Shown: positions 1 through 64,000 of the stretch, piece after piece | Numbering within the stretch: position 1 is the first letter of the stretch | Layout: each line of letters opens with the position of its first letter | NCBI GenBank assembly: GCA_002293825.1 | Contig: DBDW01000001.1 | Location: forward strand, 3,314 to 67,313 | Reading direction: 5' to 3' | DNA: 64,000 nt | DNA from: Candidatus Magasanikbacteria bacterium UBA922 | GTDB taxonomy: Bacteria > Patescibacteriota > Patescibacteriia > Magasanikbacterales > UBA922 | The notes under the pieces: generated by a model | Database searches by the model: none | Seen by the model: the letters and a program-made list of their open reading frames with translations, nothing else | What the model was told of the DNA's origin: nothing | Made by a program: the position numbers and the translations under genes

Positions 1-1
1 C

Positions 2-193
2 ACCAAACGGGAAATCTGCGAGCGAAATAGTATACACCTGCTTATTGATGATTCGATAGAAAACGCATTCCAATGCGCAAACGCTGAAAGAAAAATTTTA
101 CTACTCGATCGACCATGGAATCAATCCGAAAAATTACCTGCATCTATTATTCGAGTATTCTCATGGGAGGAAATTGTACAACACATTATATAA
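2..193 (+). CDS. C-terminal fragment of a HAD-like 5'(3')-deoxyribonucleotidase-like protein (gene begins upstream of window)
   Basis: Frame 2 is open from the window edge to TAA at 191-193. The translation ...LLIDDSIENAFQ...LLLDRPWN... resembles the C-terminus of NT5C-type nucleotidases. A terminator follows. Confidence 0.3.
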   Translation, partial: TKREICERNSIHLLIDDSIENAFQCANAERKILLLDRPWNQSEKLPASIIRVFSWEEIVQHII

Positions 194-196
194 TAC

Positions 197-230
197 AAAA
201 AAACACCTCGCTTCCACGAGGTGTTTTTAT
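197..230. terminator. Rho-independent terminator hairpin (CACCTCG-loop-CGAGGTG) flanked by A-run and T-run, usable on both strands (end of fusA operon unit and end of + strand fragment)
   Basis: Perfect 7 bp stem plus T5 read directly from sequence. Confidence 0.6.
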
Positions 231-276
231 ATTGGGATATTAATTTCACATTTCCCAATTTCTAATTTCTATATTT

Positions 277-2376
277 TTACTTCATCTTTCCACTTGCTAC
301 CAACTGCTCAATATTCTTTGGACATTCAGCGTATTTCGCGAATTCCATCGCATACGTTGCACGTCCCTGAGTCATCGAGCGGAGTCCAGTCGCATAGCCA
401 AACATACTTGCGAGCGGTACCAATGCGCGGATTACTTTTGCAGTTCCACGCTGGGTCATTTCTTCGATCTGTCCACGCTTACTCGACAAATCTCCGATTA
501 CGTCTCCCATGTATTCTTCAGGAGTCGTAACTTCTACTTTCATGATTGGTTCGAGCAGTACTGGGTTTGCTTTCTGAGCTGCTGCTACAAATCCCATACT
601 TCCTGCGAGTTTGAATGCAACTTCACTTGAGTCCACTTCGTGATAACTTCCATCAAACACCGTTACCTTCACATCGAGCAATGGATATCCTGCGACAATT
701 CCTTTTCCTACCGCTTCTTTCACACCTTTTTCAATTGCAGGAATATATTCACGTGGGATAAGACCACCCTTGATCTCGTCTACAAATACCAAGTTTTCAC
801 CCGGATGCGCAGCTTTGTCTTCTTCACTGAGAGGTTCTACACGGAGCCAGCAGTGTCCGTATTGTCCACGTCCACCCGACTGCTTCACATGCTTACCCTC
901 TGCTTCAGCACTCTGGCGAATGGTTTCTTTATACGCTACCTGTGGCGCACCTACTTGTGCCTCCACTTTGAATTCACGGCGCATACGATCGACGATAATA
1001 TCGAGATGCAATTCTCCCATACCTGCGATAATCGTCTGAAGTGTTTCAGGATCACTTGATACTTTGAACGTAGGATCTTCTTCAGCAAGTTTCTGAAGTG
1101 CAATACTCATCTTTTCAGCGTCGCCCTTGGTATTAGGTTCAATAGCAACTGAGATAACTGGTTCTGGGAAGGTCGGTCGTTCGAGTACAGCAGGTCGAGA
1201 TTCTTCACAGAGTGTGTCTCCGGTTGTCGTATTCTTGAGACCAATCGCAGCTGCGATTTCTCCAGCATATACCTGCTCCACATCTTCACGAGTGTTCGCA
1301 TGAAGTCGTACGATACGTCCGATACGCTCCTTGGTACCATTGGTACTGTTGAGCACATAGCTACCAGCTTTTACACTTCCCGAATATACACGGAAGAAGG
1401 TAAGACGTCCGACAAATGGATCAGTAGCAACTTTGAACGCGAGACTTACAAATGGATCCGTATCACTCGATTTGATTTCAATTGTTTTTTCTTCATTGTC
1501 TGGGTCATGCGCCACAATCGTTGGCATGTCTACAGGAGATGGTAAATACGACACTACATTATCGAGTACGAGCTGTACTCCGATATTCTGCAATGCAGTT
1601 CCACACATCACTGGATAGATCTGATCTTTCAATACCATTGATCGAATTGCAGATTTGATTTCTTCAACAGTGAGCTCTTCCCCACCAAGATATTTATTCA
1701 TGAGTTCATCACTTGCTTCAGCCACTTTATCGAGCAATGCAGATCGATATTCAGCCACCTGTGCTTTCATATCTTCAGGAACTTCAAATTCTACCACATT
1801 GATTCCATGATCTCCTTCGAATCGGTATGCTTTTTGTTCAATGATGTCGATAATTCCTTTGAATTCAGATTCCATGCCGATTGGGAGCTGGATTGCAATT
1901 GCATTTGGAGACAATCGAGTTCTGATCGAATTAAGTGTCATGAAGAAATCAGCACCCGTCTTGTCCATTTTGTTTGCAAAACAAATACGTGGCACATGAT
2001 ATTTATCAGCCTGACGCCATACGGTCTCACTTTGTGGCTCTACACCCTGACTTCCATCGAATACTGCGACCGCACCATCAAGTACACGAAGTGAACGCTC
2101 TACTTCTACCGTAAAATCTACGTGACCTGGAGTATCAATCAAATTGATACGATGATTCTTCCAAAAACACGTGGTTGCCGCAGACGTAATCGTGATACCA
2201 CGTTCTTTTTCCTGTTCCATCCAGTCCATTTCAGCTCCACCTTCATGCACTTCTCCGATCTTGTGTTTTTTTCCAGTGTAAAAAAGAATACGTTCAGAAA
2301 CTGTCGTCTTACCTGCATCGATATGCGCCATGATCCCAATATTGCGCACGCGATCAAGTGGATAATCTCGTCCCAT
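277..2376 (-). CDS. fusA: Elongation factor G
   Basis: 699 aa ORF. N-terminal G domain [17 protein letters not shown] and full-length similarity to EF-G. Confidence 0.97.
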
Positions 2377-2480
2377 AAAACATTGTTTTAAGTTGAGTAA
2401 AGATTGATATATACCCAGCTACTCGAACAAATGACGTGAATACACGATCACTCATTCGTGCACGAAGTATACTCAAAGTG

Positions 2481-2960
2481 TTAGCGACTAAATCGTGCAA
2501 AATGCGCAAACGCTTTGTTTGCTTCTGCCATGCGATGCATGTCATCACGCTTCTTAATCGCTCCACCATTTCCATCAAGAATATCCAAAAATTCTGCTGC
2601 AAGTTTTTCTGCCATCGTACGTCCTTTGCGTGATTGCGCAGCACCAACAATCCATCGGAATGCAAGTGCATTCTGTCGATTGCCTGACACTGGCATTGGT
2701 ACCTGATAATTAGCACCACCCACACGTCGTGAACGTACTTCGACCTGTGGTCGAACTGTTTCAAGTGTCTGTTCAAACACTTTGATTGGATCAAGTTTCT
2801 TTTTTTCTTTCAAAATATCAAGCGTCTCGTAGACAATATGTTCTGCGGTAGATTTCTTACCGTCTTTCATAACAAAATTGATGAACTTCGCCAGAACCTC
2901 ACTGTTGTACAATGGGTCCGGAGTAGGAGTTCGCTTGACTGCTCGTTTTCCTCGTGACAT
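2481..2960 (-). CDS. rpsG: 30S ribosomal protein S7
   Basis: 159 aa with the S7 signature MSRGKRAVKR...; position in the str operon. Confidence 0.95.
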   Translation of the reverse strand: MSRGKRAVKRTPTPDPLYNSEVLAKFINFVMKDGKKSTAEHIVYETLDILKEKKKLDPIKVFEQTLETVRPQVEVRSRRVGGANYQVPMPVSGNRQNALAFRWIVGAAQSRKGRTMAEKLAAEFLDILDGNGGAIKKRDDMHRMAEANKAFAHFARFSR

Positions 2961-2993
2961 ATCTAATTGAATTTAAAGTGAGTATGATACTAA

Positions 2994-3419
2994 TTACTTC
3001 TTGACCTTAGGTCGCTTAGCTCCATAGATCGAACGACTGCGTCGACGAGCTTCTACACCCTGAGTGTCATACACACCACGTACAATGTGATAGCGCACAC
3101 CCGGCAAGTCTTTTACACGTCCACCACGTACGAGTACGATTGAGTGTTCCTGCAAATTGTGACCTTCACCTGGAATGTAGGCGATAATTTCTGACCCATT
3201 CGAAAGACGAACTTTTGCAACTTTTCGAAGCGCTGAGTTTGGTTTCTTTGGGGTCATAGTGTACACCTTGGTACACACACCACGCTTAAAGGGAGCTCCA
3301 CGGCGGAGTTCGGTACGTTTGCGATGCAAACTATCATAAGTAAACTGTAGCGCTGGAGACTTTGATTTGGTTCTCTTTGAGACCCGTCCCTTGCGCAAAA
3401 TCTGATTCATCGTAGGCAT
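2994..3419 (-). CDS. rpsL: 30S ribosomal protein S12
   Basis: S12 sequence [12 protein letters not shown]...[11 protein letters not shown]. Start chosen at the internal Met; the 162 aa ORF-track start is probably too far upstream. Confidence 0.93.
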
Positions 3420-3718
3420 AAGTATCCTATCAAATAAATAAATTACGCGTGAATAAATAAAACATGCCCAACTGAAGGGCACGTTCGGACAAACAAAACT
3501 AGTGTTTATCGAACGTTTGAGAGCTATGGACAGCTCTGAGACGCTTCACCCTCGCTAATCACGAGAATTACTACGTTCTACTGCATCTCATACGATGCGT
3601 AGACCATACTACAGGATAAACCACTCTCTGTCAATAGAGTCTGGGAACTGTATTGAGCCCACACCTAAAATATAGTACCATGTGTCCGGGACAGCTCGAT
3701 CATGAGCTATGGAGGGGT

Positions 3719-4675
3719 ATGGAAAAACAAAAACACATCATCGAAACCCAGCAATTCGATCTACCACGGATCGAGCGGCTGTTCGAACAAACACGTCGTG
3801 TACAACGGAGTCTCGAAACAGGAAACAGACACGAGTTCGGATATTCTCTCAAAGGGCGAAGTATGATCTCTCTGTTCTACGAGCCGTCTACGCGAACTCG
3901 AATCTCATTCGAACGCGCAGCTCAGCTGTGTGGAATGAATGTGTGTGGCACTGAAAACGCAGGTGAATTCTCGTCTGCCGCAAAAGGCGAAACGCTCGAA
4001 GACAGTATTCGGACACTCACAGGATACTACCCTGACGTGATCGTGCTCCGGCACAAAGAAACCGGCGCTGCACAACGAGCGGCAGATACGATCGATCGCT
4101 ACCAGCTACCTGTGCACGTCATCAACGGAGGTGATGGTACCGGACAGCACCCTACACAAGCACTCCTCGATCTCTACACCATCTGGGAATCCAGAAAAGA
4201 AAGAATCGAGAATGTGCATGTGGTGATGGGAGGAGATCTTGCACACGGCCGGACCGTGCACTCACTCGCCTACGTGCTTGCCAAGTATAGCACTGTGCAT
4301 TTCACATTCGTAGCTCCTACTGAGCTGCAAATGAAGAAAGAGATCACCGACTACCTCACTCGCCATGGAATAAGATACACACTTGAGACAGACCCAAAAA
4401 CTGTGTTGAGAGACGCAGATGTGGTGTACTGGACTCGCCTGCAGAAGGAACGACTCGATCCGAAACTTCGAGAAGACATCGAACGACACGGAATGTACCA
4501 AATCGGTCAATCCGAAGTCGACATGATGAAACCAGATGCACTGATCCTCCACCCACTCCCTCGAGTGGGAGAAATCTCGACCGAGATCGATGACGATCCT
4601 CGCGCACAGTACTTCAAGCAAGCGCAAAACGGACTGTATGTCCGCATGGCGCTCCTGCTCGAACTGCTCGGGTGA
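3719..4675 (+). CDS. pyrB: Aspartate carbamoyltransferase catalytic subunit
   Basis: STRTR motif (EPSTRTRISFE), HPTQ, and C-terminal HPLPR...YFKQAQNG..RMALL typical of ATCase. Start at the MEKQK Met preceded by a GGAGGGG ribosome-binding site; the ORF could also start at 3653. Confidence 0.85.
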   Translation: MEKQKHIIETQQFDLPRIERLFEQTRRVQRSLETGNRHEFGYSLKGRSMISLFYEPSTRTRISFERAAQLCGMNVCGTENAGEFSSAAKGETLEDSIRTLTGYYPDVIVLRHKETGAAQRAADTIDRYQLPVHVINGGDGTGQHPTQALLDLYTIWESRKERIENVHVVMGGDLAHGRTVHSLAYVLAKYSTVHFTFVAPTELQMKKEITDYLTRHGIRYTLETDPKTVLRDADVVYWTRLQKERLDPKLREDIERHGMYQIGQSEVDMMKPDALILHPLPRVGEISTEIDDDPRAQYFKQAQNGLYVRMALLLELLG

Positions 4676-4682
4676 TACTACA

Positions 4683-4718
4683 ACGCCGACTCTACTCCAG
4701 AGTCGGCGTCTTCTATAT
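4683..4718. terminator. Bidirectional terminator between pyrB (+) and the M50 protease gene (-): 11 bp stem ACGCCGACTCT/AGAGTCGGCGT
   Basis: Perfect inverted repeat with 5 nt loop and T-rich tail. Confidence 0.55.
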
Positions 4719-4738
4719 AATGCGAAACTATTACAGGA

Positions 4739-5356
4739 TCAAAAACGCACAGCATTCCCTACCAATAACTGCACCACATACTGTACCGCCGGGCTGATTA
4801 CTCCAGGAAATAAGATAATAAAACCAAACAAAATAAACATTCCGTATCGCTCGAGTGTCTCTTTCACTTTCCACAATGAATCAGGTAATACTGCATACAG
4901 TACTTTTGACCCATCAAGCGGAGGAATTGGTAATAAATTAAAGATTGCTAGCCCGACATTGGCATAGACAATAATCAATAAGAACATGGTGATATCCCCA
5001 ATCGGCATGAGACGAATAAGTATTGCAAAGACCGCTGCCAACACCAAATTCGAAAGAGGGCCCGCAAGCGCTACCCACACCGGGCCCGTCCGTTGGTTTT
5101 TCAAATTATACGGATTATATGGTACTGGTTTTGCATACGCAAACAAAAATCGCCCACCCGTCGAAATATACAATAATACAGGCAACAGTATGGTACCCCA
5201 CAAGTCGACATGAGATTTCGGATTGAGGGTAAGCCTGCCTGCATAGCGGGCAGTAGGGTCACCCATACGGTCGGCAACCCATCCATGCATATATTCATGG
5301 ATAACGGCCGACGGAATAATCACAGCGAGATAAAACAATGAAATAATAGGATCCAT
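4739..5356 (-). CDS. Site-2 protease family (peptidase M50) integral membrane metalloprotease
   Basis: HEYMHG (HExxH) in a TM helix, NLLPIPPLDGSKV motif, multiple hydrophobic segments. Confidence 0.85.
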   Translation of the reverse strand: MDPIISLFYLAVIIPSAVIHEYMHGWVADRMGDPTARYAGRLTLNPKSHVDLWGTILLPVLLYISTGGRFLFAYAKPVPYNPYNLKNQRTGPVWVALAGPLSNLVLAAVFAILIRLMPIGDITMFLLIIVYANVGLAIFNLLPIPPLDGSKVLYAVLPDSLWKVKETLERYGMFILFGFIILFPGVISPAVQYVVQLLVGNAVRF

Positions 5357-5366
5357 ACAATAGTTC

Positions 5367-5395
5367 TTGACAAAAAGCGGAAAATAACATACACT
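5367..5395 (+). promoter_or_regulatory. Sigma70-like promoter candidate for rpmB: TTGACA, 17 nt spacer, TACACT
   Basis: Hexamers read from sequence about 55 nt upstream of the rpmB start. Confidence 0.35.
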
Positions 5396-5449
5396 GTTCC
5401 GCATAACGTGTACACAGTATATCTTCTACTCGTCTTTAACGTCAACCAT

Positions 5450-5617
5450 ATGCGAAAATGCGAACTCTGCAAAAAAGGGACAGTCAGCGCAGCAAATCGA
5501 AGTCACTCAAATGTAAAAACACTTCGAAAGCAGCATGCCAACCTTCAAAAATTCATGGGAATGGTGTTGTGCAGTACCTGCCGAAGAACGATCAAAAAGC
5601 AGAACGCATCAGCATAA
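5450..5617 (+). CDS. rpmB: 50S ribosomal protein L28
   Basis: MRKCELCKKGTVSAANRSHSNVKTLRKQHANLQ matches the L28 N-terminus (CxxCGK...GNxxSHSNxKTxR..PNLQ). The 69 aa ORF-track start is too early. Confidence 0.85.
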   Translation: MRKCELCKKGTVSAANRSHSNVKTLRKQHANLQKFMGMVLCSTCRRTIKKQNASA

Positions 5618-5634
5618 TGCATTCAACTGAATTT

Positions 5635-5670
5635 AAAAAATCCCCAGAGAATTCTCTGGGGATTTTTTGT
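5635..5670. terminator. Bidirectional terminator between rpmB (+) and trhO (-): TCCCCAGAG...CTCTGGGGA flanked by A6 and T6
   Basis: Perfect 9 bp stem with A-run and T-run on either side. Confidence 0.65.
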
Positions 5671-5673
5671 ATC

Positions 5674-6591
5674 TTACACACTCATCTGATGTGCAAACGG
5701 ACGCTTCATATCTGCATTACCAAGAACAATCGCCTCACACGCAGTAGAACATGCTCCGTGCAATCGTGTGTGACAAGTGTCACACCCAATAAACAATGCA
5801 TTACATTCTTTATACACACAATTGCGATAAGTGTCGCAGAGCGTGTCACACACCGCACACTTACCTACAACAACCGCACTATCTGTGGTGTTTATTGGCA
5901 ACACCATACGATCATCGAAGGTAAAACATTTACCTTCGAAAAATCCTTCGTTTCCATATTTTTCTGCGTATTTTACAATTCCACCTTCCAATTGATAGGT
6001 GCGTTTTGGATCAAACCCATGAGCAACAAACAGCGCACTCGCAGGCTCACAGCGAATCCCGCCCGTGCAATACATGACTACTTTTTTATCCTTAAACTGA
6101 TCATAAAAACCCATGTTGTCTTTCAAATCTCGAAAATAACTCACCGGAGGATTGATCGAGTTTTTGAACCTACCTACCGCCCATTCATAATCATTACGCA
6201 TGTCGATAAGTACCATATCTTCTCCTCGAAGGAGCCACTGATGAAATGTGTCTCTGTCTACATGTTTCCCACGCTTGGTCCAGTCAATATGATCTTTGAT
6301 TTCTGTCGTAATAATTTCATCGCGATATCGCACACGCAATTTTGGAAATGGAAGAAAATCAGCAATATGCTCTTTCCAATCAATATCTTTGTAAAGACGG
6401 TGCTGATCCATATACGCACGATACAACTCAATAGATTCTTTGGTACCACCAATATTTCCATTGATTCCATAATCACCAATCAAAATCCGACCCTTGATAC
6501 CCAAAGCCACACAAATCTCTTTGTGCATTTCTACCTCTTTTGCAGGATTTTTGATGTTGACGATTTTGTAATACAACAAGGTGTGATACAT
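5674..6591 (-). CDS. trhO: Rhodanese-domain tRNA uridine(34) hydroxylase TrhO (UPF0176/YceA)
   Basis: MYCTGGIRCE rhodanese active-site motif and C-terminal Cys-rich tail typical of the YceA/TrhO family. Confidence 0.8.
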   Translation of the reverse strand: MYHTLLYYKIVNIKNPAKEVEMHKEICVALGIKGRILIGDYGINGNIGGTKESIELYRAYMDQHRLYKDIDWKEHIADFLPFPKLRVRYRDEIITTEIKDHIDWTKRGKHVDRDTFHQWLLRGEDMVLIDMRNDYEWAVGRFKNSINPPVSYFRDLKDNMGFYDQFKDKKVVMYCTGGIRCEPASALFVAHGFDPKRTYQLEGGIVKYAEKYGNEGFFEGKCFTFDDRMVLPINTTDSAVVVGKCAVCDTLCDTYRNCVYKECNALFIGCDTCHTRLHGACSTACEAIVLGNADMKRPFAHQMSV

Positions 6592-6709
6592 ACTTCAAAT
6601 TCAAAACTGTAACTAAAATCTTAAAAATTTTAAAGAAATCAATATATCTAGTTTTATTTTTTAATTATCACATTACGTTTTGACAGACAAACGTTGGATT
6701 CATCGCTTG

Positions 6710-6783
6710 TCGGGCTGACACGACTTGAACGTGCGACCTCATGACCCCCAGCCATGCGCTCTAGCCAACTGAGCTACAGCCCG
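6710..6783 (-). tRNA. tRNA-Pro (anticodon GGG)
   Basis: Reverse complement folds as a cloverleaf: acceptor CGGGCUG/CAGCCCG, D-arm GCUC..GAGC, anticodon stem CAUGG/UCAUG with loop CUGGGGG (G37), T-arm GCACG UUCAAGU CGUGU, discriminator A. CCA is not encoded. Confidence 0.85.
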
Positions 6784-7300
6784 ATAGATACTGCATTACT
6801 TCATGTCCCAATGCCTGAAAACGCTACATTCATATTAGATCTACTCAGTTCACTTTACACGACTACTGACCTACTGAGCCATACTCCGATTTCTCATCTC
6901 GTACACAGTACGCTATACAGATGCAGTTCACATACTAAACTAAAAAACTCTTTTTTTCAAGAGTTCATTAGTGACCGCGGAGCGGAAGCGTACGAAATAC
7001 TACTCCTAAACTAGTTAGGTGGGTAGCCGCACACCAGGCCCACGGGCCGGGAAAATATAGGCCTCCCAATGGCAGTATTTTGTAGAATAGTATATGTACG
7101 ACTTCCTGCGTATACCGTGGTCTTTTTTACTATAACAACAGAATGAAAAACATGCAAACCCTCTGTGACCGAAAAATATTGGGTTACAACATACTGGTAC
7201 CATGCTATCCCCTATATTCCTTACACAGGACATATACAGGACAGCAGGCGATCGAAAAGCATTCACTCTTCGATCGCCACAGAACATGCAGAAGCTTTCT

Positions 7301-7615
7301 CTAGTCTTCAGCGCCGACCTCATCACTCGCACCACGTTTTGACGCACTCGCAGTAATGCGCGCAAACGCAGTAAGGATGCTTCCTGCCGGAAATTTGGTA
7401 ACCTGACCACAGCGTGCACAGAGCACTTCATCATCAGGAAACTCATTTCCAAACAGGAACACCGAGACACGCTGAGAAGACTTGCAGCTCCCACAATTGA
7501 ACCAATGTTTGACATGACCCACGATCAGAAGCACTTCCTGCCGAACCTCAGAAGAGATCGACGGAAAGACAGGCTGCATTGCATGTCGTACCAGTGTCCG
7601 ATCCACGTGCTTCAT
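7301..7615 (-). CDS. Hypothetical small Cys4 zinc-ribbon protein (CGSC-x18-CARC; weak Fur C-terminal or TraR/DksA-like metal motif), GC-rich, probably foreign
   Basis: 104 aa ORF with a canonical ribosome-binding site (AGGAGG then 7 nt then ATG). GC content is clearly above the surroundings. Confidence 0.45.
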   Translation of the reverse strand: MKHVDRTLVRHAMQPVFPSISSEVRQEVLLIVGHVKHWFNCGSCKSSQRVSVFLFGNEFPDDEVLCARCGQVTKFPAGSILTAFARITASASKRGASDEVGAED

Positions 7616-7660
7616 CGAATCACCTCCTCATGTGTGACGACCATGATGTGAGCGATCACA

Positions 7661-7897
7661 CTACTGCTGCGTCACGTCACGGAATCGATGATCGAGATGA
7701 TCCTTGTTGCGACGCACGCAGGTCATGATCTCCTCATCACTCGGGACTTCGAAACGATCCGAAGGAAAACGAGTAGGAGTACGCTCCGAAGAGCGAGGAG
7801 TAGTCAAAGGCTCAGAAGAAGATTGGTTTTCAGGCATGAGAGACTCCACGGACGGTAGTGGCTGAGGTAGTGTAATTCCCACTGCGGGTTTTATCAC
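7661..7897 (-). CDS. Hypothetical Pro/Ser-rich small protein, GC-rich, upstream partner of the zinc-ribbon ORF
   Basis: 78 aa ORF with a GTG start and poor ribosome-binding site; same GC-rich patch as 7301-7615. Confidence 0.2.
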   Translation of the reverse strand: MIKPAVGITLPQPLPSVESLMPENQSSSEPLTTPRSSERTPTRFPSDRFEVPSDEEIMTCVRRNKDHLDHRFRDVTQQ

Positions 7898-8378
7898 TCC
7901 TCGACAGACAGACTCCGTGACACGTACATCGTATTATACGGATCACAGAACCTGTCTGTTTTTTCCCACATGTTCATATAGAAAAGAACGCCACAGAACC
8001 CTCCACGCTCTGCATCCCCAATTTAGGGATGTGAACACATACACGAGTACATACTCACATCCATAAACTTTTTTAAAAAAAGACCCCATACATTCTCATG
8101 CACAGGGTCATTCTGATCACTATTTGAATCCAGTAAATCCATCTCAAACAGTATTGACCCTATGCACGTAATCGAGCACCATTGCAAAGCAAAAATTCAC
8201 CTTGCCGAGGCGCTTGATCATGAGGGTAATAATGTAAGAAGTATAATTCATAACTATATATAAAACACATAATTGACTATAACCCCGCCCAACACCGTCG
8301 TCAAGGAATTTGAACAGACTTATCCACAAGTCTTAAAGTTTTTAAAGTAATTAAAGTTGTTGAGATTATAAAAAATAA

Positions 8379-8729
8379 TTATTGCTGAGACATGATAAGT
8401 CGGCTCAACAGATACCCCACTTCCCTGCGTTTTTTATCAAGAAACACATATTGTTCATGAGTAATATATTCAAGTGCTAATGCAAGATCTAAATAACACT
8501 CGCATTCATTCAAGGATCCACTTGAAATATATAAAAATTTCAAAAAATCTTTTTTAGTTGGTTTTGATTGACCTTCTGCAATATTTGCAATCACTGAAAC
8601 CCCCGCTCGACGAAACTGAGAAGTAAGACCATGTGTTTCTTCCTTTGGAAACAAAAGAGTAAGGCGATATATCAATCGAACAAATTCAAATCCCCTATTA
8701 TAGACCAACAAATCTTTATAACTACTCAT
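8379..8729 (-). CDS. Four-helix-bundle protein (23S rRNA intervening-sequence protein family, TIGR02436-like)
   Basis: 116 aa; ...GLTSQFRRAGVSVIANIAEG...ECYLDLAL... is typical of this family. Confidence 0.75.
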   Translation of the reverse strand: MSSYKDLLVYNRGFEFVRLIYRLTLLFPKEETHGLTSQFRRAGVSVIANIAEGQSKPTKKDFLKFLYISSGSLNECECYLDLALALEYITHEQYVFLDKKRREVGYLLSRLIMSQQ

Positions 8730-8730
8730 A

Positions 8731-8768
8731 TAAAAAACTTGCAGTAAGTATACTGCAAGTTTTTTATT
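8731..8768. terminator. Bidirectional terminator after ndk: 10 bp stem ACTTGCAGTA/TACTGCAAGT between A6 and T6
   Basis: Perfect inverted repeat read from sequence. Confidence 0.65.
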
Positions 8769-8825
8769 TATTACAATTCAAACCTCACCAACATCAACAA
8801 CCTCATCCACCTCTTCAACCTCAAA

Positions 8826-9308
8826 TTACACTCTCTCATCTTCGGTATACACGTGCAAGTAATCACTCTTCTCGTATCCATGCAATTCTTCTTCTCGGAA
8901 GAATCGTGACACTTCTGCTTTTGCAGATTCTACAGAATCTGACGCATGAATCACATTACACGCCACACTCATCGCATAATCTCCACGAATAGAACCTGCT
9001 TCTGCAGTACGAGCTTTCGTAATGCCGGTAATAAGTCGGATTGCATTTACCACTTCGAGTCCTTCCCACACCTGCACAATCACTGGTGAACTCATCATAA
9101 ATCGCTGTACTCCAGGATAAAACGGCTTGTCAGCAATATGTGAGTAATGCTCACGCAAGACCGCCTCTTCGAGGCGCATCATTTTCATCCCAACCAATTT
9201 CAAACCCTTCTGTTCGAATCGGTCAGTAATCTTTCCCACCAACCCACGCTGGATTGCGTCAGGTTTGATAATTACCAAGGTCTTCTCTTGTAATCCTTCG
9301 AATTGCAT
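8826..9308 (-). CDS. ndk: Nucleoside diphosphate kinase
   Basis: LVIIKPDA, RGDYA, NVIHASDS (NxxHxSDS) motifs; 160 aa. Confidence 0.92.
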   Translation of the reverse strand: MQFEGLQEKTLVIIKPDAIQRGLVGKITDRFEQKGLKLVGMKMMRLEEAVLREHYSHIADKPFYPGVQRFMMSSPVIVQVWEGLEVVNAIRLITGITKARTAEAGSIRGDYAMSVACNVIHASDSVESAKAEVSRFFREEELHGYEKSDYLHVYTEDERV

Positions 9309-9441
9309 AGTTCGATTGATTAGATGAATAAAAAAGTTGCTGAAATTATAGCGAAAAATGGGCTTTTAGTCAAGCGTTCAAAAAAATATGATATACTGTA
9401 TACTATCTATAATATCTTATACATCTTAACTCTTTAATCGT

Positions 9442-10923
9442 ATGGAACGAGAAGGACAGTACCACCCACTTGAAGAAATGCTCACCGAAGAAGAACAAGA
9501 ACATTCAGAGCATGAGGTAGTTCACCTGCCTGCACAACAGGAAAAATCACTCCTCAGCACTGCTGAAAAAATTGTGATTGCACGAAATCCTGAAGCAAAA
9601 AAAGCATTACTTGAGTGGCGACGCGTACACAAAATAATTGAAGCAAAACACGGACCACTCTCCACCGAACACGCAACAATGTTCTTCGCATGGGCACACG
9701 ATAATCAGAAAATAGATTTCTCACAAGACCCAAAACTTGAAAAGCTGTATAACCACTACGTAGGGCAAGAAAAAATAAAACAACAAGAACGCGTACTCGA
9801 TCGAGCGCGCAAGCGCCACGAGGAAGAAACTGATGAACTCCCATCAATCATGATTGATGAAGAGTATGCACAAGAAATCGCACCTGCACATGCATACGAA
9901 ATCAACACTCGTACACTGGTCAATATTCTCAAAAACAAGAAAGTCGAGCGCGCATATAAGACATGGACAGAGACGACTCAAGATCCTAACACACTAAAGG
10001 ATCGTGATTCAAAGGATGTTGCTGCAGAATTTATCAATTGGGCGACTGAACACACTGATATTGATTTTTCAAAATTGATCAAGGAAAAAAAGACTACACA
10101 GACCGAAACAGTCACACCTACTCCAGAACAAAAAATTGCTCTCGCAATTCGAACTGACAAATACCTACAACCACTCGTAGCAGAATGGGGCAAGCTTCAT
10201 GGAGAAAAAAATAAATCGTTCAAAACAATTTCCACCACAGAAGATATCATTGATTTCGCTGAATGGGCGCAGACAGAAAAAGCTCTTGATATCCCAGGAG
10301 AAACATATGCAAAACTTGATAAACTGCGGTATGATCTTGAGAACGGAAAAAGCACGTCTACATCTGAAGAGCCAAGTGTGATCGTCGATCCAGAATTACT
10401 CAAAGAATCAGAAGAAATAGACGAGGCACGCAGACGTGTGAATACGATTCCTGAAACACCTATCTCGACAGATACAGACAAAATCGATACTGAAATCACG
10501 TCATATCAAAGAAAAATATTCGACACCTACGGTATCCGCCTCACCGAGACTGGTGAACCAGCACGACCACAAGATGAATCAAAAATCAGAAACATGCTCG
10601 GACTCATTGACCCTGATGTACGAAAAATCCAGCGATCAGGATTCTTTGGAAAAATAAAAGGATTTTTCCAAGATATCGGCACTTCTGAAAACGAACGAAT
10701 GATGGCACGTGCATTCAAAAAAGATTTGAGTGGATTGACCCAACTCATCCTCAGTCAGCCACCTAAATATGGAGACCGAATGCCAGTCGGCAGATCAGTG
10801 GTACGAGAATCACACACAGATCATATCCAGCGAGGCTCGACGACGTACACACGCCACACCCCTCTGAGACGACCCGCACCAAAACGTCCACGAAAACCTC
10901 GTACTACCAAATCTCAATCATAA
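9442..10923 (+). CDS. Hypothetical acidic protein with three internal repeats (F..WA.....IDF motif) and a basic Pro/Arg/Lys C-terminal tail
   Basis: 493 aa ORF. Repeats seen at about aa 80-105, 190-215 and 268-297. No recognisable catalytic motif. Confidence 0.6.
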   Translation: MEREGQYHPLEEMLTEEEQEHSEHEVVHLPAQQEKSLLSTAEKIVIARNPEAKKALLEWRRVHKIIEAKHGPLSTEHATMFFAWAHDNQKIDFSQDPKLEKLYNHYVGQEKIKQQERVLDRARKRHEEETDELPSIMIDEEYAQEIAPAHAYEINTRTLVNILKNKKVERAYKTWTETTQDPNTLKDRDSKDVAAEFINWATEHTDIDFSKLIKEKKTTQTETVTPTPEQKIALAIRTDKYLQPLVAEWGKLHGEKNKSFKTISTTEDIIDFAEWAQTEKALDIPGETYAKLDKLRYDLENGKSTSTSEEPSVIVDPELLKESEEIDEARRRVNTIPETPISTDTDKIDTEITSYQRKIFDTYGIRLTETGEPARPQDESKIRNMLGLIDPDVRKIQRSGFFGKIKGFFQDIGTSENERMMARAFKKDLSGLTQLILSQPPKYGDRMPVGRSVVRESHTDHIQRGSTTYTRHTPLRRPAPKRPRKPRTTKSQS

Positions 10924-10961
10924 AAAAACTACACAACCCTCTCGATGAGGGTTGTGTATTG

Positions 10962-13079
10962 TTATAAGTCATCCAATGATTTGAGGAAACTTCTCACCGG
11001 CTTCCCCTCATCCTCAGGCTCGTAGGTAATATCATCCACATCATCACTCGGATCAGAAAACACAAGCGAACTCATGCGATCGGTCCGTTCATGATGCACG
11101 AGATCAGTACTAATCTCATCGATAAATGAACTCGGTCCCTGTAACATACTAAACGAACTCGCAAGCAAGGGATACGAAAGATATAAAAACTTTTTTGCAC
11201 GCGTAATTGCAACATAAAATAATCGACGCTCCTCTTCTACACCATCCCGTTCACGCATACTTCGCTCGCTCGGAAATTGACCTGCTGCCACATGCACGAT
11301 AAACACGGTCTCCCATTCCAGTCCTTTTGCCTGATGAATAGTCGAAAGTACAATTTTCTCCTGCTCAGTACTATCCGCACGCGCACCAGAAACAACAGTA
11401 TAGCTTTCCTGTAGACTGGCCTCAGCTAGAAAATCCGAAAGACGAGAATCACCTTCTCGGGTTATATATTGATCTGCAAAAACCGCAAGTTGCTCAATAT
11501 CCTGCATACGTTCACGATAATCAGGATATTCTGCTTCGAGATATTCTTTGTATGGAGACGCACATATTCCTCGTATCATCTCTCCTGGACCTCGCGCATA
11601 CCCAGCATCGACTTCATTCCAGATACGCAGAAATTCTGCCCACCCGAGCTGTCCACGTGCTGAGAGTACTGCACCCACCCGATCAAGCGAATCCTCAGCA
11701 GTGCTCGACTTCACCGCCTGAATGATTTTCTCAGCACCCGACGGGCCGATACCTGTCTGCATCGTGAGTACTCGCATCCACGCGATCGTATCCCCACGAT
11801 TCGCATATATTCGAAGATATGCGAGCACATCTTTCACATGTGCACGCTCGAAAAATCGAACTCCCCCACGATAGTCATAGGGAATCTGCCGACGCGTCAA
11901 TTCAATTTCAAGTGCTTGGGAATGAAATGCTGCTCGAAACAAAACCGCAATTTCAGACAACGACACTCCTTCGTCTGATAATTCGAGAATCCTATCAGCG
12001 ATAAAACGAGCTTCTTCGGCACTATCGACAAATGCATGAATTTCGGGTTTCGTAAATCGTTCACGTACACTTTTTAATTCTTTTTTATACTGTCGTGTAT
12101 TCTGCGCAATCACTTCATTTGCCACGTTCAAAATGTCTGGAGTCGAACGATAATTGGTCTCCAGCCGAAAAATCCGTGCATTCGGATACTGGCGCTCAAA
12201 CTCAAGAATATTGGTAATATCCGCGGCACGAAATGAATAAATACTTTGCGCATCATCTCCTACCACAAGCACATTGTGATGTATCGAACTGCACAATCGG
12301 ATGATTGAAGCCTGTATCTTATTCGTATCCTGATACTCATCCACCATAATATAGCGAAATTGTGTCGCATATATCGTACGAATCTGTTCTGAAGAAGAAA
12401 GTAATAAAAACAAATGTACCAATAAATCATCAAAATCCATCACATTGGCATCTCGCTTGCGTCTACGATACGCATCTGCCACCCGAGACAATGTGTCAGC
12501 ATGTTCGATCCATTGCGGATATTTTTCTTCAAGCACATCAGCAATGGTCCGTTCAGCATTGCGTGCAAAACTCAATAATGCACCGACCACGGCAGGAGAT
12601 GGAAATCGCTTATTACTCCGATCAATCCCTTCTGACGCAATACATAATTTCAACATGTCTTTTGCGTCTTCAGAATCGAGAATACTAAAGGTATGAGTAA
12701 ATCCCATTACGGTTGCGTATTTTTTCAAAATCCGATAGGCAATATGATGAAATGTTCCTGACCATGGTAATTGTATGCGCCCACCAGTAAGACCTGCTAC
12801 ACGTGACGCCATTTCTCGTGCTGCTTTATTGGTAAACGTGAGTAATAAAATAGACGCAGGATCTACACCACGTTCCAATAAATATGCGACTCGATAGGTA
12901 ATTGCACGCGTCTTACCACTCCCTGCCCCCGCTAATACGAGACATGCCCCATCACCGTTACGTACCACCTCCAATTGTTCTTTATTTAATTCTTGTTCAA
13001 AATTAATCATATAAAATTCTGAAGCTACGTACGAATACGTAGCTTTATCCCCCCTTTGATTACTCTGAGACATTCCCAT
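10962..13079 (-). CDS. uvrD: ATP-dependent DNA helicase, UvrD/PcrA/Rep family
   Basis: Walker A GAGSGKT, LTFTNKAAREM, DEYQDTN and C-terminal helicase motifs; 705 aa. Confidence 0.9.
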   Translation of the reverse strand: MGMSQSNQRGDKATYSYVASEFYMINFEQELNKEQLEVVRNGDGACLVLAGAGSGKTRAITYRVAYLLERGVDPASILLLTFTNKAAREMASRVAGLTGGRIQLPWSGTFHHIAYRILKKYATVMGFTHTFSILDSEDAKDMLKLCIASEGIDRSNKRFPSPAVVGALLSFARNAERTIADVLEEKYPQWIEHADTLSRVADAYRRRKRDANVMDFDDLLVHLFLLLSSSEQIRTIYATQFRYIMVDEYQDTNKIQASIIRLCSSIHHNVLVVGDDAQSIYSFRAADITNILEFERQYPNARIFRLETNYRSTPDILNVANEVIAQNTRQYKKELKSVRERFTKPEIHAFVDSAEEARFIADRILELSDEGVSLSEIAVLFRAAFHSQALEIELTRRQIPYDYRGGVRFFERAHVKDVLAYLRIYANRGDTIAWMRVLTMQTGIGPSGAEKIIQAVKSSTAEDSLDRVGAVLSARGQLGWAEFLRIWNEVDAGYARGPGEMIRGICASPYKEYLEAEYPDYRERMQDIEQLAVFADQYITREGDSRLSDFLAEASLQESYTVVSGARADSTEQEKIVLSTIHQAKGLEWETVFIVHVAAGQFPSERSMRERDGVEEERRLFYVAITRAKKFLYLSYPLLASSFSMLQGPSSFIDEISTDLVHHERTDRMSSLVFSDPSDDVDDITYEPEDEGKPVRSFLKSLDDL

Positions 13080-13125
13080 GTATAGCGAGAAGTATACACT
13101 TCCCGCTATACACAGAAATAGACTA

Positions 13126-13401
13126 CTACGAACCCGTCACCTGTCGCTTGAGCACCTTGAGTGCCCTGCGCTCCTCCCTGCGCTTCGCCTTGTTCGAGAC
13201 AAACGCATCAGAGAGCGGGATCACGTTCCCCTCACTCGACTCTTCCGTCGACACATGCTCCTTCCAGTGTGGACTCTTGTCGTAAAAACCTCCACGAGCA
13301 GTGCAGTCAGCACACTCAGCACCACTCGTCTCAGTGATCTGGTCTGTACCGTTGTCGATCTCGAGGACAACGACACTGCACCCACAAAACACTCTGAGCA
13401 T
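13126..13401 (-). CDS. Hypothetical small Cys-rich (CGC...CADC) protein with a basic tail, GC-rich, probably horizontally acquired
   Basis: Internal ATG preceded by AGGGAGGGG then 4 nt. High-GC codon usage. The longer ORF-track model (to 13473) lacks a ribosome-binding site. Confidence 0.35.
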   Translation of the reverse strand: MLRVFCGCSVVVLEIDNGTDQITETSGAECADCTARGGFYDKSPHWKEHVSTEESSEGNVIPLSDAFVSNKAKRREERRALKVLKRQVTGS

Positions 13402-13612
13402 GTGACCCCTCCCTATTCCGCAAAGGACACACCACGCATGACCTCGAGCAGGCACGCACCTGCTACTGACCACAAGATCGTCGCGGCAATTTCAAGGTAC
13501 GAATCCAAGAGGTTGGAAATAAACATCATGGATCACCTCGTGGAGAAAAACACTAGAATCAATCATATCGTCAATTGAAAAAAAATACAAATTCTGTTAG
13601 TGTAGACAACAT

Positions 13613-14776
13613 ATGTTATTTGAAATCACACAACAATCTAGTGAATGTGCGGCGCGCACCGGTATTATTCACACCGACCATGGAGATATTCACACTCCGA
13701 TATTTATGCCCGTGGGTACCCAAGCAAGTGTAAAATCGCTTGATTCTTCTGATGTCAAAAATACCGGAGCGGAAATCATTCTTGCGAACACCTATCACCT
13801 ACATCTCCGACCAGGAGAAGATTTGATAGATACTGCAGGAGGCCTTCACAGATTCATGGGATGGGATGGGCCCATACTTACTGATAGTGGAGGATTTCAA
13901 GTACTCTCGCTCGGTGCTCAAAAAACCAGAACCAAAGGTGGTGAAGCATTGTCAAAAATAGATGACAATGGAGTTACCTTCAAAAGTCATATCGATGGAT
14001 CGACCCATCGATTTACCCCAGAAATTGCAATCGATATTCAGCACAAGCTCGGTGCCGACATCATCATGGCGTTCGACGAAGCCACACCCGACGATGCGAC
14101 CGAAGCATATGCAAAAGAAGTGCTCAATCGCACACATCGCTGGGCGAAAGAATCACTTGACGCGCACAAAAAAGAAACCACTCGCCATGGATACCGACAA
14201 TTTTTGTTTGGAATCATCCAGGGTGGAGTGCACAAAAATTTACGTATTGAAAGCGCACAAGCGATCACGGCCATGGAGTTTGACGGTATCGCACTTGGTG
14301 GAGAATCAATCGGATACAACATGCCCGTTACGAGACAAATCCTCGAATGGGTCACACCCTATTTACCAAAAGAAAAACCACGCTACACCATGGGTGTCGG
14401 ATATTCACCACTTGATCTCTTCGACGTGGTCGAGCATGGTATCGACATGTTCGATTGTGTCGCACCTACACGCATTGCACGCAATGGTACACTCTTTGAT
14501 CAGTGTGCAAAAGATAGTAATTTCAGAATCTCGATTACCAATGCGCAATACAAGCACGATTTTTCTCCAATCGACCCGACCAATACACTACCCGAACACA
14601 TAAATGTTTCAAAAGCATATCTACACCATCTTTTCAAAGCAGAAGAGCTGGCAGCATACCGCATCGCAACCATGCACAATCTCACCTTCCTCCTCACACT
14701 CATGAAACAGATGCGAGCAGCAATTGCAGAAGACAGGTTTTTTGAATTTAAAAAAGAATGGACTCAGCGCTCATAA
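13613..14776 (+). CDS. tgt: Queuine tRNA-ribosyltransferase
   Basis: PVGTQASVK, DSGGFQ, LGGESIG, MFDCVAPTRIARNG. The canonical CxCxxC zinc motif before AYLHHL is replaced by TNTLPEH. Confidence 0.9.
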   Translation: MLFEITQQSSECAARTGIIHTDHGDIHTPIFMPVGTQASVKSLDSSDVKNTGAEIILANTYHLHLRPGEDLIDTAGGLHRFMGWDGPILTDSGGFQVLSLGAQKTRTKGGEALSKIDDNGVTFKSHIDGSTHRFTPEIAIDIQHKLGADIIMAFDEATPDDATEAYAKEVLNRTHRWAKESLDAHKKETTRHGYRQFLFGIIQGGVHKNLRIESAQAITAMEFDGIALGGESIGYNMPVTRQILEWVTPYLPKEKPRYTMGVGYSPLDLFDVVEHGIDMFDCVAPTRIARNGTLFDQCAKDSNFRISITNAQYKHDFSPIDPTNTLPEHINVSKAYLHHLFKAEELAAYRIATMHNLTFLLTLMKQMRAAIAEDRFFEFKKEWTQRS

Positions 14777-14824
14777 CATCTCAAAAACATATCACACTCG
14801 CAACAGTATACGCACCTGAACCTT

Positions 14825-15292
14825 ATGCGCATTACCCTCATCTCTATCGGCAAACTCAAAGAATCTTACTGGAAAGAAGCCGAAACCGAATATCTGAAAC
14901 GCCTTACTCCGTATGCAAAAATGGAAATTATTGAGCATAAAGAAATTGCGTTTGGAAACAAAGACAATCCTGAAACAATCAAAACAAAAGAAGCAGAACT
15001 AATTCTCGCGTCACTTCCCCATCAGTCATACAGTATCGCACTCGATCCTCGAGGCACATCATTTTCATCAGAAAATCTCGCGGAAAAAATACGCGAACTC
15101 GAACACGAGACTTCTCACATCGCTATAATTATTGGAGGTCCTTTAGGAATTCACGAATCAGTATTCACCAGAGTCAATCTAAAACTCTCCCTCTCGGCAC
15201 TCACCTTCACCCACCAGATGACACGAGTCATCCTCGAAGAGCAGTTGTACCGCGCGTATATGATCAAAAACGGAAAACCCTATCACCACTAA
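14825..15292 (+). CDS. rlmH: 23S rRNA (pseudouridine1915-N3)-methyltransferase RlmH
   Basis: 155 aa SPOUT family; MRITLISIGKLK...EQLYRAYMIKNGKPYHH C-terminus typical of RlmH. Confidence 0.85.
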   Translation: MRITLISIGKLKESYWKEAETEYLKRLTPYAKMEIIEHKEIAFGNKDNPETIKTKEAELILASLPHQSYSIALDPRGTSFSSENLAEKIRELEHETSHIAIIIGGPLGIHESVFTRVNLKLSLSALTFTHQMTRVILEEQLYRAYMIKNGKPYHH

Positions 15293-15340
15293 TCTTGACA
15301 AACACACAGATACTCTATATAGTGTCACGGTCTCTACACA

Positions 15341-15362
15341 AACGCATACAAAAATATGCGTT
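15341..15362. promoter_or_regulatory. Inverted repeat AACGCATA-N6-TATGCGTT immediately upstream of the small HTH gene (candidate operator)
   Basis: Perfect 8 bp arms read from sequence. Confidence 0.3.
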
Positions 15363-15376
15363 TTACGTTCCATAGG

Positions 15377-15565
15377 AGGAATCTCGTGCACGACACCACA
15401 AACCGCATCATCCCCATGACCGAACTCTCGCGACTGGTGAGGACCCAGCTCAGTCTCCGGGCCAAGAAACTCGGCATGGAACTCGGCTCACGTGTCCTGG
15501 CTCAGATGATGGGGAGTTCGCTCTCTGTCCGGCTCAAGAAGCGTGAGCACACGCCGAAGAAGTAG
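15377..15565 (+). CDS. Hypothetical small HTH-like (XRE-type?) protein, GC-rich
   Basis: GTG start preceded by GGAGG then 6 nt; 62 aa; helix-turn-helix-like segment LRAKKLGMELGSRVLAQMMG. Confidence 0.35.
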   Translation, partial: RNLVHDTTNRIIPMTELSRLVRTQLSLRAKKLGMELGSRVLAQMMGSSLSVRLKKREHTPKK

Positions 15566-15597
15566 TGAGCACACGGCACGGGAGGGATATGAGACAA

Positions 15598-15676
15598 TCA
15601 AAAAACCACCCGCTGCCACATGATATTCCAAATACTTGGAATCTTATGTGGGAGGATTCGGGTGGTTTTTTATTTA
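15598..15676. terminator. Long extended hairpin (outer stem AAAAACCACCCG/CGGGTGGTTTTT) acting as a bidirectional terminator between the HTH gene and queA
   Basis: 12 bp GC-rich outer stem enclosing an imperfect inner hairpin, with flanking A-run and T-run. Confidence 0.55.
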
Positions 15677-15677
15677 G

Positions 15678-16760
15678 TTAAGAAATAAACATCGCATCTC
15701 CAAAACTATAAAACCGATACTGTTCTTCCACAGCCGTGCGATAACAATCCAACACAAACTCTCGATCTCCTACAAATGCAGACACGAGCATGAGCAGTGT
15801 AGATTTCGGTAAATGAAAATTGGTAATCAGCGCGTCAACAATCCTGAATTGGAATCCTGGTGTAATAAAAATATTAATATCTCCACGATATGGAACAATC
15901 TCCCCCTGATGAAGCGACGCGACACCCTCAAGCGTTCGTACCGTCGTCGTACCGACAGCAATAATGCGCTGTCCTTCGTGTCGTGCACGAGTAATGATGT
16001 TGGCAGTCTCTCCTGAAATTTCCACCCATTCGCTATGCATAGTGTGATCTTCCACTCGTTCAGCTTTCACGGGCAAAAATGTACCCAATCCCACATGTAG
16101 CGTCACCTCGGCAAATACCACCCCTTTGGCTTTCAAACGCTCAATCAATTCAGGAGTAAAATGAAATCCTGCGGTCGGTGCCGCTACCGATCCTTCGGGT
16201 CGCGCATATACGGTCTGATAACTCTCGAGTGCGTGTACCTCATCTTTTACATAGGGTGGAATCGGTATTGATCCATACTGATTTGCTTTTCTCCGTACCT
16301 CGTCCTCAGTATCTGGAAATTGCACCAATATCGTCCCATTTTTTTCTTTTACCATGACCTCGCAATAAAAATCTGGTGCAAAACGCACAATCATACCTGG
16401 TACGATTCGTCGTCCAGGTTTACCCAATACTTTCCACACACCCTGATTTTGCATCGGCCGTACCAAAAAAATTTCCACCTCTCTCTGATGCAATAACGCA
16501 CGATCAGGTACGCCATCCTGATTGATATCACGATCACTCGATTCCAATCTTCCCGTCAATCGTGCCTTAAACACTTTTGAATTATTCCACACGACCACAT
16601 CACCCGACGTGAAATATTCGACCACATCATAAAAATGCCGATGTTCGACTACATGTGAATCACGCTGAATCACCATGAGCCGAGAATGATCTCGTGGTTC
16701 AATTGATTTCTGTGCAATGCGTTCGGGCGGAAGATGATAGTCAAAGTCAGTGGTATGCAT
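15678..16760 (-). CDS. queA: S-adenosylmethionine:tRNA ribosyltransferase-isomerase
   Basis: FDYHLPPERIAQ N-terminus, TNFHLPKSTLLMLVSAF motif. Start set at the internal Met; the ORF-track start at 16835 is probably too early. Confidence 0.9.
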   Translation of the reverse strand: MHTTDFDYHLPPERIAQKSIEPRDHSRLMVIQRDSHVVEHRHFYDVVEYFTSGDVVVWNNSKVFKARLTGRLESSDRDINQDGVPDRALLHQREVEIFLVRPMQNQGVWKVLGKPGRRIVPGMIVRFAPDFYCEVMVKEKNGTILVQFPDTEDEVRRKANQYGSIPIPPYVKDEVHALESYQTVYARPEGSVAAPTAGFHFTPELIERLKAKGVVFAEVTLHVGLGTFLPVKAERVEDHTMHSEWVEISGETANIITRARHEGQRIIAVGTTTVRTLEGVASLHQGEIVPYRGDINIFITPGFQFRIVDALITNFHLPKSTLLMLVSAFVGDREFVLDCYRTAVEEQYRFYSFGDAMFIS

Positions 16761-16859
16761 ACAGAGAAAAAATGTATGAAGTATAGTCAGTGTACAAAGA
16801 TACAATAACGCATCATGAGTGTTATTATGTTCCAACTCTACCCTAGAACCAATTTTTTT

Positions 16860-18191
16860 TCAATTACGATGAATCTCGACAAATGCAGATACCATAGGAT
16901 CCATCCAAATATGATGTCGACGAAGCGGTCGTCTGAGTTCAAGCCCATCAAGACTCCTGCATCGAGACAGTGCCACATAGACCTGCCCAGACGCAAAACT
17001 ACCACTCCCAATATCGAGCATAATGCGATCAAATGTCTTACCTTGTGCCTTATGAATCGTAACTGCCCACGCCAATTTTATCGGATATTGTATAAACGAA
17101 CCCACAACCTCTGACTCTACCTGCGAAGTCGAGGGATCAAAATAAAATCGATGCATGTCCCACGTATACTTCCCAATCTTCACTCGTGCTCCCGAATCAA
17201 GCGCTACTTCGATTTTCTCTTCACCCCCATCTTCCCCTTCTATAAATCGAGTAATCGACCCGGTACTCCCATTATGCCACGCACCCGACGCATCATTATG
17301 CAGGAGCATTACACGCGCGCCTTTTTTCAACACCAATTCCTGATCAGTAGGAAACGCAGAACGATCGAATCGATGCGCTGCAGTACCTACAAATACACGC
17401 TCTTCAGCAGGAAGTGCTTTCAATCGTGCACGATTCACCTCAGATGCCAATTTATTGGTCGTGGTAATCCACAAGCCATTATACGATTCATCACGAAAAT
17501 GATCCTCCACCCGACGCTGATTCAACACCTGTAATTGCTCTTCGGTAAGTGTCGCATCTCTCACTGCATTGAGTAGTGAAATAAATTCCTGATCTTTTTG
17601 CCGATAGATTCGATCGAGCTCTATCATCTCCAGCAAAAACACCGCCTCTTCAAGGAGAGTACGTTGCCTCCCTCCCATACATACACGAGATGAAAAAAAA
17701 TATGGTGATCCATACCGATCATTGAAGACATCCGCATCTTGTCTCGTAACTACGGGTGGCAATTGATACAAATCTCCAATGAGAATCATCTGCACTCCCC
17801 CAAACGGCTTTCGACGATCACGGCCCATCTTTCGCATGAAAATATCAATACAATCAAACAAATCTGCTCTCACCATTGAAATCTCATCAATTACAATCGC
17901 ATCAAGTTTTCGATAAATATTCACTTCATCCCCATGCTTCTTTGGAAATTTCACGGTATCTGGTGTGGTCGACGGAGTAAACCCAAAAAACGAATGAATC
18001 GTCTGTCCCTGCACATTCACTGCAGCTACTCCCGTAGGAGCAAGCACCACAATATTTTTCTTCGTTTTCGAGCGAAAATATGACAATAAGGTAGACTTGC
18101 CCGTACCCGCTCTACCAGTAATAAAAAGATTCGCATGGCTATATTCCATACGATCAAACGCATACGAAAATTTTTCATTATGCTCAATCAT
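16860..18191 (-). CDS. PIF1/RecD-like ATP-dependent DNA helicase (AAA_30 plus UvrD_C_2-like C-terminus)
   Basis: Walker A GRAGTGKST, DEISM (Walker B), C-terminal IHKAQGKTFD...VALSRCRSLDGL. Confidence 0.8.
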   Translation of the reverse strand: MIEHNEKFSYAFDRMEYSHANLFITGRAGTGKSTLLSYFRSKTKKNIVVLAPTGVAAVNVQGQTIHSFFGFTPSTTPDTVKFPKKHGDEVNIYRKLDAIVIDEISMVRADLFDCIDIFMRKMGRDRRKPFGGVQMILIGDLYQLPPVVTRQDADVFNDRYGSPYFFSSRVCMGGRQRTLLEEAVFLLEMIELDRIYRQKDQEFISLLNAVRDATLTEEQLQVLNQRRVEDHFRDESYNGLWITTTNKLASEVNRARLKALPAEERVFVGTAAHRFDRSAFPTDQELVLKKGARVMLLHNDASGAWHNGSTGSITRFIEGEDGGEEKIEVALDSGARVKIGKYTWDMHRFYFDPSTSQVESEVVGSFIQYPIKLAWAVTIHKAQGKTFDRIMLDIGSGSFASGQVYVALSRCRSLDGLELRRPLRRHHIWMDPMVSAFVEIHRN

Positions 18192-18210
18192 ACATACTCA
18201 CTAGTGTATG

Positions 18211-18750
18211 CTACAATCGATACTTTTTCAACTCACGCACATGCTCCTGATACTCCGGAAGAATAGAAGCTACTGCTGCCCAAAATTTCTTCGAATGATT
18301 GTGTTGCCTCAGATGACACAATTCATGTACGACAATGTAGTCACGAAGATGATCAGGTAAAAATAAAAGCTTGTAGGTAAAATTGAGATTGCCCTGTGTA
18401 GAACAACTTCCCCACCGACTCGACGTATTTTTAATCGAAATTCTTGCATACTCGAATCCATACTGTTCAGCAAAATATTTCACTCGTTCACTAATCACTT
18501 TCTTTGCCCGAGCCTTATTCGCATGATACGAATACCCACGACCATCAAAAGACGACTTTCTATGCATCTTCATCTTTTCTCGGGCGTCATCAATCCATGT
18601 TTTTTTTGCCTGCACAAATCTTTCAATCATGGCTCTTGGCACCAGAACAGGTGCAGTCACCCGAACAATACCCTTTGCAGTAACCGAAAGGGTGATACGA
18701 CGAGTACGTGTGCGACGAATAATTGAATATTCCATACCACCCCTCACCAC
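18211..18750 (-). CDS. DUF45/YgjP-like zinc metallohydrolase (WLM-like, HExxH)
   Basis: SRWGSCS...HELCHLRQHNHS motif. Confidence 0.8.
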   Translation of the reverse strand: MVRGGMEYSIIRRTRTRRITLSVTAKGIVRVTAPVLVPRAMIERFVQAKKTWIDDAREKMKMHRKSSFDGRGYSYHANKARAKKVISERVKYFAEQYGFEYARISIKNTSSRWGSCSTQGNLNFTYKLLFLPDHLRDYIVVHELCHLRQHNHSKKFWAAVASILPEYQEHVRELKKYRL

Positions 18751-18756
18751 AGTAGC

Positions 18757-19221
18757 TTACTTCTCCGCAATTTCTTTCAATAGTGCAAGTGCTTTTGGCC
18801 AGGTAGTGTCAAACATTTCTTTGTATTCCTCATTAGTATCTACATCCACCATCACCTGTGTACCTCCATCCTTTTCTACAAATGTATAGTTCTCGAATGC
18901 TGGTGTCCATTTTTTTACTTCGTCGCTCGTCGTATCTACAGTACCCTCACTATCAATAATTCCCACATGCTGGATTGAAATAAATTCATGCGTTCTGTTT
19001 TCTACCACACGTGATGCCATACCACCCTTGTTTCCATCATCATCGACTCCGATAAACTTAAGGTCAGACCCCTGGTCCCAGCTTCCCTCAAACCAGGTAT
19101 CAGTCGTGTTTCCTGGACTAAAGGGCTTGGTCCACTGCTTGTAGGTTTCCATCCCAAGCATGGTATTCCATACTTTTTCGACTGGTGCTGCAATAAATAT
19201 CTCATGATGTAGTTTTTCCAT
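18757..19221 (-). CDS. SRPBCC/AHSA1-like (activator of Hsp90 ATPase homolog-like) domain protein
   Basis: 154 aa; IFIAAPVEKVWNTM...KQWTKPF pattern of the AHSA1/SRPBCC family. Confidence 0.6.
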   Translation of the reverse strand: MEKLHHEIFIAAPVEKVWNTMLGMETYKQWTKPFSPGNTTDTWFEGSWDQGSDLKFIGVDDDGNKGGMASRVVENRTHEFISIQHVGIIDSEGTVDTTSDEVKKWTPAFENYTFVEKDGGTQVMVDVDTNEEYKEMFDTTWPKALALLKEIAEK

Positions 19222-19243
19222 ATGATCAACGTAAAATATTAAT

Positions 19244-19636
19244 TTATACTAATTTAATAAGTTTTCCTTTTCGCTTCACGATATGTTTGTAATCCCACTG
19301 AATCGTCTTCGACTTCTTGAGCCAGCGCCTCAGATCACTCACCTTAATTTCTTCGAGTGAATTATAGAAAATTGACGCATCTTTGAATTTCTTGCCGACC
19401 ACACTGAGTCCTGGTTCATCAAAACTTTTTCCACTCCAAAACATGAGACGTATTCCTGGCTTCTGCTTGCTATAGCCGACAATCGGATTACCGTCGAGAA
19501 ACCATACGGGATGCCGATGCCAGATTTTATACTCGGCATTCGGCAGACCTCTGCTAAGTTCTTCTGCCAAGAAGTTGCATATCTTCTTTTCTTCTGCAGT
19601 GAATGTGGCGCTGTAGTGTAGAATTTCTTTTTTCAT
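19244..19636 (-). CDS. DUF1801 (YdhG/YdeI-like) domain protein
   Basis: WHRHPVWFLDGNPIVGYS...LMFWSG motif. Confidence 0.6.
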   Translation of the reverse strand: MKKEILHYSATFTAEEKKICNFLAEELSRGLPNAEYKIWHRHPVWFLDGNPIVGYSKQKPGIRLMFWSGKSFDEPGLSVVGKKFKDASIFYNSLEEIKVSDLRRWLKKSKTIQWDYKHIVKRKGKLIKLV

Positions 19637-19646
19637 AACATTCTGA

Positions 19647-20024
19647 TCAAAACCTTGCAGACAATATTTCTACAGGCTGATCACTCGTGCGTTTGAATTT
19701 TATCGTATCTACCAATTTATACCGTAAAAAAGTTGGAATTTCCATATCTTCTTCACGATATCTCCCTACCCCAGAAAATACATACGCATACACTTCTCCA
19801 CCATGTGGACCAAGCACAATAGGCACACCTTTCTTTGTTTTTTTCACTGGTTTCTCCAATCTCGGTGGATATGCATACCCTTTGATCTCTGGAGATACGT
19901 CTTTTCCTTCATTCACATCTTTTCCATCAATCGCAAATATCACTTCGACAAAATCAGAACTCCGATTTGCAAAATTGATCACTTTTCGTCCTTCTATCTC
20001 TATAATTGAAAGTTGGTATTCCAT
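19647..20024 (-). CDS. Hypothetical 125 aa protein immediately downstream of, and probably co-transcribed with, the FtsZ-like gene
   Basis: 13 nt gap to the upstream gene; no recognisable domain. Confidence 0.5.
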   Translation of the reverse strand: MEYQLSIIEIEGRKVINFANRSSDFVEVIFAIDGKDVNEGKDVSPEIKGYAYPPRLEKPVKKTKKGVPIVLGPHGGEVYAYVFSGVGRYREEDMEIPTFLRYKLVDTIKFKRTSDQPVEILSARF

Positions 20025-20037
20025 AGAATATATATAA

Positions 20038-20952
20038 CTATGCTCCGATTAATACAATTTTCACTTTGTTTCCCAATTTCTGATCAGACACCACCCCAAA
20101 GAGTATTCGTGCATTCTGATCCACCTGACCTGCGATATAATTCCCTACTGCAGACACACTCTCCATGAGCACCTCACGACCCGCATAAATCACATACAGT
20201 ACGCGCTTCATCTGTGACACCTCGGGCGCTCTCAATGCAGGATGTACAAATAAGGTATCTGTAATCGATGCAATATTTGATTCATCACTCTCAACACTAT
20301 GAAAAAACAATGATCCTGCCGACTGAATCGTAGTTTTCAAATCCGCAAAATCAATATTGATAAGTCCATGCGTATCGACAATATCAAGAATCATGCTGAT
20401 GGCCTGCTCGATCACCCGATTCACTTGCATCAATCCTTCAGATGCGCTCGCCATACCAAGTACACGCGCACTATCGACCACGATCATCCCATCTACTGCG
20501 CCAGACACAATCGCACTCGCTCGATCTACCAAATCCTGTCGAGTAGCTCCTTCGAATGGAAATGCGGTCCTGCCCACAAAACACGTAAGTATTCCCTGTG
20601 CACGTGCCAAATTCGCCACCTCAGCCACCTGATACGCATTTGATTCGGTCGCCAGATTCCCCACGAGAAATACCATATCCGCCCCCGAGAGCACACCACG
20701 TACCTCACGCTCGACCGTAGCCATCACTTCTCGCGCTCCAGCTACGGGATCATTCGATACGAGGCTCATATACGGAACCTCGATTTTCGTAGTGATGTGT
20801 GGTGCATGTGCGAGTGCACTCGGTAGCCCGATTGACACGAGCTCGATCGTACGAGATGCCAGATGATACAGGCGATCGATAATCAGAGCTCCCTGCCCAC
20901 CGATAGAGATGATACGAATACGTGGATGTGATGAAGATTTTTTTGGAGGCAT
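20038..20952 (-). CDS. Divergent FtsZ/tubulin-family paralog with degenerate nucleotide-binding loops (pseudo-FtsZ)
   Basis: Aligns along its full length with FtsZ (IRIISIGGQGAL vs IKVIGVGGGGGN; GADMVFLVGNLATESNAYQVAEVA vs [27 protein letters not shown]; T7 loop NIDFADL conserved). The T1 and T4 glycine loops are lost. Start at the MPPKK Met. Confidence 0.75.
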   Translation of the reverse strand: MPPKKSSSHPRIRIISIGGQGALIIDRLYHLASRTIELVSIGLPSALAHAPHITTKIEVPYMSLVSNDPVAGAREVMATVEREVRGVLSGADMVFLVGNLATESNAYQVAEVANLARAQGILTCFVGRTAFPFEGATRQDLVDRASAIVSGAVDGMIVVDSARVLGMASASEGLMQVNRVIEQAISMILDIVDTHGLINIDFADLKTTIQSAGSLFFHSVESDESNIASITDTLFVHPALRAPEVSQMKRVLYVIYAGREVLMESVSAVGNYIAGQVDQNARILFGVVSDQKLGNKVKIVLIGA

Positions 20953-21009
20953 AGTAGGATGATTCAAGAATAGTGCGATACTGTGTACTATATCACAGCA
21001 CACACATGA

Positions 21010-21045
21010 GACAAAAAAATCGAACAGTTTTAGTGTTCGATGTGT
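21010..21045 (-). terminator. Rho-independent terminator after the NERD gene (ATCGAAC..GTTCGAT then T7 on minus strand)
   Basis: Hairpin plus a 7-nt homopolymer read from sequence. Confidence 0.55.
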
Positions 21046-21140
21046 AGACTCTACTGTCATTCTGAGCCGAATGCACCTGAGGCGAAGAATCCCTTCACGA
21101 ATGATATACACAACAATATTCAAGGGATCCTTCACTGCGT

Positions 21141-21878
21141 TCAGGATGACACACTTTCCTTTTGTTTTTTTCTCAACACTCCTTCTATCTTCTGCACCAC
21201 ATCTGATGAAAGCTTCTCTACCTCATTATCAAGTATTGTTTTTCTCAGCCATTTTTTTCCAACCACACGCACACCTTTCACATCATTATTTCCGAAACGT
21301 ATTCGCGCCGAGTGAGAACTGAACACAATAATCGGTTTTACAAAATACTCTTCCTTGAGCTCAGATAGTAAAAACGCATGCACATCCACAGCCTCACTCA
21401 TGACCTGAGATAAAATATTTTTCTCAAGCCTACTGCCATCTCTGGCAAGCTCATCACCATCATATCCAATACTTCCTTTATAACTCTTCGCATCAATCGC
21501 GAATACACCCGTCGGACCGACCACCACAAAATCAACATCACAATTCTCTCTAAATTTTAAACCATGAAACACAATATATTCATTTGGAAGTTGCGCAAGA
21601 ATTCTACGAACAACCATCTCACCATCTTGTCCATTCAGTGCACTAAAAAACCCAGTCCTACTTCTATCAATTAGAATAAATAATAATTTGAATAAGCCTA
21701 TCCACGCTAGTAATAAAATTAGAGAAACCCACCATAGCAACACAAAAAATAATCGAATATAGTAAAAATAAATAAGTAACAAAATTACCGTTGCCCCAAC
21801 AGCGCTTAAGAAGCGAAAACGATTTTTCTCTTTTTTATCTATTATATATTCACTCTCACCTCCGTATACTTTTGCCAT
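21141..21878 (-). CDS. NERD (nuclease-related domain) protein with N-terminal transmembrane helices
   Basis: 2-3 hydrophobic helices, then GEMVVRRILAQLPNEYIVFHGL...DVDFVVVGPTGVFAIDAKSYKG, typical of NERD. Confidence 0.7.
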   Translation of the reverse strand: MAKVYGGESEYIIDKKEKNRFRFLSAVGATVILLLIYFYYIRLFFVLLWWVSLILLLAWIGLFKLLFILIDRSRTGFFSALNGQDGEMVVRRILAQLPNEYIVFHGLKFRENCDVDFVVVGPTGVFAIDAKSYKGSIGYDGDELARDGSRLEKNILSQVMSEAVDVHAFLLSELKEEYFVKPIIVFSSHSARIRFGNNDVKGVRVVGKKWLRKTILDNEVEKLSSDVVQKIEGVLRKKQKESVSS

Positions 21879-21882
21879 AGTA

Positions 21883-22632
21883 CTATACTATAAGATTATT
21901 TCTAGCTTCGACATATCGACACCAATCGCAGCTCTTCCCTGTCTCTGGGATCGTGTCACTCTCGAGACATTTTTTTATTTTCAGCAGTGTCGGCTCGACC
22001 CATGAATCGTCGCCCGTATATGGAATAAGATTCACATCAAATTCTATGCGTTTATCAAATGCTTCTCGATCCATTTTTCCCGTACAGTACACAAAATATC
22101 CGGTATCAGAAACCAGCAAACCATTCTGTCGCAAGAGCCACTGATACACTTCCATCTGTCGCTTGTAGCCATCTTGCCATTCTTTGTCGAGTTCGGTCAC
22201 CGCTTCCTCTTTTGCAGTAGCCTTGTAATCGACGACAATATATTCATCTGCGCCGGTGATCCAGAGATCATCGATCGCACCCGAGACCAGAAGTCCAGTC
22301 GGCTCGTGCAGATATTTCATTCCGCCAAAATTATATCTCCACTCATCGAGCTCATCGTGTGCCACGGGTCGAGCATCAATCCCATACTCTTTCTGCAATG
22401 GATGCTGTTCACCTCGCACCCGATGTGCGTCGAATTCTTGTTTTAATAAATGATCGACTGCACTATTGATGGAAAACGGAAACCCGGGGACGCGCTTCAC
22501 ACCAAGCTTATTATCAATATAGAAACAACGCGGACACTCAAGAAACAGATCAATCTTTGATCTGCTCAGTTTCCAATTGTTTCCGCCGTAGTTCCAGGCG
22601 TCGCCTCGAGTAGGGTTGTAGAAGGTGGACAT
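21883..22632 (-). CDS. Cas4/RecB-like PD-(D/E)xK nuclease with predicted Fe-S cluster cysteines
   Basis: N-terminal CPRC, VVDYK (DxK), QMEVYQ (QxxxY), C-terminal CDWC. Confidence 0.65.
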   Translation of the reverse strand: MSTFYNPTRGDAWNYGGNNWKLSRSKIDLFLECPRCFYIDNKLGVKRVPGFPFSINSAVDHLLKQEFDAHRVRGEQHPLQKEYGIDARPVAHDELDEWRYNFGGMKYLHEPTGLLVSGAIDDLWITGADEYIVVDYKATAKEEAVTELDKEWQDGYKRQMEVYQWLLRQNGLLVSDTGYFVYCTGKMDREAFDKRIEFDVNLIPYTGDDSWVEPTLLKIKKCLESDTIPETGKSCDWCRYVEARNNLIV

Positions 22633-22636
22633 ACAA
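22590..22636. repeat. Copy 1 of a 46 bp direct repeat: encodes the real N-terminus (MSTFYNPTRGDAWNY) of the Cas4-like nuclease
   Basis: 41/46 identity with 23569-23615. Confidence 0.8.
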
Positions 22637-22643
22637 AATATTC

Positions 22644-23450
22644 TTACTTTTTTTCAATTTTTTTATTTTTACTGCGACGTATTCTAGTTTCGGCTTTCCC
22701 TACACCATCCACAGTTGGCAGTTCTTCAGGCATAGTACCGCCCAATTCTTCGATCGTTTTTCTCACTTTTTGTCCCACATGATAATGTGTCAAATTCGCA
22801 TTCATTTCTCCCTGCACACTTTCTCTCCTCAATTTTGCGTCTGCTTGAGTAGCACGAAATAAATTTGCAGCCAGCTCTTCACTGCCCATGTGATCGAGAA
22901 TCTTTTGAGATTTCTTCAATTGTTTTCTCTGATGAATATCTGAAGCATCCAATCCACCATACAAACCCTTATATCCATAATTCTGAAATCTCCCATAGTT
23001 TGTCACACCAGCTCCTTCTGCTGCTTCAAGTAACGAAGCATTGTGTTTCTTTACCTCATCTCGCAACCTCACACGTTTTTGATCTTCGAGAAGTGCATCA
23101 GAAACTTCTTGTTTTCGAGTTTGAATAGCAAAATATGTTTGACCCAATGCCACGATTTCCTTACTTGGATCAGAATTCTGAATAATCAGATAACAGCCAT
23201 AGCGTGATAGATGTATAGTATCAATACGTCTCTCGGCACCAGACCCGATCATGACCATTTCGTCCACATGGGAAAAATGGTTGTGGATATCTTGACCACT
23301 ATTCTTGCACGCTTCCTTTGCTTTCTCAATTACATTCAAAAATTTGCTATAGTTAGGATATTCTAAGACCTTTGCCAAATCACGGGAAGACCAATACTCA
23401 CCCCCGTATTCATTAACTTTTTTTAAGCGCTCGAATGCATTATGTACCAT
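22644..23450 (-). CDS. dinD: DNA damage-inducible protein D / RhuM-family protein
   Basis: EYWSSRDLAKVLEY...LSRYGCYLIIQNSDPSKEIVALGQTYFAIQTRKQE closely matches E. coli DinD. Confidence 0.85.
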   Translation of the reverse strand: MVHNAFERLKKVNEYGGEYWSSRDLAKVLEYPNYSKFLNVIEKAKEACKNSGQDIHNHFSHVDEMVMIGSGAERRIDTIHLSRYGCYLIIQNSDPSKEIVALGQTYFAIQTRKQEVSDALLEDQKRVRLRDEVKKHNASLLEAAEGAGVTNYGRFQNYGYKGLYGGLDASDIHQRKQLKKSQKILDHMGSEELAANLFRATQADAKLRRESVQGEMNANLTHYHVGQKVRKTIEELGGTMPEELPTVDGVGKAETRIRRSKNKKIEKK

Positions 23451-23568
23451 ATACCCCTCCTTAATTAGTGAATAAAATTATGTAATATTTTAGAATTCTC
23501 TATCTTTTATTTCCCTGACTTCGTTCAATTATATTGCTTATATATTATCTTACAATTTCCCCATCAAT

Positions 23569-23615
23569 AGTTCCAGTCTGCGCCTCGAGTAGGGTTGTAG
23601 AAGGCAGACATAGGA
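23569..23615. repeat. Copy 2 of the 46 bp direct repeat: relic gene start encoding MSAFYNPTRGADWNY followed by a stop
   Basis: Flanks the other side of dinD; 5 substitutions, all keeping the reading frame. Confidence 0.8.
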
Positions 23616-23616
23616 T

Positions 23617-24015
23617 TTACTTAAGTAGATTCCATGTATCTTTATATTTTAAAATAGCTCCTTTCATGATTCTTTTTTCTTTTTTAAAATGACTAATCAA
23701 TTTAGATAATTCGACACTCGGTACTATATATATTTCAGGCTCAACTGCCAAATCTTCAAATTTATTATTATAAATAACAAAAACTACAAAAAGATCTTTT
23801 TTTACTAAGACATTATTCACCACCAAAGATGAGTACCCTCTCACTGATTTCACATCAATTGATATCGATGTTCCATCCTTTTTTACAACCCTAATGTCAA
23901 TGCTCTTCTTGTTACCTTGACTAATATAGGCTTCCATTCCCAATCTATACAACTTTGATAACACTAAATACTCACTTGCAATACCGGTATCGAAGGTATT
24001 TCTTCTTGGTGGCAT
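23617..24015 (-). CDS. Putative Hjc/NucS-like PD-(D/E)xK nuclease (restriction-endonuclease fold), hypothetical
   Basis: E..(24 aa)..DIRVV..(10)..IDVKS pattern; 132 aa. Confidence 0.4.
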   Translation of the reverse strand: MPPRRNTFDTGIASEYLVLSKLYRLGMEAYISQGNKKSIDIRVVKKDGTSISIDVKSVRGYSSLVVNNVLVKKDLFVVFVIYNNKFEDLAVEPEIYIVPSVELSKLISHFKKEKRIMKGAILKYKDTWNLLK

Positions 24016-24019
24016 AGAT

Positions 24020-24451
24020 TTATTTTTTTAACAATACAAAATATGGTAATTTGTCTAACCCTATATAATTAAACATCCAGTAATTCGCACGTCTCGCTGT
24101 TTCTGATAATTTATGTTTTTTTAAATGGGTCTTTGGAACAAACGGGTAAAATCTAATTTCCTGGTGATTTCCCTCTTTATCTTTCCATTTAAAATTCGCG
24201 ATCAGTGCTGGTGTAATAAAACCAGATTTCAAGACTTTATCCATAATTTCCCATCCTGCACCAAAAATAATTGGTTTTGGTTTACTTTGGTTAGTCTTCA
24301 CTTGTGCACGAAAAGAACAGCCAGTGCATTGCACATCATATAAGGGATAGTTGGGTGGCAAGATCATGAGTTTTTTTGCGCAATTTGGACACGGTACATT
24401 TTCTACCACATCCAATTCACCTGCACGACCGTTTTCTTGATTTTTGGACAT
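24020..24451 (-). CDS. Hypothetical zinc-ribbon protein (CPNC-x17-CTGC) linked to the 3' end of hsdR
   Basis: ORF begins 17 nt after the hsdR stop; it would overlap hsdR by 20 nt if the upstream start at 24487 is used. Confidence 0.5.
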   Translation of the reverse strand: MSKNQENGRAGELDVVENVPCPNCAKKLMILPPNYPLYDVQCTGCSFRAQVKTNQSKPKPIIFGAGWEIMDKVLKSGFITPALIANFKWKDKEGNHQEIRFYPFVPKTHLKKHKLSETARRANYWMFNYIGLDKLPYFVLLKK

Positions 24452-24467
24452 ATATATAAATAATCTT

Positions 24468-27400
24468 TTATACGCTCTCCCCCGCAAACAACTCAGCCTG
24501 TTTCAATACGGTATCAGTTGCAATTTCTTGCGCATCCGGTGGATAGCCATATTGATTGAGCAAACGCTTAACCATAATACGCATACGCGCACGGGCTGAT
24601 TCTCTTAGACTCCAATCAATTGATGCATTTTCTCGCACGCGTTGTACCAAAATTCGGGCCAGTTCTCTCAAGGTATCGTCACCAAGTACTTTTCCCGCAC
24701 TTTCATTCATTACCAAAGCATCATAGAATGCAATCTCATCTTCAGTCAATCCTAGATTTTCTCCACGCTTATCAGCTTCTTGTACTTCATGCGCGAGCTT
24801 GATCAACTCATCGATTACTTGCGCTGCAGTTAATAAATTATTTTGGTATTTCTTGATTGCCGCATGAAGTATTTCTGAAAACTTTTTGCTCTGTACCGCA
24901 TTCTTTTTTCCTCGTGTTCTGATTTCATCATTTAATATTTTCTTGAGTAATTCAAGCGCAATATTTTGTCGTTTCATGCCGCGAATTTCTTCCAAGAATT
25001 CTTCTGAAAGAATAGAAATATCTGGTTTTTTGATTCCGGCAGCATCAAAAATATCAATCACCCCTTCCGACACCACTGCTTTGTCTACGATTTGTCGGAT
25101 CGTAGTCTCAATATCCATATCTTTTCCTCCCCCATCGCTCGCCAGTTTGGTAAGTCGTGCTTTGACTGCTTGGAAAAAGGCTACTTCATCTCGAATTTCA
25201 ACTGCTCTCAAATTTGGCATCGCAAGCGCAAATAATTTTCCGAGCGCATTCACTTCTGTGACAAATCGTTCTTTGTGATCTAGATTCCCAAGCAAAAAAT
25301 CTTCTACTTCAAGAATCGCAACTAATTTTTGTTTTGCTGTGCCGGTAAAATATTTTGAATAGTCTACATCGTGTAAAATTCCCTGCACAATTTCATATTT
25401 AGCAAGCATGTGCGGCACGGTATCCACTGTCTGATCGGCAATCATACCACCCGTTCCACCACTCTCAGTATAAACAGCAAGCGCTTCCTTGAGATCACTT
25501 GCAATGCCGATATAGTCGACAATGAGACCACCTGGTTTATCCTTAAATACTCGATTCACACGAGCAATCGTCTGCATGAGATTGGCTCCCTGCATAGGCT
25601 TATCAATATACATGGTATGAAGGCAGGGCACATCAAATCCCGTAAGCCACATGTCGCGCACAATCACGAGTTTCAATGGATCTTTAGTATCCTTGAATCT
25701 GGTCGCCAGATCTTTTCGATCTTCTTTGGTGGTATGATGCGGTTGCCAATCGGTCGGATCGGATGAAGATGTAGTCATGACGACTTTAAGTGCCCCCTGT
25801 TTCTTGTCATCACTATGCCATTCTGGTTTTAGTTTTATAATCTCTCGGTAGAGCTCGACTGCAATACGACGACTCATGGCCACAATCATTGCTTTTCCTT
25901 CGAATACTTCTTGTCGTGCTTCAAAATGCGCGACCAGATCACGCGCAATGTCTTGCAATCGTGCATGGTGTCCCACAATTGCCTCAAGCTGTGCCCATTT
26001 TGCTTTCGCTTTTTCGCTCACGGTTGATTCTTCACTTTCGAGTACGGCATCGACTGCACGATCAAGTTCTGCTTTTTTGTTTTCATCAAATCCAATTTTT
26101 ACCAATCGTGATTCGTAACTGATAGGAACCGTCGCCCCATCCACGACTGCTGCCTGGATATCGTAGACATCAACATAATTACCAAAGACTGCGCGAGTAT
26201 TGGCATCATTTTTTTCAATCGGAGTGCCAGTGAACCCGATAAACGACGCATGAGGTAGTGCATCTCGCAGATATTTTGCAAATCCATACGTAGTCTCTGC
26301 ACCCGTTTCAGTTGTTTTCACTTTTGCCCGTAATCCATATTGACTTCGGTGTGCTTCATCGGCCATGACAATAATATTTTCTCGATCCGAGAGTTTGCCA
26401 TACTCAGTCTCCCCTTCAGCCAGTGAAAATTTCTGAATGGTGGTAAATATAATGCCTCCACCTGATGTTGCTAATAGTTTTTTCAAATGTTCACGATTTT
26501 CTGCCTGGACCGGCTCCTGACGCAAGAGTTCGGTCGCTCCGGCGAAGGTATCAAATAATTGTTGATCAAGGTCGTTTCGATCCGTAATCACCACAATTGT
26601 CGGATTATTGAGTCTCTGCACAATCTTTCCTGCATAGAAAACCATGGATAATGATTTTCCTGATCCTTGCGTATGCCATACCACTCCAGCCTTCCGATCA
26701 CCTCGCGTTGCACTCAGTGTAGAATCGAGTGCTTTTTCTACCGCAAAATATTGATGATAGGCTGCAACTTTCTTGATCGTGCGAGTATAGGGCAACCCTG
26801 CATCATCAAATTTTCGTTCTTGTTCGTAGACCGTAAAATTTCGAACGAGATCAAGCAATCGCTCAGGCGTAAGCATTCCCAGTACTAATGTTTCAATCTC
26901 TGGCACCGTACGTTTCTCATCACGTGCTCCATCAATCGATTTCCACGCGAGGAATCGATCAAATCCGCTTGTGATCGTACCCATACGGGCGTCGAGACCG
27001 TCTGAGATGACGAGGATTCCATTGTACGCAAATAAATCAGGAATTGCTGATTGGTAATTGGTAAGCTGAGTAAATGCTTTGTGCACCGTCGCCTCTTCAT
27101 TCTTCGCATCTTTGAGTTCAATCACGACGAGTGGTAATCCGTTTACAAAGAGTACTACATCAGGAATTTTGTCTCGTTCCAGTCCCTTGATATAGAATTG
27201 ATTAGTTGCAAGCACATCATTATGTGACACCTGCTCCCAATCAATCACCCGCACTTCCCGTCCGCGCATATGTCCCTCTTCAAGAATTTCTACGGTTACT
27301 CCTTCTACGAGCAGGCGATGTACCGCACGATTATTTTCTACGATATTGTCGGTCTGGGTAGCAGTATGAATAATCTGATTCACTGCAAAGTTTCTCGCTT

Positions 27401-27575
27401 CTTCGGGGATATCAGGATTGAGCCGAGCGATTGCAGTGACCAGTCGATCACGAAGTATTACCTGCGAGAGATCCGGTCGCTCGGGTTCGAGTGCCTCGGG
27501 ACTGAGGTATGAAAAACCTGCTTCGCGGAGAAGGTCGAGGGTGAGTTGTTCGATTGAGGATTCGTTGAGGGTCAT
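24468..27575 (-). CDS. hsdR: Type I restriction enzyme R subunit
   Basis: 1035 aa with SF2 helicase motifs (TGSGKS, DEAHRSQ) and N-terminal nuclease region. Confidence 0.95.
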
Positions 27576-27576
27576 A

Positions 27577-28884
27577 TTATTTCATTTTAACAATCAAATC
27601 TAATACCTTCTTAAAGGTTTCACTATCAGGCAACAGATCTTGCAACGTTTTAACCTCTTCCAAAAAATCAGTGCCATCTTTTTTATTTCTTGACTTGTCC
27701 AACTTCTCTTTTGCATTAGCAACCTCTTCATAAGGTGATTGATAAAGCAAACACAAATTATCTGAAATAAATTTAACTATATCAACTTTAGTCTCAGGTA
27801 ATTTACTCTTAACACTAACGTTTACAACATCTTCTAACAAAAACTTCGTGTGATTTCTTATTACAGCCGCGATTACAGCCTTAGAGGCATATTTTTCATT
27901 AAGTTTTCTCTCGTGACTATACTGTTTTGCAGCCAAACCAACTAAAAACAATAGTGGTGATGTTAGTGTTAATCTATATAATGTCGTTTCTATTCCAGGA
28001 TGACTATCCCTATGAAATAAAATAAACAACATAATGGAGAGTAAAATTATACCTAGAACAAAAACACCCAACCAAATCAAAGAACTTATACGTAATAATT
28101 TTTCTCTCTTTTGAAAAGAATTTGCAAAACCTGTATCTGTGATCAAAGCTGTGATTTTTTCAACTTCTGACTTATTAGTATTTATCTCTTTAAGCCCTTG
28201 CTCAGACTCGTCTTTCATTTTTAAAACAGTATCCTTTACTTGTTTTATATCTTCAACTAGTTTAGCTGATTGATCACGAAAAGATTTTATTTCAACCAAC
28301 AAAGCATTCGATTGTTTCTGCAAGTCGACTGACTGATTAAGGATTGCTTGAAGCCCGTTATTAGTATCATTTATTTTAGCATTAACAGCAACAAAATCTT
28401 CATAAGCTTTTTGAATTTGGGAAATCTTATTTTGTATCTCAACAAATTGTTTTTCAATCTCAGCTAAACTTTGCTGAGATTTAGTCTTTATATTTTCGAC
28501 ATCTCCCTTAAAACTTGCCGCGGTGGAAACCAAAGCTTCGACCTCACTATTACGTCCTTCAATTTTTCCTTTAATATTCTCTATCTTTTGTAAAAATTCA
28601 TCAATTTTCTCTACATTTGGACGAGCTTGCTCAACATTATTTTTTATTTCTGATAAATATGTGTTGACTTTTTCTTTAATATTTTCAATTACTACCAATC
28701 TCTCACGAGAATCATTTGATATTTTTTCAATATCAATATTTCTAGTCTCGACTGCTTTAAATGCAGCATCATATCGAACACTAAGTGTATTAATTTCATC
28801 AAGTAAATTTTTTGCTTTCTTATATTGATTTCTTAACTCTTGTAATTCTTGTTGAGTAATGTTTTGACTATTTGTATCATCCAT
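27577..28884 (-). CDS. Hypothetical 435 aa protein: about 255 aa N-terminal coiled coil, two adjacent TM helices, and a 140 aa C-terminal domain, embedded between hsdS and hsdR
   Basis: Heptad-rich K/E/Q/N/I N-terminus; [28 protein letters not shown]; 5 nt gap to the hsdS stop, 1 nt gap to the hsdR start. Confidence 0.7.
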
Positions 28885-28889
28885 ACTTT

Positions 28890-30125
28890 TTACTTAAAAA
28901 TTTTGTTTAATATTTTATCTCTTAATTTTGACAAAGTTTGAATTTCAAAAAAATTTAGTTTTATCTTTCCAAATTGAGAAGAGACAGTATTACTAAATAA
29001 ATTAAGAATATCACTGTTTGGTATATTGATTTCAATATTTGAAAAAACGCCTGTATTTACATTTAGAGTTGCAGAACCTCCACCGCCGATCATTTGCAAA
29101 TCACTACTCATTGATTTCAATACAAAATACAAATATTGTAAAATATGTTCATCTTTAGGAATAATTGAATTTATTTGCTGATTTGTTTGAGAAGCTTCTG
29201 TGGTTATGGAAACTAAACCAACGGTTGCAATACAACTTACACAAATCGAATTTTCTGGCACATATTTATTTCTTTGTGTATCTGCACCAGATAGAGTCAA
29301 TGAATCTTCTGTTTTAACTATAAACATTTGACCATGCATGTCTGGAATTTTAATAAATGGAACTTGTCCTCCAAAAAATTCTTGATTTGATTTTGACGGA
29401 GTTTTGCCGCAGACAATATCTCCGATATCCCCCAACTTCCCAACCCTCCATCCCTCCGGAATCATCCCAAGCTCAGAATCAACCATCTTCCCTGTCGCAC
29501 CTGGAAATCTGAAATCCACAAACCATTCTTTGAAGAGTGTCTGTGCGATACTTTCGAGTGTATTATTTTCTTTTCGCAGCAGCTCGATCTTGTCGTCGAG
29601 ACTTCCGAGGATTGCGGCGATTTCGCGTTGTTCGGAGAGAGGTGGAAGTAAAAATTCATAGTCTCCAATTTTTGTAGGTGACGTATGCTTAACAGTACTG
29701 CCCGTTGCAGAATTCACAATAGACTTCTGATAATCTCTTGTTCTCATCAGATAGTAAATGAAATCTTTAGATACTTCATCTTCATTAACTTCTACAAGAC
29801 CAACTCGTTGATTATGCAAAAATATTTTATCACTTTTATCTGGTATTAATGCGGGGAAACCTAAGGTATCACCCTCCTTACTCAAATCTGTCATTGTTAC
29901 CACCAAATCCCCCGCCTTTAAGACGTATTCATCAGGAATTGGCCCATCATAGTACTTTTTGCCATCCTTCCAGCCTCCCCCAATCAAAAAATTACCTGGT
30001 GTAAGTAGAATATTTTTTGTCTCCTTAGTTGAAAAATATTCACCTTTAAAAGCAAAACCATGTTTTATACTGACTATGTCACCAAGCTTTATTGTTTTCC
30101 AATTTTTTGATGAGGTGAGGGGCAT
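28890..30125 (-). CDS. hsdS: Type I restriction-modification specificity subunit (two target-recognition domains)
   Basis: 411 aa with duplicated TRD architecture and conserved central and C-terminal spacer helices. Confidence 0.9.
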   Translation of the reverse strand: MPLTSSKNWKTIKLGDIVSIKHGFAFKGEYFSTKETKNILLTPGNFLIGGGWKDGKKYYDGPIPDEYVLKAGDLVVTMTDLSKEGDTLGFPALIPDKSDKIFLHNQRVGLVEVNEDEVSKDFIYYLMRTRDYQKSIVNSATGSTVKHTSPTKIGDYEFLLPPLSEQREIAAILGSLDDKIELLRKENNTLESIAQTLFKEWFVDFRFPGATGKMVDSELGMIPEGWRVGKLGDIGDIVCGKTPSKSNQEFFGGQVPFIKIPDMHGQMFIVKTEDSLTLSGADTQRNKYVPENSICVSCIATVGLVSITTEASQTNQQINSIIPKDEHILQYLYFVLKSMSSDLQMIGGGGSATLNVNTGVFSNIEINIPNSDILNLFSNTVSSQFGKIKLNFFEIQTLSKLRDKILNKIFK

Positions 30126-30127
30126 AT

Positions 30128-30634
30128 TTATTTAACACCAATCATTTTTCTAAATTCATCTGCAATTTTTTCTTCTTGCAACACCAAATCTGTTCTCATC
30201 TTTTCAGCAAGTTCATCCCATAATCTCGCATTTGGAATTTCACCTATTGGATGCGCCTCATACACAAAGTCAACAAAAAGCTTTCTATAATCATCTCGCA
30301 ATATGTCCATATTTTTACACAGATTCTTTGGTAAATAATGCTTCTTGGCATGATAGTATCTTATAAAATCATTAAATAGATTACTTGCTTTTGTTCGACG
30401 TTCAAATTCTGCATCCTGAGAACCATCATCTTGTTGAAAGATTGACACAAGCTCAGACATGGATTGCTTTAAAGATTCCATTTTTTCCATCAGACTATCA
30501 AAAACCTCTCCACGCTTTGTATACAGTCCGGATTCTTTGATAGCACGAATTTGTGTTCGATGATTCATCCATCCAGTAACTACAGCTGCCACCAAACCAG
30601 AACTAAACACTGATAATACAATAGTTTGCAAGTC
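30128..30634 (-). CDS. Hypothetical protein with N-terminal TM helix (169 aa), embedded in the R-M locus
   Basis: Start at MDLQTIVLSVFSSGLVAAVVTGW; the ORF-track start at 30700 is probably too early. Confidence 0.5.
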   Translation of the reverse strand, partial: DLQTIVLSVFSSGLVAAVVTGWMNHRTQIRAIKESGLYTKRGEVFDSLMEKMESLKQSMSELVSIFQQDDGSQDAEFERRTKASNLFNDFIRYYHAKKHYLPKNLCKNMDILRDDYRKLFVDFVYEAHPIGEIPNARLWDELAEKMRTDLVLQEEKIADEFRKMIGVK

Positions 30635-30641
30635 CATATAA

Positions 30642-30890
30642 TTAATTCCAACCCATTTTATACAACATAAAACCTCCAACAAGGAGAACAAAAAGTCCAA
30701 TTAAAACTTGCCCCCACCATATTTGATACCATTTTTCTGTACGCCCCGCACCATCATCAAAACTATTTCCTCGTGCAAAAGTATTTTCCCCTTCATCTTG
30801 AATTCCAACATCAAATCCTGAAAAAGAGTTGTTAATAAATTTATTATTTTTTCCCCTATTGAGGACGCCCACACTCTTTTTTTGTGTCAT
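30642..30890 (-). CDS. Hypothetical tail-anchored small membrane protein (82 aa, C-terminal TM)
   Basis: WYQIWWGQVLIGLFVLLVGGFMLY hydrophobic C-terminus; 7 nt upstream of the next gene. Confidence 0.4.
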   Translation of the reverse strand: MTQKKSVGVLNRGKNNKFINNSFSGFDVGIQDEGENTFARGNSFDDGAGRTEKWYQIWWGQVLIGLFVLLVGGFMLYKMGWN

Positions 30891-30977
30891 AAAATTTATT
30901 TTAAGATTCTGTTCTCACTATATACGTCTTAAAAAACTTCTTAATCGTCTCAACTGTTACACCCCTTATCTCGCTCA

Positions 30978-32168
30978 CTAATTATTTTTATTAAGCGATT
31001 GTGGAATAAACCCATTTTTCTCAAGTGATGTAATCACACTTCGTAATAGATAATTATTATTGAATCCAATCGTATAAATACGACCATTCTCATTGATTGA
31101 TTGAAGCATTTTTTTATCCAACAATTTTCTAATAATGCGCGATCGTTGCACTGAAGATTCCTGACCAATCACCTTCTCAAGATCTGCAGATTTAATCGTC
31201 ATTTTCTTGGAACGAATGACTGCTTTCAGAATTTCATACTCTCGGTCCGTGATCATCTTCTTTTCTAGTGCGTCAGTAATAGATGGGAGGAGGATTTTCT
31301 CGACCACATAGTGTATATTCAATAATCGATCAATTTTTTCTATTTCATCTTTTAATCCTCCAAGCACATACTCACACCACGCAAGCACATGCTCTGTTTT
31401 TCCTGTATCAGCGAGTGCCAGCATGTCATAATATTTTTGGCGATCCATACAGAATATAGCGGTCGGATTGAGAATCCGCCCCGCCTTTACTTGAAAATTT
31501 TGTTTGATAAGCATTGCATAGGTAAACATGCGTACCATACGACCGTTTCCATTATCAAATGGATGTACCCAGGTCATGCGATGATGAGCAAGTGCGGTGA
31601 CCAATAAATCATTCTGCAAATCTACCGGAGTATTCACAAATCCTAGTAATTCTTCGAGATATGTCGGTACTTGTATAGGATCAGGAAGTACTACAGTAGC
31701 ACCCTTAATTGAAACAGGTGTCTTTCGCAATTGACCTGGATATTTTGAACCCTCACCATCTGGGGGAGGTGTAAGCCCATCCACAATAATTTTATGAATT
31801 TCTGAAAGATGTGCTCGGGTAATTTTTGTACCATTTTTTATTTGTGCGTCAATAAATTCGATCGCGCGATCAATATTAAAAATTTCCCGTAGTTTTTCTT
31901 CGGTAGTATCTTTAGGCACTTGATCAATAATTTTTTCTACAAATTCAGCAAGCGTAGTTCGATTTCCCTCAATACGCACTGAACCCAAACTTTCCATCCA
32001 CTGAAAAATTTCTTTGAGTTGAAAAAAGATATATGGAGGTACCGCACCACCTAATCTCTTAACCCGTAACTTTTCTAGCTCAACAATAATGCGCGCTAAA
32101 TTCGACCCCCAACTAGGTTCAGGAAGTATCAAAGGGATATCTATAAATGTAACATTTTCATTTGACAT
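30978..32168 (-). CDS. Fic/DOC family protein (AMPylase-type), embedded in the type I R-M locus
   Basis: HPFDNGNGRMVR Fic motif; 396 aa. Confidence 0.9.
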   Translation of the reverse strand: MSNENVTFIDIPLILPEPSWGSNLARIIVELEKLRVKRLGGAVPPYIFFQLKEIFQWMESLGSVRIEGNRTTLAEFVEKIIDQVPKDTTEEKLREIFNIDRAIEFIDAQIKNGTKITRAHLSEIHKIIVDGLTPPPDGEGSKYPGQLRKTPVSIKGATVVLPDPIQVPTYLEELLGFVNTPVDLQNDLLVTALAHHRMTWVHPFDNGNGRMVRMFTYAMLIKQNFQVKAGRILNPTAIFCMDRQKYYDMLALADTGKTEHVLAWCEYVLGGLKDEIEKIDRLLNIHYVVEKILLPSITDALEKKMITDREYEILKAVIRSKKMTIKSADLEKVIGQESSVQRSRIIRKLLDKKMLQSINENGRIYTIGFNNNYLLRSVITSLEKNGFIPQSLNKNN

Positions 32169-32291
32169 AATTTAACACCAATACTTGATAAAATAGCTCT
32201 ATGTAGCTATTTTTTAGCTGAATTTACTATAGCATTATTTATCAAATTATGCAAGAGGTTATTTAACATCAATACATCATTACTACTATCT

Positions 32292-32509
32292 AATGGCAAC
32301 ATTTTTCTTTAATTTGTTGCCATTTAACCAGAGAAGTCAACAAAATTTTACCTTATTTTAGCCAAAATTTTGCATCTTAGTTAAGTATTGATGTGACACT
32401 TAACCAAAAGTAATTTTTATTGCTTAATCTAGCTAAATTTAATCTTCAATGGCAACAATATCGCCTATTTTGTTGACCTTACTCACCTCAGTGGCAACAA
32501 AACTATAAA
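32292..32509. repeat. Cluster of (A/T)ATGGCAACA motifs: three direct copies (about 32292, 32448, 32491) plus one inverted copy (32316-32325) forming a palindrome, inside a 550 bp AT-rich noncoding region
   Basis: Motifs read from sequence; additional hairpins at 32193-32215 and 32380-32404. Confidence 0.5.
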
Positions 32510-32686
32510 ATATCTCATTGTAGCCACATTTTTTGCCTGATAGTTAAAGTCTTTACCTATTGATCAGCAGAGGAGAAAAACTATCCTTTTTTACAAAATG
32601 TGGATAACATCAGTAATTATTGACTTTTTAAGATTTTTTATGTATAGTGTATATACATTTGGCGTCCCACATACGTGGGAAGCTCC

Positions 32687-32718
32687 GCTCCTCGCTCCGG
32701 CGAGGAGCTGTTTTTTTA
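32687..32718 (+). terminator. Strong + strand rho-independent terminator (GCTCCTCGC-TCCG-GCGAGGAGC then T7) with no + strand ORF upstream
   Basis: Perfect 9 bp GC-rich stem and T7; overlaps the stop codon of the convergent mazF-like gene. Confidence 0.65.
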
Positions 32719-33130
32719 TTCAAACTGTTTCCGAAATTCAGTTCGCACACTCATGAATTGTTCACTATCGAGCTTTGATTTTTTGCGCAATAACCGTTTC
32801 GCGCTAATTACCCTTCCTTGAGAAATATTGACACTTCTCACCTCTTCATCAATCACCACATGCATCTGATACCACGGTTTTTCTTCTTTTATCTTCGTAC
32901 TTGTCGGCAAAACAAAGCACATATCTCTCGAATATTTTTTGAGAATCAGCACTGGTCGTTCAAACAAATCATTTTTACCATCCACCTCATATCCAATATT
33001 TTTTTCCCAATGCCGCCCACCATATCTCACGCTCTTCAAAATATACTTCTCTTTTCTCTTGATTCAGATGATGACGAATCTTCTTTTTTGTCCATGCGAC
33101 AAATTTTTCACCCACCTCATACGGAGTCAT
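32716..33130 (-). pseudogene. MazF/PemK-family endoribonuclease toxin gene interrupted by a +1 frameshift in an A7 homopolymer (plus-strand T7 at 32999-33005)
   Basis: The upstream frame encodes ...REVYFEEREIWWAALGK, then a stop. The downstream frame continues NIGYEVDGKNDLFERPVLIL...MCFVLPTSTK.... Removing one A gives a continuous 137 aa MazF-like protein. Confidence 0.6.
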
Positions 33131-33152
33131 ACCTGTAGTAAATAGTAAAAAA

Positions 33153-34697
33153 CTATATCTCAATACCCACTTTTTTCAACTGTTTTTTGATCTCCTCATT
33201 AAGCCTTCCCTCTTCCTCGATCTGCCCTTTGAGCTCTACCGCAAGCTTCCCCATTTTTTCCTCAAACGGAATTCCATCATCAATCGCATCAGTAATCCCA
33301 ACATAGCGACCCGGAGTGAGTACATAATTGTGCTTTTGTACGTCTGCAAGTGTTGCAGATTTAGTGAATCCTTTTTTGTCTTCATACTTCCCATCCTTCG
33401 TTCTCCATTCGTGATAGACACCTGCCACCATTTCTATATCCTCATCACTAAATTCTCGATGCGTACGATCTGCCATGAATCCTACATCTGATGCATCGAT
33501 AAATAATATCTCACCCGTACGTTTCCGATCACCATTTCCGACACGTTTTCGCGAAATAAACCAAATACATGCAGGAATACCAGTGTTGTAGAATAATTGT
33601 TTTGGAAGCATGACAATACAATCGACCAGATCCGCATCTACGAGCGCTTTTCGTATCTCACCCTCACCACTTGATTGTGACGAGAGCGATCCATTTGCAA
33701 GCACACACGCCATTACTCCATGTGGCGAGAGATGGTAAATCATATGCTGAAGCCACGCAAAATTTGCATTGCCTGCCGGAGGCTTGCCATATTGCCAGCG
33801 CGGATCATTCTGTAATAATTCCGCACTCCAGTCTGAAACGTTGAATGGCGGATTTGCCAAGATATAGTCTGCTTTGAGATCCTTGTGTGCATCATTGAGA
33901 AATGATCCTTCAGTATTCCATTTGATTCCACTTCCATCAATGCCACGGATTGCCAAATTCATGCGCGCGAGGCGATACGTGGTCTGATTACTTTCCTGTC
34001 CATAGACTGCCAGATCATCAATTCTCCCCGCATGAGATTTCACAAATTTTTCTGACATGATAAACATTCCCCCACTTCCACAGCATGGATCATAGATGCG
34101 TCCTTTGTAGGGCTCAATCATTTGTACCATCAACTTTACAATTGATTTTGGTGTATAGAATTGACCACCTTTTTTTCCTTCAGCATTAGCAAATTCTCCG
34201 AGGAAATATTCATAGACGCGACCCAATAAATCTTTTGATTTTGCTTCTTCATCTCCGAGTGCAATATTGCCAATAAGATCAATCAATCCTCCGAGTGAGC
34301 CTTTATCAAGATTTGGCCGAGCAAATACTTTGGGCAAAATTCCTTTGAGTTCTGGATTGAGTTTTTCTATTGCTTCCATGGCGCGATCGAGATCTTCTCC
34401 AATCGTCGGCAATTTTGACCGACTATGCAGAAATGACCAGCGTGCTTCTGCTGGCACATAAAACACATGTTCTGCTCGGTATTCATCTATGTCTTCTGGA
34501 TTTGCACCTGTTCCTTTTTCTTTTTCTAGTGTCAGTTTAGCATGAAGTTCTTCAAATGAATCAGAAATATACTTGAGAAATACCAATCCAAGCGCGACAT
34601 TTTTGTATTCTGCTGCATCAATGTTTTTGCGGAGTTTATCCGCTGCTTTAAACAACGTTTTTTCGAAATTTTCTACTGGTTTTTTTTGTTGAGCCAT
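33153..34697 (-). CDS. hsdM: Type I restriction-modification methyltransferase subunit
   Basis: N6-adenine MTase motifs: LANPPFN (NPPF), DPCCGSGGM (motif I). Start at MAQQKK. Confidence 0.95.
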
Positions 34698-34788
34698 AAT
34701 AAAAAATAGTACTCTCATAGTAGCACCCTGCAGTATATGCGTCAATTTATTCTACTTACCTAAAATCCGCATATTTCAGCTGATTTTC

Positions 34789-34820
34789 GGGGGGGTAGTA
34801 GGGGGTTCGCCCCCCTACCG
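34789..34820. other. G7 homopolymer followed by a GC-rich hairpin with a UUCG tetraloop (GTAGGGGG-TTCG-CCCCCTAC), lying between hsdM and the META-domain gene
   Basis: Read from sequence; a T-rich tract follows on the + strand. Confidence 0.4.
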
Positions 34821-34861
34821 TATATATTATTTTTCAAAAACAGTCACACTACTCCCGCTAC

Positions 34862-35296
34862 TCACTGTCGCACAAATACAAAGATATTCCCCGCTCCCTC
34901 GAGTGTCATCTCTGCACTCGCATGAGTGACCACTGCCCCGAGAGCAAGCATACTCCCCCATGCCTGCTCCATCTCCATAATACCTGCAGGCGACGAACAC
35001 CACATCTTGGTAGACACGAGAAGACTCGAGAGCTGTCCCTCGGCGAGGGTATACTCACCACTCATCGTATTGCACAATCGTATATGGAGACGCCCGTCGA
35101 GAAAAGACAGGAAATACTGCTCACCTAGAGGAATCGACGTATTATTGAATGAGGCGAGGCGATACATCCTCCCATCCAGAGATGTGGTAGGAAGTGTTTT
35201 TTCAGGATGAAATACCGTGCGCATGTACACCAATACACCCACACTTAGAAGTACGAGTAGGCACGCAATCAATCCGATTTTCATAGTGATACGCAT
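34862..35296 (-). CDS. META/HslJ-like domain lipoprotein, GC-rich
   Basis: Signal/TM helix, then CNTMSGEYTLAEGQL...LVSTKMWC pattern of the META domain (PF03724). Confidence 0.55.
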   Translation of the reverse strand: MRITMKIGLIACLLVLLSVGVLVYMRTVFHPEKTLPTTSLDGRMYRLASFNNTSIPLGEQYFLSFLDGRLHIRLCNTMSGEYTLAEGQLSSLLVSTKMWCSSPAGIMEMEQAWGSMLALGAVVTHASAEMTLEGAGNIFVFVRQ

Positions 35297-35431
35297 AGAT
35301 ACTCACTAGTATAATACAGATAGATGTACTCATACAAACACACGATGGTATACAAAAAAACAAAAGACCCTGTATCACTCGGATACAGGGTTACTACACA
35401 TGAGAAGACCGCGAAACCAAGGAGCAGCTGC

Positions 35432-35950
35432 TCACGAGTCTCGCATATCTCCCTCGATGCACACCGCCAGAAACCAGAAATGGCTCGCCCACGTACTCTC
35501 GGGCGCATGACGACGCACACGCACCTCACGAGAAGTGTCTCCACCATCGAGATACATGATCTCACGCGATCCGTCATCGAGAGTGACAGACTCAGAAGCG
35601 AGCGCCACGATCGGGAACCTGCGCTGCAGATTCATGAAGAACGCTCCCAGAGCGAGCAGCTCTCGAGTGTTCGCCGGACGGAGCATGGCGAGCGCGAGGT
35701 GCTTCTCGACCTCATCACTCGTAGCATCTCGTCCCAGATTCACGAGACAGAGCTTCACACGAGCGACCCCCCGATTGTTCGAGGGGAAAAATTCAGCGGT
35801 AGCACGCCAGCACTCCCAGTCATAGCGTCCAGCTCTGATCGCCTGTGTGAAAGACATCTCATAGTCGACCATCATATCAGCCCCCCGATCGAAGAGCGGT
35901 GCATATGCACCCTCGACCACAGGAGCCTGCTCAGCAGTAGTTCTCCCCAT
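35432..35950 (-). CDS. Hypothetical protein (about 172 aa), GC-rich, no recognised domain
   Basis: ATG preceded by GGAGGG; the antisense ORF 35324-35983 is low-complexity and rejected. Confidence 0.45.
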   Translation of the reverse strand: MGRTTAEQAPVVEGAYAPLFDRGADMMVDYEMSFTQAIRAGRYDWECWRATAEFFPSNNRGVARVKLCLVNLGRDATSDEVEKHLALAMLRPANTRELLALGAFFMNLQRRFPIVALASESVTLDDGSREIMYLDGGDTSREVRVRRHAPESTWASHFWFLAVCIEGDMRDS

Positions 35951-36024
35951 CTCACCCTCCACAGCATAAGTCAGCTGTCGTGACAGACACCTGCCGTACA
36001 CGCATCTGACAAGACCACTAGAGA

Positions 36025-36486
36025 CTACACACACCGCAGGATGCGATCAGCATCCGTCCCATCCTCATTGACGAGGGACCATCTGTGCACCCACTGCTCA
36101 CGATCCCACACGAGACAGTTCACGTAAAGCCGATCCGGGCTCAGCCAGTCGGTGAAGATGATGAAGTAGCCCCGCCACTCGACAGGAATTTCTTCCTGAT
36201 AGCGAAGGAGATGCTCAGCATGCATCCGACCCAGATGCGCCATGCGCTCACGCGCACGACGGAACATCGTGTGTCCACTGACGACGGTTTCGTGTGGATT
36301 GAGAAAATTCACCAGCTCGTATCGACGTCCACCGATCAGGGCACTCATCTGAGCAGCTCGCATGATCATCTCATCACAAAACCGTACCACCTCCGCCCGA
36401 TACTCCTCTTTCACGAGCATGTGAAAACGCCGATCCCCGAGACTCTGCACAAAATGTGCAAGGTAATCAAAATCTTTCACATCCAT
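36025..36486 (-). CDS. Hypothetical protein (153 aa), GC-rich, no recognised domain
   Basis: ATG preceded by GGAGGGAG; 74 nt upstream of 35950. Confidence 0.45.
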   Translation of the reverse strand: MDVKDFDYLAHFVQSLGDRRFHMLVKEEYRAEVVRFCDEMIMRAAQMSALIGGRRYELVNFLNPHETVVSGHTMFRRARERMAHLGRMHAEHLLRYQEEIPVEWRGYFIIFTDWLSPDRLYVNCLVWDREQWVHRWSLVNEDGTDADRILRCV

Positions 36487-36646
36487 GACTCACTCCCTCC
36501 GTGAATAGTGACTCGAATGTGTGAAAAATATCACATACCGATAGTATTTTGTCAAGAAAAAACAGGATACAATACTTGACTTTTGAACACAATTACTCTA
36601 GGCTCATTCATGTACGAGTACGGTACTCCAGCCGGAGGGACGTTCT

Positions 36647-36877
36647 ATGAATGTAGGTTCATTTATCTGCAGAATGAGTGGCATATTGTGCATCCTCCCT
36701 GCCATAATCGGAATTCCTCTCACCTTCTATTACGAATCCGGAAGCTCGGAATACGAACACGGTTATCCCTGTCTAGTGATCGCTTTCTTTCTCTCAGCCA
36801 TCTGTCTCATCGCAGGCAGACTAGAAGAAGCTACACAAGAAGAATCAGAAGCTCACCACAAACAAGACGATGGATAA
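36647..36877 (+). CDS. Hypothetical small membrane protein (76 aa, two TM helices)
   Basis: Two hydrophobic segments; followed by a strong terminator. Confidence 0.4.
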   Translation: MNVGSFICRMSGILCILPAIIGIPLTFYYESGSSEYEHGYPCLVIAFFLSAICLIAGRLEEATQEESEAHHKQDDG

Positions 36878-36935
36878 ACACCACTACCCACTCGTGCCCC
36901 TGTAGACACTCGCGCTACAGGGATTCACGATTATA

Positions 36936-36975
36936 CAAAAAACCCTGTACCGTTCTGGTACAGGGTTTTGTGTTT
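36936..36975 (+). terminator. Rho-independent terminator (CCCTGTACC-GTTCT-GGTACAGGG then TTTTGTGTTT); its T-tract overlaps the 3' end of rnpB on the opposite strand
   Basis: Perfect 9 bp stem read from sequence. Confidence 0.6.
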
Positions 36976-37377
36976 CACACGATTCCTATAAGCCGAATTT
37001 TGTTCCCAGCTTGCGCCGGGTGATAATCATTTATCTTGTCCTACTATTACTAGCAGGATCATACACGAACTAACTTTTCGAATCCCGAAATGGGGAAACG
37101 CTGTTCTTTCTCCAGGTAGGGTTTACCGCCATACTGTCTTGCGACAGATGTAGTGTGGTAGCATTGATACGGCGCATATGCTGAACCTATCAATACCTCC
37201 ACACTCTTTTCACCTTTCCCCTGAATCACGAGGATTCAGAGTAGTATTGTCTCTGTGGCACTGTCCCGCATACGATCTCGCGACCGCATGGATGGATGTT
37301 ATCCACTACCCGTGTTCTTGACATAATATCAAGAGGAGTTCGGACTTTCCTCCCGTAGGGGCGATTATCCAGAATCG
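36971..37377 (-). ncRNA. rnpB: RNase P RNA (bacterial type A)
   Basis: 14 bp P1 helix between GTTTCACACGATTC (5') and GAATCGTGTGAAAC (3'). GGGAGGAAAGTCCGAACTCC matches the P4 5' strand. CAGTGCCACAGAGACAATAC matches the conserved P10/11 region. Also GGTGAAAAGAGTG, GGCGGTAAACCC, and ACAAAATTCGGCTTAT matching the P4 3' strand. Confidence 0.85.
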
Positions 37378-37462
37378 TGTGAAACAGGAGAAGGATAGCA
37401 CACGAATGCGTAGTTGTCAATCGATACAGTCCAAAAAAATTGAGAAATAAAAAATCTATGTT

Positions 37463-38224
37463 CTAAAATTTACGCTCTTTTCCCACGACCATATCAATCC
37501 TACTTTTTGCAAGTCTAATAGTCACTTTTACCTCTTTCGTAGTCTTGCCATCTGCCTCGACCACAAATGGTTTTTTACTGGTGACTACCATTTCTTCAAA
37601 CGGAAAAATACTCGGCTCTTCAAAATCTTCTTTTTTGAACCAGCCCCCCGGAACGACCGGACGCAAAAATGCTTCGAGCTTATTATCCTGTGGATGAGCT
37701 ACATATCGACGACCTTTTCCTGTCCAAAAAAATGGTTGCAAATTGCACACGACTAATTCCATTTTTCCACTCGTACTCGACACATTGAAACGCTCGTCAT
37801 ACTGAATCGCAATAGGACTCGGAGGAATATGTAATTGCGAGACAAAATACCGATTATTTACCCATCCTACATCTAGTCTCAATCGACGACGACGTGCCAA
37901 AATATCGCACGCCTCAATACCTACGGGAATGCCCAGTACTTCCGCAATCGTATTATCCGTACCAATCGGAATAAATGCAAAAGTCACCGTATGTGATGCG
38001 ACATACGATAAAATATGACCAAAGGTAGTATCATTTCCCACAATCACCACGGTCTTTGCTCCTTTTCGCACTTCATCTTGCAACAACAAATCAGCAGAGG
38101 AGTACTGCTGAAGACGGACTATTTTGCCGGCGATCCCGTAATCGGTCAGACGTGTTTCTATCGCTTTCAAAATCGTCTCATATCGCTTGTGCTTCAAAAA
38201 GTTGTCGTAGAGATAGACATACAT
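37463..38224 (-). CDS. Diacylglycerol kinase catalytic-domain family lipid kinase (YegS/DAGK-like)
   Basis: VVIVGNDTTFGHIL (degenerate GGDGT) and IPIGTDNTIAEVLGIP (LPxGTGNDFAR-like). Confidence 0.6.
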   Translation of the reverse strand: MYVYLYDNFLKHKRYETILKAIETRLTDYGIAGKIVRLQQYSSADLLLQDEVRKGAKTVVIVGNDTTFGHILSYVASHTVTFAFIPIGTDNTIAEVLGIPVGIEACDILARRRRLRLDVGWVNNRYFVSQLHIPPSPIAIQYDERFNVSSTSGKMELVVCNLQPFFWTGKGRRYVAHPQDNKLEAFLRPVVPGGWFKKEDFEEPSIFPFEEMVVTSKKPFVVEADGKTTKEVKVTIRLAKSRIDMVVGKERKF

Positions 38225-38260
38225 ACTCGCCGTGAATTACACGTAAGGCGTGAACACGTA

Positions 38261-38746
38261 TTATAGAGCCTCTTCGGTTTCTTCAGGCAGTATTTCTACT
38301 TTTGATCGGGTTCGTGATGTGGTGCGTTTGCGATCAGCACGAATATCTTCAATTTCAATATCCGTCATGGTAACTTTTCCATGAATAATCGCACCTGATT
38401 CCACCTCGAGCACACGACAATAAATATCTCCCAAAATACGCCCACTCTCAGTAACATGCAATTTATCCTCTGCACGCACATTTCCCTTGATCTCACCCGA
38501 TACCAATGCGTCACCCGCTTTGATATTTGCAAGAATTTTAGCACCTTCCTCTACAGTCAATAATTTACCTGTCTGGACATTTCCAGATACCGTTCCTTTT
38601 ACCAAAATATTTCCTTCTGAAGAAAAATCTCCCTCGACCACCACCGACGGACCCACGACCGTCTCGATTTCATCATGGTGAGTACGTGGAGTGTTCACTG
38701 GTTGAGGAGCTTGTGGTCGTTGTGGCTCGGAAGTATTTTTAAACAT
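38261..38746 (-). CDS. Bactofilin (CcmA-like polymer-forming cytoskeletal protein)
   Basis: Repetitive beta-helical G/V/I-rich core (VVEGDFSSEGNILVKGTVSGNV...) with disordered N- and C-termini. Confidence 0.8.
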   Translation of the reverse strand: MFKNTSEPQRPQAPQPVNTPRTHHDEIETVVGPSVVVEGDFSSEGNILVKGTVSGNVQTGKLLTVEEGAKILANIKAGDALVSGEIKGNVRAEDKLHVTESGRILGDIYCRVLEVESGAIIHGKVTMTDIEIEDIRADRKRTTSRTRSKVEILPEETEEAL

Positions 38747-38819
38747 AGCTACAAAATTTAAAATAAAGAGTGATTAGTATAGTGTACACGAAAATACCCT
38801 ATACAGCAAGAAAAATATC

Positions 38820-40478
38820 TTATTTCGATTTCTCAGGAATCCAGAAGCCGAATTCACTTCCCTTTCCCAATCCATCACTTTTTGCCCACACATGCCCACC
38901 ATGTGCTTCAATAAATTTCCGACATACATAGATACCCAGCCCTGTACCATTCACATTGGTACCTTTTACATTCTCGCCACGATAAAATTTCTGAAAAAAA
39001 CTCGCATGATCAGTAGTATTGAATCCCAAACCTTGATCCTGTACACGAAACGTACACCCATTACGTTCATATTCTACCCGCACCACAATTTCCTTACCAT
39101 CCGCACTATATTTGATCGCATTATCTATGTAATTAAAGACGACATGTCTCACTTTTTCAGGATCCATGTAGACAGTATCAATCTCATCTGAACGTACTGA
39201 CCGAATCGAAATACCCGCACTCTTGGCACGATCTTTCAATTCTTTCACTACACCCGTAACCAATTCATTGATACTCGACTGCTCAAATGAGAATTTAGTC
39301 CTTCCCTGCTCAATTCGAGTAATATCCAAAAATTCATCAACCAATTTTACCAAGCGTTCATTACTTTCATCCATATTAGTGAGTACAGTCTGTAATTTTT
39401 TGGTCGGCTTACCATACGCACCATCATTAATCAATTCAATATAACCTTTGATAATCGACAACGGAGTTCGGAGCTGATGTGATGCAATAGATAGAAATTC
39501 TGTTTTCTGCTGATCAAGCTCTTTGAGGCGAATGTTTGCTTTTTCGAGAGAGTGTGCGAGCCGATCTGTCTCATGTCGTTGTTCAATCTCCTTATGCACA
39601 CTCGAAATCAAAAAATATGAGAATACCAATACAAACGAATGCACAATCCCATTAATCCAAAAAGATTTAGTTGAACTTGAAGTAATAAATTGGAAAAACA
39701 AAAACAAATTAAGCATTAACACCAAACCTTCTGCAGTAATAATTTTAATATCAAGCCATTTAAACCTCAAAATTGCATATCCCGTAAAGACAGCGAGCAA
39801 CGTAGAAAATAATTGTCCAGCCCAATTGAGTTCAAAATATCCAAGCCATGGCAATATAAGATTTGTACCCATAGCAAAATTTGATCCCAAAAAATATCCC
39901 AATAAAATCATCGTAAGCTGTTTACGTGTCGTACCCGTGGTGTGTTTTCTTTTTAAGAACAAAATGATAAGGCCGATGAGAAAAAATAGTGAAACATGTG
40001 TCGCATACACGGTATACAATGGGCCAAATATAATTACACTTTCTTTATGTGCAACAGAGATAACATCAGCAATAATTAATGTGGGATGAAAACATAATGC
40101 TGCAATAATAATACTTTCGAGAGAAACCAATAACCTTTTATACAACGGAACTGGTGTATTATTCGGATAAGTCAACGTGAACAAAAAAAATGATGGTCCA
40201 GTAAACGATGCCATCATATATAAAATTCGCGCCCACAAAACCTGCCCACCAAATAAACCACTGCGATAAAACACCATCGGCAAAATCCATCCAGCCACTG
40301 AAAGAACTGCGAGTATGTACGCTCTTCCATTCCTAGTATTTCTCGCATACCGAAACAAAACCCACAATAACGATGCGTGCAATCCAAGCGAAATAAGAAC
40401 AATGATATTTCTAAAATCAAATTCAAACATAGTTGTATAGAAGTATAGCACAATTTTGCGCAGAAAAACAAAAAACAT
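38820..40478 (-). CDS. Sensor histidine kinase with multi-pass membrane N-terminal domain
   Basis: HisKA H-box LSIASHQLRTPLSIIKGYIE; HATPase_c N, G1, G2 boxes; about 6 TM helices. No response regulator gene is adjacent. Confidence 0.85.
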   Translation of the reverse strand: MFFVFLRKIVLYFYTTMFEFDFRNIIVLISLGLHASLLWVLFRYARNTRNGRAYILAVLSVAGWILPMVFYRSGLFGGQVLWARILYMMASFTGPSFFLFTLTYPNNTPVPLYKRLLVSLESIIIAALCFHPTLIIADVISVAHKESVIIFGPLYTVYATHVSLFFLIGLIILFLKRKHTTGTTRKQLTMILLGYFLGSNFAMGTNLILPWLGYFELNWAGQLFSTLLAVFTGYAILRFKWLDIKIITAEGLVLMLNLFLFFQFITSSSTKSFWINGIVHSFVLVFSYFLISSVHKEIEQRHETDRLAHSLEKANIRLKELDQQKTEFLSIASHQLRTPLSIIKGYIELINDGAYGKPTKKLQTVLTNMDESNERLVKLVDEFLDITRIEQGRTKFSFEQSSINELVTGVVKELKDRAKSAGISIRSVRSDEIDTVYMDPEKVRHVVFNYIDNAIKYSADGKEIVVRVEYERNGCTFRVQDQGLGFNTTDHASFFQKFYRGENVKGTNVNGTGLGIYVCRKFIEAHGGHVWAKSDGLGKGSEFGFWIPEKSK

Positions 40479-40544
40479 TCATCGTTCTGATAAATGTTTT
40501 TTGAGACACGCGAGCAGTTTTTTTAGAAACCGCTCACGTGAGAA

Positions 40545-41594
40545 TTAATCGTCCGGATGGTCGATCAGCTCGGCTCGAAAACCGAAACTTTTCGCCGCAT
40601 GTACGAACGAATGTTGAGAACTGAGAACTTCCCAGCCCTCGTGTCCCACCACCAGTGCCTCGAGAAGGCATCCCGGGATGTTCCATGCCTTGAATTTCGG
40701 AAGTCGTGGCACCATGGTGAACCCACCGGTGCCGACAACTGCCTTCTTCAAGATCACTCCTCGCGACCGAATGAGTCCACGGAGCGTTTCCGGGATCGGC
40801 GGATGAGTATCGTCGACGACGACAGATCCTTCCTTCAGATATGGCACGGACGGTTTGATGTCATCACCCTTTCCGGTGAGAACCATCGCAACGTCCGTGT
40901 GCATCACTTGAGAAAGATCATTTGTCTTCGTGATGTTGCCCACATCTTCGGATTGTTCGTAGCGCGGATCGAGCGCCACGACCTTACCGAAGTGATGTGA
41001 GGACGTCTCAGCGAGACGCGACCCGACGAACCCGGCTCCACCGAGAAGACCGAGGCGAACCTCTTTGGGGTTGAAACCCTGATCTTCAGCAGCTCTGAGT
41101 AGAGCGAGTGTCATGGCGTAGCAGGTACCTGTATGCCCTTCCACGAAGGGAGGGACGATCTTTCCACCCGCCTTGTTGATCCAGCTCGGAAGCCGTCCAG
41201 CAAGAGCGATTGCGCGCGCTCGCGGGAGCAGCTTCTTTGCTTTCTGCATGACCTTCAGTGCTTCTTCCGGATTTGCTTCGAATTGCTCCATCGTGAGGGT
41301 CGAACCCACGATGAAGCCGACCGTCTTCCCGTTGAGTTTGAGAAACCCAATCGGAAGAAGGTACGGAATGACCGGCTGGAGCCAACCCGGATAATACGCC
41401 CGCTGGTCGCTGTTCGTGCCGTAGACGACGAACACTACCTTGGGACGCACCACCCGTCGGACGACAGGCCACACCAGCATCCATCCAATGATCATCAGGT
41501 ACCTGAGCAGGTACCTGAATCCCCGCTTCACCCGTGCTCCAAAAGAGCGACGGGTATTATTTCTCTTTGTCTCCGTCTTCATGTCGCTCTCCAT
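40545..41594 (-). CDS. Hypothetical membrane-anchored NAD(P)-binding Rossmann-fold oxidoreductase (shikimate/quinate-dehydrogenase-like), GC-rich
   Basis: N-terminal hydrophobic helix; LGLLGGAGFVGSRLA dinucleotide-binding motif. Confidence 0.4.
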   Translation of the reverse strand: MESDMKTETKRNNTRRSFGARVKRGFRYLLRYLMIIGWMLVWPVVRRVVRPKVVFVVYGTNSDQRAYYPGWLQPVIPYLLPIGFLKLNGKTVGFIVGSTLTMEQFEANPEEALKVMQKAKKLLPRARAIALAGRLPSWINKAGGKIVPPFVEGHTGTCYAMTLALLRAAEDQGFNPKEVRLGLLGGAGFVGSRLAETSSHHFGKVVALDPRYEQSEDVGNITKTNDLSQVMHTDVAMVLTGKGDDIKPSVPYLKEGSVVVDDTHPPIPETLRGLIRSRGVILKKAVVGTGGFTMVPRLPKFKAWNIPGCLLEALVVGHEGWEVLSSQHSFVHAAKSFGFRAELIDHPDD

Positions 41595-41777
41595 TCTGCT
41601 TGGGGTAGAGATACGGTAAGTGATGTACTACCGCAGACAGATAACAAAACACATTATTTTCTTTCTGCGCTAGTCAATATACAAAATTGATCATTGTTTA
41701 TACCACACTTTCTTTTTTATTTCAAGTCCTCGACCTGTCACTTATCCACTACACTATTCCACCTTGCACACGTATTA

Positions 41778-41808
41778 CAAAAAACAGCTCATTTGAGCTG
41801 TTTTTTCA
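41778..41808. terminator. Bidirectional terminator (ACAGCTCA-TT-TGAGCTGT between A6 and T6) overlapping the VKOR stop codon
   Basis: Perfect 8 bp stem with A-run and T-run. Confidence 0.55.
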
Positions 41809-42277
41809 TATGATGAGACACGACACCTGCAAACATGGTCGCCGAAGCCAAGGCAGACAACATGCAATAAGGACAAATCGTGCGCAATACCACGAGCTGA
41901 AGATATACAAAGTACACACTCGCGATAAATCCACAAACGATAATCCCTCGAAGCACCCACCACACATGAACATTTCTCTTGAAACGCATATGTACGATAA
42001 GCACGAGTATCGTCGTGTAATACAACAGACCTATGTACGCGAGCGGAATACCTGCCACCCGCGCATAAATACTATCAAGTACAATATTACACGATCCAGA
42101 AGCACCGACCACACAATTTACCCCGCCTCCACCAAGCCCACTCATGGCATGTTGAATTGACAAATAACCTGCATCCAAAAAACCAATACTTGCAGATATC
42201 ACAATCAACCAAAAAAGCCATGACGGAATACGTGCTTCACGAACATCTGCAATAAACTGTTTGAATTGGGTAAGCAT
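41789..42277 (-). CDS. Vitamin K epoxide reductase (VKOR) family membrane protein
   Basis: CxxC in a TM helix (TICPYC), additional conserved Cys pair, four hydrophobic helices. Confidence 0.8.
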   Translation of the reverse strand: MLTQFKQFIADVREARIPSWLFWLIVISASIGFLDAGYLSIQHAMSGLGGGGVNCVVGASGSCNIVLDSIYARVAGIPLAYIGLLYYTTILVLIVHMRFKRNVHVWWVLRGIIVCGFIASVYFVYLQLVVLRTICPYCMLSALASATMFAGVVSHHMKKQLK

Positions 42278-42289
42278 AGATATAAAATA

Positions 42290-44014
42290 TTACATGTTTT
42301 CAACGGTAGTGATTCCAAGCAAATCAAAGCCATGTTCCATAGTACGCACCACTGTTTCAATCAAGGTGAGTCTGAATCGTCGCACCATTTCCTCCGAATC
42401 AAGAACCGGACACTCATGATAAAACTGATTTGCTACTTGCGAAAGTTCGAATTGATAATGTGCAATTTTTGACGGATCTTTTGCCTCGATTGCTTCATGG
42501 ACTACTCCTTCAAATTCCCCCAGCTTCATAATTACCGCTCGTTCAAATGGATTGAGAACATCAGGTACCGTCACGCTCGACACACGAATATCAGACGTAT
42601 TTTTTGCAAGAATACTTTTGAAACGTGCCACGATATAGAGTAGATACGGCCCACTATCTCCCGACGTAGAAATCGATTCCTGGACATCAAACGTAATATT
42701 GTTCACTCGTCCTGTTTTCAAAAATGCATATTTCACCGCACCCATGGACACGTTCTCAATAATGCGCTCTTTTTCCTCAGAAGATACGTTTGCTTTCGCT
42801 TCACTCGAATCCATGTGCTCTCTAATAGACATCTTCACTTCCGCAATCAAATCTTCAGCAGTTACCACGTCTCCTGTTCGTGAACTCATCTTCACACCTT
42901 TCAAATCCACCCAACCATAGGGAATGTGGAATTCTTTTCCCTTACTTTCAGGTAACGTGAATTCCAGTGTCTTGAACAAGACTTTCAAATATTCAGACTG
43001 CTCGGGACCGATGACATGATAAATTGCATCAGGATGAAATTCATCAAATTGTTTTTCTGCAAGAGCCAAATCCTTTGCTTCATATGTCGGAAGTCCCGCA
43101 CGATTGAGAAATACACGATCATGAAGATCATGCGCACTCCCTCTAAATATTACCGCACCATCACTTTTTTCAAAAATTCCATTTGCAAGGCCTTCAGACA
43201 CAATCTCAATCGCACGATCAAATACCTCTGATTCAAAATAATACCGATCAAAACGTATATCAAGTAATTGATATATTCTCTCAAGATTTTCCAGACTCCA
43301 GCTTCGTGTAGTCTCATACACGTCCGCAATCCCTGGATCTTTCTGATAAATCATTTCATTATACCGCTTAATTTCTTCTTGCGCTTTTTCATCTTTTTCA
43401 AACTGGGTCGCACCATACGCATAAGCCTTGCCAATAAATTTCATTCGTTCCGAAACAAGAACATTCTTTTTTGCAGCATCATATCCATCATCTTGCCAGT
43501 GTTCGATACCCCACAAGCATTTTGCAATATGCATACCCACATCTCCCCCATACGTCGTACGTATTACTCGATACCCCGCATACTCATGTAGACGTACCAG
43601 TGATTCTCCGAGAATTGCATTTCGAAGATGTCCGATATGAAACGCCTTATGTGTATTTGCACAAATAAATTCAATCATGATCGTACCCTGTGAATCCGCC
43701 ACGCGAGGCCTCACTCGCTCACCCAAATTCAATACCACCGACGCAAGTTCTCTATCATTCAAGAAAAAATTCACGTATGGACCAAACGCTTCAGCGCGTT
43801 CGACCAGTGTATCCTCTGTTTCTTGATTAAACTTTTCAGCGAGCCCGTTTGCAACCTCTATAGGATTTTTCTTTAATTCTTTTGCATACTGAAAAACAGG
43901 AAACGCAACATCTCCCATCTTTTTCTGTGGCGGATCAGTAAGGGTAATATACTGCTCTCCTATTCCGACAGCCTCAAGCAATCCTGCAATATGATCTCGA
44001 ACGTATCCAATCAT
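42290..44014 (-). CDS. argS: Arginine--tRNA ligase
   Basis: 574 aa class I aaRS with the HIGH motif (CANTHKAFHIGHLRN) and DALR anticodon-binding C-terminus. Confidence 0.92.
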   Translation of the reverse strand: MIGYVRDHIAGLLEAVGIGEQYITLTDPPQKKMGDVAFPVFQYAKELKKNPIEVANGLAEKFNQETEDTLVERAEAFGPYVNFFLNDRELASVVLNLGERVRPRVADSQGTIMIEFICANTHKAFHIGHLRNAILGESLVRLHEYAGYRVIRTTYGGDVGMHIAKCLWGIEHWQDDGYDAAKKNVLVSERMKFIGKAYAYGATQFEKDEKAQEEIKRYNEMIYQKDPGIADVYETTRSWSLENLERIYQLLDIRFDRYYFESEVFDRAIEIVSEGLANGIFEKSDGAVIFRGSAHDLHDRVFLNRAGLPTYEAKDLALAEKQFDEFHPDAIYHVIGPEQSEYLKVLFKTLEFTLPESKGKEFHIPYGWVDLKGVKMSSRTGDVVTAEDLIAEVKMSIREHMDSSEAKANVSSEEKERIIENVSMGAVKYAFLKTGRVNNITFDVQESISTSGDSGPYLLYIVARFKSILAKNTSDIRVSSVTVPDVLNPFERAVIMKLGEFEGVVHEAIEAKDPSKIAHYQFELSQVANQFYHECPVLDSEEMVRRFRLTLIETVVRTMEHGFDLLGITTVENM

Positions 44015-45192
44015 ACAATTTTTACAAAAAATCTCTTTCCTTTCTGAATAATATCTCCCGGATTACATCGCTCCTCGTATGAAGTAACTTTTTTGTCATT
44101 AATTTTTACTCCACCGCCTTCGATGGTACGACGTGCATCACTCGTACTCGTCGCAAATCGCGCTTCTTGCAAGACCGAAATAATATCATAGGCACTCGGC
44201 TTCAATTCAGGAATTTCAGTTGGGATTTCTTTTTTTGCAAATGTTGCCACAAAATAATCTAGTGCTATCTGTGCATCTTTTTCACTATGATAAAAACGAA
44301 CCAATTCACTCGCAAGTTTCAATTTGTAATCACGAGGATTCTGACCAGTCTTCATATCGGTCTCATACTGTTGAACCGTACTCATCGGCACCCGTGTCAT
44401 GTAGATAAAATACGGAATGATGAGCGAATCTGGAATGCTCATAATTTTCCCAAACATGTCGTGTGGTGCATCATTCAAATTTACAGTATTACCCCAGCTC
44501 GAACTCATCTTGCGCCCATCAGTTCCTGCAACCAATGGATTCATAATAATATCCTGAGGTCTCTGTCCGTATCTTTCCTGCAACGTTCTACCTGCAAGCA
44601 GATTGAACCTTTGATCCGTGCCTCCGAGCTCGACATCCGCTTTTACCGCCACTGAATCATACCCCTGCATCAATGGATACAACACTTCACGCAATGATAC
44701 ACGAGTTCCTGCTTCCAACCGACGACGGATGTTATCGCGCGCAATAAATTCTGCCACAGAAAACGCATCTGCTTGTTCACCAAGTTCATTATAATTAACA
44801 CTCGACAACCAGGTACTATTATACTGTACCTCGGATTTCGTGATATCAATAATTTTTCCTGCCTGCTCGACATAGCTTTTCATATTCTTCTGCACTTGCT
44901 CTCTCCCAAGCATTGGTCGCTCACTATCCTTATCCGAAGTATCCCCAATCACACCAGTAAAATCGCCCACAATAAACACCAATTGATGACCCAACTCCTG
45001 AAAATCACGCATTTTGAGCAACGGAATTGAGCGCCCTAGATGCAAATTCGGACTTGTAGGATCAATACCTAGTTTGATCCGAAGTTTTTCTCCTGATTCC
45101 AAACGTTTTCTCAGATGAGTCATGTCAATTACACTCTCTACCCCGCGCGAGAGTAATTCATCAATTTTTTTCTTGTCAGTTGAAATTTTCAT
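44011..45192 (-). CDS. tyrS: Tyrosine--tRNA ligase (with C-terminal S4 domain)
   Basis: PNLHLGR (HIGH-like), KMSSS (KMSKS), C-terminal S4-like RRTIEGGGVKINDKKV. Confidence 0.88.
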   Translation of the reverse strand: MKISTDKKKIDELLSRGVESVIDMTHLRKRLESGEKLRIKLGIDPTSPNLHLGRSIPLLKMRDFQELGHQLVFIVGDFTGVIGDTSDKDSERPMLGREQVQKNMKSYVEQAGKIIDITKSEVQYNSTWLSSVNYNELGEQADAFSVAEFIARDNIRRRLEAGTRVSLREVLYPLMQGYDSVAVKADVELGGTDQRFNLLAGRTLQERYGQRPQDIIMNPLVAGTDGRKMSSSWGNTVNLNDAPHDMFGKIMSIPDSLIIPYFIYMTRVPMSTVQQYETDMKTGQNPRDYKLKLASELVRFYHSEKDAQIALDYFVATFAKKEIPTEIPELKPSAYDIISVLQEARFATSTSDARRTIEGGGVKINDKKVTSYEERCNPGDIIQKGKRFFVKIV

Positions 45193-45241
45193 ACAGGAGA
45201 ACTATATCAGTGTACGTGGCTAAAATCAAAGAAGATAACCG

Positions 45242-45619
45242 TTATTTAATTTCACATTTCGTCTTATCTGCAAGCTGCTGAAACGATTGCTGCCCCGTAA
45301 CCATGGTTCCATCAGAAAATTTCCATGTCGGATATGATTCAATACCTGCATCATTACACACTTTGGTCTGTGACTTACTCGGTGTAGAACATTCCACATA
45401 TGGAAGCAAATCAGCTGATTTTCCAAACAATGCTTTCTGTGTCTGACAATGAGGACACCAAAATGCTCCATAGAAAATTGCACCACTATCTTTGATACAC
45501 ATTGCAAACTCATCAAATTCACCCGGCTGATTCTTCTGATACACCGATAATCCAATAATTCCTCCAAGAATGAGAAGTCCTGCAATCCACCAGATAAGCG
45601 TTGTCTTTTTTTTGTCCAT
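45242..45619 (-). CDS. Membrane-anchored thioredoxin-like protein (DsbA-like partner of VKOR)
   Basis: N-terminal TM helix; FWCPHCQ thioredoxin active site. Confidence 0.75.
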   Translation of the reverse strand: MDKKKTTLIWWIAGLLILGGIIGLSVYQKNQPGEFDEFAMCIKDSGAIFYGAFWCPHCQTQKALFGKSADLLPYVECSTPSKSQTKVCNDAGIESYPTWKFSDGTMVTGQQSFQQLADKTKCEIK

Positions 45620-45645
45620 AGAGTAACAAGATTAAAAATGTATAA

Positions 45646-48561
45646 TTAAAAATTTTGTAATTGTGTTCGCAAATTTTCTAATTTCTGTTCCGCATCAGCA
45701 AGTTTTTTCCGCTCGGATTCTACTACCGATGGTGGCGCATTATCGACAAATGATGCATTCGATAATTTCTTTTGAAGTGACACAACATATGGCTCGACCG
45801 TAGCAATTTCTTTGGTAATTCGAGCAATTTCTTTTTCAGTATCAATCGCATTTGAAAGATCAATTACAACTTCCACGTCAGATTCTACAAAAGATACTCC
45901 ACCCTCAATCGTATGTTCATTCACCGAGTCGAGTCCTGCAAGACGCATAAGTACCGGAGTGTACTCTGTAATCAATGATGAATATTCTTTTGAAGTAATC
46001 GACAATGCAATTTTTTTAGACGGTTCAATTTTATATTCAGTTCGAATTGCACGAATTTTCATTACAATATTTCTAAACACTGTATCAATGAATACAATTC
46101 CCGCGGTATCTTTCTTTCGTTTTTCTGTGATCGGATAGTGCTCTACCATGAGCGATCCCTCTCCATACATCTCCTGCCAAATCTGCTCGGTTACAAACGG
46201 CATGTATGGATGCCAGAGCTTGAGTAACGTATTCAATATATAATTCAAAAGTGTATGTTTGCCACCTTCTACTTTTGCAATTTCGAGATACCAGTCAGCG
46301 AGCTCATTCCATGTAAAATCTCGAAGTAATTCTCCTGCAATCGAAAACTGATACGACGTGAGATGAGTATTCATCTGTGCGATTACCGTATTCAATTTCG
46401 ACAAAATCCATTCATCAGCAGCGGTCTGTGCCACTGGCGCAGACACATCCTTACTCATCACCCCCTGCTCATTCTGAATCTGCAATACAATAAAACGACT
46501 AATATTCCATAATTTATTGGTAAAATTACGGAAACCTGCAACTTTGTCTTCGGACAAGCGCATATCATTGCCCGGCGTACCTCCAATAAGAAGTGACAAT
46601 CGTGTCGCATCGGTCCCATAACGCTCAATCATCTGCAACGGATCAATAATATTACCAAGTGATTTACTCATTTTTCGTCCCTGCTCATCACGTACGAGCC
46701 CATGAAGATACACTGTTTTGAATGGTACTTCGCCCAATGCATACGTACTCATGAGAATCATGCGTGCGACCCAGAAAAAAAGTATGTCATAGCCAGTTTC
46801 AAGAACTGAGGTCGGATGAAATTTCTTGAGATCATCTGTGTTTTCTGGCCAACCCAGTGTTGAAAAAGTCCATGAAGCAGAACTAAACCAGGTGTCGAGT
46901 GTGTCGGGGTCTTTAATAAAACTTTGTGACACATCCTCTTTATTAACAAATACTTTATATTTTTTAGCGGAAGTTAAATTAGATCCAAATAATTCTTTCT
47001 TTAAATCTGCCCAAGTTATGGTTTTATTCTCAACTAATGTCGTTGCTAAAGAAAAATTAATCCAACGTAAATTACCAATACTACCCCAATTATGATCTGT
47101 TCTATTATCAATCGCTTGAAAATAGCTATCTGGTAGATTGAAAATTTTTCCTTCTTTAAAATGAAGTAAAGCTTGTGCATTTTCTTTATCTGAAATATCG
47201 TAATACGCTGGAATCTGATGTCCGTACCAAATCTGCCTACTGATATTCCAATCACGCAAATTATCAATCCAATGAAAATATGTTTTATCAAATCGTTCTG
47301 GAATGATTTCGATCTCACCAGTTTTAACAACCGATTGCATTAATTTTTTCAACGTAACCGTATCCCCTGCTTTGAATTGTTTCAATTTTGAATTCTTGAG
47401 AGTAAATTCTCTGTTCACATCAATAAACCATTGTGTCTTTGGCAATGGTTCGACCACATCTCCGAAACGATCGCTCGTTCCCACGTTTTGCATCGTTTCT
47501 TCTACCTTCTCCAGTAATCCAGCATTCTCAAGCCAAGTGACAATCTTCTTTCGAGCATCTTCGACCAACATTCCTACATACTCCAATCCTGCATCTAATG
47601 TCATTTTTCCATCTTCACCGATCACCTGAACAAAATCGATATTCACTCCAGATGCTTTTTGTTTTTGGTACATCTCAAAATCAATCTGACTATGCGCAGG
47701 AGTTACCCCGAGTGCACCAGTACCAAAACTGTCGTCAACATTCTCATCTGCAATGACTTTCAATTTCAACTCATGTCCGGTCTGTCCAAAATTTTTAATT
47801 ATATATTCTTTTCCAATATAGTCTTTCCATCGTCCCTCTGGATTTACCGCAATTGCGGTATCTCCTAATTTTGTTTCTGGACGAGTCGTTGCAATCCTAA
47901 TCGGACATTCTGGTCCGTATGTAAAATAATACAGTTTCCCAGGTCGTTCGACATAGACAAGCTCGTCATCACTACACGTAGACTGTCCAGTCACCGACCA
48001 ATTAATTACCCGATACCCACGATAAATAAGACCATCATCATACATCATTTTGAACAATGTATTGACTGCCATATTTCTCGCCTCATCGAGTGTGTATGCC
48101 TCACGAGTCCAATCGAGTGATGCTCCCATTTTTCGTGCCTGATTCACAATCGTGTCATGAGACGCTTGTGCAAATTTTTCTACTTCCTCCAAAAATTTTT
48201 CACGCCCCAATTCGGTCTTAGGTTGCGCCATCCCTTGTTCAATCAATTTTTTTTCCACTTTTGATTCAGTTGCAACTGCGGCATGATCAGTTCCCGGTAT
48301 CCACACCGTGCAATCCCCTTTCATCCGATGATAGCGCGCGAGCACATCCTGTATTGCCAGCATGACCGCATGACCCATATGAAGGGTTCCGGTCACATTT
48401 GGAGGTGGCAACACCATGCTAAAATACTCACGATTCTTGAGCGCATGTACCCACGCAGGAGTATGTTCAGGTGCAAAAAAACCACCGGTTTCCCAGCGTG
48501 TATAAATCGCATCCTCATATCGTGATGGCTCGTATGCTTTGGGTAATTCTCGATTTGTCAT
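45646..48561 (-). CDS. valS: Valine--tRNA ligase
   Basis: PPPNVTGTLHMGHA (HIGH), KMSKSLGN, C-terminal coiled coil. Start at the MTNREL Met. Confidence 0.93.
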   Translation of the reverse strand: MTNRELPKAYEPSRYEDAIYTRWETGGFFAPEHTPAWVHALKNREYFSMVLPPPNVTGTLHMGHAVMLAIQDVLARYHRMKGDCTVWIPGTDHAAVATESKVEKKLIEQGMAQPKTELGREKFLEEVEKFAQASHDTIVNQARKMGASLDWTREAYTLDEARNMAVNTLFKMMYDDGLIYRGYRVINWSVTGQSTCSDDELVYVERPGKLYYFTYGPECPIRIATTRPETKLGDTAIAVNPEGRWKDYIGKEYIIKNFGQTGHELKLKVIADENVDDSFGTGALGVTPAHSQIDFEMYQKQKASGVNIDFVQVIGEDGKMTLDAGLEYVGMLVEDARKKIVTWLENAGLLEKVEETMQNVGTSDRFGDVVEPLPKTQWFIDVNREFTLKNSKLKQFKAGDTVTLKKLMQSVVKTGEIEIIPERFDKTYFHWIDNLRDWNISRQIWYGHQIPAYYDISDKENAQALLHFKEGKIFNLPDSYFQAIDNRTDHNWGSIGNLRWINFSLATTLVENKTITWADLKKELFGSNLTSAKKYKVFVNKEDVSQSFIKDPDTLDTWFSSASWTFSTLGWPENTDDLKKFHPTSVLETGYDILFFWVARMILMSTYALGEVPFKTVYLHGLVRDEQGRKMSKSLGNIIDPLQMIERYGTDATRLSLLIGGTPGNDMRLSEDKVAGFRNFTNKLWNISRFIVLQIQNEQGVMSKDVSAPVAQTAADEWILSKLNTVIAQMNTHLTSYQFSIAGELLRDFTWNELADWYLEIAKVEGGKHTLLNYILNTLLKLWHPYMPFVTEQIWQEMYGEGSLMVEHYPITEKRKKDTAGIVFIDTVFRNIVMKIRAIRTEYKIEPSKKIALSITSKEYSSLITEYTPVLMRLAGLDSVNEHTIEGGVSFVESDVEVVIDLSNAIDTEKEIARITKEIATVEPYVVSLQKKLSNASFVDNAPPSVVESERKKLADAEQKLENLRTQLQNF

Positions 48562-48678
48562 ATAATCAAACAGTATAGATAAAATTCTATCGCAAAGAAG
48601 GAATTTTAGCAAGAATTAGGCCAATTTTAGTACATACATCCCTATTCTCACATATAAAAACATCAAAAAACCGCACTG

Positions 48679-48707
48679 TTGACAATAATTTTAATGTTTG
48701 ATATAGT
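48679..48707 (+). promoter_or_regulatory. Near-consensus sigma70 promoter: TTGACA, 17 nt spacer, TATAGT, upstream of the DHH gene
   Basis: Hexamers read from sequence; the ORF-track TTG start coincides with the -35 element. Confidence 0.45.
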
Positions 48708-48783
48708 CTGCTATTCCTTTTTTTACCTCTCTCATGCGGCAGTACAAAAGGATGTGTTTTTGAGTTTAGCACTATTTCCCCTT

Positions 48784-49929
48784 ATGGGACTCTATATACA
48801 GCAACAAGTAATTCGAGCACTTGAAGATAAGAAACAGATTCTTATCACATTCAAGAAAGAATCACACGGCGACGCCATCGCAGCGTCTTTAGCATTCAAA
48901 TTATTTGTAGAGTCCTTGGGGAAAAAAGCACATATTGCAAGCGACGGATTCATACTTGATGAACGATTCTCATTTCTCAAAGGAGCCACCTCTATCTCCC
49001 CTTCACTCGGCAATCTACATCAATTTCTCATCACCATGGATATTTCAAAAAATGGACTCGCCAATTTGAAATACGATATCAAAGATGAAAAATTACGACT
49101 ATTTATAACCCCAAAAAATGGCTTCTACACCAAAGACATGGTGCGTACAAGCCAGACTGAATTCAAATATGATGCAATTGTGACACTCGACACTCCAAGT
49201 CTCACATCACTTGGTTCGATCTATGCACATAACGAAGAATTTTTCTTCAAAACCCCTCTGATCAATATTGACCACAAAGCATCAAATGAATTATTTGGAC
49301 ATATCAATCTCGTCGATATTCCTGCGTCCACGACCTCTGAAATATTGTATGAACTTTTGAGTTCATACAAACCTGAATTAATTACCACAGATATTGCAAC
49401 CGCATTGCTCACAGGTATTATTGCAGGTACCAATAGTTTCAAAGAGAAAAAAGTACGTCCACACACTCTTGCAATAGCAAGCAAATTAGTAGAACTCGGT
49501 GCCGATCGTTCGCACATTATTGCACAATTGTACCAAACAAAATCAATCTCAACATTCAAATTGTGGGGTACCGCACTCTCACATCTGACATACGATTCTG
49601 TATATGGAATTATCTCTACCACACTCACACGAGACGATTTTGTACGTACCGGAGCTACCACCCACGAACTCTCCGCAATCATTGATGAACTCATCTCATT
49701 TTCACCTGATGCGAAAATCATTCTTGTGTTATATGAAAATCCCAATGAAGCAATAGGAAATATACACGGAATGCTCAAAGTAATCCCAAATGTACATGCC
49801 ACCGAAACCATGAAAAAATATGCTGCCGAAGGCGATGAAGATGATGCGACATTCTCGATTTCTGGAAAAAATTTGAAAGAAGTAGAAGAGGAAATACTAA
49901 GCCATTTGAAAGAGGTAATCACTAGTTAA
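48784..49929 (+). CDS. DHH-family phosphoesterase (NrnA-like) with partially degenerate catalytic motifs
   Basis: DHH-like IDHK, DHHA1-like C-terminal region. Start uncertain: TTG at 48760 or ATG at 48784. Confidence 0.6.
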   Translation: MGLYIQQQVIRALEDKKQILITFKKESHGDAIAASLAFKLFVESLGKKAHIASDGFILDERFSFLKGATSISPSLGNLHQFLITMDISKNGLANLKYDIKDEKLRLFITPKNGFYTKDMVRTSQTEFKYDAIVTLDTPSLTSLGSIYAHNEEFFFKTPLINIDHKASNELFGHINLVDIPASTTSEILYELLSSYKPELITTDIATALLTGIIAGTNSFKEKKVRPHTLAIASKLVELGADRSHIIAQLYQTKSISTFKLWGTALSHLTYDSVYGIISTTLTRDDFVRTGATTHELSAIIDELISFSPDAKIILVLYENPNEAIGNIHGMLKVIPNVHATETMKKYAAEGDEDDATFSISGKNLKEVEEEILSHLKEVITS

Positions 49930-49951
49930 TTTCAAAATCAAAAAATTAAAT

Positions 49952-49985
49952 AAAAAACATCTTACGTAAGATGTTTTTTATTTTT
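49952..49985. terminator. Bidirectional terminator (AACATCTTAC/GTAAGATGTT between A-run and T-run) between the DHH gene and the DUF2268 gene
   Basis: Perfect 10 bp palindrome. Confidence 0.6.
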
Positions 49986-50631
49986 TCTTCCAGAAAATTT
50001 CAGCTTTCGCACCATACAACATTGAAGGTTTTTTCTTAGGATTCTGATCCAAATATTTCTGCACCAGATAAAATCCAAGTGCATATCCTGTCCATTTGGG
50101 TATTCCTCTCTTTTCTGAGCCAAAGAACCAGTCATGGTGATTGTAGGACGTATTATCGAATTCTTTTTGTGCCTTTTTCAAAAAATAGTTGACTTCTCTC
50201 TCTATGAAGATGGTATCCCATTCCTGCGGATCTTGACCTGCAATCTCGATATCAAAATGATCAGCTAGACCTTCGCTCACGAGAGCTTCGAATAAAGACG
50301 TACCATATCCAACCGCCGCCCAGCGTGCCGCATGATGAATTTCATGACTTATAGTCCGGTATAGATATTGTTCAAGTGTTTTTTTAAACCCCTTAAATGT
50401 AGGATCAAGGCTTATGTGTATCGTATGTGCGTTGGGTGTAAATCCACCAACACCCAAATGAGGGATAGTTGCCTCCGGACTGTCAGAAACAATAATATCA
50501 ACGTCTCCAAACGGAATATATTTTTTGAGCAATGATACGTGTCTTCTAATACCTTTCTGCAACTTCTTTTCATAGGGTTTGAGACGACCGGATGCACAAA
50601 GAATGTGAATAGTAGTACCACTCATACTCAC
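49978..50631 (-). CDS. DUF2268-like predicted zinc-dependent peptidase (HExxH)
   Basis: SHEIHHAARW motif; 217 aa. Confidence 0.55.
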   Translation of the reverse strand: MSMSGTTIHILCASGRLKPYEKKLQKGIRRHVSLLKKYIPFGDVDIIVSDSPEATIPHLGVGGFTPNAHTIHISLDPTFKGFKKTLEQYLYRTISHEIHHAARWAAVGYGTSLFEALVSEGLADHFDIEIAGQDPQEWDTIFIEREVNYFLKKAQKEFDNTSYNHHDWFFGSEKRGIPKWTGYALGFYLVQKYLDQNPKKKPSMLYGAKAEIFWKKK

Positions 50632-50632
50632 C

Positions 50633-52210
50633 TTAAACCAACGGTCGTCCTGTCATCTCAGGCGGTTGTTCGATGCCAAGAATCGAGAGTATGGTCGGTG
50701 CTACATCTGCCAAAATTCCCACCGGATGCATCAGACTCAAATCTCCCTCAGGAGGATCTCCGGTAGGACCTGCTTTTCCACGAAATTGTTCTCCAATAAT
50801 AAGGAATGGTACCGGATTATTACTATGCTCTTTATCTCGTTCTCCGGTTTTCAGATTGACCACCTCTTCTGCATTTCCATGATCAGCAGTAATCAATAAT
50901 ACTCCACCCTTCGCTTTCACATATTCAGCAATTTTCCCAAGTCCTTTATCCACGGCTTCACACCCCTTGATCGTAGCATTGCGATCACCGGTATGACCTA
51001 CCATATCTGCATTTGCAAAATTAAGAAGAATCACATCATATCGATCAGATTCAATCGCTTCGATTGTCTTCTTGGTAATTTCATGTGCAGACATTTCAGG
51101 TACTTTATCATACGAAGACACATTGGGAGACGGAATTATGGCACGTTCTTCACCTTCAAATGGATCTTCGACAGTGCCATTCAGAAAAAAAGTGATATGT
51201 GCATATTTTTCAGTTTCTGCAATATGGAATTGTGTAAGACCAGCCTTACTCAAAACCTCTGCAAGACAATTGTGTACCACAATTGGTGGATATGCTACTA
51301 CGACCGGAATTTCTTTTTCGTATTCAGTCATCGTCACAAATAACAAATCTTTTACATAGTCCCGTTTGAATTTATCAAAACCTGGTAATACAAAAGCTTT
51401 AGTCAATTGGCGTGCACGATCTGGACGAAAATTAAAAAAAATAACACCATCTCCAGATTCGATACGTGTAGTAGGCTTACCCTCTTTCCCTAGTACAACA
51501 GGAATAAATTCTTCATCGTACACTTGTTTTTCATACGAGGCTTCGACTGCTTCAAGTGGACGTTTGAAATACGATTCAGCCACACCCTCGACCATTGCAC
51601 GATACGCTCGCTCAACACGATCCCATCGATTATCACGATCCATTGCATAATATCTACCAGAAATAGACGCGATTTCCCCTACTCCAATTTTTTCCATTTT
51701 TTCCTGAAGCTTTGATACAAAATCTTTACCTGAATTATACAATGTATCTCGACCATCAAGAATAACGTGAACAAAGACTTTTTTAATCTTATTTCTCTTT
51801 GCAAATTCAAGTAAGGTATACAAATGATCCTGACTGGCATGCACATTACCTGGACTCAAAAGACCAATCAGATGTAGCGCTGATTTACGAGCATGTACAT
51901 GATCACGCACCTGAAGAAATGCTTTATTTTGAAAAAAAGTTCCATCAACAATTGTCTTATTGATTCGAGGAAAGGTCTGATAATATACCCGACCCGCACC
52001 GATATTGAGATGCCCCACTTCTGAATTCCCCATTTCTCCATATGATAATCCAACTTCATTTCCAGAAGCATATAAAGACATTGCCGGATATTCATGGATA
52101 AATTGATCAATATGCGGTGTCTCAGCATGATAAATTGCATTACCATCACTCGGAGGTGCAATTCCCCATCCATCAAGGATCGCAAGTACTACAGGTTTTG
52201 GGCGATTCAT
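50633..52210 (-). CDS. gpmI: 2,3-bisphosphoglycerate-independent phosphoglycerate mutase
   Basis: MNRPKPVVLAILDGWG N-terminus and metal-binding motifs. Start set at the internal Met. Confidence 0.9.
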   Translation of the reverse strand: MNRPKPVVLAILDGWGIAPPSDGNAIYHAETPHIDQFIHEYPAMSLYASGNEVGLSYGEMGNSEVGHLNIGAGRVYYQTFPRINKTIVDGTFFQNKAFLQVRDHVHARKSALHLIGLLSPGNVHASQDHLYTLLEFAKRNKIKKVFVHVILDGRDTLYNSGKDFVSKLQEKMEKIGVGEIASISGRYYAMDRDNRWDRVERAYRAMVEGVAESYFKRPLEAVEASYEKQVYDEEFIPVVLGKEGKPTTRIESGDGVIFFNFRPDRARQLTKAFVLPGFDKFKRDYVKDLLFVTMTEYEKEIPVVVAYPPIVVHNCLAEVLSKAGLTQFHIAETEKYAHITFFLNGTVEDPFEGEERAIIPSPNVSSYDKVPEMSAHEITKKTIEAIESDRYDVILLNFANADMVGHTGDRNATIKGCEAVDKGLGKIAEYVKAKGGVLLITADHGNAEEVVNLKTGERDKEHSNNPVPFLIIGEQFRGKAGPTGDPPEGDLSLMHPVGILADVAPTILSILGIEQPPEMTGRPLV

Positions 52211-52221
52211 AAAAGCAGAGA

Positions 52222-53802
52222 TCAAAATAGTGATTTTCCCGTCATCTCACGAGGCGGTGTTCCACCAATCATCTTGATAATAGTAGGTGCCACATCAGCA
52301 AGTATTCCATCTTTCAATTTTATTCCCTTCGTATTATTCCGAATCAAAATACATGGTACTGGATTGAGACTATGCTCAGTATCCACTTCACCCGTCTTCA
52401 TATTCTTCATCTCTTCAGCGTTTCCATGATCCGCAACAATCAATACCTGCCCATCACGTCGAAGGGTTTCAGACACCACATCTCTCACACATTCATCAAT
52501 CGTTGCGACCGCACGTTGAGCAGCTTTGAAATTTTGCGTATGCCCAATCATATCTGCATTTGCATAATTAATGCAATAAAATTCATAGGCATCTTTTTTC
52601 ATACATCCCAACACTCTTTTGGTAATCTCGTGAGCAGCCATCTGTGGCTCATCATCATGATGCACCACCGTCTTTGATTCGACCTTCAGCCGATCTTCCC
52701 CATTCACAGGATCAGCGTATCCGCCATTAATAAAATATGTGACATGTGCATATTTTTCAGACTCGGCGATATACAGTTGTGTCAAATGAGAAAGTGCCAA
52801 AGGGAGTGTATTGTGTACATCTGGAGACGGAAATGCAGTCAAAATTTTTTCCAAATCAGGGCCAAAATCTGTCAAAGCAACAAATCGAATATTTTTTGGA
52901 ATTTTCCCTCGTCTAAATGCTCCGGGATTTTTCTTATTAAAATCTTCCTGCACAAATGCCTTAGTAATCTGCCGAGCACGATCTGATCGTGCGTTAAAAA
53001 ACATAATTACATCATGATCGTTCACCGTACCTACCGGTTTTCCCGTACCATCCACCACGACCGTAGGCGTAATAAATTCATCAGTCTCTCCTCGATTATA
53101 TGCCTGCTCAATCGCTTCTTCTGCACTTCCGACCAGATGACCCTTACCCATAGCCAGCGCCTCATACGCCTCTCTCGTACGATCCCAATTTTTATTTCGA
53201 TCCATGCCATAGAGACGTCCCATTATCGTAGCGATTTTTTCAGTATGCAACATATGACCACGAAGCTCGTGTAAGTACGTCATAGCTGCATGCGGACCTG
53301 AATCACGACCATCAGTAAACAAGTGTAGGTACACCTCGCCCATTCCCTCTCTACGACACAGCTCGAGTAATGCATACAAATGCTCTGGATACGAATGTGC
53401 TGAATTACCATCAGTCAACAAACCCATAAGATGTACTGCTGATTTGTATTTTTTTGCATGAAATAATGCTTGCTTAAATGCCTCATTTTTGAAAAATGTT
53501 CCATCATGAATCGTGTCTGAAATAGAAACAAGATCCTGTTTTACAATACGCCCAGCTCCAATATTCAAATGTCCTGCCTCTGAATTACCTCGCTGACCAG
53601 GAAAAAGTCCTACATACTCTCCATGCGTCTTCAATTTTGAAGTAGGATATTTTTCCATATACTCAAAAATGTTTGGCGCAGTGTCAGGAGTAATGGCATT
53701 ACCTTGATTTTTCAACGGTGCAAGTCCAAATCCATCGAGAATAATGAGGATCGTTGGTGAATGTCCACTAGTTGATTGAATTTTTATTTTTTTTGAAGAC
53801 AT
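52222..53802 (-). CDS. Second, diverged iPGM paralog in tandem
   Basis: PTILIILDGFG...GNSEAGHLNIGAGR and full-length iPGM architecture; 11 nt upstream of gpmI. Confidence 0.85.
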   Translation of the reverse strand: MSSKKIKIQSTSGHSPTILIILDGFGLAPLKNQGNAITPDTAPNIFEYMEKYPTSKLKTHGEYVGLFPGQRGNSEAGHLNIGAGRIVKQDLVSISDTIHDGTFFKNEAFKQALFHAKKYKSAVHLMGLLTDGNSAHSYPEHLYALLELCRREGMGEVYLHLFTDGRDSGPHAAMTYLHELRGHMLHTEKIATIMGRLYGMDRNKNWDRTREAYEALAMGKGHLVGSAEEAIEQAYNRGETDEFITPTVVVDGTGKPVGTVNDHDVIMFFNARSDRARQITKAFVQEDFNKKNPGAFRRGKIPKNIRFVALTDFGPDLEKILTAFPSPDVHNTLPLALSHLTQLYIAESEKYAHVTYFINGGYADPVNGEDRLKVESKTVVHHDDEPQMAAHEITKRVLGCMKKDAYEFYCINYANADMIGHTQNFKAAQRAVATIDECVRDVVSETLRRDGQVLIVADHGNAEEMKNMKTGEVDTEHSLNPVPCILIRNNTKGIKLKDGILADVAPTIIKMIGGTPPREMTGKSLF

Positions 53803-53895
53803 AACACATGTGTAAGCACGATAGACAACATAATGAATAGTGGCACAGTTGAGAATACTCACCCTCCGCAAACCATGATTCTCACACTTTCACAC

Positions 53896-55152
53896 CTAAA
53901 AACCCAATTCTTCTTCGATCTCCATCAATCGATTATATTTCTCAACTCGCTCTGAACGAGAAAGTGAGCCTGTCTTAATAAATTCAGAATTCACTGCCAC
54001 TGCAAGATCGGCAATAAATGTATCACCTGTCTCACCCGAACGATGTGATACTGCAATTTTGTATCCATGTTTTTTTGCCAATTCAATCGCATCAATTGTT
54101 TCTGTCAAGCTTCCAATCTGATTAACTTTAATCAAAATTGCATTTCCCACCTCTTCTTCAATGCCTTTTCTTAAACGTTCCACATTGGTAACAAACAAAT
54201 CATCTCCGACCAAAGACACTTTGCTTCCTAATTTTTTAGTAAGTATATTCCAATTCTTCCAATCATCTTCAGCAAGTCCATCTTCAAGAAAAAGAATTGG
54301 ATAACGTTTCACCCACCCATCCAACACTGCAATTACTGCCTCAGGTGAGATAGGAGTTTTTGGTCCATCAAGATAATATTTTCCCCCTCGAAAAAATTCA
54401 GAAGATGCCACATCAAGACCAAGATATACATGTGTGCCAGGTACATACCCTGCAGACTGAATCGCTTTTATAATAAGCTGAATCGCGCGCTCATTATTAG
54501 GAAGATTAGGAGCAAATCCACCCTCATCACCCACTCCTGTTGCCAAGCCTTTGTGTTGTAATAATTCTTTAAGACTGTGAAATATTTCTGATCCAATACG
54601 TACCCGCTCTCTCATTTTTTTATGTATCGGAATAATCATGAATTCTTGACAAGACAAATTATTATGCGCATGCCTTCCTCCATTCAAAATATTCATGGTC
54701 GCTACTGGCATGCGAAATTTTTTCTCCTTCAATCCAAACGTTTCACGGATATAGACGTAAAGCGGTTTTTTCTGTGCTAATGCTGCGGCGCGTGCAGTAG
54801 CAAGAGAAACTGCAAGAATTGCATTTGCACCTATATTACTTTTATTCGATGTCCCATCGAGAGCTCGCATGCGGTCATCGAGTGAACGCTGATCATAGGG
54901 ATTCATGCCCACCAACGCTTTTTTGAGTGTGGTATTGATATGTTTCACTGCTTTCAACACACCCTTTCCATGATATCGCTGCCCACCATCTCGAAGTTCA
55001 ACCGCTTCATGTGTACCAGTAGAAGCACCACTCGGTACCGCAGCCTTCCCACTACTCCCATCTCCCAACACGACCACAGCCTCAACCGTAGGATTACCGC
55101 GTGAATCTAAAATTTCACGAGCCCGCACATCTTTGATGGTATTTTTTTTCAT
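53896..55152 (-). CDS. eno: Enolase
   Basis: [32 protein letters not shown]. Confidence 0.95.
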
Positions 55153-55234
55153 ACAAAATGTCGATTATGAGTAATGGTAAGTATATCAAACAAAAACGGC
55201 CTTGAAAAGGCCGTTTTTGCAAGAGTAAACACGA

Positions 55235-56143
55235 TTATTTTAATTCAAACGTAACTCCAACACGCAAGATAATATCTTCAGTTCCTGATTCAATTTGTGG
55301 AGCAGTTCCCGCACCCATAGAATCCATCATAGCATACGAACGCTCTGCATACATATATGGGTTACCTGTCATCTCGTATTCATCATACGAAACAATTGAA
55401 GAAAGATTGAGTCCCAGCATACCAGACAAGGCATTTGCTTTTTCAGAAACTTTTTTCAAAGCTTCGGTACGAGCTTCATCCAAATACGCATCTCTTTCAT
55501 CAATAGTAAATTGAAGACCACTCACATTGGTAGCACCAACCTCACCTGCCAATCCAATAATATCACTCGCTTTCTCAAGATTTCTAATTTTTACCTCAAC
55601 ATTCTGACTTACCGTATACCCTCGAAGATCTTGCTGACCTTCTTCTGTGTAATTATACAATGGGTACACTGCATAATCTCTAGTCTGAATGTCAGCAGCA
55701 TCAACACCTAATTGCTTGATTCGTGTAATCAGTGCATTCACAATTTCAGTATTCTTTTTTTGTGCTTCTGCAACTGTTGCAGCTTCATTCACCACACCCA
55801 TTGTGGTCATAGCAACATCTGGCTTCACACTTACTTTCCCCTCTCCTTCAAGACGAATTGTTCTCTCCATCGTAGGAGCTTTTCCTACGTAGTGGTATTC
55901 CTTAATTTCATTTCTAATCAAAACACCCAAAAACACAATCAAATACACAATCAAAATTCCCACAAACGTAGTCAGTAATTTCTTACCAACCCATCCACAC
56001 CACCCATGATGCGGACGCTCACACGCTCCACCCTTACAACATTCCGATGAATATTCAACACTCGCCGTACGTGTAGGCATAGACGAGGAAACTGCTGGCT
56101 GCTCATCCATTACTGGACGAGCAAATGTTTTTTTGACAGGCAT
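55235..56143 (-). CDS. SIMPL-domain (DUF541/YggE-like) membrane-anchored protein
   Basis: TM helix then SIMPL-domain pattern. Confidence 0.6.
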   Translation of the reverse strand: MPVKKTFARPVMDEQPAVSSSMPTRTASVEYSSECCKGGACERPHHGWCGWVGKKLLTTFVGILIVYLIVFLGVLIRNEIKEYHYVGKAPTMERTIRLEGEGKVSVKPDVAMTTMGVVNEAATVAEAQKKNTEIVNALITRIKQLGVDAADIQTRDYAVYPLYNYTEEGQQDLRGYTVSQNVEVKIRNLEKASDIIGLAGEVGATNVSGLQFTIDERDAYLDEARTEALKKVSEKANALSGMLGLNLSSIVSYDEYEMTGNPYMYAERSYAMMDSMGAGTAPQIESGTEDIILRVGVTFELK

Positions 56144-56345
56144 ATATATAAACTCAAAACTTAAAGTTCAAAAAATTAAAATAAAATAAAATTCAAAATA
56201 CATACGATGACGGAAGTATACCACAAAACGATATTTTATTCTTTTATAAGATGTGGATAGAAAAAATATTACCAATTAATCTAATCACTCTTTCACACCA
56301 TACACAAAAAACAAAAACTTCATCTCCATTTTTACACGTATTCTT

Positions 56346-57545
56346 TTACGTTGTACTCACTATGTTCACTCCCGGCAATTCTTTTCCAGATAAAAATTCA
56401 AGCATTGCTCCACCACCAGTGGAAACCAAATCTACAAATTCTTCCATTTTCACCATACGAAGTGCCTGCACAGTCTCGCCTCCTCCTACCATTCCAAAAG
56501 CGTTCCCTTTTGAACGTGTAGCCACGAGACGCGCAATTGAAAGTGTTCCTGTATCATACGGTTTCTGTTCAAAATAACCCATCGCACCATTCCATATAAT
56601 CGTCGTTGCTGACTGTATATACGATGCATACATACTGATAGTCTTTGGCCCAATATCAAGTATTGCCTCATTCTTTCTACAAATCCCAAATGGAATATTA
56701 CCCAGTGTCACCACTCGAGCACCTGACCCATCGGTACGGCCCACCACTACATCAATCGGCCACACAATCGTAGATATTTTTTCAAGTTTTTGCACCTCTT
56801 CAGAGTATGCGTCATCTACCAATGAACTCCCCACCCCAAATCCACGTGCCTTCAAGTAGGTATTCACAATTCCACCACCCGTAAGTATGGTTTCAATATT
56901 TTTTTTCAAATACAAAATTACCGGAAGCTTCGTCTCCATCTTTGCCCCACCAATAACAAGTACCGAACCTTTTGTAGGCATACTACATACCCGTGAGAGC
57001 CCATCAATTTCTTTCTCAAGCAATAACCCTGCATACGAGGGAAGATACTCAGCAATACCAGTAACTGAGGGACTAGTCCGATGTGTCACCCCAAATCCAT
57101 CACTCACAAACACATCACCAAGCGATGCTAATTCTTTTGAAAAAGAGGCCGAATTTTGTTCTTCATCCTGAGAAAAACGAATATTATCGCATAATGCCAC
57201 GTCGCCAGGTTTCATGCGTGCGAGTGACTTTTCAATCTGAGAAATACGAGACCAGTTACGAGTCCGAATAATGATAACTTTTTTCTTAAGTAGTCGACTA
57301 AGTATGCGAGCAACAGGATCCACACTCAACCTAGCCACCACTTTCCCACCCGGTCGACCAATATGGGTAAGCAAAATCACACGAGCCTTGCGTTCAAGGA
57401 GCCACGTAATCGTCGGAATAGATGCGACAATGCGATGCATTTCTTCCACATTTCCTTTTTTTGAAATCGGTACATTATAATCGACCCGAACCAAAACACG
57501 TTTACCTACCAAATCTTTGACACGGGTGATAGAACGGAGTTTCAT
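56346..57545 (-). CDS. pgk: Phosphoglycerate kinase
   Basis: VLVRVDYNVP N-terminal motif, GGGA..LE C-terminal motifs. Confidence 0.93.
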   Translation of the reverse strand: MKLRSITRVKDLVGKRVLVRVDYNVPISKKGNVEEMHRIVASIPTITWLLERKARVILLTHIGRPGGKVVARLSVDPVARILSRLLKKKVIIIRTRNWSRISQIEKSLARMKPGDVALCDNIRFSQDEEQNSASFSKELASLGDVFVSDGFGVTHRTSPSVTGIAEYLPSYAGLLLEKEIDGLSRVCSMPTKGSVLVIGGAKMETKLPVILYLKKNIETILTGGGIVNTYLKARGFGVGSSLVDDAYSEEVQKLEKISTIVWPIDVVVGRTDGSGARVVTLGNIPFGICRKNEAILDIGPKTISMYASYIQSATTIIWNGAMGYFEQKPYDTGTLSIARLVATRSKGNAFGMVGGGETVQALRMVKMEEFVDLVSTGGGAMLEFLSGKELPGVNIVSTT

Positions 57546-57618
57546 ACATGATTAATCAAAATTCATAACTCAATAACTCGCAATAAAACATACACGTGAG
57601 CCGATACTTGCATAATTG

Positions 57619-58605
57619 TTATTTTTTCCCAGCAATTACCGCCATTTCTACCAATCGATGTGCATACCCCCATTCATTATCATACCACCCAACCACTTTT
57701 ACCAAGTTGCCATCCACCACACGTGTCAATTCAGCGTCCACAATTGCTGAATAAGGATTGCCAATATAATCACTCGAAACAAGTGGTTCAAATGAAACTG
57801 CAAGTATGCCTTTTAAATACGTTTTTGAAGCACGTACATACGCACTCACAATTTCTTCAACAGTAACATCTTTTTTCAATAACACCGTCAAATCAGTCAA
57901 TGATACGGTAATCGTCGGTACCCGCACCGAAAGACCATCAAATTTCCCTTCAAGTTCTGGAATGGTTCTCGTAACTGCAACAGCAGCACCCGTTTTTGTA
58001 GGTACCATATTTTGTGCAGCAGCTCGTGCCTCACGCAAGTCTTTTGATGGACCATCTTGCAATACTTGTGAAGCAGTATACGAATGAACAGTAGTAAGCA
58101 TTGCTTTTTCTATCCCAAATTCTTTTTCCAATACCAACATCATAGGAGCTGCACAATTGGTCGTGCACGATGCATTATCAAGAATTGCTTCGCCCTTATA
58201 TTCTCTATCATTCACTCCTCGCACATAGGTTTTCAGATCTCCTTTTCCTGGAGCTGAGATCACCACTTTCTTTGCTCCTGCTTTAATGTGTGCTTTTGCA
58301 CTTTCTGCATCAGTAAATCTACCAGTAGACTCAATTACCACATCTACTTTAAGTTGTCTCCAAGGCAGTGCAGCAGGATCTTTCTCAGCAAACACTGGAA
58401 TTTTCTTACCCTTAACAATCAGATGTTTTTCATCACAAGAAACAGGAAACGGAAAATCATTATATGCAGTATCATGTTTCAGCAAATGCGCCAAAGTCCT
58501 TGTGTCAGTCAGATCATTAATCCCAACGATAGTTAGTTTTTTCTCAAATGCAATTTTGAACGCATGACGTCCGATACGACCAAATCCGTTGATGGCGATT
58601 TTCAT
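57619..58605 (-). CDS. gap: Glyceraldehyde-3-phosphate dehydrogenase
   Basis: INGFGRIGR, ASCTTNCAAP active site. Confidence 0.95.
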   Translation of the reverse strand: MKIAINGFGRIGRHAFKIAFEKKLTIVGINDLTDTRTLAHLLKHDTAYNDFPFPVSCDEKHLIVKGKKIPVFAEKDPAALPWRQLKVDVVIESTGRFTDAESAKAHIKAGAKKVVISAPGKGDLKTYVRGVNDREYKGEAILDNASCTTNCAAPMMLVLEKEFGIEKAMLTTVHSYTASQVLQDGPSKDLREARAAAQNMVPTKTGAAVAVTRTIPELEGKFDGLSVRVPTITVSLTDLTVLLKKDVTVEEIVSAYVRASKTYLKGILAVSFEPLVSSDYIGNPYSAIVDAELTRVVDGNLVKVVGWYDNEWGYAHRLVEMAVIAGKK

Positions 58606-58719
58606 AAAGTTGAATAATTAAAGAGTCACATATTACGTACCCCATAGCACATACCAGTTTCAATTCTCATGATACGTGATATGTGGAATGTGTTACGTGA
58701 AAATAGTATACCATATTTT

Positions 58720-59235
58720 CTATTTTCTACTCGACACTTGTTCCATCTTTTTCGAAGCTGCACACGTGAGTGCAATAGCAAGCGCATCTGCAGCATCATC
58801 CGGACTAATTTTTTTTTTGATTCCCAAAAGCATTTTTACCATAGTTTCAAGCTGAGTTTTATCAGCCCTTCCATATCCGGTAATGCTCTGTTTTACCTCG
58901 AGTGGTGTATATTCATGTACCGCGAGCCTAGCTTTGGTAAGCGTTAGAAGAATAACCCCCCTCGCCTGTCCCACTTTGATCGCAGTTGTTACATTTTTAT
59001 AAAAAAATAATTCTTCAACTGCTGCACAATTGGGTTTGTGCGTCCGTATAATTCTGATCAGTTCATCTGAAATATCTTCAAGACGCTCGACAAATGAGCG
59101 CTTAGTATCTGTTTCAATGCACCCGTAGTCAACGAGCGTATAGCGATCTCCCACACAATCAATAATACCAAAACCAACCCGACCAAAGCCGGGGTCAACG
59201 CCGAGAATACGTGTGTTTATTTGAGAATTTATCAT
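58720..59235 (-). CDS. ruvC: Crossover junction endodeoxyribonuclease RuvC
   Basis: ILGVDPGFGRVGFGI; catalytic acidic residues. Confidence 0.88.
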   Translation of the reverse strand: MINSQINTRILGVDPGFGRVGFGIIDCVGDRYTLVDYGCIETDTKRSFVERLEDISDELIRIIRTHKPNCAAVEELFFYKNVTTAIKVGQARGVILLTLTKARLAVHEYTPLEVKQSITGYGRADKTQLETMVKMLLGIKKKISPDDAADALAIALTCAASKKMEQVSSRK

Positions 59236-59400
59236 AGCATATCTTATTGTAACATGTATTCACACAACAAAACATACTATTGACAAAATATGTATATTCA
59301 CATATATTATTTGGTCTGTTTCAGTCTATCCGTATGTGTACCCTACGATACACCTATCAATAGGCTGGAAATCTCTCCAGAGCCTTATTCAGGAGTGCAC

Positions 59401-59763
59401 ATGTGTACACAATGTGAATCTGTAGAAAAACGCAAGGCACGCATCGCCTATGTCAAAAAAATGCTCATTATGGAATGTGGTGGTATACCACTTCCACCCT
59501 ATGCGACCAAGCTACTCTACATCGTTCTGAACAGAAAAGGACATATCGTAGAAATCAGGATCACCCACGCTACGACGTTCCAAGAAAAATCAACAAAAAA
59601 TCCTCCGAACAAAGATGGTGCACTGATCAACAGCATGTCGTCAGACGCACGGAGGAGGCTGTGCCCTCAATCCATCCTGCTCGCAGCGCGCGAGCTCTGG
59701 GACGGTAACGTCCAGGTACACGCTAAAAACCAGTCCGACGAAAATGTCTGGAGTGTGTACTAG
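59401..59763 (+). CDS. Hypothetical small Cys-containing protein (CTQC), GC-rich
   Basis: ATG preceded by GGAG then 6 nt; 120 aa. Confidence 0.35.
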   Translation: MCTQCESVEKRKARIAYVKKMLIMECGGIPLPPYATKLLYIVLNRKGHIVEIRITHATTFQEKSTKNPPNKDGALINSMSSDARRRLCPQSILLAARELWDGNVQVHAKNQSDENVWSVY

Positions 59764-59813
59764 ACCTGAAAACCCACACAAGCTGTCGTGGAACCTTCCG
59801 CGACAGCTTCATA

Positions 59814-59850
59814 CAAAAAGAGCGCTCTGTTACAGAGGGCTCTTTTTGTG
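59814..59850. terminator. Bidirectional terminator (AAAAAGAGC...GCTCTTTTT with inner CTCTG-TTA-CAGAG hairpin) between the hypothetical gene and yebC
   Basis: Perfect 9 bp outer stem. Confidence 0.6.
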
Positions 59851-59879
59851 CAATGTTTGCGTTATAAAAAAGAACAACC

Positions 59880-60623
59880 TTAATGAGCATTCGTATACAC
59901 CTCTTTCACATCATCGAGTTCATCAAGTGCCTCAAGCAATAATTCGAGCGCATGTACTTGTTCCTGAGACAATTCAACAACTTCCTTTGCTATCCACTCA
60001 AGTCCAGCACTATCAGGACTCACACCTGCATGGTGTAAAACCTCATTCATTGCTTGAAATTTTTCTTTAGGACCAATAAGTTCTACCCCATTTTCACTTT
60101 CACGAATATCGTCGACCCCCACATCCATAAGCGAAAGTTCAAGTTCTTCCCAGTTTTGTATTTCATTCTTCTTTTGAACACCAATTCGAAGCACTGCTTT
60201 ATACTCGAATTGCCACGCTACAGCACCCTTACTCCCGAGAGATCCTCCAGCCTTAGTAAATACATTTTTAATTTCAGTTAATGCACGATTACTATTGTCA
60301 GTTACCGATTCCACCATCACCGCTACTCCGCCCGGGCCATAGCCCTCATATACGAGTTCTTGCAACGCTGCACCATCCTTCAGCTCTCCTGTTCCTCGCT
60401 TAATCGCTCGATCGATATTGTCTTTCGGCATGTTTACTTCCTTTGCTTTATCGATTGCCAGACGCAATGAAAAATTCATATTTGGATCTCCTCCACCATT
60501 TTGAGCTGCCACCGTAATTGCTTTTGATACTTTGGTAAACGCACTTGCTTTTGCTTTGTCTGCCTTACCTTTTTTACCCTGTATATTGTGCCACTTTGAA
60601 TGTCCTGCCATAATAGGTAACAA
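59880..60623 (-). CDS. yebC: YebC/PmpR family DNA-binding transcriptional regulator
   Basis: MAGHSKWHNIQGKKG...; 247 aa. Confidence 0.9.
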   Translation of the reverse strand: MLPIMAGHSKWHNIQGKKGKADKAKASAFTKVSKAITVAAQNGGGDPNMNFSLRLAIDKAKEVNMPKDNIDRAIKRGTGELKDGAALQELVYEGYGPGGVAVMVESVTDNSNRALTEIKNVFTKAGGSLGSKGAVAWQFEYKAVLRIGVQKKNEIQNWEELELSLMDVGVDDIRESENGVELIGPKEKFQAMNEVLHHAGVSPDSAGLEWIAKEVVELSQEQVHALELLLEALDELDDVKEVYTNAH

Positions 60624-60736
60624 TAAGTATATTCAATAGTGAAATTGTAGCAAAAAAGCCCAAAAAAACAACCCCGAGACTTTACAAACCAGACGTCATA
60701 CGCTAGGATAATCTCACTTATATTTTATACATACCT

Positions 60737-61270
60737 ATGGAACAAAATGCATGGCATTCAGTCTCAATTGGAGAAAAATCTCCAGAAGTAGTACAGGCTA
60801 TTATTGAAATTTCAAAAGGGAGTAAAGGAAAGTTTGAACTCGATAAGGATTCAGGATTGATCAAACTTGATCGCGTACTCTTCTCAGCAGTTCATTACCC
60901 TACCAATTACGGCTTTATTCCTCAGACCTATTGCGAGGACGGAGATCCGCTCGACATTCTGGTCCTCACGACCGTCGACCTCCCTCCACTCTGCCTTGTC
61001 GAAGCAAAAGTAGTGGGAGTTATGGGAATGATTGATGGGGGCGAAGGGGATGACAAAATCATTGCTGTTGCAAAAGATGATCCAAACATGAAGCATATTA
61101 ATGAACTCGAAGACCTCCCACAACACACCCTCGACGAAATCAAACAATTCTTTGAAGAATACAAAAAACTTGAAAAGAAGACAGTCGAGGTCAAAGGGTT
61201 TGAAGGAAAAAAACGAGCACTCGAAGTGGTAGAAGAAAGTATTAAGCTCTATCAGAAAACATTCAAATAA
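60737..61270 (+). CDS. ppa: Inorganic pyrophosphatase (family I)
   Basis: DGDPLDILVL and D.DDK metal-binding motifs. Confidence 0.9.
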   Translation: MEQNAWHSVSIGEKSPEVVQAIIEISKGSKGKFELDKDSGLIKLDRVLFSAVHYPTNYGFIPQTYCEDGDPLDILVLTTVDLPPLCLVEAKVVGVMGMIDGGEGDDKIIAVAKDDPNMKHINELEDLPQHTLDEIKQFFEEYKKLEKKTVEVKGFEGKKRALEVVEESIKLYQKTFK

Positions 61271-61288
61271 GTTTCAGAACATGAACAC

Positions 61289-61318
61289 AAAAAACCTCCC
61301 ATTTCGGGAGGTTTTTTA
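61289..61318. terminator. Bidirectional terminator (CCTCCC-ATTTC-GGGAGG between A6 and T6) between ppa and rpoC
   Basis: Perfect stem with A-run and T-run. Confidence 0.65.
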
Positions 61319-61335
61319 ATGACATCATCAGATGT

Positions 61336-64000
61336 TTAACGCGCCACTTCTTCCGTATCAGTACCGATGGTAATCGCCTGTTCTTTGGTACCAGTTCCTG
61401 CAGGAATAAGTCGACCGATAATCACATTTTCTTTCAATCCTTCAAGGTGATCCATCTTACCAGTGATCGCAGCTGAGACAAGCACACGAGAAGTTTCTTG
61501 GAATGAAGCACTCGACAAGAATGACTGTGTGGTCAAAGAAATCTTACTAATACCCATAAGCATATCACGTCCACGGGCTGGTTTCTTTTTACCACTAATT
61601 TCTGCGTTCGCAAGCATCAGTTGTGATTTTTCCACCACTTCACCAGGGATAAGATCAGTGTCCCCCGCATCTTCAATAAATACACGTGAGAACATCTGCT
61701 TGATAATGATTTCAATATGTTTGTCATTCAAGCGCTGACCTTGTGATGCGTAAATTTCCTGGATTTCAGTAAGAACATATCGCTTTACTGCATCCTGACC
61801 TTTGAGATCAAAAAGTTCTTTCAAATCTACCGCTCCTTCAGTAAGTTGATCACCTTTTTGAATCACATCACCATCTTTCACCCACAATTTATATCCCAAT
61901 GGAACAATATATTCTTTGGTAGTCTTACCATCATAGATATAGTAGAGACGACTTCCGTCCACTCTCACTTTACCTGCAAATTCTACTTTCACTTCTTCTG
62001 AAGAAGAGCCTCGAACGATAAGCGTGTCACCTGCTGAAACTTTCTGTCCATCTGCAACTTTTACATCATCTTCACTATGAATTTCATACATTACCTCATC
62101 AATTCCATCATGGTGCACTTTGACAATTTTCTGTCCACGACGACCTTCAAAAATCTTTCGACCAGTTGGACCTGAAATAACCTTACCATCAGCATCTTCG
62201 ATCTCGACCGTACCTCCCACTTCTGAGAGCAATGCTTTACGCTTTGGAATGCGCGCTTCAAAAAGCTCTTCGACACGAGGAAGACCCTGTGTAATATCTC
62301 CACCTGCGACACCACCGAGGTGGAACGTACGCATGGTAAGCTGAGTACCAGGTTCACCGATTGATTGGGCTGCGATAACACCGACCGCTGTTCCCTTCTT
62401 CACGACGGTTCGATTTCCAAGATCATATCCATAACATTTTGCACAAATTCCTTTTGCAAGTTGACATTGCAATACAGATCGCACGTGCATCGCATTCACG
62501 TCATGTTTTTCAATTTCTCGAGCAGCGTGCTCATTTACCACATCACCCTTTTTCACCAATACCTCACCACCAACCACCACGTCTTCGAGTACGAATCGTC
62601 CCAATACACGTTCTGACAACGTTTCTCCCATCTGTTCTGATTGTTCTTTGGTAAATAGTTCACCTACCGTATCTCCACAATCTTCTTCACGTACAACTAC
62701 ATCCTGTGCCACGTCTACTAAACGACGAGTCAAATATCCTGCGTTTGCAGTTCGAAGTGCAGTATCTGACAAACCTTTTCGTACACCGTGACTTGAAATA
62801 AAGAATTCAAGAACATCAAATCCTTCCTTAAAGTTTCCTTTAACAGGGAGTTCGATAATATCTCCACTTGGTGACGCCACAAGACCTTTCATCGCAATCA
62901 CCTGTCCCAGCTGTGCCCATGAACCACGAGCACCTGAATCAATCATCGCAAACACAGACTGATCTTTGTTGAGTACTGTTTTACTATGTGAAAGCAATCC
63001 CTCTTTTGCTTCAGTCCAGATTTCGAGAATCTTTGCGTGTCGTTCTGAATCAGTCAACAAACCTTCGTTAAATTGTTCGTATACCAATTCTACTTTTTTA
63101 TCAGCCTCAGCCAATAATTCACGTTTGACTTCAATTGAAGGAAAATCATCTTTACCAAGCGAATGTCCAGATTTGGTCACATACTTGTATCCAAGTTCTT
63201 TGATCTTGTCCAAGTGATACGCGGTAGTTTCCTGACCATACAACTCGAGCAATGACTGAATAATATTACTCAAGTGTTTCTTAGTAATTGTTTCATTATA
63301 ATATGGAAGTTTTTCTGGCAATATTTCATTGAAGAAAATACGTCCAATCGATGTTTCCACTAGACTCTTAGTACCTTCAGGGAATTTTGCCATTTCAGAT
63401 TCACCCAATCGCACATTGATACGCTCTTTCAAGGTGATTTGTCGAGTTTTGTATGCGTACTTAGCTTCAGTAACATTCGCAAAATATTTCTTCACCTGTT
63501 CAGTATCAGTCTCACTATATTTGGTCAAATAATAACAACCAAGCGCAATATCCTGCTGCGGAGTAATTACCGGACTTCCAGTAGCTGGTTTCAACAAATT
63601 CTTCTCACTTGCCATCAAATTTTCAGCTTCCCATTTCGCCTGCTCTGATAATGGCAAATGTACCGCCATCTGGTCTCCGTCGAAGTCAGCGTTAAACGCT
63701 GGACATACAAGTGGATGAAGACGAATTGCTTTACCTTCGACCAATCGTGGTCTGAATGCTTGAATACCAAGACGATGCAAAGTAGGCGCGCGATTCAAAA
63801 GAACACGAGTTTTCTTGGTCAATTCTTCGAGAATATCCCACACTTCCGGTGCATTACTTTCAATAAATCGTGATGCACTTCTCACATTATGTGCAAGTTC
63901 TCGTTTGATGATTTCAGCCATGATAAACGGCTTGAACAATTCAAGTGCAATCGTTTTTGGTAATCCACACTCATCAATCTTCAGTGTAGGACCTACCACA
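61336..64000 (-). CDS. rpoC: DNA-directed RNA polymerase subunit beta' (C-terminal about 887 aa; N-terminus lies beyond the window end)
   Basis: NADFDGDQMAVH catalytic motif, trigger-loop and jaw regions; ORF open to the window edge. Confidence 0.95.
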   Translation of the reverse strand, partial: VVGPTLKIDECGLPKTIALELFKPFIMAEIIKRELAHNVRSASRFIESNAPEVWDILEELTKKTRVLLNRAPTLHRLGIQAFRPRLVEGKAIRLHPLVCPAFNADFDGDQMAVHLPLSEQAKWEAENLMASEKNLLKPATGSPVITPQQDIALGCYYLTKYSETDTEQVKKYFANVTEAKYAYKTRQITLKERINVRLGESEMAKFPEGTKSLVETSIGRIFFNEILPEKLPYYNETITKKHLSNIIQSLLELYGQETTAYHLDKIKELGYKYVTKSGHSLGKDDFPSIEVKRELLAEADKKVELVYEQFNEGLLTDSERHAKILEIWTEAKEGLLSHSKTVLNKDQSVFAMIDSGARGSWAQLGQVIAMKGLVASPSGDIIELPVKGNFKEGFDVLEFFISSHGVRKGLSDTALRTANAGYLTRRLVDVAQDVVVREEDCGDTVGELFTKEQSEQMGETLSERVLGRFVLEDVVVGGEVLVKKGDVVNEHAAREIEKHDVNAMHVRSVLQCQLAKGICAKCYGYDLGNRTVVKKGTAVGVIAAQSIGEPGTQLTMRTFHLGGVAGGDITQGLPRVEELFEARIPKRKALLSEVGGTVEIEDADGKVISGPTGRKIFEGRRGQKIVKVHHDGIDEVMYEIHSEDDVKVADGQKVSAGDTLIVRGSSSEEVKVEFAGKVRVDGSRLYYIYDGKTTKEYIVPLGYKLWVKDGDVIQKGDQLTEGAVDLKELFDLKGQDAVKRYVLTEIQEIYASQGQRLNDKHIEIIIKQMFSRVFIEDAGDTDLIPGEVVEKSQLMLANAEISGKKKPARGRDMLMGISKISLTTQSFLSSASFQETSRVLVSAAITGKMDHLEGLKENVIIGRLIPAGTGTKEQAITIGTDTEEVAR

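Follow-up and report, generated by a model that had tools for sequence, protein, structure and literature searches.

The mazF-like/fic intergenic region

The window analyzed here is a stretch of 64,000 nucleotides of the contig DBDW01000001.1 from Candidatus Magasanikbacteria bacterium UBA922. Inside a type I restriction-modification (R-M) operon of this window, a mazF/PemK-like toxin gene and a SoFic-like gene are separated by a gap of about 546-550 bp. The gap is a mosaic of three parts and not a single 550-nt RNA. Positions 32620-32718 (+ strand) are, as predicted from promoter, hairpins, and terminator, a complete small-RNA gene. Positions 32380-32640 are, judging from homology, the relic upstream control region of an HTH-Fic/Doc module missing here, and positions 32169-32270 are the putative promoter region of the SoFic-like gene. 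Outside the small-RNA gene, the gap is DNA-level debris and control sequence, mostly recombination debris together with two promoters. No credible open reading frame occurs (none above 52 aa on either strand of 32169-32715), as the original prediction had stated. In the region, no tandem repeats were found and a scan for tRNA and tmRNA gave no match; the 64-kb window contains no further copies of it, and blastn against plasmid and phage collections returned no match.

The promoter and leader of fic (32169..32270, - strand) contain three TG(T/A)TAAAT boxes (32261-32268, 32237-32244, and 32170-32177), a candidate promoter TTGCAT-17-TATAGT (32226-32254), and a hairpin AAAATAGCT-N6-AGCTATTTT (32190-32213). 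This is the ATAGCT hairpin that had been placed near 32195; it is present but belongs to the fic leader and not to a noncoding RNA. The boxes are conserved upstream of the fic relatives of loci L004-L009, and, in L004, L006, and L008, hsdM is only 100-160 bp upstream of fic. The Fic protein matches PADLOC SoFic at 2.9e-38.

The middle part (32380..32640, - strand) is homologous to positions 2051-2301 of locus L012, with 77% identity overall and near identity over ~32395-32460. L012 is the only other locus with this segment. There, the HTH_17 and small Fic/Doc module missing from the window is present, and a TTGACA-17-TATACT promoter immediately preceding the HTH_17 gene forms the end of the counterpart segment. 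A decayed HTH_17 or Fic gene within the gap was also considered and rejected (the L012 proteins, run by tblastn against 31000-33300, yielded nothing but noise in the gap). At one end of the segment, the inverted repeat GTTAAGT-N11-ACTTAAC (32380..32404), already noted as a hairpin, is present and flanks the mutated -35 of the lost HTH_17 promoter; it is probably a relic operator. In the HTH_17-Fic modules of L166 and L168, two or three GTTAAC/GTTAAT boxes occur at the promoters.

The TGGCAACA repeats belong to the same context. A unit of ~120 nt occurs twice in the window, as a diverged second copy (32275..32395) and at 32425-32560, vs. once in L012. The diverged copy holds a perfect inverted repeat formed by AATGGCAACA (32292-32301) and TGTTGCCATT (32315-32324), the palindrome of the original prediction, with a spacer of 13 nt, not 14. 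Further TGGCAACA copies are found at 32450-32457 (as AATGGCAACA) and at 32492-32499 (as AGTGGCAACA); because of the latter, the predicted copies of an (A/T)ATGGCAACA box are present but do not follow that formula strictly. Two distal inverted repeats of the TGGCAACA type can be formed, AATGGCAACA-N13-TGTTGACCTT (32448-32480) and GTGGCAACA-N19-TGTAGCCAC (32491-32527). In the first, L012 has the same core arms (GGCAACA / TGTTGAC) and a spacer with substitutions. Conserved core arms around a variable spacer, with the two strands equivalent, point to a putative DNA-binding site, and the distal repeats look like a candidate operator. That TGGCAACA is non-random in the window holds: there are eight copies against 2.27 +/- 1.54 expected (0 of 100 shuffles reach eight), and four of the eight cluster in a 210-bp stretch inside the gap. 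In the other fetched loci, the boxes are neither enriched nor clustered, and the HTH_17 relatives have GTTAAC-type boxes instead of TGGCAACA.

The original prediction had taken the entire 550 bp as a candidate structured noncoding RNA. As one long RNA, the region would have the TGGCAACA repeats as helices. The region is AT-rich and devoid of open reading frames, and the perfect repeat folds well on both strands (z = -6.3 and -4.5), but this reading is now very hard to maintain. Positions 32380-32640, shared with L012 alone, are located there upstream of a protein operon; the repeat looks like a DNA site; a local duplication accounts for part of the region; 32169-32270 has homology to fic promoters without the remaining region; and Rfam yields nothing. 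The boxes and the GTTAAGT/ACTTAAC repeat sit in a separate DNA-level element, and the RNA gene is confined to ~32620-32718, with a predicted transcript at ~32655-32716. The expected conservation in relatives is seen for the RNA part, in covariance searches, but 32380-32640 is shared with L012 only. The alternatives offered at the time, operator sites or a recombination junction, fit a relic HTH_17-Fic/Doc upstream region of the type present in L012.

The mazF-like toxin gene

The mazF/PemK-like gene (32716..33130, - strand; Pfam PemK) starts 22 nt downstream from the end of hsdM. As previously noted, it is frameshifted; one A too many in the A7 run at 32999-33005 causes a +1 shift that inactivates the gene. 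Contigs from three samples, one being the window's own contig, share the frameshifted sequence without differences. The repaired product has 137 aa and is 83% identical over its full length to the intact protein P0121. Its best sequence matches are MazF/EndoA/Kid toxins, and a profile search against the PDB yields Bacillus subtilis EndoA (1.8e-5). With the AF2 model (pLDDT 84.7), every one of the best 50 Foldseek matches is a MazF-type toxin structure (MazF, YdcE, MoxT).

The proteins of this subfamily are 130-140 aa long and have an additional N-terminal helix; no protein antitoxin is encoded next to them. The family-specific helix carries the invariant W13 and K17, and the family-invariant R58 aligns with the Arg of the EndoA RPVLV motif, a catalytic residue. 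Neither PADLOC nor NCBIfam contains this MazF subfamily.

Anatomy of the small-RNA gene

A sigma-70-type promoter (32620..32648, + strand) faces the mazF-like gene, with TTGACT (32620-32625), a 17-nt spacer, and TATAGT (32643-32648), or 10 of 12 consensus matches. The hexamers and their spacing are conserved in relatives and the spacer sequence is variable. In the window, the -10 ends 3 nt ahead of the start of the RNA model (1-3 nt in the family). The predicted small RNA of ~62 nt (32655..32716, + strand) has a 5' single strand, a hairpin P1, a linker CC, a hairpin P2, and a U-tail; its 5' end is inferred from the position of the -10 and its 3' end from the terminator. The 5' single strand is ACAUUUGG, with the final GG opening P1. 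The fold has -33.7 kcal/mol (z = -5.7).

Hairpin P1 (32661..32684, + strand) is GGC-G-UCCCAC / GUGGGA-A-GCU with a basal G·U pair (also G·U in 50 of 78 sequences). In relatives, compensatory changes lead to TCCCA/TGGGA, CCAGC/GCTGG, or CTCCA/TGGAG, and, over the 78 sequences, double changes occur at all four modelled pairs. Hairpin P2 (GCUCCUCGC / GCGAGGAGC, loop UCCG) forms with the following UG-U7 an intrinsic terminator (32687..32717, + strand). The stem at 32687-32708 has the 9 bp first described (seven G-C), a loop of four, and then TG and T7. Changes on both sides are present at eight of the nine modelled pairs of P2. In L017, a U·G pair forms on the + strand, where the opposite strand would have C·A. 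The U-tract of the terminator overlaps the stop codon of the mazF-like gene (32716-32718, - strand). At the helix junction, the window has GCUCCGC vs. CUCCGAGA in the majority of the family. With promoter, two hairpins, and T7 terminator in place, the proposed + strand transcript convergent on the mazF-like gene is well predicted.

A peptide-coding RNA was considered and rejected: an ATG near the 5' end is present in only 46 of 78 small RNAs and not in the window copy, and 14 of the 46 reading frames meet a stop within the RNA. Rfam 15 was scanned with the region at E up to 10, with the whole window at gathering thresholds, and with 20 related loci. For the small RNA, no match at the gathering threshold was obtained in the window or in the 20 related loci, and the sole sub-threshold match is istR, with 17.9 bits (threshold 45), resting on the terminator.

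A family of two-hairpin RNAs

Species-representative genomes yielded 558 relatives. The best 80 of the 558 were fetched; all are MAGs of uncultured bacteria, mostly titled Patescibacteria/CPR. Comparison of these loci shows that the small RNA is a member of a large, apparently undescribed RNA family, not in Rfam. A first covariance model, R1, for which a homogeneous seed of 13 sequences was used and the window's subgroup left out, gives one match in the window, at 32652-32719 (+ strand), with 26.9 bits and E 0.004. A second model, R2, scores 46.6 bits (next window match, E 0.3), a score inflated because the window sequence is in its training set. Among Patescibacteria loci encoding this MazF subfamily, R2 finds an antisense match adjoining the toxin 3' end in 71 of 81; all 78 matches are on the antisense strand. 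The model has no match in six control loci, and the RNA pattern is absent from viral contigs.

The covariation counts were taken from alignments fitted to the covariance model. Paired cells amount to 96.0% vs. 67.2% in shuffles, cells changed on both sides to 270 vs. 70, and the covariation score is 0.708 vs. 0.207 shuffled and at most 0.160 with the partners slid. Misalignment of stems of unequal length left RNAalifold without any predicted pairs on the raw MAFFT alignment, which was overcome with the 13-sequence seed model. There are 77 G·U cells vs. 11 A·C cells. GNRA or UNCG tetraloops close 70 of 154 loops on the RNA strand vs. 6 of 156 on the other, and the RNA strand is the more stable one in 62 of 77 sequences.

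The promoter is likewise a family feature: at least 10 of 12 consensus matches occur at a fixed distance in 73% of 63 members vs. 3% of shuffles, with an exact TTGACA -35 in 34 of the 63. Two motifs are nearly invariant, (U)ACAAAUGG at the 5' end and CUCCGAG at the junction with the closing pairs of both helices, and they persist across relatives in which the toxin proteins have only ~40% identity.

Association of the RNA with the toxin

In the window, the RNA is antisense to a mazF-like gene with a long N-terminus and placed directly after its stop. Despite differing neighbors (hsdM-linked or RF-1-linked), all close relatives conserve the ~75 nt that follow the mazF stop. The geometry recurs in the family, with the U-tract on the toxin stop codon and a median offset of 10 nt. 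Tandem loci have one RNA per toxin copy, and the RNA accompanies the toxin into unrelated contexts. As to a protein partner of the toxin, no neighbor family is seen in more than 3 of ~80 loci (flanks of 0.9-1.1 kb).

A reciprocal search with the RNA pattern only retrieved 66 metagenome loci, 50 of them with a convergent mazF-like gene within 150 nt. Among the 64 pattern-found copies with enough flank, ~13 are solitary, with no mazF-like gene nearby; these retain intact promoter and terminator. In one of them, L103, the RNA is convergent with a Fic gene instead of mazF. The window module is inside the type I R-M operon and next to SoFic, and in L014 the module adjoins GmrSD, DpnII, and Mrr.

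Role of the small RNA

On the basis of this genomic association, the most likely role of the RNA is that of an antitoxin. Our preferred reading, to which we give a probability of about 0.62, is that it is the cognate RNA antitoxin of the MazF-like toxin and acts by type I-like antisense control. In vivo, transcription of the RNA would start at its sigma-70-type promoter and stop at the strong terminator. Between the mazF-like gene and the RNA gene, no terminator was detected on the - strand, so that the toxin mRNA would read through and carry ~60 nt of perfect complement to the small RNA; the perfect complementarity exists only with such read-through. Once in the duplex, the toxin mRNA would be degraded or silenced. 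A further layer, the direct recognition of the small RNA by a protein, probably the toxin itself, is suggested by the junction and 5' motifs, which hardly vary. In the window, the toxin is frameshifted and the RNA gene intact, which is the decay order expected of a toxin-antitoxin pair. For the small RNA, although not for the whole region, an RNA antitoxin as originally proposed is the best reading of the comparative evidence.

Some observations fit this antisense control less well. Strong conservation of primary sequence is unusual among cis-antisense RNAs, and an RNA acting only as a cis-antisense would not need the motifs (U)ACAAAUGG and CUCCGAG. Pairing with the toxin 5' region is not cognate-specific (cognate pairs do no better than non-cognate ones, p = 0.24). 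The solitary copies, the L103 copy convergent with a Fic gene among them, also speak against this reading.

The same motifs are at the center of a type III-like alternative, in which the folded RNA would bind the MazF-like protein as a pseudo-substrate or inhibitor and the convergent overlap would be incidental or secondary. We consider it a possible account, to be held tentatively. Near-invariant single-stranded and junction motifs are a signature of protein recognition rather than cis-antisense pairing; the RNA and the toxin are inherited together one-to-one; solitary copies keep promoter and terminator; and the N-terminal helix (W13, K17) may have been added for RNA binding. The type III toxin ToxN has structural homologues in Kid, MazF, and YdcE (PMC3401426). 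On the other hand, tandem repeats are missing, the RNA gene has a downstream, convergent position and is not placed upstream in a shared transcription unit, and the toxin is a canonical MazF/PemK and not ToxN, CptN, or TenpN. In addition, CjrA, which may be a precedent, is a type I system according to PMC10470494. In this reading, the RNA would contact the toxin through the invariant junction (CUCCGAG) and the 5' motif, aided by the N-terminal helix. The system might then, although we would not expect it, represent a new toxin-antitoxin (or anti-phage) architecture, widespread among the Patescibacteria, in which a single-copy convergent two-hairpin RNA neutralizes a MazF-fold endoribonuclease by direct binding. 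If so, the mechanism would be type III in function, without repeats and with a type II-class toxin.

The RNA could also be an independent trans-acting regulator with other targets, next to which mazF-like genes merely tend to adjoin or insert. About 20% of the pattern-found copies are without an adjacent mazF-like gene, and the unpaired conserved motif includes CUCC, which is anti-Shine-Dalgarno-like and a possible seed. This is improbable given the fixed geometry (U-tract on the stop codon, median offset of 10 nt), the way the RNA copy number tracks that of the toxin, the movement of the RNA with the toxin into unrelated contexts, and the common relative orientation of 78 of 78 matches.

Still less probable is that the real antitoxin is a protein encoded elsewhere, and that the small RNA only tunes transcription by collision of its promoter with read-through from the operon. 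Convergent promoters do interfere mutually by default, and MrpC is a distant protein antitoxin of the solitary MazF-mx in Myxococcus (PMC4803016). But the conserved fold and motifs of the RNA would be left unexplained, and no candidate protein was found within the flanks of 0.9-1.1 kb. Finally, the two hairpins might be no RNA gene at all but a 3' stabilizer or terminator of the mazF/hsdM operon, or the leftover terminator of a deleted gene, since gene ends commonly carry terminators and both hairpins fold on the - strand too (-30.7 kcal/mol); this is most unlikely, with a U-tract on the + strand only, G·U pairs, tetraloops, and stability all in favor of the + strand, a positioned and conserved promoter facing the hairpins, conserved motifs between them, and solitary copies.

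To our knowledge, almost no regulatory RNAs have been described in the Patescibacteria (CPR). The present RNA constitutes a well-supported family with a clear genetic partner in most loci examined. With the preferred antitoxin role, it would be the antidote so far missing from a whole subfamily of "orphan" MazF toxins annotated as type II in databases. The boundaries between types I, II, and III would be blurred, since a type II-class toxin would be combined with a type I-like layout and possibly with a type III-like recognition. The modules are often found among restriction and defense genes, which makes them candidate abortive-infection systems. The RNA-protein pair is small and highly conserved, and a relative is carried by a plasmid of a cultivable pathogen (pVir of Campylobacter jejuni).

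Comparison with known toxin-antitoxin systems

Among type I systems, txpA/RatA and bsrG/SR4 of B. subtilis have convergent antisense RNAs overlapping the toxin genes at the 3' ends. The layout is similar here, with an RNA with its own promoter, convergent, overlapping the toxin 3' end, and ended by an intrinsic terminator. However, the toxins of these systems are small hydrophobic peptides, whereas the toxin here is a soluble MazF-fold protein of 137 aa, and the overlap here is almost wholly in the 3' untranslated part. Of the type I traits, a small antisense RNA expressed at the toxin locus from a promoter of its own is predicted from sequence and conservation; the small, usually hydrophobic peptide toxin is replaced by this soluble protein. 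The type I systems SymE/SymR and RalR/RalA, with nuclease toxins, show that enzyme toxins can be under RNA control. SymR and RalA target the 5' region or the coding region of the toxin mRNA, whereas the RNA here overlaps the 3' end of the toxin gene.

With the type II systems MazEF and PemIK, the module shares the MazF/PemK fold and the invariant Arg aligned with that of the EndoA RPVLV motif (the window copy being frameshifted). Unlike in those systems, there is no upstream MazE/PemI-like gene and no recurrent neighbor protein, and the toxin has the extra N-terminal helix. The pemK RNA motif of Firmicutes is also a structured RNA next to pemK genes, a 5' cis element.

In type III systems, the antitoxin is formed by tandem repeats upstream of the toxin, with a terminator between them and within one transcription unit (PMC3401426). 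Like ToxIN, CptIN, and TenpIN, the present module has an RNA partner, here putative, for a toxin of Kid/MazF-related fold, and a frequent position among defense genes. Unlike in these, the RNA is single-copy, downstream, convergent, and without a tandem array, and the toxin belongs to Pfam PemK_toxin and not to ToxN, CptN, or TenpN.

Another close comparison is with plasmid pVir of C. jejuni 81-176, a Campylobacterota plasmid as opposed to the Patescibacteria chromosome here. At 30630-31034, it encodes WP_011117588.1, a full-length member of the same MazF subfamily, N-terminal extension included (hhalign 99.1%, E 5.7e-19), and this gene, without an annotated partner, is the plasmid's only annotated toxin-antitoxin component. 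At 90-115 nt beyond its stop is a convergent promoter, from which one can draw an antisense RNA that forms two hairpins and has a U-rich tail. The CUCCGAG and ACAAAUGG motifs are absent from pVir, and the Patescibacteria RNA model has no match there (best 12.9 bits, E 0.12, at a different position). The CjrA/CjpT system of C. jejuni 81-176 pVir is reportedly the subject of Shen et al. 2016 (Mol Microbiol 101:909). According to two further reports, pVir carries the RNA-antitoxin system CjrA, and CjrA/CjpT is given as a type I toxin-antitoxin system with an RNA antitoxin (PMC7826846, PMC10470494). The pVir member of the MazF subfamily may be this published CjrA/CjpT system.

Locus organization

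The window is a metagenome contig, and homologues of its genes carry Patescibacteria/CPR names. On the minus strand, hsdM (34745–33153) is followed by a mazF/PemK-like gene (33130–32716), a gap of 546 bp, the gene of a 396-aa Fic protein (32168–30978; PADLOC SoFic match, 2.9e-38), two small ORFs, hsdS, a coiled-coil protein, and hsdR. The type I R-M operon (24468–34745, minus strand) is split by passengers: the mazF-like gene, the SoFic-like Fic, the two small ORFs, and the coiled-coil protein (435 aa, with weak LmuB/JetC-like matches). At the equivalent site, relatives carry Abi_C, AAA_15/21, DUF4145, or Hypoth_Ymh. An exact copy of the Fic gene is present on contigs of three samples (JGI 3300005689, JGI 3300014773, and ENA ERZ761600), across which the whole gap sequence is identical. 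Other structured RNAs of the window are a bacterial class A RNase P RNA (36973–37380, minus strand; 156 bits) and a tRNA-Pro(GGG) (6709–6783, minus strand); a LOOT RNA (75 bits) occurs in a related Kaiserbacteria locus (L082 5065–5184, plus strand).

A small-RNA gene at the end of the mazF-like gene

The original prediction treated the gap as one structured noncoding RNA, possibly an RNA antitoxin. That reading is supported in part: for a small-RNA (sRNA) gene of ~100 bp at the mazF end, which is the object of interest, but not for the 550 bp as a single unit. All the sequence features listed for the region are present, with minor corrections only. No ORF exceeds 52 aa, and the plus-strand terminator has its 9-bp stem, of which 7/9 pairs are G-C.

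The sRNA promoter, TTGACT-17-TATAGT, lies at 32620–32648 (plus strand). The following 62 nt or so are predicted to fold into two hairpins and UG-U7 (−33.7 kcal/mol, z = −5.7), with the U-tract overlapping the mazF stop codon. Despite differing neighbor genes, all close mazF relatives conserve the ~75 nt past that stop. In these relatives, the hexamers and spacing of the promoter are constant and the spacer sequence is variable; hairpin P1, the first of the two, shows compensatory changes (TCCCA/TGGGA, CCAGC/GCTGG, CTCCA/TGGAG), and a single substitution yields U·G on the plus strand and C·A on the opposite strand. The conserved elements are (U)ACAAAUGG at the 5′ end, a CUCCGAG(A) junction, and UCG with a U-run; for the first two, the window has ACAUUUGG and GCUCCGC. 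A three-hairpin variant, in which a separate extra terminator hairpin comes after the post-CUCCGAG hairpin, is found downstream of mazF in L027, L050, L054, L056, and L086.

Conservation and strand of the RNA

The toxin has 558 relatives in a scan that took a single genome for each species, and the best 80 of the 558 loci were fetched. All 80 belong to uncultured-bacterium MAGs, mostly titled Patescibacteria/CPR, and nearly all display, by eye, the same layout past the stop codon. A first covariance model, built from 13 sequences of a subgroup other than the window's, has 64 matches, all 64 antisense to mazF, with a single match in the window (32652–32719, plus strand; E 0.004) and none on Fic-only control loci. 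With a second model, built from the matches of the first, the covariance search across related loci that had been proposed beforehand finds the RNA conserved in structure, adjacent and antisense at the mazF end, in 71/81 toxin loci. All 78 matches are on the antisense strand, and there is none on 6 control loci. Its one match in the window scores 46.6 bits (the next is at E 0.3), partly by construction, since the window sequence is in the training alignment.

In the alignment fitted to the model, 96.0% of cells are paired (67.2% in shuffles), 270 cells are changed on both sides (70 in shuffles), double changes occur at 12 of the 13 modeled pairs, and the covariation score of 0.708 compares with 0.207 when shuffled and with at most 0.160 when partners are slid. 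The strand is marked by 77 G·U cells versus 11 A·C cells (a basal G·U is seen in 50 sequences), by GNRA/UNCG tetraloops in 70/154 loops versus 6/156 on the other strand, and by the greater stability of the sRNA strand in 62/77 sequences. Promoter consensus matches of at least 10/12 at a fixed distance are present in 73% of members and in 3% of shuffled sequences. Rfam 15 holds no such family, and literature searches found no description of it in Patescibacteria. At the level of sequence, these comparisons establish a conserved RNA gene, predicted to be structured and independently promoted, that is firmly coupled to the 3′ end of a gene for an orphan toxin.

The toxin and its frameshift

The repaired mazF-like product matches intact proteins of 137–141 aa along its entire length, with identities of 83%, 70%, and 71%. 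By profile and predicted fold, it is a true MazF. When PDB sequences are searched with the family profile, Bacillus subtilis EndoA is found (1.8e-5), the invariant Arg of the family aligning with the Arg of the EndoA RPVLV motif; the AF2 model (pLDDT 84.7) has none but MazF-type toxin structures (MazF, YdcE, MoxT) among its 50 best Foldseek matches. This subfamily adds an N-terminal helix (residues 3–22) with invariant W13 and K17.

As the original prediction had noted, the gene is frameshifted: the A7 run at 32999–33005 (minus strand) has one A too many, which shifts the frame by +1 and splits the gene into ORFs of 47 and 107 aa. Because contigs of three samples, the window's own among them, share exactly this frameshifted sequence, the change is either a fixed mutation or a phase-variable tract and not an assembly error. 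In this copy, the frameshift has inactivated the toxin and the RNA gene is intact, which is the order of decay expected of a toxin–antitoxin pair.

The remainder of the gap

By alignment, the gap is a mosaic of unlike parts. Close Fic relatives have hsdM and then fic with only 100–160 bp between, and no more of the gap than the ~100 bp nearest to fic can be aligned with them. This part holds three conserved TG(T/A)TAAAT boxes (32170–32268, minus strand), the third abutting the start codon; they also occur upstream of fic in L004, L005, L006, L008, and L009 (relatives at 76–83% protein identity). The boxes suggest fic autoregulation, or an mRNA that is nearly leaderless and is made from the promoter TTGC(T/A)(A/T)-17-TATTAT.

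The closest mazF relative, locus L012, has the order hsdM, intact mazF, 341 bp, HTH_17 (89 aa), and small Fic/Doc (143 aa). Window 33200–32380 aligns with L012 1510–2301 at 77% identity, and the alignment ends exactly at the start of the L012 promoter TTGACA-17-TATACT and HTH_17 gene. Since the match stops there, 32380–32640 is the region upstream of a module that the window lacks; no remnants of the HTH_17 or small Fic/Doc genes are detectable in the gap. A stretch of ~66 nt, ATTGTTGCCATTGAAGATTAAATTTAGCTAGATTAAGCAATAAAAATTACTTTTGGTTAAGTGT, is near-identical between window 32395–32460 and L012 2215–2280, with flanking coding DNA at only ~77%, which points to constraint or recent exchange. HTH_17 (85–89 aa) with small Fic/Doc (140–143 aa) forms a conserved two-gene module (L012 2322–3026, L166 2501–3180, L168 2501–3183) that looks like a TA pair, its promoter overlapped by two or three GTTAAC/GTTAAT boxes.

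Segment 32275–32395 is a diverged second copy of a ~120-nt unit at 32425–32560, each bearing a TGGCAACA-type inverted repeat. The palindrome described for these boxes is perfect, with a spacer of 13 nt instead of 14; the three direct copies are there, the third, GTGGCAACA, departing from the motif. The boxes are indeed nonrandom (8 in the window versus 2.3 expected; 0/100 shuffles reached 8), half of the copies falling within a 210-bp stretch in the gap, and no tandem repeats were found in the gap region. The boxes are absent from all other fetched loci. In the repeat common to the window and L012, the core arms GGCAACA/TGTTGAC are identical and the spacer differs, a pattern typical of a protein-binding site, for which it is a candidate. 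GTTAAGT-N11-ACTTAAC brackets the −35, since mutated, of the lost HTH_17 promoter and resembles the GTTAAC boxes at other promoters of the module; it is therefore read as a putative relic operator.

Coupling to the toxin and possible mechanism

Within flanks of 0.9–1.1 kb, no protein family recurs beside the toxin gene in more than three loci, and there is thus no MazE-like partner. In a reciprocal test, a pattern drawn only from the 5′ half of the RNA was searched in metagenomes; in 50 of the 66 loci a mazF-like gene converges on the RNA at no more than 150 nt, two have no room for one, and about 13 are standalone copies that keep promoter and terminator intact. Copies of the sRNA without a convergent toxin include L090 3766–3824, L104, L110, L138, L149, L153, and L161. 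In one of the 66, L103 (500–1090), the sRNA is convergent with a Fic gene and divergent from a mazF-like gene. Where a locus has two toxin paralogues, there are two RNAs, each paralogue with its own convergent sRNA (L058 852–1298 and 2477–2946; L044 2507–2966 and 3884–4320; L080 1848–2311 and 2483–2939). Small RF-1-domain genes (ArfB-like peptidyl-tRNA hydrolase) are found close to mazF-like genes in two contexts that otherwise differ (L014 4521–4922, L016 1137–1538, L017 2427–2831); they may be relevant to the rescue of ribosomes stalled on cleaved mRNA.

We infer that the sRNA is the antitoxin of the toxin, and take a type I-like antisense mechanism as the baseline. No terminator was found on the minus strand, so that the toxin mRNA would be expected to read through the sRNA gene and to be fully complementary to the sRNA, as in type I-like control. 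A type III-like mechanism, with the sRNA recognized directly by protein, is a less probable but serious alternative: the invariant unpaired and junction motifs would be superfluous for cis-antisense pairing and point to protein recognition. Pairing of the sRNA with the 5′ region of the toxin is not supported by the pairing test, and a peptide-coding role is unlikely.

Comparison with Campylobacter pVir

The sRNA/mazF pair would belong to a known kind of system, the toxin–antitoxin pairs with an RNA antitoxin. With tblastn, members of the toxin family are found on Campylobacterota plasmids; further relatives are present in Campylobacter CJIE4 prophages and on plasmids of Nitratiruptor and Helicobacter. 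The copy on C. jejuni 81-176 pVir (30630–31120; L170) is a full-length family member (hhalign 99.1%), solitary, and the sole TA component annotated on the plasmid. At 90–115 nt beyond its stop codon is a convergent extended −10 promoter, TTGATT-17-TGnTATAAT, from which an antisense RNA with two hairpins can be drawn; the pVir sequence is missed by the Patescibacteria RNA model. An RNA-antitoxin system, CjrA/CjpT, was reportedly described by Shen et al. in 2016. Two articles report CjrA/CjpT to be carried by pVir (PMC7826846, PMC10470494). The pVir MazF-subfamily locus may be the published cjrA/cjpT locus. If CjpT is the pVir family gene, RNA control of this toxin family is already demonstrated, and the Patescibacteria RNA would be a divergent, much larger branch.

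Follow-up and report, generated by a model that had tools for sequence, protein, structure and literature searches.

A MazF-family Toxin Gene of Patescibacteria with a Broken Reading Frame and a Convergent Small RNA as Candidate Antitoxin

Introduction

What controls a MazF-like toxin that has no protein antitoxin beside it, and what does it mean if the toxin gene itself is broken? Both questions are raised by a locus on the chromosome of a member of Candidatus Magasanikbacteria (Patescibacteria), which we analyzed within a stretch of 64,000 nucleotides, called the window in the following. According to comparative genomics, "solo" genes make up over half of the large toxin families, and small RNAs have been speculated to replace the missing antitoxins (PMC2701414). 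A first-pass annotation of the window had described a MazF/PemK-like toxin gene split by a frameshift, and had left a decaying pseudogene, an assembly error and slippage-controlled expression side by side as explanations. The features discussed below are compiled in Table 1.

Table 1. Features of the toxin locus and its surroundings (positions in the window)
Feature	Position	Strand	Remarks
Split PemK/MazF-family endoribonuclease gene	32716..33130	-	137 aa once one A is removed
N-terminal fragment ORF	32987..33130	-	47 aa + stop; N-terminal helix and strand beta-1 only
C-terminal fragment ORF	32716..33039	-	107 aa; gene-caller start is an out-of-frame TTG; without strand beta-1
A7 homopolymer (T7 on plus strand)	32999..33005	-	+1 insertion site, codons 43/44; relatives A6/A5
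hsdM, type I methyltransferase	33153..34745	-	N6_Mtase + HsdM_N; stop 22 nt before toxin ATG
Promoter-like site TTGAAA, 16 nt, TATAGT	33152..33179	-	end of hsdM, upstream of toxin start; consensus match only
Candidate small RNA, ~63 nt	32655..32717	+	convergent with toxin gene; covariance model, fold z-score, covariation
RNA 5' ACAUUU, then hairpin	32661-32684	+	part of candidate small RNA
Conserved GCUCCG	32682-32687	+	hairpin base and linker of candidate small RNA
Terminator hairpin	32687-32708	+	part of candidate small RNA
U7	32711-32717	+	end of candidate small RNA; 2-nt overlap with toxin stop codon
Small-RNA promoter TTGACT, 17 nt, TATAGT	32620..32648	+	10/12 consensus matches; inferred start ~32655
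DnaA-box-like TGTGGATAA (TTATCCACA on minus strand)	32599..32607	+	just upstream of small-RNA -35 box
Fic-domain protein, 396 aa, SoFic-like	30978..32168	-	next cluster gene downstream; Fic E = 3.6e-16; PADLOC SoFic E = 2.9e-38
hsdS	28890-30125	-	type I R-M cluster (24468..30125)
Coiled-coil protein, 435 aa	27577-28884	-	between hsdS and hsdR, type I R-M cluster
hsdR	24468-27575	-	type I R-M cluster

Results and Discussion

The split gene and its protein family

The minus-strand frame that opens at the ATG at 33130 (MTPYEV...EIWWAALGKKYWI*) encodes 47 aa and halts three codons past the A7 run, with its stop codon at 32987-32989; the +1 frame (...NIGYEVDGKNDLFERPVLILKKYSRDMCFVLPTSTK...) runs on to a TAA at 32716-32718. 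The first-pass annotation had given the same geometry, and its coordinates all check out. Its claim that dropping one A yields a continuous ORF was reproduced by translation, which gave an unbroken protein of 137 aa, and the repaired junction brings back the most conserved motif of the family, G42-x-N44-x-G46-x-E48. At the aligned site the DNA of homologues reads GG-AAAAAA-T or GGG-AAAAA-T. Thus the gene in the window has one A too many, and the shift is in the +1 direction that had been assigned to it. An intact toxin reading frame is absent in the genome, which holds the 47-aa stub and the out-of-frame remainder. Taken alone, the frameshift is a matter of routine annotation, in which the two small ORFs should become a single PemK/MazF gene marked as disrupted.

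By profile and structure model the repaired protein is a member of the PemK/MazF family with the MazF fold, as had been proposed from its motifs. It scored 40.8 bits against Pfam PF02452 (PemK_toxin; cut-off 23.1) over profile positions 3-109 of 109. With its AF2 model (pLDDT 84.6, pTM 0.74), the top 50 Foldseek matches in the PDB were all MazF/YdcE/MoxT structures (probability 1.00, target-normalised TM-score 0.61-0.78), those at the top being MazF/YdcE/PemK. In profile alignments to 4mdx and 1ne8 the invariant R58 aligns with the arginine of RPVLV in EndoA, and P75-T76-S77-T78 with the I-T-A segment that contains T48; the catalytic residues of B. subtilis MazF/EndoA are R25 and T48. The motifs ERPVLIL and MCxVxPxT, which the first-pass annotation had singled out, contain the residues aligned to this arginine and threonine. 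No model in NCBIfam or PADLOC matched the repaired protein.

Full-length identity of the repaired protein to intact proteins of 137-141 aa is 83, 70 and 71%, and hundreds of intact homologues of 116-161 aa from Patescibacteria align with it collinearly. The closest of them (83%) has A6 at the insertion site and is also hsdM-linked in position. In metagenome contigs, a protein-based scan brought up no relative above 71%. Common to the family is a conserved extra basic N-terminal helix with invariant W13 and K17. At a threshold of E <= 1e-30 the clade is present across Patescibacteria in at least 556 of 185,579 species genomes, comprising 246 fifty-percent clusters; its spread is patchy, and its genomic position is highly variable.

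Origin of the frameshift

If the seventh A were a sequencing or assembly artefact, the true genome would have A6, and the toxin gene would be intact and functional. A single homopolymer base is the commonest class of error, and the rest of the toxin gene is without decay. Against this stands the presence of the same split gene in four assemblies, on contigs of different lengths and including a SPAdes contig with 48x coverage. A7 is present in each of the three assemblies that were read, but over 6 kb these match the window with 100% DNA identity, so that they possibly represent one population or share one read set. An exact-pattern scan of metagenome contigs, in which A6 to A8 were allowed, gave no independent copy; the source contig itself was not matched either. 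If homopolymer errors were systematic, some other runs should be broken too. However, 62 of the 77 homopolymer runs in the window (A/T of at least 7, G/C of at least 6) lie inside intact ORFs of at least 120 aa, eleven 8-mers among them, the window also has an in-frame A10, and the A7 is the only run that breaks a coding frame. An artefact is therefore improbable in our judgment.

Nor does the gene look like one that has been decaying for long. The dN/dS of the window toxin gene versus the syntenic gene at locus L001 is 0.055, and the lineage-specific amino-acid changes (9 versus 9) are all conservative, without an excess in the window lineage. Together with the intact runs and the four assemblies these values favor an insertion that is probably genuine, recent and inactivating.

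Another reading is that expression is controlled by slippage or phase variation, in which case a few transcripts, ribosomes or cells would return to the proper frame and yield small amounts of toxin. Slippage is possible in principle at an A7 with lysine codons, loss of one A would suffice for restoring the frame, and a potent toxin needs little expression. Moreover, R-M loci in other bacteria are often phase-variable. Yet the tract is not conserved. Among 92 relatives the A-run at the aligned site is A6 in three, A7 in none and four or fewer in 83; L001, L002 and L006 have A6 and L003 has A5. All family genes that were examined at the retrieved loci, including L031, L032, L058 and L074, are single ORFs. 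A slippery tract combined with two frames is thus not a conserved trait of the homologues, as would be expected of programmed frameshifting. In addition, a +1 shift is needed here, whereas the in-frame A_AAA_AAA heptamer favors -1, which leads to a dead end of 66 aa. Tracts known to give efficient transcriptional slippage or phase variation are longer than seven residues, and one tract length was found in all assemblies that were read. We therefore give slippage little credence. Of the three original options inactivation, in the form of a recent real insertion, is favored, whereas programmed slippage and assembly error are both unlikely.

The genes around the toxin

The gene map agrees with the earlier statement that the toxin gene lies inside a type I R-M cluster with hsdM ending just upstream, and the 22 nt between hsdM and the toxin ATG hold no ORF. 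This placement of the toxin gene recurs at L001, L017 and L049, and at L043 the gene follows hsdS. In total, linkage to hsd genes applies to about 5 of about 97 family genes; the others stand in unrelated contexts, which indicates a self-contained module and not an R-M accessory. Among the flanking genes of 76 loci are LigA, UvrB, ComM, ABC and further housekeeping genes. The upstream genes that were sampled are of the housekeeping kind, and many genes on that side end close to the toxin start or overlap it (gaps of -8 to 12 nt).

When the first and second neighbors at 76 family loci were clustered (ORFs of at least 45 aa), no conserved protein family emerged. Likewise, tblastn with HsdM, HsdS, HsdR and Fic of the window and with the neighbors at L003 gave few matches and no conserved partner. 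An ArfB-like gene (RF-1 domain) adjoining the homologues P0002 and P0003 was considered as a partner and dismissed, since it does not recur elsewhere. Hence a co-oriented adjacent gene for a protein antitoxin of the MazE/PemI, AbrB or RHH type was found neither in the window nor at the 76 loci, and the remark of the first-pass annotation that no protein antitoxin is evident can be extended to the whole family.

A structured small RNA downstream of the toxin gene

Directly downstream of the toxin gene, on the opposite strand, lies a conserved small-RNA gene that the first-pass annotation had overlooked. The RNA element was first noticed in five loci. Covariance model R1 gave 58 matches, about 54 of them at the 3' end of a toxin gene and on the opposite strand, and model R2 gave 80 matches in 845 kb. 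An abutting match was present beside 70 of 97 family genes, the offset between RNA and toxin stop codon has the same modal value in 43 loci, and most of the 18 loci without a match that were inspected by eye carry variants of the RNA. The RNA in the window scored 101 and 87.5 bits and has a fold z-score of -6.0. Its transcribed part is 88.5% identical to that at L001, though dS of the toxin gene is saturated at about 1.9.

In the RNA alignment 88.8% of the cells were base-paired versus 67.2% after shuffling. The covariation score was 0.482, compared with 0.182 for shuffled alignments (none of 500 shuffles reached the observed value) and at most 0.126 for slid controls, and compensatory changes occurred in 13 of the 15 pairs, as assessed over 29-73 loci with alignments that, being derived from the covariance models, lean towards the modelled structure. 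G.U pairs outnumbered A.C by 113:10, which fixes the strand of the RNA. The loops are UUCG or GNRA in 39 of 73 loci, and strict primary-sequence motifs and stable tetraloops are kept across very distant species. Upstream, a -35 and an (extended) -10 box are conserved in 73 loci at a fixed distance; we judged this promoter to be sigma-70-like, promoter rules for Patescibacteria not being established. Promoter, terminator, compensatory changes and strand-specific G.U pairs are the generic features of a structured small-RNA gene, and all of them can be recognized here in the sequence. At this level the alignments demonstrate a covarying, structured small-RNA gene of fixed strand whose pairing with the toxin gene is conserved throughout the protein family. 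The RNA is presumably expressed, the protein presumably toxic, and the RNA would then act as its antitoxin.

Several searches around the RNA gave negative results. In the whole window at gathering thresholds Rfam identified only RNase P RNA, and at the toxin/RNA locus at E <= 10 only sub-threshold noise (e.g. istR, 17.9 bits versus a threshold of 45). On the toxin strand there is no U-tract after the hairpin, and a small ORF within the RNA region was rejected as a candidate gene since it is not conserved across the compared sequences. An IMG/VR pattern scan for carriage by phages yielded 45 exact matches, none of which was confirmed by the covariance model. The DnaA-box-like sequence upstream of the RNA is common only to the window and L001, L017, L019 and L049.

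That RNA and stop codon keep an exact register in 43 loci would be difficult to understand if the two genes were functionally unrelated. The register thereby speaks against an ordinary type II MazF with a protein antitoxin that acts in trans, or that escapes notice by its small size or divergence, and with an RNA unrelated to its control. For solo toxin genes, which are common, regulation in trans has been put forward (PMC2701414), and the neighbor survey took in ORFs of at least 45 aa only. Nevertheless, none of the 76 loci has a conserved neighbor, and the short gaps upstream of many toxin genes leave no room for one. We regard this explanation as very improbable.

A model of the module

A MazF-family toxin with a convergent RNA antitoxin, the toxin having recently been killed in this strain by A6 -> A7 while the RNA stayed intact, is in our opinion the best, and a fairly probable, interpretation of the locus. 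The two-gene module is situated between hsdM and the Fic, hsdS and hsdR genes of a type I R-M defence cluster. Its first gene encodes a putative endoribonuclease of PemK/MazF fold with the family-specific basic N-terminal helix, and its second gene, on the opposite strand, a candidate structured RNA of about 63 nt with its own sigma-70-type promoter and a terminator that touches the toxin stop codon.

As an antitoxin the RNA could act by two routes, which are compatible with each other. It could base-pair with the toxin mRNA in its 3' UTR, which is complementary and would have to overlap the RNA, and so trigger decay or interfere with transcription in the manner of type I systems. Alternatively, it could bind the RNase as a pseudo-substrate through its single-stranded 5' ACAWWU and GCUCCG, as in type III systems. 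Pairing in trans between the RNA and toxin mRNAs, as predicted with RNAduplex, was no better than in shuffled controls (mean z = -0.2). The best RNAduplex sites loosely cluster at the EIWW codons, which is a weak lead. An anti-Shine-Dalgarno role of GCUCCG was considered and rejected; the toxin leaders are AT-rich and without a conserved GGAGC.

In the strain analyzed here, slippage from A6 to A7 would have disabled the toxin recently, with the break at codons 43/44 falling into the most conserved motif. This would leave a 47-aa N-terminal stub, an untranslatable C-terminal part, and an RNA gene whose promoter is intact. Loss of the toxin first would be the tolerable order of loss for a toxin-antitoxin pair.

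The RNA might also be real without being an antitoxin. The protein would then be a non-toxic processing or binding partner in an RNP, or the RNA would insulate or terminate convergent transcription. In support of this, most family genes lie among housekeeping genes and not in defence islands, so that a non-toxic role in RNA processing is possible, and the conserved N-terminal basic helix with its invariant W13 and K17 is absent from classical MazF. However, the catalytic Arg and Thr/Ser of MazF are retained, and the variable position and patchy spread over species genomes are typical of mobile toxin modules. Several copies of the family gene lie within type I R-M clusters. A plain terminator would not keep a promoter, a 5' tail and GCUCCG, and a lost protein next to a kept RNA, as found here, fits a toxin-antitoxin pair. 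On balance we consider a role other than that of an antitoxin to be rather unlikely.

We found no description of this pair in the literature on MazF in Patescibacteria or R-M systems, on RNA antitoxins, and on convergent, solo or orphan toxins. It is conceivable, with a chance that we put at not quite even, that the MazF/PemK clade of Patescibacteria constitutes an undescribed toxin-antitoxin class, in which the RNase is checked not by MazE but by a single-copy, convergent, structured RNA of about 60 nt.

The wider result outweighs the frameshift: in uncultured Patescibacteria, the sole conserved neighbor of a MazF clade is a precisely placed, covarying small-RNA gene. If the model is true, the control of at least a part of the "solo" MazF toxins would find a concrete explanation. 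If the RNA neutralizes the RNase, RNA antitoxins would be extended to the best-studied family of protein toxins, a compact pair of RNase and RNA inhibitor would become available for experiment, and a lineage with almost no known non-coding RNA families would gain a defined one. The window strain would then be a natural "toxin-dead, RNA-alive" allele, usable as a control.

Comparison with known systems

Abortive-infection or toxin genes embedded in hsd loci, such as that of the anticodon nuclease PrrC among hsdM, hsdS and hsdR, and Fic/Doc genes, resemble the present case in that a gene for an RNase-type toxin follows hsdM, precedes hsdS and hsdR and is located by a SoFic-like Fic gene. PrrC is controlled by the R-M proteins. 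In contrast, nothing here points to control of the toxin by R-M proteins, and only the small hsd-linked fraction of the family (about 5 of about 97 genes) would fit this group.

With type II MazEF/PemIK (Kid-Kis) the toxin shares the Pfam family and the fold, and the catalytic Arg and Thr/Ser align with those of B. subtilis MazF/EndoA. It differs by an extra N-terminal helix of about 33 residues and, ahead of the catalytic Arg, by an insertion of 5 residues (DGKNxxF). Moreover, neither a MazE/PemI-type gene nor any other conserved protein gene adjoins it; its conserved neighbor is a gene for an RNA, encoded on the opposite strand.

Type III systems (ToxIN, CptIN, TenpIN, AbiQ/antiQ) combine an endoribonuclease toxin of the Kid/MazF-like class with a non-coding RNA antitoxin. 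The antitoxins are tandem arrays of direct repeats, upstream of the toxin gene on the same strand and with a terminator in between. The present pair is similar in that an endoribonuclease of the Kid/MazF-like structural class occurs with an RNA whose conserved single-stranded segments could be bound as pseudo-substrate. The conservation of single-stranded ACAWWU and GCUCCG in distant species is an indirect hint that RNA and toxin may bind each other. Unlike type III antitoxins, the RNA is single-copy, has its own promoter and lies downstream in convergent orientation. Tandem Repeats Finder detected no tandem repeats, and hence no array of the type III kind, in positions 32000-33300, and the toxin belongs to PemK_toxin and not to the ToxN/AbiQ families.

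The convergent arrangement with 3' ends that touch or overlap is that of the type I pairs TxpA/RatA and BsrG/SR4 of B. subtilis. With this layout, a toxin mRNA that extends past the stop codon would be perfectly complementary to the RNA. The toxin here is a soluble, 137-aa RNase of the MazF fold and not a small hydrophobic peptide as in those pairs. Type I toxins need not be membrane peptides, as SymE (SymE/SymR) and RalR (RalR/RalA) illustrate. A further difference is that the RNA keeps strict motifs and tetraloops, which a purely cis-antisense regulator would not need. The proposed class may thus be a hybrid which combines the gene layout of type I with the RNA-protein logic of type III.

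Structure and family of the split toxin gene

The first-pass annotation had reported a frameshifted MazF/PemK-like toxin gene, and both the observation and the family assignment are correct; every feature described is present. The N-terminal minus-strand ORF encodes MTPYEVGEKFVAWTKKKIRHHLNQEKREVYFEEREIWWAALGKKYWI, the homopolymer has exactly seven A, the +1 frame reads on through NIGYEVDGKNDLFERPVLILKKYSRDMCFVLPTSTK, and deletion of one A yields an ORF of 137 aa. hsdM, a type I restriction-modification (R-M) gene, ends 22 nt upstream.

The protein is a PemK/MazF toxin by family and fold. Repaired, it matched Pfam PemK_toxin end to end with 40.8 bits (cut-off 23.1), and no model matched it in NCBIfam and PADLOC. 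A profile search of PDB sequences found B. subtilis MazF (EndoA) at E = 7e-6, in which the catalytic Arg corresponds to R58 and the Thr to the P-T-S-T segment. The AlphaFold model (pLDDT 84.6, pTM 0.74) shows the MazF barrel preceded by an N-terminal helix of 20 residues, and the top Foldseek PDB matches were MazF-type toxins without exception. The frameshift lies in the flexible beta1-beta2 loop, and neither fragment is able to form the predicted fold. In a 39-sequence alignment, W13, K17, W37, G42, N44, G46, E48, G51, K52, R58, P75, Q104 and R112 were invariant, and repair of the junction gives back an exact G-x-N-x-G-x-E motif.

A search of 5.8 billion proteins returned 295 relatives; among those listed, nearly all are intact with about 127-149 aa, and the named sources were Magasanikbacteria and other Patescibacteria. 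With a profile, 246 clusters were found at E <= 1e-30 and 1804 at E <= 1e-10 among 1.84 billion cluster representatives, and a scan of one genome per species revealed at least 556 loci over many Patescibacteria lineages.

Features discussed (window coordinates unless a locus is named)
Feature	Position	Strand	Remarks
Coiled-coil protein, 435 aa	27577-28884	minus	Between hsdS and hsdR; weak coiled-coil-type matches only (SMC-like JetC/LmuB models, intermediate-filament profiles)
SoFic-like Fic protein, 396 aa	30978-32168	minus	PADLOC SoFic defence model, E = 2.9e-38; inside type I R-M cluster
Palindrome pair	32292-32324		AATGGCAACA-13 nt-TGTTGCCATT, perfect, 10 nt
DnaA-box-like nonamer	32599-32607		TTATCCACA on toxin strand, perfect
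sRNA promoter	32620-32648	opposite to toxin	TTGACT, 17 nt, TATAGT; consensus-like boxes
Predicted sRNA, ~63 nt	after promoter	opposite to toxin	5' ACAUUU, hairpin, CC linker, G+C-rich hairpin, U7
Stop of +1 frame	32716-32718	minus	TAA
Stop of N-terminal ORF	32987-32989	minus	TGA; start ATG 33130
A7 run	32999-33005	minus	T7 on plus strand
hsdM	33153-34745	minus	HsdM_N + N6_Mtase
Class A RNase P RNA, bacterial	36973-37380	minus	156 bits
Phosphoglycerate mutase genes	50633-52225, 52222-53871	minus	iPGM_N + Metalloenzyme; 4-nt overlap
Ten-base run	58809-58818	T10 on plus	A10 in coding sense, in frame in 171-aa ORF 58720-59235 (minus); longest window run
ArfB-like genes	L003 6521-6922, L005 1137-1538, L006 4427-4831		RF-1 domain
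Short toxin copies	L019 3097-3447, L049 2069-2425		116 and 118 aa
Variant RNA	L093-L099	convergent	ACAAAUUCCC-loop-GGGACAAUAC, then terminator

Origin of the frameshift

The closest homologue (P0001, locus L001; 83% identity, 137 aa) is intact, and its gene has the same position, directly after hsdM and ahead of an HTH-Fic pair. The aligned tract reads GG-AAAAAA-T in three related loci (L001, L002, L006) and GGG-AAAAA-T in a fourth (L003); the window has one A more, and no frameshift was found at this site in the fetched loci. Between the repaired gene and that of L001 dN/dS is 0.055. With L003 as outgroup each of the two lineages has nine private amino-acid changes, those of the window being all conservative. 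Judged by these comparisons, no decay has accumulated in the toxin gene since the break. Nor is the A tract a feature of the toxin family, as among 92 relatives A6 occurred in three, A7 in none and runs of four or fewer in 83.

The frameshift might not be real but an artefact. However, of the 77 homopolymer runs in the window (A/T >= 7, G/C >= 6), 62 lie inside intact ORFs of at least 120 aa, in-frame runs of eight and one of ten among the runs present, and the A7 is the only one that breaks a coding frame. The truncated products are identical across four assemblies, and the three contigs that were read (JGI 3300005689, JGI 3300014773 and an ENA SPAdes contig at 48x) carry the same split, with 100% identity to the window across some 6 kb. 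We therefore regard an artefact as rather unlikely. Leaky or phase-variable expression across the A7 is also rather unlikely: the in-frame A_AAA_AAA heptamer would favour a -1 shift, leading to a dead end, whereas +1 is required. The A10 in the 171-aa ORF is a better slippage candidate. Given the A6 or A5 of the relatives, the lack of decay, the intactness of the other runs, the same split in the assemblies and the restriction of the tract within the family, the split is probably a genuine and recent A6-to-A7 insertion. Such fresh inactivation of a toxin gene, the most likely reading here, is ordinary in itself.

A predicted convergent small RNA gene

Past the stop codon, window and L001 are conserved above the neutral expectation, and the same element was spotted in the C-terminally truncated relatives L019 and L049 as hairpin, CGGAGCT, hairpin, CCAAATG, a -10-like and a -35-like box. 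In the window, the sequence of this candidate small RNA (sRNA) folds into a hairpin-linker-hairpin structure with z = -6.0. A search of 870 kb on both strands with a first covariance model (CM), built from five copies, gave 58 matches at E <= 10, about 54 of them at the 3' end of a toxin gene on the opposite strand; a second, with 29 matches as input, gave 80 at E <= 1, the E-values being rough in both cases. A match abuts the stop codon in 70 of the 97 toxin-family genes with room downstream. In 43 loci this offset is the same, with the terminator U-tract placed immediately after the stop codon's complement. Most of the 18 CM-negative loci whose downstream DNA was read hold recognisable variants.

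Within the sRNA alignment, which had itself been fitted to the CM, 88.8% of the cells are paired (67.2% in shuffles), and the covariation score is 0.482 compared with 0.182 in shuffled alignments (reached by none of 500) and at most 0.126 with the partners slid. Compensatory changes occur in 13 of the 15 base pairs. Canonical cells number 814 of 876 on the anti-toxin strand versus 711 on the toxin strand, and G.U outnumbers A.C by 113 to 10 in the anti-toxin reading, which fixes the strand of the RNA. Of 73 copies, 23 close the first hairpin with UUCG and 16 with GNRA, and a -35 and an (extended) -10 box (T96 A99 T77 A63 N T97 %) stand at a fixed upstream distance in 73 loci. The predicted transcribed part is 88.5% identical between window and L001, whereas the toxin gene has reached saturation at synonymous sites (dS ~1.9). 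The element thus has the signature of a structured RNA gene and is predicted to be transcribed. Neither Rfam 15 nor the literature yielded anything similar or a description of it.

No copy has a higher CM score than that of the window (101 and 87.5 bits), which stands with an intact promoter next to a broken toxin. In L019 and L049 the toxin ORFs end early and the sRNA gene then follows, perhaps further cases of a decayed toxin with the RNA gene retained. Among the variants read in CM-negative loci is a distinct subtype, a differently worded convergent RNA reading ACAAAUUCCC-loop-GGGACAA...; it accompanies the most distant toxins (34-47% identity; metagenome loci L093-L099), which suggests that RNA and protein subtypes co-diverge.

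A DnaA-box-like nonamer, present in no more than five loci (window, L001, L017, L019, L049; four of these are the hsdM-linked copies), is found just upstream of the -35 box, where a regulator of the sRNA promoter may bind. A 170-nt non-coding block (32376-32544) is 82% identical to L001 (2138-2305) and absent from every other locus, and the whole 345-nt spacer (32376-32720) has a folding z of about -4.8 on either strand.

Genomic setting

The window is chromosomal. Its G+C content is 41.8%, its genes include EF-G, RpoC, ValRS, ArgRS, UvrD and RNase P RNA, and the EF-G shares 93-94% identity with proteins named Candidatus Magasanikbacteria. Two mechanical ORFs that overlap the RNase P RNA (36583-37023, plus; 37226-37420, minus) are probably spurious. 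Elsewhere two tandem paralogous cofactor-independent phosphoglycerate mutase genes are found.

The local order on the minus strand is META-domain gene, hsdM, split toxin gene, a gap of ~550 nt, Fic gene, two small ORFs, hsdS, coiled-coil gene and hsdR. As the Fic protein matches SoFic and, at residues 306-380, weakly an AbiEi-like winged helix, the R-M cluster is a composite defence island. The coiled-coil gene is an unusual extra gene for an hsd operon. Four copies of TGGCAACA/TGTTGCCA, the palindrome pair among them, lie between the sRNA and Fic genes (32292-32500), as many as in the remaining 63.8 kb; these copies probably serve the downstream Fic, hsdS and hsdR genes as operators.

The first-pass annotation had seen no obvious protein antitoxin, which was borne out and holds family-wide: ORFs were called in 80 species-representative loci, and clustering two neighbours per side in the 76 with a toxin gene found gave no recurrent family. 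Upstream neighbours differ in length and direction, and many directly adjoin the start codon. The ones inspected were housekeeping genes (LigA, UvrB, ComM, ABC permease, cysteine desulfurase), with hsdM in four cases only (window, L001, L017, L049) and hsdS in one (L043). The toxin homologues P0002 and P0003 have genes for small ArfB-like peptidyl-tRNA hydrolases beside them or close by. Such a neighbour would suit an mRNA-cutting toxin, which is suggestive, but the 80-locus survey showed no further case.

Possible function and relation to known systems

The locus comparisons show that a MazF-family RNase gene is paired in a conserved manner with a self-contained convergent gene for a predicted small RNA, and that the two move as a unit among unrelated genomic contexts. 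We moderately favour the RNA being an antitoxin or regulator of the RNase. This could happen in a type I-like manner. On the toxin strand the shared hairpin is not followed by a U-tract, so that transcription of the toxin gene should continue into the RNA gene and give an mRNA with a perfectly complementary stretch, which would allow duplex formation, cleavage and transcriptional collision. No support was found for trans pairing of the RNA with the toxin mRNA or its ribosome-binding region. Alternatively, in a type III-like manner, the RNase itself could recognise the RNA, perhaps via its extra basic N-terminal helix (invariant W13, K17). From Magasanikbacteria to Saccharibacteria the stems covary, but the 5' ACAWWU and the GCUCCG at the base of the hairpin and in the linker are conserved. 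Sequence conservation of this kind would not be required of a cis-antisense RNA and points to recognition by a conserved partner, for which the RNase is the obvious candidate. Many MazF recognition sites have an ACA core. In the window strain the toxin would have been lost first and the antidote would follow, the order expected of a toxin-antitoxin pair.

The "missing antitoxin" is probably a previously undescribed small RNA conserved over a Patescibacteria MazF clade. The placement after hsdM resembles that of PrrC and Fic genes in hsd clusters, yet applies to only about 5% of the toxin family. Having no protein antitoxin, the module is not type II MazEF; with a convergent RNA and no tandem repeat array, it is not type III as defined. 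It also differs from classical type I, where the toxin is a membrane peptide and not, as predicted here, an RNase. Type I toxins can nevertheless be enzymes, as in SymE/SymR and RalR/RalA.
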